Shown piece by piece: positions 1 to 64,000 of a DNA stretch of 64,000 bases. This DNA is from Rhynchobatus australiae. Lineage: Eukaryota. The number at the start of each line of letters is the position of its first letter. The stretch's first letter is position 1. A program made the position numbers and the translations under genes. Where the stretch lies: the NCBI GenBank assembly GCA_034780895.1, contig JAUZTB010000076.1, positions 110,836,440 to 110,900,439 on the forward strand. The letters run 5' to 3'. Below the pieces are notes generated by a model. The model ran no database searches, was not told where the DNA came from, and saw nothing but the letters and a program-made list of their open reading frames with translations.

Positions 1-78
1 GTATGATCGGTATGCAAGACAAGTTTTTCACTGTACCTCGGTACAAGTGACAATAATAAACCAATACCAATACCAAAA
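1..78 (+). mobile_element. 3' tail of a Rex-Babar-like LINE (truncated by the window edge)
   Basis: caagtttttcactgtacctcggtacaagtgacaataataaaccaataccaatacc closely matches the tail of the 30006-30356 copy, which retains a Rex-type ORF end. Confidence 0.6.
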
Positions 79-114
79 TCTTTGTTAGAAAGGTTTTAAA
101 GAGCATTTTGAAGG

Positions 115-597
115 AATGGTTCTGGTCACCACACTAGCAGAAGGATGTAATGTGGAGATTCACTGAGATGTTGCCTGCAATGGAATGTTTTACTTATGAT
201 GAGAGACCAGGGAGGCGAGGTCTGTTTTCCCTGGAGTGGAGGGGACATGATTGAGCTATATAAAATTGAGGGGTTATATATAGCATAGACTGCAGGAAAC
301 ATTTCCCCATATCAGAGGTGAATAAAACTAGATGACATAGATTTGGAGGGGATCTGAGGGGTACCTTTTTCATCCAGAGAGTGCTGAGTAACTGGAATGC
401 ACTGTCTGAGAGAGTGGTGGAAGCAGAGTTGCTGACAGAGTTTAAGATGTGTCAAGATGAACACTCGAATTGCCTCGGCACAGAAGGATACAGGCAAGTG
501 TTGGAAGATGAGATAAGTAGGCAAAAGTGCCCACTGGTCGGCATGTGTTTGCTGGGCCGAAAGGCCTGTAATCCATGCTGTATGAGTCTATGGTTAT
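115..597 (+). mobile_element. CR1-type LINE 3' fragment
   Basis: Decayed ORF2 end (ttctggtcaccacac..., gattcactgagatgttgcctg, ggggacatgattgagctatataaaat) plus the tail tgggccgaaggcctgt...tgctgtatgagtctatg. Similar to 57797-58426. Confidence 0.75.
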
Positions 598-599
598 GG

Positions 600-1190
600 G
601 AATGGAGGTGTTCAGGAATAAATTTTGAGAGCAAAGGATCCAGGCAGCCGAGCTAGCACTGCCAGTAGCGGGTTCGTGTAAATAGGGATGCAAAAGAGGC
701 CATTATACTAAGATGGGGAGGAGTGAGGCCATGGAAGAGATTGAAAGTAGGGATTAGAATTTTACTCAACAAAAAAAATAGAAGCAAGAGTTTGCTGTTC
801 ATCCCCTTGTGTCTGCTCTGCCATTCAATACCATTGTGACTGATCTCTTACCTCAGCTCTGTTTCCCTTCACAAATCCCATTGTATTTTGACATCCTTAA
901 ATAAAAATCAAAGAGTTGCTGGACTGGGACGGAGTGTCGGTCGGTGAACACTGGGCTGTTGAATGAGTGAGCCTTGGTGCAAATTGGAATATAGACAGTT
1001 TAGGATGAGCTCAGTTTTGGAGGCTGGAGCAATGGAGGCCATTCAGAGACGTGCTGGGCAAACTTCTTATGCAACTAGTATCTCCTTGGAGGAGGTGACA
1101 CCAGTATTGAGTGGTAGACAAGCCAGGAGAGCATCAGATCTGATATCAAGATGACAATGAGTCGATTAACCTTCACCTAAGCAGTTGACA
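600..1190 (-). mobile_element. Old LINE fragments (L2-like, with a short CR1 tail at ~775-900)
   Basis: Purine-rich decayed sequence resembling 42450-42830. Recognised by pattern only. Confidence 0.3.
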
Positions 1191-1234
1191 GGACACTGCA
1201 AATGAACATTGAAGTCTCCCACTTTAAGTAGTCC

Positions 1235-1595
1235 CCATCCCCCTTCCCCATAACAACCGCCCCACCCCCCACCATGCTTCTCTTCTTCCCTTTCCGAGCT
1301 TCTTTTTCCTTTCTCTCCTTACCTTTGACCCATCCCCCTGGTGGATCTGCTCTCCCCTTCTCCCCTGCACCTGCCTATCACTATCTCTTACCTGTATCTA
1401 TCACCACCTTGTGCCCACCCCGCCTCCCCTCTGTTGTCCACCTATCACTGCCCTGCTNNNNNNNNNNATATTGGGTTCCCCCTCTCCTATCTTCAGTCCT
1501 GAAGAAGGGTCCTGACCCCAAACATTGACCGCCTGCTTTCCTCCACGGATGCTGCCTGGCCTGCTGAGTTCCTCCAGTATGATCGTGTTTTTCAC
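1235..1595 (+). mobile_element. Penelope-like element terminal fragment
   Basis: A pyrimidine-rich tract is followed by cagtcCTGAAGAagggtcctgacccCAAACattgac (decayed minimal hammerhead motif) and ccacggatgctgcctggcctgctgagttcctccag. The latter motif is repeated at ~9150, ~13230 and ~24770. Confidence 0.55.
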
Positions 1596-2976
1596 TGCAA
1601 ATGACTTGAGTGTTTTCTAGCTGGTGAATAAAAAATATCAGCCAATGTTTCCATCCAGTGACTCTTGTTGCTGCAGCAACACCGGATTTCGGTAAGAACA
1701 AGAAGGTGTTTGGCCAGATGGCTCCCAGCAGTCAACATTCATTTTCTGGGCTCACACTTGAAGAGATTTCAACCAAATACACCATAAACATAACCCAGGA
1801 CAGGAGGGTATAAAACATAAAGTTGTAAACTCGCAAGGTCAACAGAAATGAATCTGCATCATTTGTGCTGTTCATCCAAGTTCAGGGCAGCTGAAAATGT
1901 GAGGGAGCAGCTGCCAATGTAGCAGGCAATATTTCAAGAGTGACAGTGTCTTGTTTTACAAGTGTGAACAGCCTATAAAGAGCCATGATTGACAAGTGTT
2001 CCAGGTGCCAGTGCGTCTCAAAGCTTTCTCACTGCTAAGTAAGTAAATCCAGTAAGGCACCGAGCTGGAGTGATCTGCCCAGATTTTGATGTTGCTTGTG
2101 AGGGGGATATTGAGTGTTGTTCCAATATTTAGAACGTAACGTTGAAGGGGTTTTGCTTGTTAGAGCTTGTTAGATTAAAAAATGTTGTGCATGATTGTTT
2201 GTGAAATCAGAGAGTAGGGACCTTCTCAAATTGCTGGTGTGTCCCCTATTTTTAGCTGTCCACTTTGAGGAGGAAGTGATGAAGAAGTGTCTCATTACCC
2301 TCAAATTTTTCATAGAACTGTCTTCAAGGTCATCACCCTTCTCAGGAAGCAAGTTAACAAGCACCTTTAGAACTGTTGAATATTGAAAGACTGCACAATG
2401 TAGAGTGGGGGGCTGAGGACTTAGATATATAGGATACCAGAACACAGAGTGCATGATACGACTGTCCTGAAATGGCCATGACACTGAAAGATATGCATTA
2501 ATTAGTCAGAGAATCCGAAACTCTGAGAGACTGGTAGCTTTCCTGGGATATCACTGAATGCTGGTTGAGGCACATCTGCAACATCATCATCAGGAACTTC
2601 AGACAGATCTCACAGCATACGGAATCTCTGCCTGCATACCAAGGAGCACAAAGACTGGGGTATGCTGCTTTATGGTGAGAGTTACTACTCCATTTGTTCC
2701 ATGAGGCTGCACCAAAGCCCTACAGGCATGTCACCGGTGGGATTACAGCTCAAGGAACTTCAGGACCACTGTGTCAAAGGTTCAGAATAATCCAACTCCA
2801 AAAGATACATGGAACACCAGGGCACAGCAGCATGAAAAGCAGTACAAGGCGATTCACGAATAATATTGTTTTTTTTCATTTGTAGTAAGGTTGACTGGTC
2901 GCTGTTTCTCAGCTGCACTCTTTTTCTTATTATCTGATCTGTTCACTTGTTTTACTGTATTCAAGGAATAAATAAA

Positions 2977-3220
2977 GGGGCAGCACGGTAGCATTGCAGT
3001 TAGCGCGACACTATTACAGCGCCAGCGATCGGGGTTTGATTCCTGTCGCTGTCTGTGAGGAGTTTGTATGCTCTCCCATGTCTGTGTGGGTTTCCTCCGG
3101 ATACTCCGGTTTCCTCCCACATTCTAAAGACATACAGGTTGGTTAATATGGGGTTTAAAATGAGCAGCGCGGAATCATTGGGCTGGAAGGACCTGTTACC
3201 ACGCTGTAAGTAAAAAAAAA
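2977..3220 (+). mobile_element. tRNA-derived V-domain SINE with CR1-type tail
   Basis: Head ggggcagcacggtagc, B-box-like ggtttgattcc, V-domain core ggagtttgtatgctctcccatgtctgtgtgggtttcctccgg...ggtttcctcccacatt, tail gggctggaaggacctgttacc, then an A-run. Confidence 0.85.
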
Positions 3221-3892
3221 TACATGTATATCCTACATCCTATCTAACATCTTGGCCAATTTTTAAGATTTTGTCTAACTTTCAAATAATTTAGTTGAGG
3301 AATCCCAGAGGTCCTTCAAGAGCAGTTGTTGCTGGATTTGCAGCCTGGATTCTGCTTGCGCTGTCAGTGAGTGCTCCTTGCTAGTGTTTCAGTAGGGTGG
3401 TTTCCCACGGTCACTTCATGACAGTTGCATTTGTGGTCCTGTTCTCACCAGCAGTCCTTCGCGGAACCTACAATTAAAGCTCTGTGACCAATACTAACTG
3501 CAAATCAAGTTCATGAGAAATGACAACTTGTTTCTGAAAGTTTAGTCTGCACTGAACTTTTGAGAACTTTAAACCCCGTGAAGTTAATGATGCCAATTCC
3601 CCAGGTGTGTCCTGGTTCTTCCAGGAATTAAATTGAATATCCTGGACTTTGCCAAAAGCAACACAGAATAATAAAGTAGGATTTTTTTACAAATGCTTTC
3701 TCTTATTCTATATTCATTCAATGCTTTAATTTATTGGCAGAGGAATTGTGACAACAGGGAACAATGGATTTTAATTGGATCCCAGCAAATTTGCCAACCC
3801 CCAAACTGAGTCTCCACATTTTGCAAACCTCTGCCTTCTGTGTGTTCACTGTGTGAACATTTCATCCTATAATATTCTTGTTGTTTTTAGAT

Positions 3893-6240
3893 TATTCATT
3901 TTTAGGATCTGGGAACTGCTGATGAGCCAGCATTTATTGCCCATCCATGATTGAGCAACTCCTCTGCCGACACCCCTGAGCCTTTTGAGGGAGGTCCTGA
4001 GTCACCATCTTAAGCTGCTGCAACCTTTCTGGTGGAGGTACAGCCAGATCGTTGTTGGTAGGCAGCCTTGGGATTTGGACCCAGTGATGATGAAGAACTG
4101 GCAGTATATTTCCAAGTCAGGATGGTGTGTGAATTGGAGGGGAACCTGCAGATAATGTTCCTATGTAGTTCTGCCCTTGTCCTAGGTAGTAGAACTCATG
4201 AATTTGGGAAGTGCACTGGACATTGTCCGGGTGAGTAACCGATGCATTTTGCAGATCATACACACTGTGAATATACACCATATAGAACATACACCAGGTG
4301 AATGGAATGAATATTAAGTGTAGTGGACAGGGTCCCAAACAAGCAAGTTGCTTTATCCTAAACAGTGTTGGGCTTCTTGAGAGTTGTTAGAGACTCCTTT
4401 ATACAAGCAAGTGGAAGAGTATCCCATCGCACTCCTGACTTGTGTGTTGTGTATGGTGAAAAGGCTCAGGGGTGTCGGCAGAGGAGTTGCTCATCACAGG
4501 ATACCCAGATACCCAGCCCCTAACTTTTTTTTGTAGCCCTGATATTTATTGAACCAGTCGAATGTTTGATCAATGCTGATGCCCAGGATGTTGTTTGTGG
4601 GGAACTCGATGGTAATGTTATTGAATATAAAAGGTAGATGGTCAGACTCTCTCTTGTTGGAGATGGTCATTATCAGTCACTTCTGTGGCACAAGTGTTAC
4701 TTGCCACTTATCAGCAAATGCCTAAATGTTACCTAGACCTTGCTATGTGTGGGTGCAGACTTGTTATTTGCTCAGGAGTTGCAAGCAGAACTGAAGTTTG
4801 TGTGATTATCAATAAATATCTGACCTTATGAAGGAAGGAGGGTCATTAGGTCATCTGAAGATAGCTGTGCCTAGAGTACTGCCCTGAGGAACTCCTGCAG
4901 TGATGTCTTCAAGTTGGGTTCATTGACCTTCAACAACAATGGCCATTTTCCTTTGTGTGAGATTTGATTCCAAATATTAAAGTTTTATCCCCATTGATAT
5001 CCATTGACTTCAGTGTTACCAGGGTTCCTTGATGTTACATTGGTCAGATGCAGTCTTAATATCAAGAGTCACTCTCAACTGAATTTGATTCTTTGGTCCA
5101 TGTTGTGAATAAAAAATACCTGAGCAATTTTCCACACTACTGGGGACAGGGGTGCCGGTGTTAGAACTATACTGGAACAGTTTGGTTAATGGAATGGCTA
5201 GATTTGGAACACATGTCTTTATTATTGAAACTGGCATGTTTTCTGGTCTCATGCCCTTTGTATCTGGTGCTGTCAGCCATTCCTTAATATCATGTGGAGC
5301 GAAGCCAATTGGCTGAGGACTGGATTCTGTGACAGTGGGGATCCCAGGAGGAAATCCAGGTGAATTATCAGCTTGCCACTTCTTGCTGAACATGGTAGTG
5401 AATGCTTCTACCTTTAGCACTTTTATTCTAGACTTCACCATTATTGAAATGGGGATATTCTTGGAGTCTAACCTTTCCATTAACTGTTTAATTCTTCCAC
5501 CTCCAGTCATATGTGACACAAGTTTTGATCTGATATACGAATTGTGGGATTGCGTAGCTTTACCCGTTCCATGCCTTTTTTTTTGCTGCTTAGCATGCAT
5601 GGCATCAGAATTTGTACTTCATCGGATTGGCACCTTAATTCTTGGTGTGCCTCATGCTGTTTTTGACATGCCCTTCTGTACTTCTCGTTGAACCAGAATT
5701 GATCCCCTGGCCCCTGGCCTGTTCGTAAGTGTGGGTGTTACGCTGGGCCACGAGGTGGTTTATATTTCTGCTATGATGATGGTCCCCAGCACTCACTGAT
5801 ACTCACTTCTGACCTACCAGATTTTTTTTGATTCACCACAACTGTGGTGACACACAACAAGGTGCCAGGTGTTTTTGGTGTGAAGACAGGGATGACAATT
5901 CTCCTGCATGAGAGCCATGCGGTGGTCATTTCTACCTGTGCTGTCATGGACAAAGACATCTGCCACTCATCGGTATCATCTTGAGTTATCCCTCACGTTG
6001 GTCCAAACTGGCATCTGTTGTTCAGGACTCGGCTGGCTTGTCGGTGATGGTACTACCAAGTTGCGGTTGGTTATGGATCTTGAAGTCCTTCACCTAGAGT
6101 ACATTCTGTGCCCTTGCTACTTTCAATGGTTCTTGCAAGTGCTGTTCAACATAAAGGTGTGCAGGTTTATTACAGCTGAGAGAGGACAGTAGATGGTAAT
6201 TGGTAGAAGGACTGCTTGCCCATGTTTGACTGATGTCATG
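3893..6240 (-). mobile_element. Decayed LINE (CR1/L2 group), ~2.3 kb
   Basis: Minus-strand ORF 5016-5600 contains FAPHDIKEWL..DTKGMRPENMPVSIIKTCVPNLAIPLTKLFQYS, a decayed form of the K(A/S)xGPDxIPxxxLK motif that precedes LINE RT domains. The 3' tail (reverse complement of gccagcatttattgcccatcc) is at ~3925-3945. Confidence 0.75.
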
Positions 6241-6410
6241 AAAAATACAAGTTATTATTTAGATGGAGCGAAACAGCATAATGTTGTGGTACAAATGGAT
6301 CCCGGAGTCCTGGTACAAGAAACACAAAAAGCTGACTTGCTAGTACTGGAAGTAATTAGAAACATGAGTAAAATGTTGGCCTAGATTGCAAGGGGTAAGG
6401 AATATTAAGT
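6240..6410 (+). mobile_element. CR1 ORF2 fragment
   Basis: Reads YYLDGAK..VVQMDPGVLVQETQK..VIRNMSKMLA, resembling the CR1 motif ERDLGVLV..KANxMLG. Confidence 0.55.
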
Positions 6411-6469
6411 GGATTTCTGGCTTGGAGAAAAGTTGAGTAGGTTAGGATTATACTTATTTGTGAATGAGA

Positions 6470-6690
6470 AGTGATATTCCAGGCTTCAGTGAACCAGATG
6501 GGATTTTTGCAACAATCCAGTAGTTCCGTCTGTTCTTTACCAATGATACATTTGTATTTCTCTGAATTCCAAATTATTAACTGGATCCAATTTCTACTAC
6601 TGCCAAGGTGGGATTTCACTTGGAGTCTCTGGATTGTTTGTCAGGCCTCTGGATTACTAGTCCAGTAGTTTAACTGCAGCGGGCATTTGT
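6470..6690 (-). mobile_element. Old tRNA-derived SINE
   Basis: Similar to the reverse complement of 33740-34045 (aaatcccacc.tggcag; gaactactggattgttgcaaaaa...ggttcact). Confidence 0.5.
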
Positions 6691-9104
6691 CACTATAGTA
6701 ATTTACATTTGTGTTGCTCACATGATCAACAGCTCTGGAAATCAGTGAACAGAGTAATCTTCAGGATGTTGGAGTGTCACAGGTTCTTACTGAATTTAAC
6801 TTTTCATTTACTGGATGCAAAATGGGAAATTATGATTGTTAACTTGTGAGAAATTATACAGAGCAGATATTTACGTCCTCTTATCTGATATTTACTTTCC
6901 AAACTGCAATAAAATAGCAACTGATATTTTTATGATAGATGACACATACTGCTGCAGGAGATGTTGGAATCTATTAAAGATAAATCTTTATTTGTCTTTC
7001 TGGAAAAAAATGAGATGAAAGAATGATGTAAACTACAGAAGTACTGGTACTGAGCAGTCAAACTTCAACGTGCCCCACAGCCCAAGACTGGGCATGATCT
7101 TTCAGTACATTTACATTTAACCTACAGAATGCAGTAGGCCCAGGAGGTAGGCCACAATGTGACTATACAGACCCCTGACCTTTCCTTCCTGTACCCTGGC
7201 ATCTTGTTTGCCTCCTCCGCCAATACTTGCAAAGCAAGGTTTCACATTCCAGAGGCAACATGTTTCTTGTAAGAGGACACCACGATAGTAACTTCTCTTC
7301 AGCAAGCCTCTTACCTAGGTGGCACCTGCACATCCTTCCCAGGTTATGACCGCCCAATATGAACAACCCATACATATGAGCGAGTGCGTGGGAGACCAGC
7401 GAGATGGATTTGCCGGCCGCTGTGGGCTGCAGGCACCTTCTGCCATGTGGGAACTTGGTTTGCTGCAATATCTGGATGGTTGAATTGAATGCCCTGGTTT
7501 AACTACATATTGACCTTGGTTGACGCCTATGTTTTTATTTAAATACATTGCCAGTTGGCTACATTTCTGACTTGTAAACTGTTTGGATTATGAACAGTTC
7601 TCAGGAACAGAACCCTGTTATAACTGGGGGAGGGCCCATAGTGAACCAGTTTTAAAAACAAAAGGCAGTACTGATCATTAAGGTGGGGGCGGTCAGGCTC
7701 CTCTAGTTGCCCTGTGGTGTCTTAGCCATATAGTATTGGCATCTGAGTATTACACAAGAAATGTCACAAGCTACTTCTGTTGCAGGGATGTCACATCTTT
7801 GCCTGATTCAACACTCAATCAACACTCATGAATTGTTTGCTAATGAACAGGGGCAGGAAGCATGGCTCGCCACTGTCAAATGATTCAACTATTTCACGAG
7901 GGATTTTTATTCATTGTTGAGTTACTTGGGGGATGAAAGGTGAGTCACTGACACTGTACCAATTAAATCAACAAGTCAAGCAATGACTCTGGATCAAACT
8001 AATGACACATCTGGGCTCTTATGCCAAAGGGCTCTTCCAATCAACTAAATATCTGAGCTATAGGAATAGCAACGTTGTATCTTCAGAATATTTTGGTTCA
8101 GGTTTTTCTTTCTTGCAATATAAAACCATTACTGATATATTCTGCTGTGACAGGAGCAAATAGAAGCTCTCGCCAGACACTTTCTCTGACTAGGACCTTC
8201 GCTTGTGCCTGCATGCAATTAACATTCTCATGAAATTATAAAATTATAGCAGCTGAAAAGATTCATAATTTCTTTTCATTCAGCCATATATTGAATCTGT
8301 TAAAGCAATGGCATTTATAAGGTAGGCATGTATATAACAGGAATTCCAATGAACATTGCTTTATAAATGAGTCAACCTACCACTCACCACCCTCAATAAT
8401 TAACTGTACTTTTACACCTTTCACATGCTACAAAATACTTTACTGCATGCACCAATGTACTCTAGTTTTTACACTTCTTTGTCCTGTCTCTGTGCCATGG
8501 ATGGTTTTGTTAGGTATTTATGTGAAGAGAAATAAAATAATGATTAGGATCAGTGAGAACACTTTTTATTGTAAGTAAGAATCCTGTTCAGTATACAGCA
8601 TTTGCTTCTAGTGACATTTTTCATGTAGGTCATAAATAAATTGATCAAAGTTAAACAAAACATTGATTACACTTTATTCTGAAATTACTCCTAATTCCTA
8701 CATGTTTAGAGAGTATCTTATCTGTGGTGTAGTTGTAGTAAAGTACATTCTGTATATTCCTAAAGACCATCAGATCCTTCTGATCTCAGACAATAGATGG
8801 TTTTGATAGCCTTGACAGAGACTGCTTATAAATAGTTGTAGACTCTTATGAAGGTCAGGGAATGGATATACAGTAATGTTGTTGGAAAAATATGAAGTAG
8901 GGTAACTATGTAGCATTGTGTAAGAAGAAGACAAAGAAAAGAAAAAAGCAATTTAGTAGGCTGAGCCCAGCAGTTTCAATTGTAATCAACAGCAAAGCAT
9001 CACTGAGTTTATCAGATGGTGTATTTAACTACTTCCATTAAATCTGACAAAATTTGTAATCGTTTGATTCCTGCATCTGGAACTTCTATATTCTATAAAA
9101 ACAG

Positions 9105-9225
9105 ATCCACAAAAGAATATTGACCTGAGATATTCACTCAGTTTCTCTCTCTCCACAGATGCTGCTTGACCACCATTTTCTATTTTCATTTCAGATTTCC
9201 AGAGACTGCAGCTTTTTTTTTGCTT
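9105..9225 (+). repeat. Penelope-like terminal fragment
   Basis: tttctctctctccacagatgctgcttgacc...ttttcatttcagatttccag, shared with 1540-1590, 13220-13275 and 24760-24825. Confidence 0.5.
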
Positions 9226-12200
9226 TTCCAGGTCATGCTCATTCCTGGCACACAAGGACTACAGATTTTGTCCATTACTACATAACTCTTTTAACAATAG
9301 CCTTTTACTGTGTTAGCACATAGCCATCTCATAATTCAAGATCCATTCCCTAACAGCATCAAAAAATTCACTGAGAATTCAAGTATTCCATTGCCATATA
9401 TTTGGTGGTAGCTTGGCAGAAACTTCATTTATGTAAGTAAGATTTCCATCCTCAATTTCAGCACTAAAATGGGAGAACCACCAAGGAAATTCCAAGTGTA
9501 TATATTCATTTTTCCCTTGGATGATTTGATACTTCATGATATGATTTTGCTGGACTCTGTTTCATTGCTCTATGGAAAAAAATGAAAAAAAAAACAATTT
9601 CTCATCTCAGGAGGGATTTGTTAATTTTTTTAACCAATGGCCATTTATAGTACAAGCCAAACTGGATGCATGGCTGTGTTTGCGCACAGTCACTGGAAAC
9701 AATGGGGTGATTTTATGTTCCAGTACCACCAACCCTGCCCCCCCCACCCCTTGTGGGAAAATCAGTGAATCACCTGTAAGCACTTTGGAATTAATCTCCT
9801 TTATTTATATGTCATCTATTTTTTCGACATTACAGTTTACAAACTTAAATATTTGTCAACCAGGATTGTTATTTCAGACCTTTCAGATCTCAGTGAGACA
9901 ATAAAATCGCAACAACAAAAGCCCGTAAGTGTATTTTGGGGTGTTTTCAAAGTAGGAGCCCATTGTCTTGATTTCTTTGGTAAATATCACAATTCACAAG
10001 TAACAGTGTTTCCGTACTTAAAACGGTCAACATTGAGGTAGTGAGACCACCAACTGTAACAATTGGCAACTATGTAACTTTTCTGGAAGAGGTGGTTCCT
10101 TCACTTCATCAACTGTAAGAATTTGGCATTTACACCTCGACTTCCTACTGTGGTGTTTACTTATAACCTTGAAGCACTTTTCCCTCATTTGTTTTATCTT
10201 TAATGGCTCAGTTTTCATGCTAGTACATGCTTCACTTTGCTGACTAACTTTTTCTCCAAATGCTAACTCGGTCTAGAATTTAAGCCAACAGCTTGTGGTG
10301 CTTTGTTTTCCATGTATGCATAAAGACACTTTTTTATTTTTATAAATTATGAATACATATACAAATGACACTCCCTGCTTTGGGAAGCCTGAGAATGTAT
10401 CGCTGTTCTTTCGCTCTCACTGGGTGAGTCTTCCAAAATTTCTCACTTCCACCATGCTGGGTCCACTATCGAGACAGAACTGTAGTTTTAAGGACAGTGC
10501 TCTCCAACCTCAGCCCATAGCAATTGTGATGGGCAATAAATGTGGTCTTATTAGTGGTATTCATTTTCCAGAATGAAGTAAAACCACACTATTAAGAATT
10601 GCAGTTCCCAGAGAGACACATGGAACCATAATTATTTAATGATACCGATGATGATAATGGTAAAGTTTAATCTTTTAAAGGGCTACAAATTTTTCCTGTA
10701 TTCCTCAATAGTCTCATTACGTTTATTGTCCTTATTTTATCCCTGTTTCATTTCCTATGGACACTCAGCCAAACCACATTAAATTCTTAGCTTCCTTAGC
10801 CAGAACAAATTTTTGTGGGTTATTTTGTTATCCCATCTGGCACAGTCACAGAATGCTTTACTCTGAGCATAATGCTGTCTTCATTCTATTTTCCTACAGT
10901 TTTATATGTGTTATTCAAGTTCAATCATTTGTCTCGGTTACCCTTGCTCCTTTTACCTGGTGATGGCAATTTTGAACAACATGATACCTTGCCCAAGCCA
11001 CACACAGTGTAAAACTAACAGAATCCTGCAGAAAAGAGAGTAGCCACTTTTTAAATTAATTACAAGGACTTGAAATATACAACCACAAACAAAAGTTCAC
11101 ATGACCCATATATAAATCCTGATTACAGCTGACAGACAACATGTTGAATTATTATTCTACAAACTGCATTTAAGTTGTTTCCAATTCTCAGATTGCATGA
11201 ACCGCTCGTTCACAAAAATTAAATTTGTTTTCTTGCATATCATCTATTACAGGGAAAAGATCAACAGAATGAATCCAAATGGTGCTTTGAAAGAAAGAAA
11301 GCAAGAATTAGCATTTGGAGACACAAGAGACTGAGTTACTGACCTCTGCAAAGTATGGCATATTATTGTTGCCAGTTGAAATAAAAGGACAAATGGGACT
11401 TGATTTGGTCCGCTGCCTTGACTCCCTATCTCCATGCACTTCCCACATACATAATAACCTCGAACAACTGGATGCATGGGTCCAATCCCAGAGTTGGATG
11501 GCGAGGCCTAGCACATCCTCAGCAGGAGTAAGCCTCACCTGATGTCTTATAGAGGCCTCACTGTGGATATCCTGACGNNNNNNNNNNNNNNNNNNNNNNN
11601 NNNNNNNNNNNNNNNNNNNNNNNNNNNNNNNNNNNNNNNNNNNNNNNNNNNNNNNNNNNNNNNNNNNNNNNNNNNNNTTGATATCCTGACTTTCATTGCT
11701 GTCTAGGGTTTTGTAGAGTTTGTAAGTACCTCCAATTGTCAAATACTTTTTACAAACTGAACAAATAGATATATTCTTTAAAATTATTTAAACTTAAGGA
11801 AAATAAAAAATACTAACAAATAATAAAAACTTTAAATCAAATAACTTAAGCATGTAACTGTATTTGCCTTTCTTCACAGGCTTTCTCACTTAAATCAAAT
11901 TGCTCCCTGAAGTAATGCCAAGGGATCAGATGCAAAGTGCATCAACTCTTTCAATTCTCTGTCATTGGATTCACTGGTGGACCAGGTGGAAACTGGTAGG
12001 CCAATGCAATCAGTGATGATGATTTTGCTGCAAGTCTCATCAGTGAATATGCTTCTGAAGTTGGAACCTTATTGGCTAATGGACATGGGAATCCTTTAGC
12101 TGCACCACTTCTAGTGCGACTCTGTGGCACTTTTCATGTGCAACCTGGAGATGCTTTCGTGGCTTTTGCTTGAAGCTGTTGCATACTGATCTTATCAAGG

Positions 12201-12269
12201 ACTTGCAGTATTAATAACAGCCCACTGGATACAGTTCTTCAGATTGACTTTGAAGCAGTTGTACTTCAT

Positions 12270-13165
12270 CCAGGGGATGGTGAAGCTTAGTCCTCTACCC
12301 CAGTGGGCTGTGAGGGTTCAGTCGCTGAGTTAAGACAGAGATTGATACATTGCCGGATACTTAGGGAATTGGGGGATAAAGGGGTGATTTAGGGAAATGG
12401 CACAGAGGCCATGATCTACAGGATTTGAGTAGTGACAGGGGAGTTCTGCAGATGTTCAGCATTAACACTGACTCTCTAAATCAATATATAGAGCATTCAA
12501 AGTTGGCACAGTTCTCTTGAAGTTGGTAACATCAAGCTGTAAGTATCAGAACAGGAGAAGGCCATTTGGCCTCTTACATCTTCTCCACCATTCAATAAAA
12601 ACAAGGCTTATCTTTTAAGTCAGCACCATTTTCTTACAGTAAGCCCATATCCTCTAATACTCTTATTGTCCTCTGACCTCTGCCCTGAATATGTTCCGTG
12701 ACTGAGCCTCCACACTGTTTGGGTTACAACTCCAAAATTTCACCTCCATTTTGGTGAAGGTATTTCTTCTCATTTCAGTCCTGAATGACCTGCCCCTTAT
12801 GTTGAGACAGTGAAGCCTGATTTTCAACATTTCAGCCAGGAGAAACTCCTCGTCCATTCTGTCAAATCCATTAAGAACTTTGCACATTTCAATGAAATCA
12901 ACTCTCATGTTCCTGAACTCAAGAATTTAGGCCCAGTCTATTTAATCTCTCCTCGTTTGATAAACTGTCATCCCAGGAACAAACCTGGTGAACTTTTGCT
13001 GCATTCTGTCGATTGCAAAAATACCTGCCCTTCGGTAGGGAGACCACACGTGTACACAATATTCCACCTGTAGTCTCACCAAGACTCTATGTAACTGGAG
13101 CAAGACTCGAACTCAAATCTTCTTGGAATAACAGCCAATATACCATTTTTTCCATATATTTTTGG
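12270..13165. mobile_element. Cluster of CR1 3' fragments (+ strand ~12270-12430; - strand ~12540-13165)
   Basis: Minus-strand ORF 12663-12908 (RVDFIEMCKVLNGFDRMD...IRGRSFRTEMRRNTFT..VKFW) is a typical CR1 ORF2 C-terminus. Confidence 0.75.
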
Positions 13166-13182
13166 CTGAACCTACATATTAA

Positions 13183-13280
13183 CACTGAGGAAGTGTCTCT
13201 GACCCGATATGCTGACTAGTTTCTCTTTGCAGAGATGCTGCTTGACTGGCTGAGTTCTTTCAACATTTCTGTTTTACTAC
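13183..13280 (+). repeat. Penelope-like terminal fragment with hammerhead-like remnant
   Basis: aCTGAGGAagtgtctctgacccGATAtgctgact followed by agatgctgcttgactggctgagttctttcaacatttctgtttt. Confidence 0.5.
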
Positions 13281-15094
13281 AGGTTAACTTTCAGGAATTT
13301 GTACGCTGGGATACCCAGGCCCCTCTGAAACCTAATACCATTCAGACTCATGTCATTAAGAAAAAATCCCCAATTCTACTTTTTCTACCTTCTACATTTT
13401 TGAATCACTGCTTTAGATAGTAGATGGAAGTAGGTGCTCAGTTGTTACCCACTTAGTTCTTGTCCTTAGCTTGTGCACAGTCTCTATATTACTTGTATCA
13501 CTAGAAGTCATGTTGCAGACTTCACGATTCTTCAAATAATGCTGGCAGCATTGACTACCATACAATGGTATAATTATGAGTTCCATGATAACAAGCATTT
13601 ATATAAATAATTTTGTTGCTATTCTCACAAATTGTCCATATATTCATGGAGAAGTAGTCGAATAATGCCTTGAAAATCATGGCAAATGATCAATACAAAA
13701 GTTTTCTCTGAAATGTATTGACCATTGAAAAGAATAATATTATGCCAGTGTGCAAAACAGATTACCTTGAGCTTTGGAATGGTTTTGCCATGTGAAAGGT
13801 CAGTGCAGCTGCTGACAGAAAGGAATGTGAACAGGTCGTAACTAAATACCAGATCTCTCTCTCCGTGTCTATATTTTCCGTCTTCTTGCTCTTCTTGAAC
13901 CGCCAGCGAGTTGGGTGCAATATCATATCCACAACTCTTCTCACGAAGATGTACACGGAGAATTAACTGGGAAATAGCACATATTCTGTACAAACACAGA
14001 CTCAAGAAATCTCCAGAAATGCTTTTGTAACTTAATTTATTTGTCAATAGCAGATAAGCAGTGAGTTACACTAAGAAGTGTGGTGCCTTTGCAAACAGAG
14101 AAGCGCCTATGGAAGCAGGTGTTTTATGCAGTTTCTTCTTAATTTGGATTTTGTGGCAAAAAGAGCACTCCTCAGGAACATGCACAATGGAAGCCTCCCC
14201 TAATTTACATGTTAATTGGACCTAAATGAGCTTTGTTTGCAAATGTCTCAGGCACTTCCAGGGGAGATTATTATGCACCCTGTAAATTTGATGCTTAGAA
14301 GGCCTCAGTGTCACATAATGTAGGGATACCAAACTTGATGATCAACACTATTTGGGAACCAAAGTTAGTATATTGGCCTTGTAATGGTCCCTTGTCATTT
14401 ACAAGAAATTGTATTGTTTATTTTAATATAAATGTCTTGCAGTTAGTGCAGCATCTCTTCATGGCTATTATCTTGTTTGAATACCAGTTTTTATATTTTC
14501 TTCTTGGAAACTATGTTAATGAAAATCTTTTACAAATCTCTTTTATAAACTACTGCTACAACACTCTGTATTATAAAGCATTGCTGGTTGAGTAAAATAA
14601 TTTCGTTCACATTGTGCACAGTGGGAGATAAATTAGAAAGTCATTGCTGAACAGCATGAGGTGAGCAAACAATTGCCACCACTGCAGAAATCCACCTCAT
14701 GGTGTGAATATCTTTTACTGTTGAGCAGGGGATCTCCAATGTCCACATACAGCTCGCTAAGTGACATGTTTAATTATCAGTTTAAACGCATTCAACCACA
14801 AGTGTCGGAGAGAAACATACACAGCAAAAAAAACCTGGCTTGCATTCCATTATTCTCTGGGCCAGTTTATTGTTAGATCTCTGCAGGTAGGACTCCCGTG
14901 CAAGAAGAAAGATTAAATAAATCACAAGCTTCTCTCCAGTATCATTTAAACATTCTTTTACGTCTGCATAATTGACAGATAAAGCTCCTAAAGCTCTGAT
15001 TAAAAAGATGAAGTCTTGCACTGAGATTTTGATCTCCATAAAGAAGTGACTGAATACTTATTTGCTTGTGTACAGTTGGATAAGCCACATTGTG

Positions 15095-15245
15095 ACTGCT
15101 CCCAATTCTTCTGTAAACTATTGCCGTGGGATTTGTTTCATGCCTGCCTGAGAGGGCAGACAGAGCCTCAGTTGAACAAATTCATCCAAAAGTTAACCCC
15201 TTCTGTCAGACAACTCCAAAGTATGGTGCTGATCAATTAGAACTT
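15095..15245 (-). mobile_element. Deu-domain SINE fragment (SacSINE1-like)
   Basis: tattgccgtgggatttgtttcatgcctgcctgagagggcagacagagcctcagttgaac resembles the recalled Deu core. A related copy lies at 46135-46475. Confidence 0.5.
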
Positions 15246-16499
15246 TGAGTTGCTCATCGGATTTGAGAGACTCAGCTGCACCCCTTTGCATATTATGTTA
15301 ATTTAAGTGCAAGTTAGGTACAACTTATGTTAATTTAAGTTTGTTAACTTATATTTGTCCTCATAATGTACTATGCTGCCGCTACAAAAAGCTAACTTTC
15401 ATGGCATTTATACCCTATTTATGTATGCCTATGAGAACAATAAACCTGACTTGACTTTGCTATCTCTCCTATCCCCATCATTCCGCCAGTATGCTTTACC
15501 TTTGTTATTACAGCAAAGGTTTTTCTGGTGACAAGAGCATCAAGGATGAGGGGATGGATGAGGAAACCAACCAAATACCGAAGGTCAAATACATAAACTG
15601 CCCTTTGGAAAGTGCCATCACAAGCCTGTCCACACTTAGTAGCTCATTTCTTCCCTGAAATTGCCTTCCTTTTCCAGCTCTCTGCCTAAATTATGCCTGT
15701 TTGCCAGCTTAGATTTTCTACGCTTGGGGTTTTACTGTGTTGCTTTTCCTCAAGGCTGCATGATATCCATTCTCACATGGCCTCACATTCAGCCACTGCC
15801 ATCCCAAGAAGGAATCCAGACCAAATACTTCCCCCAGTGAGCTGGTCAACATACTGAATTTTTCCAGCCTTTACTGTTATTGTTCACAGATGTCCAGCCT
15901 CAGCAGTATTTTGCTTTTATATATAAGTATCTATATTAATTACTCTTCCGAAAATAGATTTCAAAGCCACAAAGGTATAATCTCCTCCTGTTCCTATCTT
16001 AAAATCTCGATAACCCATTTTTCTTCCCCAGAACACAAGCCAATTCACAAAATCTTGCTTCAGCAATCAACTTTTAATTATGCTTGTTCTGACCAAGGCT
16101 ACACAGGAAGTGTTTGAAAAATGGCCTTAAAGAGGCAGGCCATCTTACTATTTGAACATGACAAGAATCCTCAAAATTCTAGATTTTTGTGAATATCTGA
16201 CTAACAATATAATGTATTCTTGAATGTATGTATTACTTGTAATTTTAAACAAATCATTTAGAAAATTAGTTATTCCAGTGCACCATATGATAGAAGGCTT
16301 CACTTGTGATTGTTTTATTCTAGTTCAAGCCCCAGAGAGAGATGGGATCAGAGAAAGTCCAATGGATGGTTAAAGAGAACAGTCTGTCCATCTCAAATTC
16401 AACCCATAAGACTAATGATGAAAGAATAATGATAGTTTTGATGGAGAACTGGTATTGCCAATAAACAATGAACATGCCAGAATCACTTTAAGTGCCTCA

Positions 16500-17195
16500 A
16501 GACGATGGATGGAATACTTCCATCCCACTTGTGTGGGTTGTGATGTGACTGTTGAGCCAATGCGGGACCTATGTGGTTGGAACAGGAGATGTTTTAATGA
16601 TGGTTTGGGCGGTGGTGTGCCCCNNNNNNNNNNNNNNNNNNNNNNNNNNNNNNNNNNNNNNNNNNNNNNNNNNNNNNNNNNNNNNNNNNNNNNNNNNNNN
16701 NNNNNNNNNNNNNNNNNNNNNNNNNNNNNNNNNNNNNNNNNNNNNNNNNNNNNNNNNNNNNNNNNNNNNNNNNNNNNNNNNNNNNNNNNNNNNNNNNNNN
16801 NNNNNNNNNNNNNNNNNNNNNNNNNNNNNNNNNNNNNNNNNNNNNNNNNNNNNNNNNNNNNNNNNNNNNNNNNNNNNNNNNNNNNNNNNNNNNNNNNNNN
16901 NNNNNNNNNNNNNNNNNNNNNNNNNNNNNNNNNNNNNNNNNNNNNNNGAGGATGCTGAAGGTTCAATTATCCGGCAAGTGGATTTGGCAGAGGAAGCATT
17001 GGTGGTACCTCTCTAGTGTTCTGAGGTACCTGTCGTATGTGCTCTGTGCTAGACAGGTCTACAAGAAGGAAGGGTTCACCATGGCTGGGGAGACCATAGC
17101 TTTGTGCAGGGTTTGAGGCAAATGGTATGAAGTAGCTTGTCAGTCAGACTGTCTGGGGGCTGCGTTCCGTTGTACGACACTGAGAGACAGTACTT
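16500..17195 (-). mobile_element. RTE-clade LINE fragment spanning a gap
   Basis: The minus strand of 16950-17110 reads approximately (K)LWSPQ/AMVNPSFL...RRYLRTLERYHQCFLCQI, similar to the recalled RTE motif VYRAVVLPTLLY...RRHLKTLERFHQRCLRxI. Confidence 0.5.
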
Positions 17196-20100
17196 GCATT
17201 TCAACTTGAAATAATTGTTTCAACGAAGAATTGGAAAAGAAATACTGAGACAGGAATTCTGCGTCTGCTCCTGCCTTTCTCTGCTGCTACAAGTGCCACA
17301 GGGAGTACTTTGAAGTACGATTATTTGCTGGAATACTCCGAAAGATAAAAAAAACCTTTCCCACAGTAAGTTATTTACAGCTTTCTGATATATTTAATAC
17401 AATTGTTGTGAAATTGGTAATAAAAATACTGCTCCATCTCGATGATTTTCACGGACTGACAAAGGCACCTTATAGCGTCACTTCATGTGAACAGTGACCG
17501 TGTCGCCAAGAATTTCAACCGCAATTTTTCCCAAGTTGTATAGCCCTTACACGGCGCAGTATTGATTTAATGCACATTTCAGCAAGAGATTGTGCGAAGG
17601 ATAAATATATGAACACACAACATAGTAAAACGGTTTTGCAACCGATTGACTGGTGCTGGAAGTGCAATAATATGAATGTTCCAGTTTGGGAGGATGTTAC
17701 AGGCTTCGCACCCCCCAAAGCTTGATGCAAGAACAGTTTTATTTCCAAACTATTCATTTCAAATTGAAAGGAGCAATTTTTGAAGTAATTATTCAAATTT
17801 AAATGTGGTTCTGAAATCTCAAAGGATCAGTGTTAACATGAAAGGTATTAAATTAATTCAATGTATCTTATAGTTTACAAAAGCGCTGCGACCAGTTAAG
17901 AATATATTTATATATAACACATGTATACAGCTACCAATACCCAGAGCAAGTCAATAAATCCTGGTGTTATTATCCAGAAACAGCACAAGCAGACAAGGTG
18001 CGGTCTGGATATTTTTGAGGGCGTCCGGCAAGGCCACGGCCATGTTAACGCGTAATGTTGCATTGTGAAATTATTGTTTCCAGTCTGATTCTCGTCATTT
18101 TGTTAATTGGTGGTCCGTATCTTTGGGAGCCTCGGGGAAAAAAAAAGTCACCTGTGAAATTAATTGCATTTCAGACATCTAATGCCTGTTTGCAATCGTG
18201 CCTGTTTGCAATTGTGCCTGTGATTCGGGTTAGACAACCTCACAAGGACGCCAATACTGCAGCAGTAAAGGCAAAATACTTCGAGGCAGGATTGTTTATC
18301 TTAGTTTTGTTTCTCCCACGGCATGGAATCCGCTCTGCCTGACTTTGACCGTTGTAACTGCGCGTTTCCTATATTTTTCCTGTGTGAGGTGTAGTGAGTT
18401 CTAAATACTCGGCATGGATCTGCTCGGCGAAAATGGTAACCATCACAAAATTAAAGCATTAATGCTTCGAAACGTGATCGTTCCCAATAAACACCAATTT
18501 AATCCGTCTGTTTGGTTTCGTTTTGGTGGCATTAACGAGGTAGCATTCTGTAACCATATATAGCTGCAGTCAGATTGTACGTACAAGTGGTCGCCGAGGG
18601 AAAATGCCTAAATTACGAAAATTATCCATCTGATATCATCCGTTAGATGGTGAAAAAAAATCGAATATGTATAAACACTTTTTCCTTGCAAATAATGTAG
18701 TACTGAGGAGAAGTCAGAATGAAATAACATTCAGGGGGATGCCTCTTGCATCACACGCCATGTTGCGGTCATCTATCTGTTATTAATTTGATGTATAGCA
18801 ATGTACTGATCTATTAATAAATATTGAAGGGTAACACGAAAAAAAATTACATTTATTGCACTAGTACTTATCTTTTATAATACCTTGGTTATTAAAGGGA
18901 ATGTGGGAACTACTTCAGTATTATCCCACGTAATGTGCATGAAACATCTCTATGTTGAACTAATATTACTCCTATTGATCAGTGCTTGAGTCTGTTAACT
19001 GAAGGTCCACAATGAAGTCTGAAATTCAGAAACTTTGTTCATCGAAGAATGCCATTAGCACAGATGCGTGAGTCTTTGCAAAACGACATTTTCGGAATCA
19101 ATACGAATGTGACAGAAATCATTATCGCCGTAGCTAAAACACATGCAGAGTGAAAGGCGACGTTTAAGGATATATAAACAACGAGAACTCTCTAACTGTG
19201 GGCTCTGTTGACACTGCCTGCCTTCGCTCACTGAATGACTATTATAGCTCTCCATTTGAATGGACTCCGTTGTGAACGTGTGCCGAGCTCAGTAAACGTC
19301 CCTGGAAATAGCATCCAGAATGACAATTCCCTTGCTTGCAAACTAGCAAGATAAAAGGCCGAATATGCTGATTTAAAGCTTCAAGACACATTGAGGTTGA
19401 TTGATTTCTATAGATGTGACCAAGCAAAGCGCGGCCGTTCGTTCAACACACCGCTATTACCTCTCCCAATACGATTATTTTTATTTTTGACAAATATTAC
19501 ATTAACGTCCTTTTTAACTAATTGCGGCTGGGTGGACAATAGCCCTTTCGTTTTAAAGAAATTTACAAATTTCGAAAGCGACTAACACTACAATTTTCCT
19601 AAACAGCTTTTCTATAAATCGATGGCTGATTATTTCTAATTCGTTAATTTTGTATTTTATGAAAATGAGCTAATGTCCATAGGCTAGTTATATAAACCTT
19701 GAAACTTTAGATTCACATATAATTGATTTTTGAAATAAAAACGTTTTACTTGACCGGGTGTATTTCATTTAATATGTATGGAAATCTTAAATCATGTTCC
19801 CCTGCGGAGCTTTTGATGACCGTCTTCTGATCCAGTTGGCATCGTCGTTTATATTACGAGGAGATTGGTGCCGTGGATACTTTTATTGACGTGCGCCGGG
19901 TAAGTGAGCAGTGGGAATGGTGTTTCTGAAACGAGTTGGATTTATTGCTCGCATCTCGCTTGGTCACCCGGTGCCGGAATGCCGGCCTCTCGGGTTTCAG
20001 CAACGTGAAACAGTAGATGGCGTATTTCTTAATTGCGCGAACATTTCTCGACTTTCCGTCTCCGAAATGTGTTGCTTGTGCTGACAGTGCACACCACCCC

Positions 20101-21439
20101 GCCCCATCAAACCCAGACCACAGTGAAGATACATTTCCATCAAATAGGCCTAACCACAATATAATCCAGTTTATAAAAGGTTGTGGCATGTTCTTATGTA
20201 GGAAATTAATGTTGGGGTCGTTTTAAAGATGTTCATAAAAGAGTAAAGAGCGTATTAAGCCTGTCTACAAAATTAACAGGACGGGTTCGAACCTCACACA
20301 GCGCAAACCACTGCAGTAAATACATTGCGCAATGCTTAGGGCTTTATAAATAAGTCGCCGATTCTATGTTTCTGTGAGAGACAAGACTCGCAGTACAATT
20401 AACACGCAGACACAGACACACACGATTATACCAAACATCGGAGATATCAGAATCTTTCTGTTGGCAGGCAGCTTCTGTGAAAAGAGAAAAGGACAAAATC
20501 AACTAGGTGCTTCAAATGTGCGTCTCTTGTGTTATTTCAGACCTTTACAGAGGGAGTTGGTGGGTGTGGAAATGGAGAGGGGGTGGGGGAGAGGAGTAAC
20601 TAATTTAAACTAAATTTAAAGTATTTTATCCAGTACTTTAGCCCGTACAATATTCAATGTTGAACTACGTTCGTGAGGTCAATGTAACAGACAATGAGAC
20701 TAGGCAAAGAGCATGGGTAGAATAATTGTCTAATATTTTCAAGAAGGTAAATCTTGCTTTTTGAAGAATCAACGATGACCTACTCAGATATGCATTTTAG
20801 GTTGTACGGATAAATACCAAAAAACGCCACTCAATTTAACCGACAAATGCAATTTTAGTTCAGTTGGCGCTCTGAATGTCTATCATATTTTTAGATTCAG
20901 TATTTAACAGCTTTAATGAAGTTGAAAAGAACTGATCACAGGCGATTTCAAACTGAAGAGAGATATGTGCTGTGTGCGGTCGATCAAAAGCCACTTTTGT
21001 CGCACTTAGTGTTATGACTTCAAGCACGAATCAAACTGATAACATTCAGTGCATTCTTATGAGAGTATGATCAGGCTGAATTCAACAGAGGTTACAAGTC
21101 AAACTACTGTTAAATCTTTTTAATGAAAACACTCCATCACCATAAGGCACGTTTCAAACGTTGACCTGTTGCTGATTGGATAAGGCTTGTAAGAAGTTGC
21201 CCAAATTGACCCATTGACTTTAAGCACATATTTCAGCAAGTATACTGTAACATTTGTTGACAACATTAATGAATAAGCTGCCCAAAAGATGCTCAGGTTA
21301 CGCGCCCTTCATTTATTACCATTCATCAATTATCGCACTAATCAAAACATTTATTATTTTTTTTGCTTCTTTCCTGCTCCTCCAGAATTTGAAGCATGAT
21401 TGCATCTGTTAATTAGTCGCTAATAGCAAGGTAATGTGC

Positions 21440-21900
21440 GCTTGATGGATAACCGTGTCATTGCCAATCACGCCACTCATTCATATCTCCAGCGGTGCGG
21501 CGCTGTCGTGTTTGCGCTCCGATTTGTCACGTGCACAGGATCTGGGGCGGGACGAGAACGACCGGGAGGAGCCTTAGCAATGATTGTCATTAAGGATAGC
21601 CAATAGACTTTGCGAGCCCTCCGCCTAACCCAGCCCACCATCGCGCTGATTGGTTAAGGCTCGCAAGTGGGACCTGCCCCCTCCCTCTCGGACTCGGCGC
21701 CTTGCGGATGCCATGGTGCATGCCGGAACATGTAGTCCCGTATCTCCAGAGCCGCCGACCAACCACAAAGCGAAGAGACTACAACGCCCAAGATGCTCTG
21801 CGCTCGGCTGGTGCAAGACTGTCAATCATCGCACGTCACGCTGCTTTGCTTATCAAGGTTTTGGAGGAGGGCGCAGCAAATGTGAAGAATACATAAGGGG
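21440..21900 (+). promoter_or_regulatory. Probable PKDCC promoter (CCAAT/GC-box type, CpG-rich)
   Basis: CCAAT at 21464 and 21600, reverse CCAAT (ATTGG) at 21649, GC box GGGGCGGG at 21544, E-box GTCACGTG at 21526 and CRE-like CACGTCA at about 21832. All lie in CpG-dense sequence just upstream of exon 1. The TSS cannot be determined from sequence. Confidence 0.6.
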
Positions 21901-22021
21901 GAGAAAATCCAGCGTTATCTTCCCTGCAGGGCAGAAATTTTTACTGTACAATGTGAAAACTTCAGTTTCAATCTCTCTCCCGTTTCACAGCACCCCTCGC
22001 AGACCGCAGGTTAACAACGAA

Positions 22022-22744
22022 ATGAAACGCAGAAAGATTGCCATCGCAGCTGGGTTTTGCTTTTCCTTCTTCCTGGGCACATTACTGAATTTGTTATTTA
22101 TCCCTGGTTTTGATCATCACCATCAGCAACAGCGGCATCAGCGTTTGGAGCAGACCGCCCAGGACCATCTCAGCCACGAGCCGCCCGTGCTTTTAAACCG
22201 GGTGACTGACCAGGACCTGTTGAAGCAAATTAAAGAAAGGTACGAGGAGGTTGTCCGCTATCGGCAGCAGTCAGCCCCTGCAGCGGCTGCGGGGAGACTG
22301 GCCAGACCGCTGGAAAGGCGCTTGATGGACCTAGCGCAGAACAGCTCCCCAGATCAGCTCCGACCCCAGCATCATCATCATCAGCAGCAGAGGAGCCCAG
22401 ATTTTCAAGAGAGCAAGCCATTAACTATTAAAAGAGAAAACACCTTCGTTTCCAGTAGCCCGAACACTGACTTTCAGTTCCGTTCACTCCCTTTAAGCTG
22501 TTCAGATATTAATAACGCGAGCAGTGTCCATTACTTGGGTTCTGGATACACAAAAGCAGTGTACAAAGCGGTTCTTAATGAGACCCTGGCGGTGGCATTA
22601 AAATCGGTGGACTTTGAAGGACACGACATGGAAAACTGTGTAAAACAATTTGGGACATTGAAAGATTGCTACCGATTGGCGTCGTACAAACTTGTCAAAG
22701 AAATGACACTTTTACAACGGCTACAGCATTCAAATATCCTTAAG
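22022..22744 (+). CDS. PKDCC: PKDCC/VLK coding exon 1 (signal/anchor segment, stem, start of kinase domain)
   Basis: Translates MKRRKIAIAAGFCFSFFLGTLLNLLFIPG...QIKERYEEVVRY...RRLMDLA...YLGSGYTKAVYKAVL...VALKSVDFEGHD...CYRLASYKLVKEMTLLQRLQHSNILK. This matches recalled vertebrate PKDCC motifs (MRRRRAAVAAGFCASFLLG, RYEEV, GSGYTKAVY, VALKAVD). 723 nt, phase-0 donor AAG|gtaggg at 22744/22745. Confidence 0.96.
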
Positions 22745-24714
22745 GTAGGGACCTGCAATGCTCATCAGCAACTTGCTATTAAACTATTGCCCCAGTAAGA
22801 AGGGAGAAATATTAGGTTTATTGGGCGATTTAATTCATAGTGCAGGGACCCCTAAACCCATCCATCTGATTGATCTACGTGTCAAATAGAGGAATGGGGA
22901 ATGTTCCTATACTGGGTGCTTAATGAGCTTTTCGCCAAAATCTGCATCCTAATCAGTCATGGCTTCCCAAGTGCCTTGAGTAAACTATGAACTGAAGGAG
23001 GCATCTGTAAAACAAAACATTTTTCAGTTTGTAGAAGATATTAGTTTCACAAGAAATTAATTGGCTGCGAAACTGCGCCTCTAAATATCAAAATAAACAT
23101 AAAAGATTCAGCATCAAGTCTGGCCAATTGTTCAGCAATATTTCGGCTCATAATCAATTGCAGCGTCGGATCAGGATATTAACGCGTAACAGTCAAGTTC
23201 CCAAACAACACGCTTTTTTAAAAAGTCAGGGAAACAGAATCCCGCACTGGGGTTTCCGGGGTGAATTTAGGGTTTGCAGACGAAAGGTTATTATGACTGA
23301 ATGTATTTAGCTCCTTTTCTCCTCCACTTGTTTGCTATTTTATGCAGATAGTTTGATTGCATTAATTTCTACCTGGTCTTTCGGTAGTAAGTTTTCGGGG
23401 TTGCTGAAAGGGGTGGTCCTCTTGGGTGCTGCTGAGTGCAGCTCCAGACCTCGGCTGCCTGCTTTATTTTATATTTAAGGACCCTTGGGTAGTAGAAGAT
23501 GCGACCGCACCTTGTAGAAAACACAGGTGCTGAGGGATATGTTGCCAACATCGTGGCAGACTGTTTGAAAGGCTTTAAAACGACTGTCACTAGAATGGTC
23601 ACAGTGGATTTCATCGCCAAGGCATCAAACACCAGGTTTTTCACCAATATTGCTACAGTTTAGATTTGCAGCTCTGATTAGAACATCAGCAGGCAATTGG
23701 GGTTAAAAATGCTATTTCCTCAGTATTTAAAAATGATGGTCCTTGCCAGAATGCAGCATGTTGCAAAGCCAAGAACACAGTTTATCGCCATGTGACTTGA
23801 CTTTTTTTTTAAAAGATACGTACATGATGTAGTTAGAAATGTTTTCTTGCAAATTGAGTGAATCCACCTCGGCACAACCCTTGTAGAGACGAGACTTGTC
23901 ATTTAGGTTGTCAGGTCGCCTGCTAATGTGCTAATTCCCTCTGGTCAACCGTAATGAGCCCGTTACGGACCCGGGGGGAATCCTTCCTGCTGTGACCACC
24001 TCGGGCATTGTTCACGATTAATGATTTGGTTTTAATTTAAAAAAACTATTGTGGAATCGGCCCTTCAATTAGTTGATTGTGCGGAGCTGCTTTGGACAGC
24101 CAGAACGTGTTTGTTCAGTATGATTTTCTTTTAGACTATTTGAATAGATCCCTTTCTTCAGAGCTTTTTGTGCTTAAATCAACCCCAGGGTGAATGAAGA
24201 CAGATTAACTGTATAATAACATGACAAAAAAAAAGCCTGAATGTACTTTTTAGAGAATTCTTGCGCTTGTACAGTCAGGAATGTCAATAGTTTGTGGAAA
24301 AATGATTGAGGTTGTGTCGCGCCCGTTCGTCGGTTTTCTGTTAGTTGTTTCGCTTCGTGCTATTTAAAAAAAATTGAGGAAAAGGGACTTTGTGGGTTGT
24401 CCAGGGCAGATGGTAGGCTTGTGCATAATTTGCAAGATAACAGGCACATTGTGTATTGCCAAGATCAGATCAAACTCACTTCACTCTTATGACTCCTACT
24501 ACCAACTTTAAATGTAAATGGTTCAGAGGGCGTAAAGTTTAAGCTATAACGTACAGCTGTATGCTTTATATCAAACTTCAGTTTTTATTATGCTGAGGCC
24601 TAAATTAATAATTTCCACTGTGAAAAGGGCACTACATATTCTCAGACAGACACAAGGTGCCAAAGAAACAATAACTCGGCAAAATGTTTTCTGCTTCTGT
24701 TTTCATTCCTCACT

Positions 24715-24825
24715 GGTCCCGACACAGATGAAAAGTCATCGACCTGAAGCGTCAACCCTATTTCTCTCTCCACAGATGCTGCTTGACCTGCACATTATCT
24801 CCAGCGTTTTCTGCTTTTATTTCCA
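24715..24825 (+). repeat. Penelope-like terminal fragment
   Basis: cagatgaaaagtcatcgacctgaagcgtcaac...tctccacagatgctgcttgacctgc...ccagcgttttctgcttttatttcc. Confidence 0.5.
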
Positions 24826-25424
24826 ATATTGTACTTGGTGTAATATTTAAGGGTCTCGGTCTAAATAACGATTAAACATTGCACTCAATAACAGCATATG
24901 ACCATATCCCTCAACTGTGCTGTCCTCTCTCTCCCCAGTTGAGAGAAAACATTAGTTTGTCGTTTTTAAACACTAAACATCGATTAATCTGTTTAAAGAC
25001 AAAAAAAAGTTAAATACATGCGTCACAGTGTTTGCAAATAACTTTGCGTCGAATTTCCTGCTCAGGCTAATGTTTGTTCCTAAACTGTTTAAAAAATCAA
25101 AGTATATTGTATCAGATTTTGTTGAGGAAAGTTTGGCTGCGTTACTGGCCTATTCCTAGCGCAAAAAGTCCAAGAATAACGAGGAGGGATACTTTGGAAC
25201 AGCGCTAAATGAAGGGTCCTATGAAAGTAATGAAATGATGGCAGCATGCAATTTGCATGGTTTTAAATAAGCTGGAAATCTCAGAACTCGGGCTTTTGAT
25301 TATTTTTCCCTTGGAAGAAAATCCGTGCAAAATTTAAGCTACATAATAATATTCACATATACCAAATGTGATAGAATGAAACCATGTCAGTTTGTGTGTT
25401 TGCACAAGAACTCTATAAACCTAC

Positions 25425-25525
25425 TGACTACGCGCTGGTAAATGGGATTAGCATAGAGAGGTACCTGATGGTTGGTATGAACGGGATGGGCCGAAGGGCC
25501 TGTTTGTGGGCTGTATGACTCTATA
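25425..25525 (+). repeat. CR1-type 3' tail
   Basis: ggtaaatgggattag...gatgggccgaagggcctgtttgtgggctgtatgactctat. Confidence 0.6.
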
Positions 25526-27089
25526 TTAGACGGATAATCGGTGACGTTTAGATTGTACATTTCCATATTCGCCATAGATTCTTAAAAGTTTAGGAGTGGT
25601 TGTATTGGAAAATATAGCTCTAAAAGACCTGCTAAAGTGTTTTTCCTATCTTGAGGCAGATAACCAATAACAACATCTGAACTATATTATTTATTTGGGG
25701 AAACTGTACATAAATAACTTTTCTGTTAGCCACCCACTCATTAAACTAAATGAAGTTCTTTGAGACGAGATTTGAATATGCAACAACGGCCGTCTTGTTG
25801 CGAAATCTCATTTTCTCCTTTCCCCGGGAGCAGGTGTCTTGGGGCAGGGAGAAAATGTATCTTTCAACAACCGCCGTTTAATTACGAAGGACTGGGTCCG
25901 AGGGTCGCCAGAGCAAAGTTGATGCGGATCACTGATTTATGACCAGACATTTAGTTGGTACAAATTGCACTCGCTTTGTCACTAAAGCGGGGAAGTCCTC
26001 TTCCCTTCATTGGCTTCTCCCTCCCATTAGCGTGCTGTCCTTTCTATTTCTATGCTAATTTTACTCGGTCAACCAAAAGTCTCAAGCGCGGAAGTCTCAT
26101 AAATGAAACAATATTTATAAATAAAGCCAAATTGTACACTAACATTTAATAACCCTGACCAGTTATGTATTGTAGAATATTTGCAGGAATATTCAGTGGG
26201 TTTTTTTCTGCGCACGCTGGATTTTATGGACATTGTAGCTGAGTTGTAATTAACATTTGGAGAGCACAATGTGATCAGTGCTTTGATTGATTACCAATGG
26301 TCACCAGTACCAGAAACGCCTCCCTCTTGAAATCAATGCATTTTTGCTTTGGATGGCATTCTTTCTAATTAAAGGAGATGGTAATCCACTCCTGATACCC
26401 GAAGCCGATTGGGTCTTTTTATTTACCTTCCACTGGAAAAACAGCACTTGCATCTCAGAGCCTCGAGTTAACAAAATGCCATCGACTGTCGAGATGAACC
26501 GAGTGATCAATTCCTAGTTGATTGAGTTTCATGAGCGTGTTTTTGAAAGGTGCATGTTGCTTACTATTTTACACCGCCGTGTTTCTGACATGTTCGGGGA
26601 TTAACCGAATGATTTAAAGAAAGCCTCTTGGAAAAATTACCTGCCGCCAGATTGGAAGTGTTAACTGGCACAATTCTGTCCAGTGCAGCCTTTTCATTTA
26701 TTCCAATGTGGCAGCCTTATGGATTTTAATTAGTGTTGCTCTGGGAAAAAAACACTGTTGCCTTCCGTTCTCGAGATTCCTTTACGAGAGTGCTAAATTA
26801 GCATTTACTTTGCAGCAAGCAAAGTGTTAGAAGCAGATACAGAATCGTCTAAGACTGTCAGGCTTGCTCTGGCGTGAGAGTGGAGTTGGGCTCCGATTCG
26901 TTATCTGCGATGACAGATGCCCTTTAACCTCATTGCTTTCCGCTTGGTATATTACTATTGATCGATCGCCTGTCATTTTCCGCTCTGCAAGCGCTGCATC
27001 TCACCAGCAGCCGAGCAGTGATCTTTGTTCCACCGACTCTGGGAGGGGGAGGAGGGGTGTCTGGTCGGTTGGGTTGGAGGTCCTGTCAT

Positions 27090-27562
27090 TGCGCGTATAA
27101 ACTGCGGCTCCTGTTTTAATTCGCGGGAGTTTGAAGTAAGTCAGTCAGCAACAGAGCTGGGCATTGGGGGTCCGCTGGTCTGAAGGGCTCAAAGCTTTGT
27201 ATGCACTGGCGGCAGACTGGAGTGCGCCTTGTGTCATCGCTCAGCACACGGTTCCTCGCAGTAAACCTTGTCCTGGCAGCTCTTTACACACGTATGCAAA
27301 GCCAGTTGCTTGCATTCACTAGAACATCAGCTTGGTCCTTTTTAGCCCTGACTTTTACTTTACTGTCTATGAACCCATGCCCATCCCTTGAATGTAAAAC
27401 CCAAAGTCATCTGACGGGGGAAAATGTGCCTGAACGTCCCCGCGGAATGCCAACATTGTGCATCGCGTTGGATCTGTTCTGCTGCATTAATGGGTGATTA
27501 TTAACTCGCGATGATCCAGCAAACTCCCGCGAATTAAAACCTGAGCCGCAGTTTAACGCGCA
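27090..27562. repeat. ~43-bp inverted repeat pair separated by ~386 bp
   Basis: 27090-27133 (tgcgcgtataaactgcggctcctgttttaattcgcgggagtttg) is the reverse complement of 27520-27562 (caaactcccgcgaattaaaacctgagccgcagtttaacgcgca), with 2 substitutions and a 1-nt indel. Confidence 0.9.
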
Positions 27563-29269
27563 TTGAAATGGCTTCCGGTGGAAACTTGGGACTGTGTGGG
27601 GCAGCTGGTGTCCCGCCAGTACAATGGTGCAGGCTGTGTGAACGCGAGGGTCCGGGGCTCTGCAGTGTGAGTGGAGGGGACTTGGGCGAAAGCTCATGTC
27701 ATTTGTTTCGCGACGGACTCATTTGTGATGAGAGGGAAGAGTAATAGCAAAGAAAACCTGTTAGAACCGCCACTATGTGCTGCAAGAAAAACAGGACGGT
27801 GATTCATCTAGTTCTGTTGACTTAAGTTGCTGCCGTATGGAATTTAACCATCCCAATGTACAGATATCAATTCAGTTCAAATACTGAAGAGATAATGAAT
27901 CAATTCCACACAGTTGGACGATACAGGAATAAGAAAGATGCAAAATAATCATCTGGTAAAGGTGCCTTTCATTCCTTCTGTGTGGGAGATAATCGGGAAA
28001 AATGAAAAGGGAAGTTACCGATTAAGACACGGACTTGTGTCAGCAACATTAAATCTAAATTTGCAGTATATATTGTCAGGAATGCACTTTAGGTTATCAG
28101 GTACACTTTTAAGTCCTGAGGTGTTAGATTCTTTCAAGCAACGCTATCACAGATCACTTTAACTTCCCACAAGTGTCATTTATACTAGTGGTGTTTGGAA
28201 TCAGAGAGATCTGCATCCATAAACCAGGTCACAATATTTACCCTACTACATCCAGCTGTCTTTTCTCTCTGCGCATTCTTAATAGCAGTTAAAAGGTCTA
28301 CCCAGATTTCGTGGTAAAAGTGCATATTGATGGCTCATTAACCTAGTCTCCTGGAATCCAGTCGCAATGAAATTGTAATTCTACCCTTGTGTTTGTTTCA
28401 ATTCACTTCAAGTTCATAAGAACTGAAGGTTTGCCTTCCTGCCATTGGTAATTTTAATGCAAAAATGTAATAGGAGAAAATACCAGTGTATTATTTGGTG
28501 CTAATATAAATTCTAAAGGCTTGTGAGAAGTATTAATGGCGTAGTATTTTTGCTTGCTTAGGACTGAGTTTAAAAAAAACCATCAATTGAGTTTGTGCAG
28601 CATTCTGTAACTGTGAGATCAAATTTAAAAGTGAGAACTTAATTCAAGAGATGGTCTAGACTTTAAGCCCACATTTACATGGGGCTGAATGGCCTAATTC
28701 TGCTCCTATATCTTATGGTCTTACATAGGTGAATGATAAATGATAGCTTATTTCCCATTAAGCATGAATATAGCAGCCAATGATAGACGCATCACTATGG
28801 CATGGAAGGATGAGTAAAAAGGCAGACATCTTTAAATCTAACTATGGCACAATTTGAGCTCAGTTTAGAAAATAGTATTTGGCAATAGGCTGTTGTCAAT
28901 AAAATGACCTTGAATTTGTTAGACTGCCGTAAAAACCCGAGTAATTTGCCAATGTATGGGGGAAGTAAAACTGCATTTGTTTCTTGGCCTGTCCTATGTG
29001 TGAATCTAGTCTCTCTGTACCATTGACCTTTAAATTCCTCCCTGAAGTTACCCAACAAATCAGTTGACTCGCCAAACTGGGAGGATAAAAACTCAGGACA
29101 ACAAAGGAAGGGCAGTGATTGCCAGTCTTGCTAGAAATGTTCATATCCTAAAAAATATTTGCTTTAAAAGATAGGAATATTGCTCCTTGAAGATGGTATT
29201 CAAAGCAGTGGATATAGTCCAAGAGAGTCAAGTATCTGGGCATGCCAAGGAGCTTTATTGAGTAGGAAG

Positions 29270-29620
29270 ATGGAATCGAATCATAAAAAAAAATTATGAC
29301 ACATGAGACCATTGAGTTTGTACCAGTGGGAAAAAGAGTACCACAACCTAATTTTGGCCTTTATTTGATTCGTGGCACTGTAGGATACAGCTTTTGAAGT
29401 GCACATTCAAGTACTCCTATAAATGGGAGTTTCTGCCCTGATCCCCATTTAAGGCAGTAAGTTTCAGACCCCTACTGTCCTCTGAATATTTTTCAGATCT
29501 CCCCTCTAACTCTTTCAACAATTACTTTAAGTTCTCTGGTTTTTGACCTCTCTGCTAAAGGCAATGCATCTTTCCTATTCACTCTTTGGAGGCCCCTCAT
29601 TATTTTGTACATCTCAATTG
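29270..29620 (-). mobile_element. Old CR1 3' fragment
   Basis: Decayed minus-strand tail (aatcataaaa...aggcagtaagtttcagacccctact...ttctctggtttttgacctctctgctaaagg). Confidence 0.45.
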
Positions 29621-30005
29621 ATTAAAGGAGCAATGGCAGAGATATCACTCCTGGTTCATGGAGGCCTTCAAAGACTACCATTAGCAATACACCAACAGTG
29701 CCAAAACAATGGTGAGACAGACTATCTCCAGGTTTGGATTTGCTTTTATACCCATTATCTTTATCCTTTTCTCTGCATTTCTCAGGTCCTCTGCCAAAGC
29801 TGCTGTCTCATTCTTATGTATGGTCACAAAGGCACTATTGGCCCTCTGACATCTCAACTTTGCTTTAGTGTTCTGAAATTGGAAGCCTAGACTATGGCTC
29901 TCAGCAGGTCACTTGAAAGTTGAGAACATCATATTCGGGCTTAACTCATATGCGTGTGCTTCATTCACTGGCTAGAATTTGGAAAAGAACACTGAGCTGA
30001 TGTCC

Positions 30006-30356
30006 TTCTCCTGTAACTCTTCTCCCCACTTCTGTCTGGCAGAGATACAGAAGCTTGAAAACGCACACCACCAAGCTCGAGGACAGCTTCTGTCCCGCTG
30101 TTATTAGTCTATTGAATGGACCTCTTGTACGATAAAGATGATCTCTTGAACTCACAATCTACCTCATTATAGCCTTTGCACCTTATTGTCTACCTGCACT
30201 GCACCTGTAACACTATATTCTGCATTAGTTATTGTCTTTCCCTTTGTACAACTTTGTTGTACTTGTATTTTGGAATGATCTGTATGGGTGTCATGCAAAC
30301 CAAGTTTTTCAATGTATCTCGGTACATGTGAACAATAATGAACCAATTCCCAATTA
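30006..30356 (+). mobile_element. Rex1/Babar-like LINE 3' end
   Basis: Translates ..LLSGRDTE../..SLKTHTTKLEDSFCPAVISLLNG with a frameshift, matching the recalled Rex-Babar C-terminus LPSGRRYRSxxxRTTRLxxSFxPxAIRLLN. The 3' UTR ends ggtacatgtgaacaataatgaaccaattcc. Confidence 0.7.
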
Positions 30357-33300
30357 CATAGAGGTGCAGTGGCCTTTTGTATTATCTCAGTGACTGAGAT
30401 CATTCAACACCGGGCATGTCCTTTTCCTGTACATATTACACCAAGAAGTGCTCTTCTAAAAGATGAGAAAATGTCCATGGGCAAACTATTCTTAGTTGTT
30501 CACCTTCTTAGGTGCAGTCTCATTGAATGCTTTCCACAACAATATGTAATGTGTAAAGGAGGGAAAAGTGACACATTTTGCATTATATTTCAGAAGAAAA
30601 AAACCCCATGGGGAAATTTTGTAAGATAATTGAGCTCCTCCCTAACCTCCAGTCTCTTGCCACTAAGAAAGACAACGGTGGAAGACAGATAGAAAAATCA
30701 CCATCTGCACCTTCTCCAATCACACACTCCTCTGGCTTGGAAATGCTTCAACCTTCATTTATCCTGACTGGGTCCAAATATTGGATCTCCTTCTCAAACA
30801 CGGCTGCAGTAGCTTGCCGCTATTTTCTTGAGAGCAGTTCAGCACAACAACCCATGTGGTTTTATAAATAACTGAAAAAGAATGTGAGATCTCCATGGTT
30901 ATCCATGATGCTTCCAAGGGCATTTGCAATTATCACACTGGTGATATGCTGAACTATTCTCCACCATCAGGAATTCCATGTTTGCCATTTCCATGAGTAA
31001 CCTATTCCTTGGACTTTAAACACTATATAAAAAAAATTGCCAGCTGTTTGATTTCTTTTCTACATGTTTTTGGTACATTCTTGACTCATTCAAATTTTAT
31101 TTTGATATTTGAATGCACCACATCCTTTTCTACCACAATTTAAAATCTGGACACCATTTCCCAAGCTCTTAAATTAACAGAGTAAAGTTTGTGCCTGTCC
31201 TTGTCCACTATAGAGTAATACATATCACTGGTTGTGTAAATTAAAATAATATGTTTGGTTATACCAGAATTTTGTGTAATCTCATCTTTGGATCATGAGG
31301 GAGAGCTCCAATATCTTTAGTAAATACATAGCAACTGATTGTGACAAATTGCATCCATGCATTTACAGAAGACAATATTTTGCATGATAACTTGCATGAC
31401 ACAATCCCTTTTTATTAAGGCTTTCCCAGTGAACTTTATCTGCTCTTGCTGAATAAGATAAAAATGTCTGCTCACGGAAATTCAGAAAAATGCACAGCTC
31501 TATACGTATATAAAAATCGCTTGCTTTGAGTCAAAGCAGTGCTGGATTCTGGCATAGGAGCACTCTGACTCACACTAGGATTCTCCCTCCAGTAATTCTG
31601 TTTGCTATTCACTTCACACAACAAACCAGGGCCCATTTCTCTTCCATATTCATTCATGAGGGGCTACTGCATGCATGCTGTTAACTTGCTGATGACAGCT
31701 TAATAAGGTCCTCACTTTGTGTTTCATCCCAATAAGCTTGTCGAGCTTTGTGTGGCAGACTAACCTTTCCTCTTTTTTTTCTGAGTATGGGGCAGCTGTG
31801 TCACTATTATTTAGAAGAATGAAGGACCTTTGAGAGACCATAGCTGTGACAGATTACACTAAGGTTGTCTTACACATGAAAACCTACAAGATTCTCTGTG
31901 CCATTATTGGAAACAACAGTGGACAATTTAACCTAAAAAAATGCAAGCCATGTTACAATAGGGAACTTTAACAGTTGGACAGAGACACTGTGTAAATTCA
32001 GTAACTTTGATTCCATAGGTCGTTGCCTTATACAAACACTATTAATTACCTTTTACCAAAACAATTGGGAGTTGACTTGAGGTGCAAATTGATTTTTAAA
32101 AAAAAGCTATTGTCCTGCAAAGTATAATTTTCTTTGTTGTTTGTGAAGTGGACAATATTCCAGGCCAAAAATAAAAAGAAACTCTGTCAGAGAACGATTT
32201 ATAATTAAGTAGCAAAGAATGAACAACCTGGAATCCCCAGCAATTAGGCAGAAAATAATTTTGTCATTTTACATTACATTTCTGTTGGTATTCACGAATA
32301 TGTATTCAAATGTGGGAGAAATTAAATTGTTGTTTAACATTTCTGAAATACAAAATGAAGAACAAAAACAATTGTATTATTTGATAGTTAGAAGTCACTT
32401 TATTGATTTTATTATATCTCATGTAAACAGTGCTCAATTTCCTGAGAATCTTTGTTTATTTATCTATTCACTTATCTATTTGATTCTGACAAACAGATGG
32501 CCATAAATTAGTTTTGAACCTTTTAATTAGAACATATTTTCCCTAAACATGTATGTGTAGAATTTACCACAGATGTGAACATTTGGAAACATTAAGTTGT
32601 TCACAAATCAACAATAACATACTCAAATTTTGCCAATATTTATAGAATGTTAAACTAAATCATGCAAATGATTATGAATCACACCAGTTTGCTGTGTAAA
32701 ATCAAAGTAAATAAATTGCCCACTTTTGACAATAAAGTTGCCAATGCAGATATTGAAGATAATGTGAGGAAACAGGTGTTGATGATGGAAATATGCTGAC
32801 AATGTCATTGAGATTTGACTTAAGGCACCTTGTTGAGGTCAAGTAGAGGAAGCTTTACTTTGCAGGTAACCAAAGTTATAATTTGACTCCATACTTGACA
32901 CTGATATCAGGTGTAAACAATGGATAAAAACACTGTCACCCAACACTGAGAAACTTGAAGCTAATCATCTCAAAAGGATTTGGCTGTGGTTGCTAATAAT
33001 ATTTGATTTTAATTCTATATGGAACAATTAAATTTATAGTGCAATGTTGAGATTACTTGAGGNNNNNNNNNNNNNNNNNNNNNNNNNNAGAGCCCATCAG
33101 ATTTTCCTTTTTGTTGATTGCTGCATTTTTTTCCTCATTGAGTGGGAACAGTTAAATTTAACCCCCATGTTTTGGAATTGAAAATTCCTTTGATCCATTG
33201 AATTTTTTTTACTGCTTTGCAACTTATATGATGGATCATAATAAGATTACTCTTAAACATATTTTTAATGGAATAAAGGAATACCATTTCCATTTAGTTG

Positions 33301-33739
33301 ACAATTACATCATTAACATGGATTTTATTGCAATGATAAATTCTAATCAATATTATAATCTAACCATTATAGCAAAGAGGCTCCAGTTTGCATAACTATA
33401 GAGTTCAGCAGTCCTTCTGGCATTTCGCATGTTGCACTGATCGCATTGGTGCATGCAATAGGTCCAATGACTGACACTGATGTGCGCTGCTAATGTTGGC
33501 TTTAAACACATGCGCCCCCAAATAATTATTTTTTCAAGTCATTCTGTTAAATAAATAACACGTTTTCAAACTTGTCAGTGTTCATATTAATGTCTTTGAA
33601 GAACTAAGGAAAGCATCACCATTGATCAGAAAATATCCTCTTGGGAATATGTTGGTGCAAATACATTAAGTTATTATAACAATATGCAGGACAGCAGGCC
33701 AGGTTAAGAGGCAAGGTTTAATTTGGTAGACTAAAAGCC

Positions 33740-34045
33740 AGCATTCAGGACATTGATTCAGACATATGAATTCAAATCCCACCATGGCAGCAGGGAAACA
33801 TAACTTTAAATAAAGTAAATAGTCTCAGTAATGTAATGATGGAACTACTGGTTTGTTGCAAAGAAACAGGTTCAGTCATGTTTCAGGGAAGCAATCTGTC
33901 CACCTTACCTGGCTTTGGCTTGTATGCGACTCCAAACCAGTCAATGTGGTTGATGCTTAACCATCTCCTCAATACTGGGGCAATTGTAGGAATGGGCAAT
34001 AAATGCTGGTATTGTCAGCAATGTTTAAGTTCCATGAATGAGTAA
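33740..34045 (+). mobile_element. Old tRNA-derived SINE with LINE-like tail
   Basis: B-box-like gaattcaaatcccaccatggcag and tail gggcaataaatgctggtattgtcagcaatg. The same tail occurs at ~10530, at ~49185 and at the end of the 3893-6240 LINE. Confidence 0.6.
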
Positions 34046-34629
34046 GTGTAAATTAAAATCTTCTTTGTTCTATATTAACAAATCTGAAATGGAGATTTTC
34101 TACAACCAGTGGTCAATATAAGGATATATTTGCTCCATCATCCTTATCATTTAAATCTAATATTTGTCTAGATATCCGCCTCAGATTAGTTTGATATTTG
34201 ACACTGAGAATATCTGGTGTTTGGGGAAACTTTTGAGAATTCTTTGGGATGCAATGGTCTTGAAATNNNNNNNNNNNNNNNNNNNNNNNNNNNNNNNNNN
34301 NNNNNNNNNNNNNNNNNNNNNNNNNNNNNNNNNNNNNNNNNNNNNNNNNNNNNNNNNNNNNNNNNNAATGGTCTTGAAATAATAATTGGTCTGCAAAGAC
34401 CAAGAGGGACAGAAAACTATTTGCTTTGCCCTACTCTGGTTGTAAGGCCAGATTTGTCCTCAATATTTATGCTACAAAAGTTTTTCAATTCATTTCCAAG
34501 TTGCATCTCCAGGTGCTCTTAAGATGTAACCGAAGACCATGACATCATGCACCCTGCTATGCTGTAACACCTCTGTAAAAACTAACTCTTGCAAGCAGTT
34601 GCAGGGAGGCAGTCAAATGAAATACAATC

Positions 34630-35479
34630 TGTTACGGACTAGGACTATTAGTGAGTGTCCCTTTAAGATTGTGTGTGTGTGTGGCGTGCTTACGTCAACA
34701 GAAGATAAACAACGTCATGATGTTGTTGTTGAAACAACCAGTCTGAGTCAGTCTGAAGGAGAGAGACAGAAGAATGAGAGAGAGAGAGCAGCCTGCTTGT
34801 TTTCTCTATCGATGGATGAAAAACAATAACTGTGACTGTCACTGCAATCCACGCATGGATGTTAAGAGTAATCCGGTGGAGTTCACTTTGTCGGTAACCT
34901 GTGGAGGAAAACAGGTATTTGGGGTGGATGGCCACGGTACGGATACTCTAGGGTGTGGCAGACACATTGAAGTGAAGAAGTGGAGTTCACTTGGTTGTTG
35001 ACCTGTGGAAGGAAACAGGTATTTGGGTGGACAGCCACGTTTCGGATGTTTTCGGGGTGAGGAAGTCACTACCGAGTAGACATTGAGGTGTCATTTGGGC
35101 TCCAGAGCGGAACATTCAAGAGCCTTTCAGAGAGAGAGAGGAAGATGCGGTGGAGTCGTCACTGCTGAGTAAACACTGAGGAGTCGTTTGGGATCCATCG
35201 TGGAACACTTGGATTCCGTAATAACTCTCTATTTTCTCTCTACATCTACGTTTTATCTCCAGACAATGGTGGTTGTTGAAGAAGCCTTTACTCATGTTTC
35301 ACCTNNNNNNNNNNNNNNNNNNNNNNNNNNNNNNNNNNNNNNNNNNNNNNNNNNNNNNNNNNNNNNNNNNNNNNNNNNNNNNNNNNNNNNNNNNNNNNNN
35401 NNNNAAGTAGTTATTAATAAAGAAGATTTTAACACTTATACATGTCTCGGTGTGTTTCTTTTGTTGCTGGTTCGTAACA
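34630..35479 (+). mobile_element. Long terminal repeat (ERV1- or Gypsy-like)
   Basis: Starts TGTTACG and ends CGTAACA (perfect 7-bp terminal inverted repeat, TG...CA). AATAAA at 35416-35421. Followed after 3 nt by a tRNA-Pro PBS, TGGGGGCTCATCCGGGAT (35483-35500). Contains a 100-N gap (35305-35404). Confidence 0.85.
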
Positions 35480-35482
35480 AAT

Positions 35483-35551
35483 TGGGGGCTCATCCGGGAT
35501 GTGAACTCGGGACCTCTTGCACCCCAAGCGAGAATCATACCCCTAGACCAA
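35483..35551 (-). pseudogene. Reverse-transcribed copy of mature tRNA-Pro (positions ~7-76 including CCA), contiguous with the LTR PBS
   Basis: The minus strand reads TTGGTCTAGGGGTATGATTCTCGCTTGGGGTGCAAGAGGTCCCGAGTTCACATCCCGGATGAGCCCCCA. It has 5 mismatches in 69 nt against the recalled vertebrate tRNA-Pro(AGG)+CCA and lacks the first 6 nt (GGCTCG). Confidence 0.9.
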
Positions 35552-36622
35552 ACCATTTTGGGGAAAGGTAAATAATTTTCTCTCCCCAAGACGCTGCTGT
35601 TCCCTCTCCCATGGGATGTCCCCTGCCCCACACTGAAGAAAGTCTCTCTGAGGCCGTTTCTCCCACGTTGTTGCTCTTACGTAACAAATCTCATTGGCCA
35701 GTTCTTTAAGTCAGCAAAGCAATTAGAAACTGTTGATTGCTTTTGGACATCTTTGCCATGCTTGTTTATTTTAATTGTACTGTATATTCTTTATGATTTG
35801 TCTAAACAGCACAGTGAAAGAATCATTAAAATAAAAGATCCAAGATATACTGGGATCACTGAGTTTATTTGATCAAATAATGCTAATGGTAGCTTGTCTC
35901 GTAGAAATCTGCACATTCCCCTGCCCAGTGAGTCCCTAGTCCCACAGTGAGTCAGAGACCCTGATTCTTCCTTGGATTTCAGTCAGCCAGAGACTCCTGC
36001 CACTCAATTGGCTAGTGTGCTGAGAAGTTTTGGCTGCCTGCTGGTGCAAAGATTCCTGGCTCCAGCTGCGCAGTCAGAGACTGGGTGGGCAGGAAGTTGC
36101 CAGCTTGGAAGCTAATGAGCATCTCCACAGGTCCAGCCATCTACTGAATTGTAAAGCAGGTAAGTGCCTGCAGCTTGGGCCGTATCTGCTGGTCAGTGGG
36201 TCCAGTGTTCTGGCCCAGTGGGTTTGATGGAGTAGTTGTTCAAAATATTTTGCAGTCCCCGAAACAAAGGGACGTACAATAGAAAATTCAGTGGGGGATC
36301 TTGTCCAAAGATTCGTTAGTATGTGGACTGACTACTGCAATGAGTAGTTAAGGAAACTAGCATTTATGCTTTTGTGAGAAAGCTGGATAAACATCTAGAA
36401 AAAAGAAGCTGGGGATTATGCTGATGGAGTGAGATAAAATAAGATGGCAAAAGCTCGTCTGGTGTAAATTTTATGAAAATGAAACACAAATGTCATACTT
36501 TGTAAATCCAGTAATTATACATCGCAGCAATATCACCAGTAATTGTCTGTTGTTCCATAGAACAATTTTGATTAAACAATTTAAAATATTGCTTTTCTTG
36601 TGTTTTTGTTTCCTTTTTACAG

Positions 36623-36745
36623 CTCTATGGTTTTTGCTACCAGGATAGCAATCACATTGCTGACACATTAACCACTATTACAGAGCTTGGATCCCCTTTG
36701 GAGATGATTCAGCTTTTACAGACCTCATGGGAGGAGAGATTTCGA
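36623..36745 (+). CDS. PKDCC: PKDCC coding exon 2
   Basis: Pyrimidine tract and acceptor tttttacag|CTC. 123 nt encoding [41 protein letters not shown]. Donor CGA|gtaagt. Phase 0/0. Not in the ORF track; read by hand. Confidence 0.96.
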
Positions 36746-38989
36746 GTAAGTAATGATTATCTCTGGAGCTTTTGAGTGCAAAGGAAGTTGTGGGGGAGGG
36801 AGGGGATGAAAAGTGCAGCAAAGCAGAGAAAGAAAATTTCTCAGCTGCGAAAGAATTTTGTTTCCTGGACATGTTTTTCCTTTTAAGATTTTGAACCATG
36901 CTTGGTAAACAAGCATGTCTTTTAAAATCTTCCAATTAGGTGGGGGACTGCTGGTCAAATCAAACTGATTTTCATTTTGATTAAGCATAATGAGATAATT
37001 TCTCTGCTCTCCCTTTCTTTTAAAAAAACTTCTAGGTTCAACATTTGAAATACCACAATATTTAAAATGAAGATAATGTGCTTCCTTATCTTTCTCGGGG
37101 CATCTTGTCATGAATGTATTTTTTTTTATTTTCATTTGGTGTTAGAGACTCAGAACTCTGAATGTTGTGGAAAAGTATTCACAAAAGGGACCAGGCTCAG
37201 ACACACCACTCAGTTTAGGAAGAGACATGATATAATGTTACACATTCCATTTAATTTATCATAACTAACTCTGTCTAAGCTCATTTACATCACTATGCAT
37301 AACCTGTTTCACTTTCAAACTAGTTTTTGGACTTTTTAGGAAAAACCAGGATAAATTTAATTTGCTTACCTTTTTTGTGGGGGGGGGGGGAAAGAGCTTT
37401 ATTTTCTTTTATCCAACATACGTATCCTGTTCTCCCAGTCAGGTAGTCACTTCCATTCAGCATACAGACAACTATTGAAACTGTCAGTGGTAGTAATTTG
37501 TCACCCATCTGGGAGGGGAGAGTTCATTGATGGAGGAAACTCCAACTGGAGAATGGGGTTTTTCTTTATCTATATGCTCCAGAAAACTACTTTCTGTGAG
37601 AGCAACATTNNNNNNNNTTTCTGGTCAACCGCAAAAGAAAAAGAAATCATCATTGTATTCAGTAAATCACAGAAGAGCCCCCTCTTACCAGATTACAGTG
37701 AATTTTGCTTTTCTCCACCCCCAAAAGTAGGTACATTTAAAGCCTTAAAACTGCCTGCTTTAATATATTAATTTCACAGGAAATGTTAAATAAAGTGAAT
37801 TATGAGGTACTAAACAAATCAAAGGGCTGATACCTGAAACTGTACCATTGTCTTAAATTAGCCAGGATGTGTATGTTCTTGTGTATAGTGTAAACAAAGT
37901 GAACTTTCCTTTGCGTAGTGTCATGTTTCACTAAATGTTTGAGATGGTACATGATAAGAAAGTGTGATGTAAATGCACTGCAAGATACAGCACTGTTACA
38001 AAATAGTATAGCTCGGGTCCAATTTGCAGTCTTTGAAGAGCTAACAAATTTTCATCAGGGCAGCAGTTGGGGCTCTTGTATTAGGGAGAAGGCAAATTGA
38101 TCAGCCTTGCTGCTTTTAATCATTGTCTAATGCAGATTTACAAGCCTTGTATAGGGATGGAATAGGGTTTGGCTAGATACCCTACATGATTGATTCACAT
38201 ATTAATAGTATTTAAAGAATAGACATCTGGATGATGTGGACTGCTTCTATAGATGGTACTCTAGAAATTCTGTGAGCAGCTTGGCATTTCCTTGTGCTGC
38301 ACAAAAGAATTTAATTTAAAACTTGATCTGGTGCTTGCTGCACAATTCTCACAGGACATCAGTTTGGTTGCAGGTTTGCATTTGCATATGATATGCTTAT
38401 GGACAGGGATGTCTGGACATGTACAATGGTGTCAAATGACATACAACACACATTTTGATGCCATCCTCATGATATTCAGTTATGCATAGGTGTCCTGGGG
38501 ACATGCAGGAGCAGGATTCCACAACGCTTGAAGCCGCCTTCAGTGCAGCTGATAGATCAGTCTGACCTGGTTTGTTACCATGTGGTTTGACTTTTGGATC
38601 TTCCTAAAGATAGGAACCCTTTTGCTTTTCTACTTGCCCCACCCTCCAACAAACATATCACAAACCCTATTCCCCCACCTTGCTGCATCGCCCTGCCTCA
38701 ATATCAAACATACCATCTCTGCCTTTCCCTGTACCCAGCCACTCTTGACATTTGCCCTCTTTCCTTCTTGCCTGCCACCCTAATTCAGCTCTTGAGATCC
38801 CATTCCCCTCTCACTGAGTTATTTTCTTTTAACCTCATTCCTCCCAGTTCTGGAATCCCTCCACTGAAAGCTTTCTCTCCAAGACCCTTTAAACTCCTTG
38901 CTCTCAACTTAAACCTATGCCCTTTTCCTTTTGATAGCNNNNNNNNNNTATGGAAAAATGGAAAAAAATTTCCATTTTCCACAATGGCA

Positions 38990-39107
38990 AAATGGTTTGG
39001 AGGGATATGGGCCAAACACAGGCAGATGGGACTAGCTCATGTAGGCAAGTTGGTTGACAATGGATGAGTTAGGCCAAAGGGCCTGTTTCTGTGCTGGTAT
39101 AACTCTG
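38990..39107 (+). repeat. CR1-type 3' tail, 180 nt upstream of exon 3
   Basis: agggatatgggccaaacacaggcagatgggactag...tggatgagttaggccaaagggcctgtttctgtgctg, near-identical to 58320-58426. Confidence 0.75.
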
Positions 39108-39285
39108 AGCTACATTGGCTGGATATTCATAATTTATGCCAGTTTCAGTGGAATTCATTCCTTGTTGAATATATTTAATAGAGAACAACTGAAGCCATAT
39201 TTTACTGAGCTCTTGTCATTCTGGAGTTTTACTTTAAAGCTGAACAAAATTCTATGACTTGTACCTTGTGCTACTTTCATCGCAG

Positions 39286-39557
39286 ATATGTTTGAGCTTG
39301 ATACGCCTATTGCACTATTTGGCCCATTCTCCTCTCGGCTCAGTAACATTGCTAGACTTCCGTCCCCGCCAATTTGTGATTGTTGATGGTGAACTCAAAG
39401 TGACAGACTTGGATGATGCCAGCATCAATGAAACACCGTGTTCAAGCAACAGCGATTGTTTTATGGAGTTTCCTGCCCGAAATTTCACCTTAACCTGCTC
39501 ATTGGAAGGTGTGTGTCAGAGGATGAATGAGAAGCGGAATCTCTACAATGCCTATAG
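39286..39557 (+). CDS. PKDCC: PKDCC coding exon 3 (catalytic loop and DLD motif)
   Basis: Acceptor catcgcag|ATA. Encodes [45 protein letters not shown]...[14 protein letters not shown]...[11 protein letters not shown](R). Donor AG|gtaatt. 272 nt, ends in phase 2. Confidence 0.97.
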
Positions 39558-40249
39558 GTAATTGCTTCTTTCACTGTTGACCATGTCAGAAGAGCTCAGA
39601 TTGCAACCGCTACCACTGCCAGAAACGGAATATTTTTCAGTTTCATCACTATGCAACATTGCTTTGAAACTGCATTCCACTTTGTAAAGGACTTGTGTAA
39701 TTGACATCAGTTTGTGGTCCTCAGAAGGGATAATATGTCCAAACATGGTATATTTCATCCTTATTATGACAAGAGAAGTAAAGCAATGAATAGTGAGAAG
39801 TTTGCAATGATTCTAATATTTTTACACAGTTCTCTCATGATTTAGACAAACAAAAGATAGTCAGATACATGCACCAATAGTTCTGGCTTAATCCATTCAG
39901 TTCCTTTCAGATTGATGCACTCAACATTGAACATTCTATCCAACCAGTAACACACAAAAACTAGCTCTACAAGATTCAGTAGGATCTCTAAGTAAAATTT
40001 TAGTGAAGATGACAAGGGTTGAACACTTACATGATGTGTAGAGGACAAAACTGAACATTTTGTACTTTAGAAACCATAGTCAGATGTAGTCACTTTGACT
40101 GCATGAAACTGCAAATGAATCTGTTTTTAACTTTTAAAGTTACTGGTGATATAAATGAAGGACCGCAGACCTCCATTTGATGTTTCTGAGCAGTTAGTGT
40201 AAAAGGAATGTAAACAGGCCCACTCCACACTAATTATGCACTGATTAAG

Positions 40250-40690
40250 TGGCAATGCTGTGTTACTCTATAATGAATGACTGTAAGCAATCTGTTATCT
40301 CTGGGCAGTCTCATAAACTCGTATCAATGGCGGAAATATGAGTGGACTGGGTGACCCTTCACCGCAGTACTGTTGCACAAGTGTTAAAACAAAGAACCCA
40401 CATGTCGTCTCCAGTAGAAATGAATGATTCAGCATTGCAATTGGAAAAATCATTAACAAGAAGGGAGTATTGACATTGGCCTGGTGGATATTTATCTCTT
40501 AGGCAATACCTGAAGCAAATGATCTGGTCATATATTTAATTACTTTTTGCAATTGAATCAGGGGTTTTCTGTGCACAAAATCATTGCTTATACTACAACA
40601 GGGACTATGAATATAAAGTACTTCATTGATTGTGAGGTGCATAGCTATATCCTTGGCTTATGAAAGATGCTATATAAGTGCAAGATTTTC
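40250..40690 (+). mobile_element. Old Deu-type SINE (3' part)
   Basis: Tail aagtacttcattgattgtgagg...tgaaagatgctatataagtgcaag. A similar tail occurs at 44770-44885. Confidence 0.45.
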
Positions 40691-42449
40691 CCCCCATTTT
40701 TCAGTTTTTATGTTGGAATCTTTGCATAGTACCAATACATTTCTTCAGTGAAAGACAACTTCAAGCTTATTTTAAACACCAGTCCTTGTTTCATTAGCTA
40801 TCTGTTATTTCTCTAGCCTTATTGCACACTGTGACATTGGNNNNNNNNNNNNNNNNNNNNNNNNNNNNNNNNNNNNNNNNNNNNNNNNNNNNNNNNNNNN
40901 NNNNNNNNNNNNNNNNNNNNNNNNNNNNNNNNNNNNNNNNNNNNNNNNNNNNNNNNNNNNNNNNNNNNNNNNNNNNNNNNNNNNNNNNNNNNNNNNNNNN
41001 NNNNNNNNNNNNNNNNNNNNNNNNNNNNNNNNNNNNNNNNNNNNNNNNNNNNNNNNNNNNNNATTTTTGGGAAGTGAAACACAATAACTATTTTGTGTTT
41101 ATTCTTTCTAGTGGAAATGAAAGTTGAGTGGCTTCTATTATAGTGGCTGATTCACACCCTTGTTCTTTCTCCTACATCTAATCTTTTGGAACATAGTACC
41201 ACGAATGTTGTCTCAGTTTTGCTTACCTTTTGTGATTTAATAAAGTGCGAAATAGAAAACATTGTGAGACTGAAATTGTACTTCATTGTCGAGTGCAAAG
41301 AATGATGGTGACTGGGCAGACAGTTTTACTCCCACACAAATGACTTAACTGAACAGTGTTATTTTATTTATAAAATAATATCAGTTGCCCTAGAAATTCG
41401 TGCCTGGTTGATAGCTCACAACTCTGCTCCAATGACTTTAAGGGACTTCAATGGGACAAAAGTTTGGAGGCAGGAGTACAACATCTGTGGTTATGAAGTG
41501 GGGATGCATTTCCAGGCAGCTATCTTCTGAAGAAGATGGATGGAGCTGCTTAGTGAAATATTGAGGGTGTCTGCTCAAAACAGGAGACCATAGAATGACC
41601 ATTCCTGGTACAACCCATCTGGTTTTCCTTTCCACTAGCTTCATACCACTCATCTTGCACCTTTTGATAACTTTAATTTCACGTCTGTGATCAGACCTTG
41701 GCTTCTGACTGAAGTTATTATCCTTTTAAGAATCATTGGTAACAATGCTAATCCTTTGCAGCACATCATTTGGCAGGTGCTTGTAAGCAACTGAACTGCA
41801 GATCTGAGATTGCTNNNNNNNNNNNNNNNNNNNNNNNNNNNNNNNNNNNNNNNNNNNNNNNNNNNNNNNNNNNNNNNNNNNNNNNNNNNNNNNNNNNNNN
41901 NNNNNNNNNNNNNNNNNNNNNNNNNNNNNNNNNNNNNNNNNNNNNNNNNNNNNNNNNNNNNNNNNNNNNNNNNNNNNNNNNNNNNNNNNNNNNNNNNNNN
42001 NNNNNNNNNNNNNNNNNNNNNNNNNNNNNNNNNNNNNNNNNNNNNCATCTTGTACTTTTAGAAATATTTTGATCAGAAAGACATCAGACCCCTGTTCTTA
42101 CAAGAGTTGAGTGAAGGCTGCAAAAAAAACTTTCATCAGCTTGACCTTTTTAATCCTGACTCACAGTCAACTGTATCTGACATGTTTAATCGATTTATAC
42201 TTAATCGCATAAACCATTTAACTGAATGTATTTCTGTCATAAAAACAAATCCCTTACTGTTATAGAAATTGTCTGGATTGGTTTCATTTGTTTCTTTTAC
42301 ATTTAATCTAATTTGGTCTTCTAATTGGCTGTTAGACAGAGGACATTGACAACAAATTCCATTCATTTATTGTTAATGCAGCAAAATTGTTTCAAATCTT
42401 TCACTGAACCATGAGGAAAATATCAGTACCAAAGGAGGAATTAGAAAGC

Positions 42450-42830
42450 ATGACCAAAAATATATTGGACAGAAAGATGCACTTTAAGGAGAGTTTGTCT
42501 TTAAGGAGGAAAAGCAGTGAAAGGATCAGGAAGGAAATTCGGGCATGAGCCTTGGGTTTCTGAACTAATAGTAGAGCGAAAACCCTGTTGGTGTACAGGG
42601 GTCTGAGTGCAGAGGACATGCGAATGCAGGGAATGACTAGATCTAAAGGGCCAGAGGAGGTTCCAGATATCGGCAGGGGTAAGGCTAGGGCGGCAGTCAA
42701 GCATGGATTTGAGATATTAGGGTATTTGTTAGAGATGAAGAGCAGTAGCTGTCTGACTGAGAAATGTATTTGTGTCTTTGGTGGGATTGTTCCAGGTGAA
42801 GTCAGGAACTTGATTTGTGTGGACAGAGGA
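42450..42830 (-). mobile_element. L2-like LINE 3' fragment
   Basis: Purine-rich decayed segment (gtctttaaggaggaaa...ggaaggaaattc..gagccttggg), recognised by pattern. Confidence 0.35.
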
Positions 42831-45212
42831 ATTCACCACATGGAGAACTATAATCAATAGGAAATTAAAATGCCTCATTGTGTTGTATAGTTTTACTAAA
42901 TTTCTTTGCAGGAAGGACAAGCATGGAATTGTGATGAGAAGTTAAACTTCCTGCTTTGGATAAATTGGTTTATTTGATTAATTCCATCTCTCACATTTCA
43001 GAAACCATTGCCTTCAGCAGAAACTTTATACAATTAAGAAGAAAGTGTAGCTTGCAAAATGAGAGATGGATTGGGTCAAGGAAGATCGTCTTCACAGGAG
43101 ACATTCTACAAAGGATTGCTTCCATTGTATTTTACTTATTTAGAAGACAAAAACAGAATTTGAGACTGGTACCTCTGAGTATCCAACTAGGGGATTAGGC
43201 AGTGCTATTCATGATGTGTTCCAAACAAACAAGGGTTTCCATTTATAGCTGAAAAGAATTTGCATGTACAACAAAATTACATAGGAACAAAATAAACTGC
43301 AGTGGATTGGATAGGGGAGATTATTGGAAATAAGTATTTTCTTTGCATTGGTTTGATTTATGCAGAAAATTGCATCCCGTACTGAACAAATTTTTACTGA
43401 ATAAATATTTGACAAACCTCTAACTTCAACAATCCACATAACTGCTGCCTACAAAACGCAAGACTCCAAAGCTCTCAAAATGGCCCTTGTCTCAGGTAAA
43501 TACTATTTAAGACATTGCAGGTGAAAACTGAGATTTATTAATCCATAAAACTGGTCATGCTGTAATTATTTTTAAAAATAGCTACTTATAACCATTTATT
43601 TTCATTAAACCTTATTTTATCCCCAAAATATTAAACAAGTGAAGCATATAACCTGCTACCTGAATAAATTCAGTTGTTTTGAAATACCTTGCAGTAAATG
43701 GATCTAGGGATTAGTACTTAACAGTGCCTTGGTATTTCAAACAATACTTGCTCACTGCAAAACAGGTGCAAACATGTTTTGTTCTTTGCAATGTAACCAT
43801 AAATGCATCTTGTCACTAATGTCTTGACCTCCTGCTGCGTTATGCCATAGGGGGAGAAAAAAAAAACAAAGATTAAGGCAGTCATTCCTCTGGCACAGAC
43901 ACTGGCTCTTGGCTGTCTAACAGAACATTAATTGTTAAAGTGATCATTCGGTCTTCAGCTAAGTGGACAGCAGGATGGACTATTATGGTGACGAGCAGGA
44001 AGAATGCTCTTTTCGATTTCTTATCCTACTGCAAAAGCACCATGGTTGGTTGATTCAGCAACCGATCACAGTTGGGCTGGCTCAGGCTCCCTGCCTCCTC
44101 TTGTACTCCTAGCTGAGAGAGGGGTTTGCGTATTCAAAATGCAACATGAGAAACGATATGGGGCCACGGTTTCTTCCTGTAGGTTTTCGTAATTATGAAC
44201 AAATAGACAATGTTGCAGGGTATATTGCCACAGTACTGCTCTCACATTCTGTTTGTTAATGACACAACTGCTGTAGAACAAACAATTGGCAGTCTGAGGA
44301 TGCAGTTCTGCCAAATACATTCCATTTGTCAGTAATTGTAAAAGCTCATTACAGATGAAGCAGTCAGAGAAGAAAGTTTTAACTGTTGTAGTTGCCAAAA
44401 GTATCTTGTGTTTCTGACTTAGCTATTACTCTGATGTATAGTATAGAAAGTCATTGAAGTTGTTATGTGGTAATTTTTAATAAGTCTTGCTTATTCCTGT
44501 CTATTGACTGCTCCATATCGATGAAATGGTCAAATGTAATGTTGCATTTAGGAAGAAAGGATAACATGGGAGCTAATCATCTGATGTCCTACTGCCTGGC
44601 TCTTCTGTGGAGATCTGCCTACATCCTATGGGTTAGCTCCACGCTGTCCTAGTTAAGATCAGGAACCTCAAGTCTGGGAGGTTACAGAAACTGTTTCCTA
44701 ACTCATTCTGTACCATTGGACTTTCCTGAAGATCAGGATTCTACCTGTTATTTTTAAATTGACTGGAAATTGGCTATCATGCTTTCTAAAATTCAGTGAC
44801 TACACTTCAAAAACACTGTATTAAATATCAGGTTTGGGATATCCTGAAGTTACCACGACAGAATATAAATGCACATCTGCCTTTCTTTAAATGAATGGCT
44901 TATAATGCAGTAACAAGAAGAGAAGAAGACTAAGTAATTGAATTCAAAATAATGGTTAAGTGACTGTTATGTTTGGATTTGAAAAGTTTAGGTTTGTTTG
45001 GGGTTTGGAGCAGGAGAAAATGTTTGGTATTTCACAGTTTAAGGTCCTAACGAAGTGAAAGGACTGGAGTGAGAAACAGAACAACAGCAAGTTCAGCACA
45101 ATTGTTAGGGAGAAGGAAAAGAGAAAACTGGTCTTAAAGGTAGCAAGTAGCACAGTGCTCAAGTGATTGAAATGGCAAGAAAGCATTTAACAGAAAGATG
45201 TTTGTTTTACAG

Positions 45213-45320
45213 GGGAGTTGCGCTGGGGCATAGAAGAGACATTGGCTCAGCTTGAGGAAGTTCTGTACCTGTTCAAGAGCGGATTATATCTGCAGAATGT
45301 CACCAGAAGCCAAACCTCTG
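45213..45320 (+). CDS. PKDCC: PKDCC coding exon 5
   Basis: Acceptor tttgttttacag|GG. Encodes (G)[35 protein letters not shown], matching recalled [29 protein letters not shown]. Donor TG|gtaaga. 108 nt, phase 1/1. Confidence 0.94.
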
Positions 45321-46134
45321 GTAAGATGGCCTCAAATACTTTAACTGCAGTACTTCCAGTGTTTGAGCACCAGGTTAAGCAGAGGGGGCAGGGGAACTTT
45401 TATTCATCACAGATTGTCTCATTGATCCAAATGTTCAAAGCACTGTGATGAAAGAGTCTGTGGTTTGAGCTGTATGGAGGCAGAGTATAAAGAAAAGTAA
45501 TTATAAAGTAATGGCCACATATTTTAACCCTGGTATGTGTTTAGGTGGGGCTACCTCACATGTATGTTTAGTTTTCTGCTGTTGATAACTTAAGAAAATA
45601 ATAACTTGTATCATATAGTGGTTCATTAAAAATACTTTAGTCTGATTGTTGCTGTGAAAATAAATAACAGCTTGAAGCTTTTGAGGTTTTGTTTCTTTCT
45701 TAGTGCCAAAATCCATATTGAAGCCTAACAGTTTGCAGGAGGAAATTTCTTGTATGGTTGTCATTGGGGGTAGTGTGGTGGGGAGGGGCTAGACACTGGA
45801 TTGGTGCTGTTTCACTGTTCGTGCATGAAACGGCTTGCTAGCCACAACTAATTAAACATAAAAATTGCCAGGAATCTTACCTAGAAATTCAACCCAGTTG
45901 GTAACAATAAGTGCATTGTATAGAAGCAGAAGTGCATTGCACCCCACTTCCAACTGGGCTGAATTTTTAGGCATTGCCTCCTCACAGTGAGAGATAAAAA
46001 GCAGAATGCAAGTTGCCTTTCTCCAATCTATTAAGCCTAATCATATAAAATAAGCACATCAATGTATATGCCACAGTTTAGACAAGATGCCCCTCCTTTT
46101 CAGAACCTTAAGAACAAATCTCTGTTAGTAGACT

Positions 46135-46475
46135 AATACACCAATTTTTATAGCATGTGATGTCTTTCATAACTTCCTAAAGTACCCTTCAGATTTTGAG
46201 ATGCAATCACTATTGTAACATAAGTGTCGAGACCAGTTTATGTACAATGAAATCTCACTCAACAAGGCAATAAGGTGTAGACATTCTTCAAATAGTGCCA
46301 TGTAATCCTTTATACCTGATGGAGAGACCAGGTATGACATTGCTTTGATATAAGAGAAATGACACCCCTATTAATGCAGCTTTGGAGTACAGTTGAAATT
46401 TTACATTGACTTCTTGCAGTGGGATTTGAACCCACAACCTCTGATGGAGGAAAAAGTGATACCTACTGTGGCACT
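46135..46475 (-). mobile_element. Deu-domain SINE (SacSINE1-like)
   Basis: tcttcaaatagtgccatgtaatcctttata..cctga and cagtgggatttgaacccacaacctctga (reverse complement of the tRNA B box). Confidence 0.6.
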
Positions 46476-48021
46476 ATGAACTCAGCTGTCACCAGACTGC
46501 CAATCTAAATTAGGAAAAATGGGTGGAGCTTGTACTTTTGCATCTGGCTTTCAAGGGACCACCGCAATCTGCTCAGAAAATAGGTGAAGAAAGCTTAAAC
46601 TTTTATTTTAATGGGTCCAGTAAAAGAAAGGGTCCTGCTGGACTCACTAGAGACTCAGTCCTTTTGCTGGTTTGTTCAGTTTGTTACTCACTCCTCTGAA
46701 TCGGAGGAGATTTCCTGTCTGTCTGATCATCAGTTGTAGTTCATCACCAGTTTAGGATCCACTTCACTCTTTAAATGAGGCACAAAGGCAAACTGGCATT
46801 TGCCTGCAAAGACCAACATGAAGACCCTTCATTTCACAGACTTTGCCTGCTTTGAGTTGAGGTGACATTTCTTGCCCACTCTAATTGCCTGTCTTAGTAC
46901 CGTGTGATTTATCTTGAGGAGCACCACTGGAAATTCGGCAGGTTAGCTAAAGCAACACTAATGCTGGAAATTCATGGGCCTGTCAGCATCAAAGAAAAGA
47001 TTTTTTTGGGAATGTTTTGGGAAGGCTCTCATTAGCAACAATCTATTTTTTCATTCAATTATTTCTGTATACTTTTATTAATGACTTTGGATATGTTGAG
47101 CTGGAGGGCAAACCTTTGGGCACCAGGTTACCTGAGGACTTGTTGATACTTTTAGAACTTCGGGATTTAAAACCAAACTTAAAGCTTTAAACTTATGCAA
47201 TGTGTATTTAAACAAAAAATAAATGTCAGAGAAGTTCAGATTCTATTAATATATGGGACATTTTAATATCTAGTGTTAAGTGGATCATATCCATACAAAT
47301 AACACAACAGATCGAAACAAGAATGTTTGGTAGATGGAAAGGAAAATTCTAAACAGGTTTGGGTTGTGGGCAGATCTCAAATCTACTGCAGTAGAGTTGT
47401 CCTGTCTTCCTGGCTGTTTGGCAGTTGTTTGATTTGAATTGGACATCTGTCGCTTAGTGCTTCACTGCAGCTGTATAGCAGAGGGAGCTCAGTGATGACT
47501 GACTGTGGATTCAGAGGGAGGTATGGAAAGGACAGAAGGGCTATTCATTGTCAGACAGAAATGAAATAAACCCAGATTCTCTGTAGTTACCTTGCTTCAT
47601 AATTACCTTGAAAAGCTGCACAGGTGTTCCAATGACTTTGGAGTTGTCTGAAATCCACCGTGGTCTCGCTGACTGATGCCTGTCATCACACTAAATTTAT
47701 TTTCAGCATTACAATAAATATAACAACCATTTTCTTTGAGAAAGTGCCAGGAAGTTTGTTTTCTCTGGTGGCAGTTAATCTTTGTACCAAATCAGAACTT
47801 GCCATTGAGGTAATGTGAATTAACTGCTCTGTGCTGTTTTAATTGTGGGGGGGAAGGTTGGTGAGAGATGCTAAATCTAGAAACAACTCCTGTTGAATAA
47901 TGAGAAAGTTATGATCACTTTTTCTGTCCTTTGCTTTCAGTCTGTGTTTAGTCCATCACACTCTATCCATCTTCCTCCATTTCTCTCTGCCAATCACCGT
48001 GTCTTCCTCTTCTTCCTTCAT

Positions 48022-48312
48022 AAGATTTCTTTATTAGCCACATGTACATCGAAACACAGTGAAATGCATCTTTGCGAAGGATGTTCTGGGAGCAGCCCAC
48101 AAGTGTCGCCATGCTTCCGGCGCCAACATAGCATGCCCATACCTCCTAACGCGTATGTCTTTGGAATGTGGGAGGAAACCGGAGCACCCGGAGGAAACCC
48201 ACACGGTCACGGAGAGAACGTACAAACTCCTTACAGACAATGGTCGGAATTGAACCTGGGTCATTGGCGCTGTAATAGCTTTACGCTAACCGCTACACTA
48301 CCGTGCTTGCCC
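48022..48312 (-). mobile_element. V-domain SINE with Rex-like tail
   Basis: Reverse complement of the head, V core (ggaggaaaccggagcacccggaggaaacccacac) and tail gatgcatttcactgtgtttcgatgtacatgtggctaataaagaaatctt. Confidence 0.88.
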
Positions 48313-48499
48313 TTGTTTCCCTTCCTCATTTTTTTCTCTCTCTCATTATTTCTTCCTTTCCTCTCAGTCTTTTGCAATTTTCTTCCCTTTGTCTCTGTCG
48401 ATCATATCTCATCTTCTGATATTTTGTTGTCTTTTTCTGTCTCAATCTCTTGATTTTTGCCCTGCGTGATTCCAAAATTCCAATAATGGAATTAAGAAT

Positions 48500-49150
48500 T
48501 TGGTCTCTTATACCATTCATCAAGATCATGATGCCATTTTCCTGCACTATCCCATATCTCTCGTTTCCCCTAATATCCGAAAATCTATCAAATGCTTTCT
48601 TAATGACTGACACCTGACATTTCTCCCCACCTCACTCTAAATGGCTTATCCCTTCTAAAACTGACCCCTGGTTCTAGACTTCTCAAGTAGGGAAAACATT
48701 TTCCCTGCATCCAGCTTGTTGAGCCCTATAAGAATCTTGTTTCAATGAGATCTCTGATTCTTCTGAACTCCTGGAGATTACAGGTGCTGTCTACGCGATC
48801 TCTTTAATGGCAAACCCCTGCCACCCCAGGAAGTGGACTAATGTATCTACATTACACTCCCTCAATGGAAAGCACATCTTTTTATTTAACTTAAGACCAT
48901 ACTACACATATTTCAGGTGCAGACTCTCTATAACCCTATATAATTAAAATAAAATGTCCTTACTCCTGTACTCATCCTTTTCTCATAAAGATCACCGTAT
49001 TATTTACCTCCTTTCCCTGCTGCATAGACCTATTAATTCCGGTGACTTGTGTACAAGTACACTTGGGTCTCTTTGAACATCAATATTTCCCAGTCTCACC
49101 ATTTGAAAAAGATACTTTTAATTCTTGACTCTCAACTGAAATGGACTAAT
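48500..49150 (-). mobile_element. CR1 3' fragment
   Basis: Parallels 12540-13165 (ccattcatcaagatcatg...cccatatc...gacccctggttctagac...tttcaatgagatc). Confidence 0.65.
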
Positions 49151-49314
49151 GTGCCACACAGTTCAAGGGAGATCAAGAATGGACAATAAATGCTGGCTTT
49201 GCCAGTGATGTCCCTGCCCCTTGAATGAGTGGAAAAGGCATAACAGCAACAAAATGAGTGTCTAACGATCTTCCCAGAGGGGAGCTAAAAAAAATGTTAT
49301 AACTAATTGTAATA

Positions 49315-49620
49315 GGGCAGGCACGCTAGTGTAGCGGTTAGCATTTTCCCTGTATCCATTGCTCTTACAGCGCCAACGACCCGGGTTCAATTCCGGCCGC
49401 TGTCTGTAAGGAGTTAGTACCTTCTCCCTGTGTCTACGTGGGTTTCCTCCAGGTGCTCTGGTTTCCTCCCACATTCCAAAGACGTACAGATTAGGAAGAT
49501 GCAGGCATGCTGTGTTGGGGCCAGAAGCGTGGTGACATGTGTGGGCTGCCCCCAGAATACTCAAAAGGTGCATTTCACTGTCTATCAATGTACATGTGAC
49601 TAATAAAGAGATCTTATCTT
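49315..49620 (+). mobile_element. V-domain SINE with Rex-like tail
   Basis: gggcaggcacgctagtgtagcggttagc, B box gggttcaattcc, V core, tail gcatttcactgtctatcaatgtacatgtgactaataaagagatcttatctt. Confidence 0.88.
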
Positions 49621-52600
49621 CATGGTTAGACAGTAATACAGAACCAATCGTTGGTATGAGAGGGGAGCTTGTGTAATATTACCTTTTGCAAAGACAGAAA
49701 TAGTACCTTGAAGGATACGATATACCATAAACTGCATGTTATCAGTTACACCATGTCAGATGTAGCTTTCATCTGGAGACTGGATCCTGAAGTGTGCACT
49801 GTCCATGAGCGAAATACATCAGCCACATCACAAGATGCAACTTGACTTATCATATAGAGCTTGGTTGGAAATTATCTTTTGAAAACTAAGTTGCAAGTAG
49901 ATTTGTGCCTTCATTGTCTGGGCAGAGCACATTACCCACCATTACGGAACCATGTTTTCCTCATTACTCTGAAATCAGCCGATGAGATATTGGATAAGAT
50001 CTTACTGGCCTACCTCACTGGCACTCTGCATCCAAGCACCCAGTGGCAGGGCCTCCAGTGGTAGAGTGAGGAGGCTCCACCCCAAAACATCCCTGAAAAC
50101 TGGCAAAGTCACCCACCCTCCAACCACCTCCCCCAGTTTTTCTCCTTGTTGCAAGCCGCTCTCTACAGATCTACTCATTACCCTTACTATAATCGTTCTA
50201 CAATACCAATACCAGAAAGCTAAATGAATATTCTGCTTTATTTTGCTGAAGCCATACCTCTAGAATCACAGTGAATTTGCAGGTGATAAGTGGGGAAAGG
50301 CTGGCATTTTTCCAGCCAGGAACGGCAGTAAATCACAACCTGACTGCTGTGGGTAGAGTCCATGGTCATTAGCACTGATTAAACTCAGCTTCAGGGGTTC
50401 CTCAGACAAGTTGAATAAAGAGACCAGAATCTATTGCATCTATTATAATGCATTAAAATTGTAAAGTGAGTTTGTTTGACCCCACAGGCTTTTGGGACGT
50501 GTGCTTCTTGAGAAGGTGCGCAAGACTGAATTATTGCTGGTGAATTGTGCCTGTTGTAATCGTTCTTATGCTCTTTAGCTGTATGTATTCACAATGACTT
50601 GCCTGGAGGCAAACTGTAACAGATCATTTTGTACTCACCAAGACTGTTTATATGTGATGTATGGTATTTGTTCTTTGAAAGAAGTAGGACTGTCAAGTTA
50701 ATTCAATTCAAGCAGACGTTTAATCAAAAGTAGAAATTACTGTCAAACTTTAAGATTTTTTTTAAGGAGTTTTTTTTAAAAGGAAAAGTATTGACCAATT
50801 AGGAAAGTGATTTGCTTTGTGGTTTGAACTAAGAATTGAGATCCAGCAGATGTTCAGTCACCTCTGCAGTGCACTTCTATTTACCCTTAAAGTGGTAGAT
50901 TGAAAGATTACATCTATAATGGTGGATCTGGGGGCCAGTGGTGTAAACTGAGTTGTATCAGTTTCCTCCAATTTTCCTCCCCCTTTTTTTGGAGGTATCT
51001 TGCAGGAGGACGATTCCCCAGGAACCTGCAAGCCTTGGGTATCTGACCCAACTTTTCATTCCTTGTATATAGGACAGGACTATGAGAGGAATTGCAACTG
51101 AACCCAAACCTGACTTTGGGGAATGTCCACTTGTGCTGTTTTGGTTTTTAGTAGAAGTAGCCATGCTGTTTGATCAATTTCATCCTCTTTAAAACAGGGC
51201 CATTCGGCTATATTATTCTTGGCCATAGCCCAACTAAAACCAGTAACTCCACACATACAGGGAACTAATTGCTGGACCTTCCTGGTTTTTCAGCTCAGTC
51301 CCACATTAGGCACTCCGTTTATCAATTTAGCATCTGGATGGGACTCGTATTGTCTCCAAAGCAGATGGGAGATTCCTTGTAAATTTTAAAATTGCCACAG
51401 TCAGATGGAAACTTGGTGCAGGATGGGCGGGGAGGGAAAGCAACAAAAGTATTACTCGGCCTTATTTAATTAGTAGCTTCTCAGATTGGCAGAGGCCCAT
51501 CAAAGGCTGCCCTCCTTACCCTTCCAGCTAACGTTGAGTGGCTCCTGGAATCAAGGAGAGTATATTAGTCGACAAAGGCGGCTTCCTTGAGCCTGGAATC
51601 AAAATGTTACCTTAATCGTTAATTATCCTTACAGGGAGCATAAGAAGTTGGAGTAGGACTAGGCCATTTGGTCCCAATAGCCTGTTCGACCTTAAATAAA
51701 ATGGTAGCTGATCAATCTTAATGTAATTTTTGTGCCTTATCCCCATATCCCCTGATTCATCCAACCTCCAGAATTTCTGTCATCCTCCAATAGTACTTTT
51801 GAAAATGAACTGCATTAGATTTGCAGCTGGAGCCGAACCTCCCAGTTGAGTGGAATCTCAAATATTACCAATTGTGAGTGAACATGTTGAGATTTCTGGA
51901 GGCCCCTACCACTGAGACTGGATCATGTAAATTTTATTGCGTCACTTTAAATAAAACCTTCAAATTGCAAGATGCAAAAGAACTGAGCCAAAGGAAGTGC
52001 CCACATCACCAAGACATTTCACTTCAGAAATGACAAACTCACTCGGGAGTAGCTGCCAAAGAATGTTACCGTAGGCTACAACTTGAAGCTGCCTAAACCT
52101 TATCTGGGGAATGGGCTGATTGGAGGGAGAGAAACATTAAATGGTCTTATTAAACGCCAGTTTATCCACAAGCTTAAAGAAGTATGCTGGCGTCAACACT
52201 CAAATTATAAATGTATATCTATTTAATTTATTTTATAGATGTTGATTGTATTTTTCAATCAATTTAACTGCAGCAAAATGTTCATTTACCTGCAGTGCAA
52301 AAAGATGAAAATGTGTGAATTTATTGCAGTGCTTAGCTGGAGATGGACATGTACTTATTACTTTAAAAGGCCATTAGTGTGTAAATCAAGCATAACTTTG
52401 CCTTTTGTACTGTGATTTATTGTTGTGAGCCTTCAAATTTTATTGATTTTTTTTTGGGTGAGGGTTTCTCTTGGCAAAATGCAGGGCTGAACTCGAACAT
52501 GCCTCGATAAAATCTAACCATTTTATGAAACGTCTCTGGGGCTGGGTAAAAGTTGAGAGAAGCTGGGTGAAAGTGTGCTTGGATTTTTGATAAATTGACA

Positions 52601-55600
52601 TTCATCACTCACTGCTTTGAACAAGGCTGGTCATTGCTCACAGGAAATCTTTAATCTCATTTTCATAGATCACCCTGTCAAACTGACTGCTCTGAATGAC
52701 TGAGAAAGGGAAGGAGTAGCTGCCGTTTTGTGGGGGTTGTGGGGTGAAGAGGTAATGGATTTGTCACGGAGATAAAGGATTTGCCATGGAGATGTACAGA
52801 ATCTTAGAACACAAGCATACCTTTTGCTTACCTGCACACTATATTGCAGGAAGTCCCTCTTCTCTCAGCATTGGCTGGGATCCAAAATGATCCATATTTA
52901 TAGGGTAAAGATGTGTGCAGTGTGGGAGGTGATCTTCCAGCATCGTACTGGAGCTACGCAGAGAAAATTACTCCTTATCAGGTAATATNNNGACAGGAAG
53001 GTAAATTAGGCAAAGTCTAACTCAAAGGTGGAAGTGAACTGAGATTAATAATTAATTTTTGGAAAAAAAAGATCATGCTCGGTATGCAAGTGCCATTGGC
53101 AGTATGAGGAGAACTTTTCAGGATTTTGTGGCCGGATTCTGCTCCTGCTGCGTCCTGATTTAATGAGTCCATTCAGTTTGATGCTTTTTCCCCTCACGAT
53201 CTGATAGTGCTTAGTGGCTTGATTGTGGAGCATGGACCAAGTCCAGAAAATATATGCACAAGATTACACCATTCCCCATGCAGTGTTCACTTTGGTTCAT
53301 TATAGGGAAACTTAGATTAGGTTGCCTTGGGGAGTAACCATTGCTGAACACCAGGATAATCTGGTTTACCCAGCACAATAGTGGATTGAGAGATTAATGA
53401 CCGAAATGGTGATTGGCACCTTGCTGCTGCACCCACCTAGTGCATCTGTTGTAGCACACTAGAATTTCTGGGCTAACATAAATAAAGGTTGTTGTTGTGG
53501 AAAGGCATCCGAACCAAGATTCATGTGACAGTAAGAGTTCACAAATGGGCCTATGCGCACACCTGTCTTCACTGCAAGACCAGATGTAGGCACTCTCAGC
53601 AGGGATTGTTGAATTGTGATCAAGTGCAAGAACCTTGGCCAGCTTCCTCTTTCAAAGGGAGAAGTCCTGTGCTGCCTTGCACTTTCATGACGTGTTGAAA
53701 GGTGGTCTCTCTCTGGCAGACTGCATCCTGTGCCACGTTGTAGGAGACAGTGCGGTCAAGACATATAAATGGTGAACTCTGAATAGCAGAAGATCTGCTC
53801 CAAAGAAATTAATAACTATGTAAGTATATATAGCAAAACCACAATATATATACTGTGTTTTTCATCCAGGGAATAGCAAAGTAGCTTCCAAAATATTTGC
53901 TATATTTAACACATGAAGATATTGGATCTTTGCCTTTTCTTTACTTACCTCACCAGTTATGAGTACTCCAGTACTGTCTAACACATGTTACCACTTTACA
54001 ATGGTTTGGAAGGCCCGTCTCATAGCAACTTTAAGTAGCTCCATGTAAACGCAGTTAACACAGAGGAAAGCCATGCTGATGGAGAAAAGTGCAGTGAATG
54101 ACGATGAAAGTGTTGGGAAATTGCATTACCATGTGGTGCTGGAGAGCACATATACACATGGCAAAGGTTGTGAATGGCATCTTCGGTTATTACTCACTAC
54201 AGACAAACAAACATCATTGATGGCCTCTGTGGATTTCAAGTATCTCTTTCTCTGAGCAGGAGTATTCCTTTTCAAAAAGTGTTTTACTTCATTGGCCCCA
54301 CTGGAGACTTTCTACATTCAGAAAGAGTAACTGGGTGCCCAATTTCCCGAAGGTGCTTTGAAAGAATGATTCTGCTTCCACTTATTCCAGTTTCTTCCTC
54401 GGGGAACCACCTCAGCTTAGTGTTCCTTTAAAAGCAATATGTGCACCACAGCTTTGAGACAGGTTCTGAAATGTTTCCCAGCACTCAGGCCATAAAGTGA
54501 TGAAGAAAAGAACATTGTTTACAGAATTAACTAACTAGTGTTGCACAATTCATTTTTTAAAAAATATCTCTTTTGGTAATAATCCTACTCGAGTAGTTTT
54601 ACCTGGGAATCTCCTCCTCCTCCTCAGTCTCATGATCACTCCAGCCAGAGTTGTTTTACCATTTAGAATATTAAATACTTTTAGAAACTGCTCAGTCTGA
54701 ATACTTCAGGAGCTCTTTCTTGTGTTGTCTACTTTTTTTCTGGGCTACTTCAACAATTTTTCTTACAGTAACTGCTTTACTGGATATCTCAGTCATTTAT
54801 ATATTCTGAGTGGTGTATTGGCTGCGGGATTTAATCATCCAGGGAGCTTAAGTTTTCAGTGACTCCCTTATGAACAACTGGAAAGGTGCCAGCTTAGTTC
54901 CGTACAAAATGTGCCATTTGACTTCTTCCCTTTAATTTTTGGTGCAAGGAACAAAGTTGAAGAGAAGACCTGATTCAGAGTTTATAAATTTTACATGACA
55001 CAAATTGTGATTCTGGGCCTAAACTAAATAACTGACCTCGTGAGAATCTCATGACTCTGATTCAAGTGCACCATTTGTCTGCTCAGTAGATTTTGCTGTT
55101 ACCATAAGGATTGATCAAGGAAGAAATTCAGCGTGGAAGAACAAGAAAATTGTCCAGTGACTGTGTGGGTCAATAGATTAGGCTATTACCCTGGCTGGCA
55201 TCTTACAACATTAAGGAACAGAGGGATAAACATTTCTTGTTGGNNNNNNNNNNNNNNNNNNNNNNNNNNNNNNNNNNNNNNNNNNNNNNNNNNNNNNNNN
55301 NNNNNNNNNNNNNNNNNNNNNNNNNNNNNNNNNNNNNNNNNNNAACATTTCTTGTTGGATAAATTAATTTCAAAGCTCTCTCAATAGTTCACTGGATTAA
55401 TGCACCATCTGGCATGATTCTGAGCCACAGGAACTAGAAGGACCCAGTTTCAAGTTCTGCTTTGTGTTGGGGTGATAATGCAATTAGTTTGTGAGATGGA
55501 GAAGGGGGAATGATCAGCGGAGTTTCCCTTTACTCCGCAATTATCAGTGCCCAAAACTTACTGTATTTTGCTGGATGATACTTTTCACAATCCACTAACC

Positions 55601-57355
55601 TGTCAATACTCATTATCTATGGTAACAAATGAATGACCCCTCCTTACGGGAGGTAGGAGAGGGCTGCTGAATCATTTTCTCAACATGTCAGAGCTTTCAG
55701 AAAATAGGAAATGGAAGGAAACAAGTTTGAGCGATCTCAGCCCATTTCCTGTTCTCCAATGAGCCTTGCAGAGCAACAGTGGAACCTAACTATCAAAATG
55801 AGTACCTGATTATAGGGCCACCATTTCCTTTTGGTCAATAGATAGTTCAACTGTTCATTGGTTTTGGCTGGTATGGACCTCCACTAGTCATTAAGAAATT
55901 ACTCATGGTAAGTAACAAAAGCTGTGATTTTGGTTTGGACCTACTGTTACTGTTTACTCAGCTATGATGTAAATGGGGCATATTATATACTGCAGCCAAA
56001 GTTATTATCAAAACCTTTTCAAGTGGAAGCAATTGTATGTAATATAGAAGTGACATTATCGGGATACTTGTTGCTAAGAACACAGTTCAACAGAAGGCTT
56101 CAATCACATTAGAAAGGTGAAAAGGTGGAGCCCATTTACAGCTGCACATATAAAAAATCTTCAGTGATTATTTTAATTTGCTGCTGCATGGCTTAGCTTA
56201 AAGTTCAGAGGCAGCTGGGGAGTTGAGAAAGAAAAGAAAAGTTGACTTTCTTTTCCTTGAATCACATAGAAATGAGGGAGTTAAAGAGGGAGGAGAGACT
56301 GAATGGCAGCCAAGGGTGCAATGCAGGGCAGGCCAGAGGAACTGGGCAAGAATCAAACCGACATGCTTCACATACTCCATTATTAGGATCCCATCAAGGA
56401 ACCTTTTTTTGTCAAACAGAGCAAGAAAAGTTTTGTTAATTAAAAGCCTTTGCACTATTCATGTCCAGAGAGAAGAGAAGCAAAATAGTTTTGCGTTTCT
56501 GATTTTGGGGGAGGGGCAGAAGACGCCAGCCCAGCTCCAACACCAACAATCAAACTCAGTGTTTAGGATTTGATGAAAAAATAGTTCAGTTGAATGGATG
56601 CTGCTTATTAAAAGCTGCATTCTTTGTGTGAGAACTGAATTCAATAGAGACATGCACTTCATCAGGTAATGGATATTGAATCTGCTGAACTAAATGTATC
56701 TGTGACATCTTTTTCAGAAGTATGTAGGCTTTGTGTAGATTTAATAGATAAAGCTTTGTGTTGATAATCACAAAGGAACTTTTCAAAGTTACAGTTAATG
56801 CTTTGTTTACAGGTGATTTTGAGATGGTTAAAGGCTCAAATAAACCTTTTCCTGTATGTTTGCAAATAACTAAAAAGTTAAGGAGATATTTAACTACCTG
56901 AAGTGTGCAATGCATGTCCCTTTATTTAAAGAAACAATTAGTTCCATGCTCTTGGGAAACAAATGTTCAGTCTATTGCTTGTTAAACAAGCCAGCTGGTT
57001 GTAGAGTGATCGGGAAGAAATAATGTATAATATGCTGAATACTTACAGCAGGTCAGACAAAAATGCTCATGTCTCGGAGTAACAGATTGACTGATTTTCA
57101 ATATCATAGGGATGTGTCCAGTTTCCACTCTGACCCTCTTTCCATTGATATGGTACAGCTTTAAACTCAATGCCAGAACTGCCTGCATACATCTATAGGA
57201 CTCAGTGTTGCACTTTTCATTGAATTTTAGTATGTTGAACCGTGAATGCTTAAGTAATCCAGTAAGGCAGAAATAGGCTGCTGTAACTCTTAACACTATT
57301 AAGCAATGTACTGTGGCATATCTGATGTGTTAATGTATCTGTAACTGCCACGGGT

Positions 57356-57625
57356 ACAAATTAGGAAGATCAAAAATCTATTACCAGGTGTGTGAATGTA
57401 TTTTTCTTGTGCATGTTGCTCTTGCAGTTTTTTTATAAGTAGATGCATATTGTATATATGTGTTTTTAAAAAAAAACTTAATGGCCTCTCCCAAAGGCCT
57501 TTTGCAGAAATGCCCCAATGCTTGATTCTTAGCTACACAAATTAGGAAGATCCCAAATCTATTACCAGGTGCGTGAATGTATTTTTCTTGTGGACGTTAC
57601 TCTTGTCAGTTTTTTGTATAAAGAG
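57356..57625 (+). repeat. Local direct duplication, ~88-nt unit, period ~181
   Basis: acaaattaggaagatcaaaaatctattaccaggtgtgtgaatgtatttttcttgtgcatgttgctcttgcag versus acaaattaggaagatcccaaatctattaccaggtgcgtgaatgtatttttcttgtggacgttactcttgtcag. Confidence 0.85.
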
Positions 57626-57796
57626 AGGCTGAAGTCGAGCAGATTTACACCTCTGGTTGCAATACCATTCCATCTGTGGATACTGGGTGCGAACTGGATC
57701 ATGAGTGTGTGCAAAGAAGTGTAGACTGCTTGGGTTCACTGTGAAGGATTATGTAAGAATGGTCATAAGACAAGGTGGTGATGCACTCTGTAATGA

Positions 57797-58426
57797 TAGG
57801 TAGACAGGGTGGTGAAGAAGACATTTGGCATGCTTGCCTTCATTGGTCAGGGCACTGAGTACAAGATTAGTGACATTGAGGCCACACTTGGAGTATCATG
57901 TGCAGTTGTGGTCACCTAGCTATGGGAAGAATGTTGTTAGGTTGGAAAGGGTGCAGAAAAGATTCACAAGGATGTTACCTGGGCTGGAGGGCTTGAGCTA
58001 TAAGTAGAGACTGGATAGGTTGAGGCGGTTTATCCCTGGAGTGTAGGAGGCTGAGGGGTGACCACACAGAGGTGTATAAAATCATGAGGAGCATAGATGA
58101 AGTAAATAGTCACAGAATTTTTCCTAGGGTAAGGGAGTCTAAAATTGGAAGGCGTAGATTTAAGGCCAGGGGGAAAAATTTAAAGGAGACCAGAGAAGGC
58201 AAGTTCTTCATACGGAGGTTGGTGGGTATGTGGAATGACCTGCCACAGGAAGTGGTAGCAGCAAGTACAATTGCAGTGTTGAAAGATATTTGTACAAGTA
58301 CGTGGATTGGAAGGGTTTAGAGGGATATGAGCCAAATGCAGGCAAATGAAACTAGCTCAAGTAGGCAACTTAGCCAGCAATGGATGAGTTAGACCAAAGG
58401 GTCTGTTTCTGTGCTGTATGACTCTG
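57797..58426 (+). mobile_element. CR1 LINE 3' end (relatively young)
   Basis: Encodes LRPHLEYHVQLWSPSYGKNVVRLERVQKRFTRMLPGLEGLSY and YKIMRSID...FFIRRLVGMWNDLPQEVV, the canonical CR1 ORF2 C-terminus, followed by the 3' tail. Confidence 0.9.
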
Positions 58427-59660
58427 AGCCCAGCAAGATTCACTGCCTTTTAAGGAGGATACAGCAAATTGGGAAAGTAAATAGAGAAACCATACCACCA
58501 AATAGAACTGCACTTAATGAGATTGGTATATCAATTTGCATTGCCATCACTGAGTTTTTCAGAGGCGTTTCAGACTTTTCAAGAAACCTTAACTTTCACA
58601 AGAACTCCCTAAGTGAGACATTTATCAATAATGTAAAGGTTATTAACAATTTTCTTACAAAAGGAAATACTTTTATGAAGTTCAGTGGTTAAGTGGTAGA
58701 CTGTTTTTCTTCTTTTAAAGCCAAACTAAAAAAGCCCATCTTTTAATACTTTAGTCTCACTTAACAGCATGATACTGACAGTAAAATAACATCTGTTTGT
58801 GAATGACTAATGTGACTGACCCAGTCCCATGGCTGTAAATCTATTCATTGTACATTTAAGTTGCACGTGGCAAGTCGGCACTGCTTTGCCAAAGATCGTG
58901 CTTTGCTGAAAAATGAAAGGAAGAATTTGAGGAGCTGGACAGGCTGCAGCCAGATTTTGTTTTTAAAACGCATGCTTTAGACTCACCATAGTATATCAAT
59001 TCATCTGTTTACAATTAGCCCACTATGCCGTGTGTCTCTATGTAGTCCAACTCATTTGGATGAAAAATCCATCTATAATCCAACTAACCAACTCTCCCTC
59101 ATTCAGTAGAGTCTCATGAGTGAGGTTGCTTTCTCTTGCTCACCTGCTATAGGATTTTGCTCTTATCTCCCTTGCCAATATATCCCATGGCTTTTCTTGC
59201 TCTTCAGTGAGGAAAAGGAGCAGAAGACATTAAGAAATTCACTGCCAGGTGAGCTGAAGAAAGAGCGAGAGAAAGAGGGAACAGAAATAGTAGGAAGGAA
59301 AGAGAATGGGATTAAAGGATTAGTTAATGCCATTTGACAGTCTTCAGCATCATTTGTGGCAGTTGGAGATTACTGCATTTAGTCACGTGCATGCTTCTAG
59401 GGCGACTCTTACAGTCTCAGATGTGTGACATCTGGAAAAACTCCAATTTATCATTTATCTGATTGGTAGTTTTGTTTTACCTGGAAATATTGTTAAAACA
59501 AGCATTACAATAATGTTCATGAGTAAAGTGTTAGCACAGGTGTGATGGACTGAATGGCAGCCTCTTGTTGCAGGGTTCCATAGTTTCTGTGACAACAGTA
59601 TTTCTGGCATTCACATAACAAATATTTTGCACTATTTATTTTTGTAATTTCATACATTTT

Positions 59661-60093
59661 TATAGAACATAGAACACTACAGCACAGTACAGGCCCTTCG
59701 GCCCACAATGTTCTGCTGATATTTTATCCTGCTCTAATATCCATCAAACCCTTCCCTCCCAAATGTTAATGCTTCCTTCCAATTTTTCTATCATTCATGT
59801 GGCTATCTAAGAGTCTCTTAAATGTCCCTAATGTACCTGTCCCCTCAACCTCTGCCGGCAGCGCGTTCCACTCACCCACCGCTCTGTTTTTAAAAAAAAA
59901 CTTACCTCTGACATACCCCTTATCTTCCTCCAATCACCTTAAAATTATGCCCCCTTGGGTGAGCCATTCTTGCCCTGGAAAAAGTTTCTGATTGTCTATG
60001 TGATCTATGCCTCTTATGATCTATGCCTCTTATCATCTTGTACACCTCTATCAGGTCACCTCTCATCCTCCTTCTCTCCAAAGAGAAAAGCCC
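59661..60093 (-). mobile_element. CR1 LINE 3' end
   Basis: Terminal (atagaac)2 then actacagcacagtacaggcccttcggcccac...acctctgccggcagcgcgttccac. Runs into a gap. Confidence 0.85.
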
Positions 60094-60365
60094 NNNNNNN
60101 NNNNNNNNNNNNNNNNNNNNNNNNNNNNNNNNNNNNNNNNNNNNNNNNNNNNNNNNNNNNNNNNNNNNNNNNNNNNNNNNNNNNNNNNNNNNNGTACACG
60201 TGACTATTAAAGAGATCTTGTATCTGATATATTAAAAAAAATATGGACTACTTTTAGATAAACATTATCGGTTGGGAAAAGGCCAGTTTCAATGGGGTGA
60301 GAAAAGATCTGCCCTAGGTTTTAAAGGCAAGAATGCTGGAAACACTCAGCAGGTAAGTCAACATT

Positions 60366-60990
60366 GCAGCACAGTGGTGATGCTGCATAGCTCCAGCAAT
60401 GGGGCATCACAGTAGTGTAGCGGTTAGTGTAACACTATTACAGCCCCAGCGACCCGGGCTGCTGTGTGTAAGGAGTTTGTACGTTCTCCCCGTGTCTGCG
60501 TGGGTTTCCTCCGGGTGCTCCGGTTTCCTCCGGGTGCTCCAGTTTCCTCCCACAGTCCAAAGCCGTACAGGTTAGGAGCTGTGGGCATGTTATGTTGGCG
60601 CTGGAAGAGTGGTGACGCTTGCGGGCTGCCCGCAGCACATTCTCAGTAACGCAAAAAGATGCATTTCACTGCGTGTTTTGATGTACATGTGACTAATTAG
60701 TAAATATCTTGTATCTGGGTTCAATCCTTACCTCCAGTGCTGCCTGTGTGGAATTTGCATGTTCTCTCTGTGACTGCACTGGTTTCCTCCCACATCCCAA
60801 AGACGTGATGGTCAATTGGCCACAATAAATTGCCCCTAGTGTGACAGTGAATTATAGAATCTAGGGGGAGCTGATGGGAATTTGGGGAGAATAAAGTGGA
60901 ATTGGTGTCAGATTATTATAAAACGCATGTCCTTGATGGTTGTCACAGAGTCAGTGGGCCGAAAGGCCTGTAGTGTGCCATATGGTTGGT
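60366..60990 (+). mobile_element. Older V-domain SINE interrupted by the 60401-60715 insertion
   Basis: Head gcagcacagtggtg...ctccagcaat (60366-60400) resumes at 60716 with tgggttcaatcc (B box), V core, taaattgcccctagtgt and the CR1 tail gggccgaaaggcctgt. Confidence 0.7.
60401..60715 (+). mobile_element. V-domain SINE with Rex-like tail, nested in an older V-SINE
   Basis: Head ggggcatcacagtagtgtagcggttag, V core with a duplicated ggtttcctccgggtgctcc, tail gatgcatttcactgcgtgttttgatgtacatgtgactaat. Confidence 0.85.
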
Positions 60991-60999
60991 TCCATAACT

Positions 61000-62330
61000 T
61001 GTATGAGGTAAATTGGAATCAAAGATGGGAGGCAAAATGGCAAATGAATATTGGGGAGCCTTTAAGGAGTACTGGTAGAGTTTACGTTTGTACCTTCAAA
61101 GGAGAAAGGGAGGCAATTAAAGCCAGAGCCCCCTGAAAGATTAATGAGATAGGGAATAAATTAAAATAAAGAAGGCGGCCACATGAGGGATGTCATGTTG
61201 ATGACACAACTGAGCACCAGGCTGATATTGGAAGGTTCAGAGAATTAAAAATCTGAAATGAGAAGGGCAGAGGGAGGTTGTGTGGAAGGACCGACAGCAA
61301 GCACTGAAGGGAATCCGAAACTCAACTATAGATACATAAATAGATATTAAAAGAAGAGTTGGGCTCACTAGTGGCCAAAAAAGAGATCCACATAGTGGGA
61401 GAGGGTATGATCTTAGTAATAAATGAGTACATCAGATTGGTCTTCACCTGTGAAAATGATGCTGTAGAAGTCACAGCAAAGGCAGTTACCAGAGAGGCTA
61501 TTGCTGATGCTAGAAAGAACTACTAGAATGGCTAGCTTCAGAATCCAATTTATTATCACTGATGCATGATGTGACATTTGTTATTTTACAGCAGCTGTAT
61601 TAAAAGCTGTATTTAGCTGTATTAAAAGCAAACACTGAGTCCAGCTTGAATATATGAGGTTACAGAGGGAAGCAAGGGTTAGAATTGAAGAGGTATTGGT
61701 CATAATCTTCCAAATGTAGTTATGAGGTTGGTGTCTGTGGGCTGGAGAATTGCAAATGCCTCATTCTTGTTCATGAAGGGATCAAGCAAATATAGACACT
61801 CGGTTGAAATTCCCTGGTGTGAAAACTAGAAATGAAAATCAGGGAGCAAATTAGTAGTTTCTTGGAGATGTTGTGATTAATTGGGGGAAAAGCAACTTGG
61901 AATTTTTAATGGCAAATCATGTTTACCTGTCTTGGAAGTGTTTTGATGAAGTAACAGAGAAACTCCATACAGAGGATGTGGTGCATATGAGGCAATAGAG
62001 ACTGTGGCAACATGGATGGATGATTGGCTTAAGGGACAGGAAACAGGGTAGTAGTGAATGGTTGGGTTTCATTCTGGAGAGAAGTGTACAGTGATTTCTC
62101 CAGGGGTTGGCACGAGAATCACTGCTTTTTTCTGCATGTTCTTGACTTGGATCTGAGTGTACACTATGTCCAAATTTGCAGATGATATAAAACTTGGCAG
62201 CTGGTGAATTATGTGGAGAGTGTAGACAGGCTGGTGGAAAGGATGAAACTGAATGCAGAAAAATGTTGAGTGTTTTAGACTTCAATAGAAAGAATGTGGA
62301 AAGAAGCTTCAACCAGAAGATGTAATTCCT
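61000..62330 (+). mobile_element. Old CR1 LINE ORF2 body (continues from ~60240-60320 and at ~63070-63310)
   Basis: Decayed CR1 landmarks: ggctggagaattgcaaatg (WRxAN), ggcaaatcatgttta (GKSCL), gtgatttctccagggg (GVPQG), tccaaatttgcagatgatataaaacttgg (SKFADDTKLG). Confidence 0.75.
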
Positions 62331-62659
62331 GTTGGTTTTATGGCAGTATTTGTGCTAAGATTCAAAGTGATGGTAATTAGGGCCCAGATTCAAAGTGCTG
62401 AATCCTCTTCACAGATTCACAGAATGATTGCAGCATAAAAAGGCTATTTGGCCCATCAAATTCACGTCAGCTCTCTGCAAGCACAATTCAAGTAGTCCAG
62501 CTTCCCCAAAATCAATTTCTTTTCAAGTCCTTATTCAGTTTGTCTTTGAATGCGTGCATGAATCTACCTCTGTTATTCTCTCCGGCAGCATGTTGTTGAT
62601 ACAAACTACTCACTGTGCTGGTCTTTTGTCAGTCATCTTCATTCTGCCAATTAGAACAG

Positions 62660-62894
62660 TTATTTACAACGTGTTAACAGGCCCTTTCAGCCCAACAAGT
62701 CCGTGCCGCCCAATTTACACCCATATTAACTTACCCGTACGTCTTTGGAATGTGGGAGGAAACCGGAGCACCCGGAGGAAACCCACGCAGACATGGGCGA
62801 ATGTACAAACTCCTTACAGACTGCGATGGGAATCCAACCCCGATCGCTGGCGCAGTAATAGCGTCGTGCTAACTGCTATGCTACCGTGTTGCCC
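62660..62894 (-). mobile_element. V-domain SINE with CR1-type tail
   Basis: The reverse complement matches the 2977-3220 copy over head, V core and tail (aatatggg...gggctgaaagggcctgttaacacgttgtaaataa). Confidence 0.88.
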
Positions 62895-62989
62895 GTAAAG
62901 GTCAGGAGAAGGGGAGAAAGGCAACATGAATATCCTAAGAAAGGAGGCAAGTCAGAATGAGAAATGAAAATCCAGAAAGACGAGTAGGG

Positions 62990-63055
62990 CTTTTAGCATT
63001 TCAAGCCTCTCCTTTTAGCATTTCAAACCTCTGCTTTTAGCATTTCAAACCTCTG
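62990..63055 (+). repeat. Minisatellite, 3 x 22 bp
   Basis: cttttagcatttcaa(g/a)cctct(c/g) in three adjacent copies with no spacers. Confidence 0.92.
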
Positions 63056-64000
63056 TTACCAAACAATTTTTTAAAAAAGTGTAGGGGACCTTGGGCTTTA
63101 GAAATGGAGGTATAGAGAACAAGAGCAAGGAATTCCTGTTCAATCTTAGTAATACATTGGGTTTGTCACAGCCGGAGTATGCCTATTTCCAGGCAGTGTA
63201 ATTTAGCAAAGATGTAAAGGCCTTAGAGGGGGTGCACAAGAAATTTACTAGAATAATTCCAGTAACGAGAGACTTCAGTTATGTGACCTGACTGGAAAAG
63301 CTGCTAACTCCTGATTTTACTGAACTGGCAGAGGAAGTAAGTTGGGTTTTGGATTGTGACAGGGGTAGGTAGAGAGGATTGGAGGAACAGAGAAGAGGAT
63401 TGGGGGTGGGGTGGTGGGGGTAGGGTGAGAGAAGATTGGACTGTAGTGTGCCTGGAGTCATGATCAGAGTCAGCCTGGGAAAGAATGGAGCCATGTTTGT
63501 GCTGACGATTATGTTGGGATTGGACAGACAGGTAGCCAAGTATTAGTGGTTGGGATGTACCAGGTACCTGATCACATTTAACAACCCATATTTTGATAAA
63601 ATTGTAGGCAAAAAGGTTGCATTACCCAAAAAGGCTTTTTTAGACCCATTTATCAGACTTTTCCACTTTAGCAATGTGGTCTTTTTTTGTCAGATAACTT
63701 GTATCATGAGTTATGGAGTTAATTAGATCATGGCTGATCTATATCTTAAATGGAGGAGCTGGCTTTAGGGCCTAAGTAACTTATTCTTGTTCTAAACTCC
63801 CAAAGTTCCAAATTGCCACTCAGTTCTTCAGAAAGGGATAAACAAAGGTAGTCAATAACATTTAGTGGGTGATAAAGGCACAGCAATTTACATTAAAAAA
63901 AAATTAAATCAATCTACTTGCCTCGACTAGGAGTCGAAGTTTCCAGACTCGGAGGTTATTGCAGGTAATTACAAATATTTAATCTTTCTAGGTTCCAGCT

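Follow-up and report, generated by a model that had tools for sequence, protein, structure and literature searches.

The window, a stretch of 64,000 nucleotides of Rhynchobatus australiae DNA, was found to hold an element of 1,057 nt that contains a 69-nt complement of tRNA-Pro (tRNA positions 76 to 7). The element consists of a full LTR, the trinucleotide AAT, the tRNA copy, 123 nt of host sequence and a rebuilt LTR end, in this order and all on the forward strand, and is flanked by a 4-bp target-site duplication. The left duplication, AATC (34626..34629), has the 4 bp that are the norm of the family and is followed by the LTR (TGTTACG...CGTAACA, 34630..35479) of a Gmr1-like Gypsy family, which begins at the U3 start and has a gap of 100 N inside it (35305-35404). 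The TGTTACG start at 34630 is the same start that is found after the polypurine tract in a normal copy of the family (L107); by contrast, no polypurine tract was found upstream of the window LTR. The spacer AAT (35480..35482) separates the LTR from the primer-binding site (PBS) and lies within a junction pattern that has 69 exact matches. It is followed by an ordinary 18-nt PBS for tRNA-Pro positions 76-59 (35483..35500) and by the read-through copy of positions 58 to 7 (35501..35551), which stops one base before G6. A single A (35552..35552), which matches neither G6 of the tRNA nor the source of the next segment, was likely untemplated or misincorporated at the stop. The captured low-copy host sequence (35553..35675) derives from a GC-rich locus family on contig C81, and its last bases are the microhomology TTGTTGCT (35668..35675) with the LTR end. 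The rebuilt LTR tip TACGTAACA (35678..35686), an integrase attachment end, equals the LTR-end variant of many copies and is followed by the right duplication, AATC (35687..35690).

A sequence-only reading of this DNA had described a tRNA-Pro complement of 69 nt that extends from behind CGTAACA and AAT to tRNA position 7, and this complement is present at 35483-35551. Likewise, all five of the differences it had named were recovered by comparison of the window copy with a reference genomic Pro-AGG gene (L014): G at position 58 (35501 T>G), C at position 34, likely from inosine, which makes the anticodon GGG (35525 T>C), and three other transitions, two of them at CpG (35492 G>A and 35518 C>T) and one not (35507 C>T). 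The TGG opposite CCA, which had been taken as a further trace of read-through, is present but is not evidence, since every normal 18-nt PBS has TGG; the evidence for read-through thus lies in positions 58 to 7. Beyond what had been described, the element was found to run 135 nt past the tRNA copy and to end in a second LTR tip and a duplication.

The tRNA-Pro genes of the genome match the tRNA copy of the window at E about 1e-19, far beyond chance. No tRNA was reported for the window by ARAGORN and Rfam, probably because positions 1-6 are missing. The A box of the copy is intact and its B box has C58. A tRNA gene was rejected as an identity for this copy, in which positions 1-6 are absent, CCA is encoded and an LTR follows.

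Elsewhere in the window, an open exon-like stretch (36623-36745, forward strand; LYGFCYQDS...) has splice-like signals on both sides, so the element is likely intronic and on the same strand. The stretch was without a Pfam match and presumably resembles the kinase PKDCC. SINE-like dispersed repeats, 75-93% alike, are located at 2974-3152, 48078-48314, 49361-49496, 60398-60575 and 62720-62894; we take them to be of the kind seen in cartilaginous fishes.

The parent retrotransposon family

The LTR end has 3582 exact matches in the genome. A SCAN domain (PF02023) was detected in L185 (E=2.3e-10) and L181 (E=8.3e-07), together with a zinc knuckle (PF00098), and L185 (= L080) has the same LTR end and PBS as the window element. 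Further internal copies were located by use of the gag-protease DNA of L108, to which they are 78-86% alike. The domain order was rve, RVT_1 and RNase H in L200 and integrase C-terminal domain followed by RVT_1 in L202, and integrase was found directly after the protease region in L188 and L182. An integrase that precedes reverse transcriptase (RT) is a mark of the Gmr1-like clade. A class I endogenous retrovirus, as suggested by the tRNA-Pro primer and 4-bp duplication, was rejected, since the pol order of endogenous retroviruses is protease-RT-RNase H-integrase and here the integrase lies upstream of RT. Judged by its gag and pol domain content and its gene order, the parent family is Gmr1-like Gypsy; SCAN-domain gag has been noted in Gmr1-like Gypsy elements (PMC4131045, in the part of the text available).

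Among 20 solo LTRs that were fetched, six had both ends visible and five of these displayed a 4-bp duplication. A full-length parent was sought downstream of 11 copies with a normal leader, and only broken or gapped ones were found. The normal leader (oriented positions 40-170 of L107, and other copies) is built of ~33-nt units in a variable tandem array; every unit contains a partial PBS of 11 nt along with an AACGAG/GACGAG motif, the complement of tRNA positions 3-8. The first bases of this leader resemble tRNA 55-51.

The captured host segment

A genome search with the 123-nt segment returned three matches: the segment itself, L031 (C81:1644889-1645012; 90%, query 2-124) and L032 (C81:1779740-1779794; 96%, query 69-123), the latter two in a GC-rich region. 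L031 and L032 are inverted paralogous GC-rich loci 135 kb apart, and both have the captured segment and a CAAAATGGC motif. The C81 source runs on into TTGTTGCTGG, which is also found just inside the LTR end, and it is at this microhomology that the window copy changes over to the new LTR tip. Between L031 and the LTR end the microhomology is 10 nt, the last two of which differ in the window copy. An ATG in CAAAATGGC context and a possible splice donor are present at the source locus, but it yielded no conserved protein and was therefore not called a gene.

The antisense inserts of element sequence described below and the known patching by packaged host RNA suggest, by analogy, that a co-packaged host RNA likely served as template for this segment. 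Template switching of this kind is reported to patch host RNAs in (PMC4997597, in the portion of the article available). Transcription of the C81 locus is putative, and a template used in DNA repair is a possible alternative to RNA.

Number and independence of the read-through copies

At least 66 LTR-linked read-through copies are present in the genome, 52 found first and 14 fetched later as a hold-out set. Exact LTR and PBS junctions numbered 69 (73 minus four duplicates); 30 run into tRNA, 38 into the normal leader, and one (L062, with a 3-nt extension) is ambiguous; additional searches brought the read-through copies to the first 52. A second selection, also of 52 copies but picked by junction patterns alone, blind to positions 58 and 34, is referred to here as the blind set. 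L061 and L070, which had appeared to be read-throughs to position 51, were dropped because of the leader's resemblance to tRNA 55-51. Read-through copies make up roughly 1-2% of the family's LTR ends, an order of magnitude only, since the search patterns differ in stringency. Their share among PBS-bearing copies is 43%, a value that is probably too high, since normal elements drop out of the count when they collapse to solo LTRs or lie in gaps.

When the first 52 copies were compared, none of the 1326 pairs had downstream sequence in common, and two LTR-end variants were found among them (28 and 20 copies, with 4 unscored). The best reading of these sequences is that the copies are separate insertions from repeated independent events. 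The sequence-only reading had considered a propagating family, repeated read-through or a single accident, and the genome-wide junction search pointed to repeated independent read-through, with varied endpoints, position-58 bases and downstream sequence. Its view of the window copy as a fossil of RT reading through its own primer is supported by this series of copies with differing right-hand parts. A tRNA-derived SINE was rejected, as no common body continues after the tRNA head. An element of the TRIM/Helenus type was also rejected; the window element has one LTR and a 9-nt tip, and the right-hand parts of the copies differ in the pairwise test.

Position 34 and the tRNA-Pro gene census

Position 34 is reached by 33 copies of the blind set, with C in 27, A in 5, G in 1 and T in none; among the seven copies of the hold-out set that reach it, C was found in 5, A in 2 and T in none. 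By contrast, the 24 gene-like Pro loci had A34 in 10 (two with a changed position 36), U34 in 13, C34 in one and G34 in none; this census, which includes locus L023, is a lower bound in a gappy assembly. With no gene-like Pro-GGG locus among the 24, the C at position 34 indicates that A34 primers were likely read as inosine, i.e., always as G. A record of inosine 34 in the copies, as the earlier reading had proposed, is strongly supported by these counts. Primers with UGG and CGG anticodons were used too, such that three anticodon types occur among the copies, and the inosine type is more common in the copies (27/33) than among the gene-like loci (10/24; P=0.002).

Inspection of 29 exact GGG matches placed 23 directly after an LTR end and 2 with LTR pieces nearby, and 4 (L102, L142, L151 and L156) had no LTR match within about 1.5 kb. 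Gene hallmarks (intact 5' end, no CCA, oligo-T terminator) were absent in all 29. Three full-length CCA-bearing copies (L002, L020 and L096) were called tRNA-Pro(ggg) by ARAGORN. Loci with GGG and an encoded CCA, which the sequence-only reading had set against its own interpretation, do therefore exist, but they abut LTR sequence and on that arrangement are read-through copies and not genes. Several dispersed tRNA-Pro gene-like loci (L116-L131), some of them degenerate, have common flanks and form a repeated unit; some are miscalled or missed by ARAGORN.

Position 58

In the blind set (n=52), position 58 was T in 45 copies, C in 5, G in 1 and A in 1. Bases other than T were thus found in 7/52 at this position versus 2/231 at other T columns (P=1.3e-4), and the window copy is the only one with G. 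The m1A58 modification makes a strong stop, and the RT of M-MLV reads through tRNA-Pro without m1A58 (PMC8599865, in the part of the text available); RT that bypasses m1A misincorporates (PMC4787781, likewise in part). The sequence-only reading had taken the G of the window copy as a record of m1A58. The counts across copies indicate that a misincorporation trace of m1A58 is real at the population level only, and the single G of the window copy is on its own weak evidence and could be a later mutation. The C at position 58 could also have been templated by the element's own leader, as C is both the commonest first leader base (25/38) and the base in 5/7 mismatches.

Endpoints along the tRNA

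Endpoints in the 52 copies of the blind set were distributed with 4 at positions 44-54, 14 at 37-43, 8 at 14-36, 11 at 8-13, 13 at 7 and 2 at 1-2. Stops at 37-43 occurred at 4.8% per nt versus about 1% (P=7.5e-5, for an interval chosen post hoc), and several of these ends (41-43) fall 3-5 nt short of position 38. We take tRNA-Pro to carry m1G37 and m1G9, near the endpoint clusters at 37-43 and 8-13. Mismatches were detected in 0/37 copies of the blind set at G37 and in 0/18 at G9, such that the primers were either unmodified at these positions or the modifications only stop RT. The lack of errors at 37 and 9, together with the 87% of copies that are correct at 58, suggests that under-modified primers were the ones read through. 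Retroviruses are reported to package immature tRNAs (PMC4997597, in the portion available).

The most pronounced stop lies just before G6, with 13 of the 15 copies that reach position 7 ending there. Of 17 copies with this endpoint, 13 have A as the next base, 4 have T and none has C; these 17 overlap the blind set and include two copies without an adjoining LTR. In human tRNA-Pro, G6 is a substrate for m2G formation in vitro, and m2G is described as undetected by any high-throughput sequencing method (PMC8599901, in the text available). Since m2G is invisible to such methods, an 87% stop before G6 exceeds what is expected of m2G alone, and m2G6 is a candidate cause of the block. We also considered that the 5' strand of the tRNA pairs with the AACGAG/GACGAG leader repeats, but this would put the stop nearer to position 9.

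Right ends and integration

An LTR-like tip followed within 700 nt by the left 4-mer was found in 9/17 copies with a visible U3 start (chance P about 1e-11), and in the hold-out set a rebuilt tip and duplication were found in 1/3 scorable copies. Combined, 10/20 scorable copies have a rebuilt tip with duplication and 10/20 are without one within 700 nt; most copies are unscorable at the right end because of assembly gaps. In L005 the duplication comes after a decayed tip and was not counted in the 9/17. The tip is the U5 end in the window copy, L017, L098 and L209, and the inverted U3 start in L011, L013, L060 and L100. No polypurine tract was seen by eye in the upstream flanks of the 17 copies.

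Downstream of the tRNA, 11/52 copies of the first set continue with a segment antisense to the LTR, leader or internal region of the element; among them is L100, whose insert is antisense to internal sequence of the family. The segment is clearly sense in 3/52 (L019, L021 and L060), three further sense matches are short or unclear, and 35 segments have no match. Fold-back and multi-switch junctions are present in L028, L065 and L060.

Several loci are of more complex structure. L044 (G000:C1:97342156 region on C2) is a mini-element that jumps back to the U5 end and has a normal leader, so tip rebuilding is not confined to read-through products; L209 is likewise a mini-element. In L024 (G000:C62:1324440-1327508), the tRNA-Pro copy is followed, with a CCAA overlap at the join, by ~45 nt that resemble the CCA-ended sense 3' half of a second tRNA; behind these lie a run of A, the polypurine tract of the element and an LTR end in inverted orientation. 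We take the second tRNA piece to be tRNA-Leu-like. In L060 (G000:C70:8730980-8734005), a sense piece of tRNA ~50-70 after the tRNA copy has a mismatch at position 58 where the first copy has none; its template was therefore likely a second read-through cDNA. Further along, L060 contains U3 in both orientations and a 4-bp duplication.

Proposed origin of the copies and alternatives

We consider it very probable that the copies are products of repeated primer read-through by a Gmr1-like Gypsy element, followed by template switching and integration by integrase, and that they are by-products without function. Plus-strand DNA, primed at the polypurine tract, would start at U3 and copy the LTR and then the mature tRNA-Pro primer, mostly in its inosine (AGG) form. 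Position A58 would be passed either because it was unmethylated or by bypass with error. Stalling would occur around m1G37 and around m1G9/m2G10, and most of all immediately ahead of G6 (likely m2G6), in many cases with addition of an A. The free 3' end would then jump to element RNA, to plus-strand DNA, to the minus strand or, as in the window, likely to a co-packaged host RNA. A template jump is expected at this step since the tRNA tail has no complement on the minus strand, such that no normal second transfer can occur; the principle that a tail without a match to the minus strand blocks second transfer is given in the available parts of PMC8599865 and PMC11251516. An LTR tip would be rebuilt by a final switch, either at a microhomology or to the U3 start, and integrase would join both valid tips to produce the 4-bp duplication. 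The plus strand would be continuous from U3 to the new tip and be fixed by host repair or replication. Copies that lack a tip may have been integrated at one end only and completed by host repair.

Read-through might instead have been followed by integrase joining at the left end only and polymerase-theta-like end-joining at the right, with the pieces copied from DNA. The scorable copies without rebuilt tip and duplication are in keeping with this, as are the 35/52 right segments without a match to the element copies tested and the junctions of L028, L065 and L060. End-joining cannot, however, explain the window copy and 9 others in which the 4-bp duplication stands, without mismatch, behind an LTR tip, and the L100 insert has the antisense orientation expected from copying element RNA. 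As an account of the whole series this explanation is unlikely, but some members of the family may well have arisen in this way. That the series descends from a propagating subfamily or SINE with an inherited GGG tRNA-Pro copy, made once, would fit the frequency of C34 (27/33) and the 13 copies that end alike at position 7, but is largely refuted by the 0/1326 pairs alike downstream. Three anticodon types, more than 20 endpoints, both LTR variants and the unrelated leader of 38 ordinary copies also argue against common descent, which we regard as very improbable.

We attach a similarly slight probability to tRNA retrocopies made by LINEs, or to copies of an unassembled Pro-GGG gene, that landed at LTR ends. 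Six GGG-type matches are without a directly adjoining LTR end (four without an LTR within about 1.5 kb), and the gappy assembly, in which the census is a lower bound, leaves room for such a gene. The 23/29 GGG matches that begin directly after an LTR end in PBS register are not expected of target-primed insertion, and gene hallmarks were present in 0/29. It is barely credible that the assembly joined LTR, tRNA and host reads by error: although contigs are short and the window LTR encloses its 100-N gap, 35405-35690 is free of gaps and the duplication agrees across the LTR gap, the junction recurs at 66 loci, and genes never have C at position 34, so their reads could not have supplied it. Primer read-through with template switching and integration is thus the explanation retained here.

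Significance and comparison with known systems

Products that were supposed to be dead ends have, on this explanation, been rescued on at least 66 occasions and fixed in the germline, many of them with correct integrase ends. Such a series would provide in vivo data that are otherwise hard to obtain, on the isoacceptor choice of a Gypsy primer and on inosine read in DNA, and its map of stops along the primer reveals an unexpectedly strong block before G6. It would also represent a route for host sequence and whole tRNA promoters into LTR elements, and it explains a class of false tRNA annotations, in that Pro(ggg) calls may be read-through fossils. A bolder proposal, which we hold to be possible though rather doubtful, is that primer read-through integration is routine and that genomes are natural fossil tRNA-seq libraries, which record the isoacceptor and its modification sites (I34, m1A58, m1G37 and the G6 block). 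If so, the same rescue would capture host RNA between valid integrase ends, and tRNA-headed LTR fragments would be a working source of tRNA-bearing TRIMs, SINEs and spurious Pro-GGG calls.

Read-through of plus-strand strong-stop synthesis has been described for HIV-1 and M-MLV, in vitro or in TRMT6 mutants (PMC8599865), and for HTLV-1 (PMC11251516), as far as the available text of these papers extends; the products are described there as unable to finish plus-strand synthesis and integrate (PMC8599865). As in the copies reported here, RT does not stop at A58 of the primer but continues into the tRNA, and tRNA-Pro was among the primers tested. By contrast, the products found here are fixed in the germline, many have proper integrase ends, and their source is a Gypsy element. 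Read-through of unmodified A58 and misincorporation at m1A were known already, and the germline series appears to be new to print: in the literature searched, mostly recent and open-access papers, integrants from primer read-through were not found described as a series within a genome, nor for the Gmr1-like clade. The parent family itself is like the Gmr1-like Gypsy elements, as far as the available descriptions go, in its gag with SCAN and zinc knuckle, its integrase after protease followed by RT/RNase H, and its 4-bp duplications.

Helenus TRIMs (Kojima 2024, PMC10886601, in the text available) are similarly short non-autonomous LTR elements with tRNA sequence, and those of animals rely on Gypsy and produce duplications of 4 bp. 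Unlike the window element, they have the tRNA part inside both of two LTRs, a polypurine tract and the ability to propagate, and their tRNA part is not complementary to their own PBS. In the present series the tRNA sequence runs on from the PBS, and every copy is a single event.

A strong-stop-DNA model for the origin of tRNA-derived SINEs was reportedly put forward in 1993 by Ohshima and the Okada group, based on minus-strand strong-stop DNA. Unlike the DNA of that model, the copies here are plus-strand products, since they start at U3, and none was seen amplified; their minus strand reads tRNA-CCA-U5, the structure proposed there. Sun et al. reportedly described in 2001 (J Virol 75:11902) one provirus of a retroviral vector into which an entire tRNA and host sequence had been inserted. 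That provirus is reported to have a primer tRNA copy followed by a short unlinked host segment, much as the window copy does. It stems from one event in cell culture, whereas the present series comprises natural events, at least 66 in number, from which anticodon and stop profile can be read.
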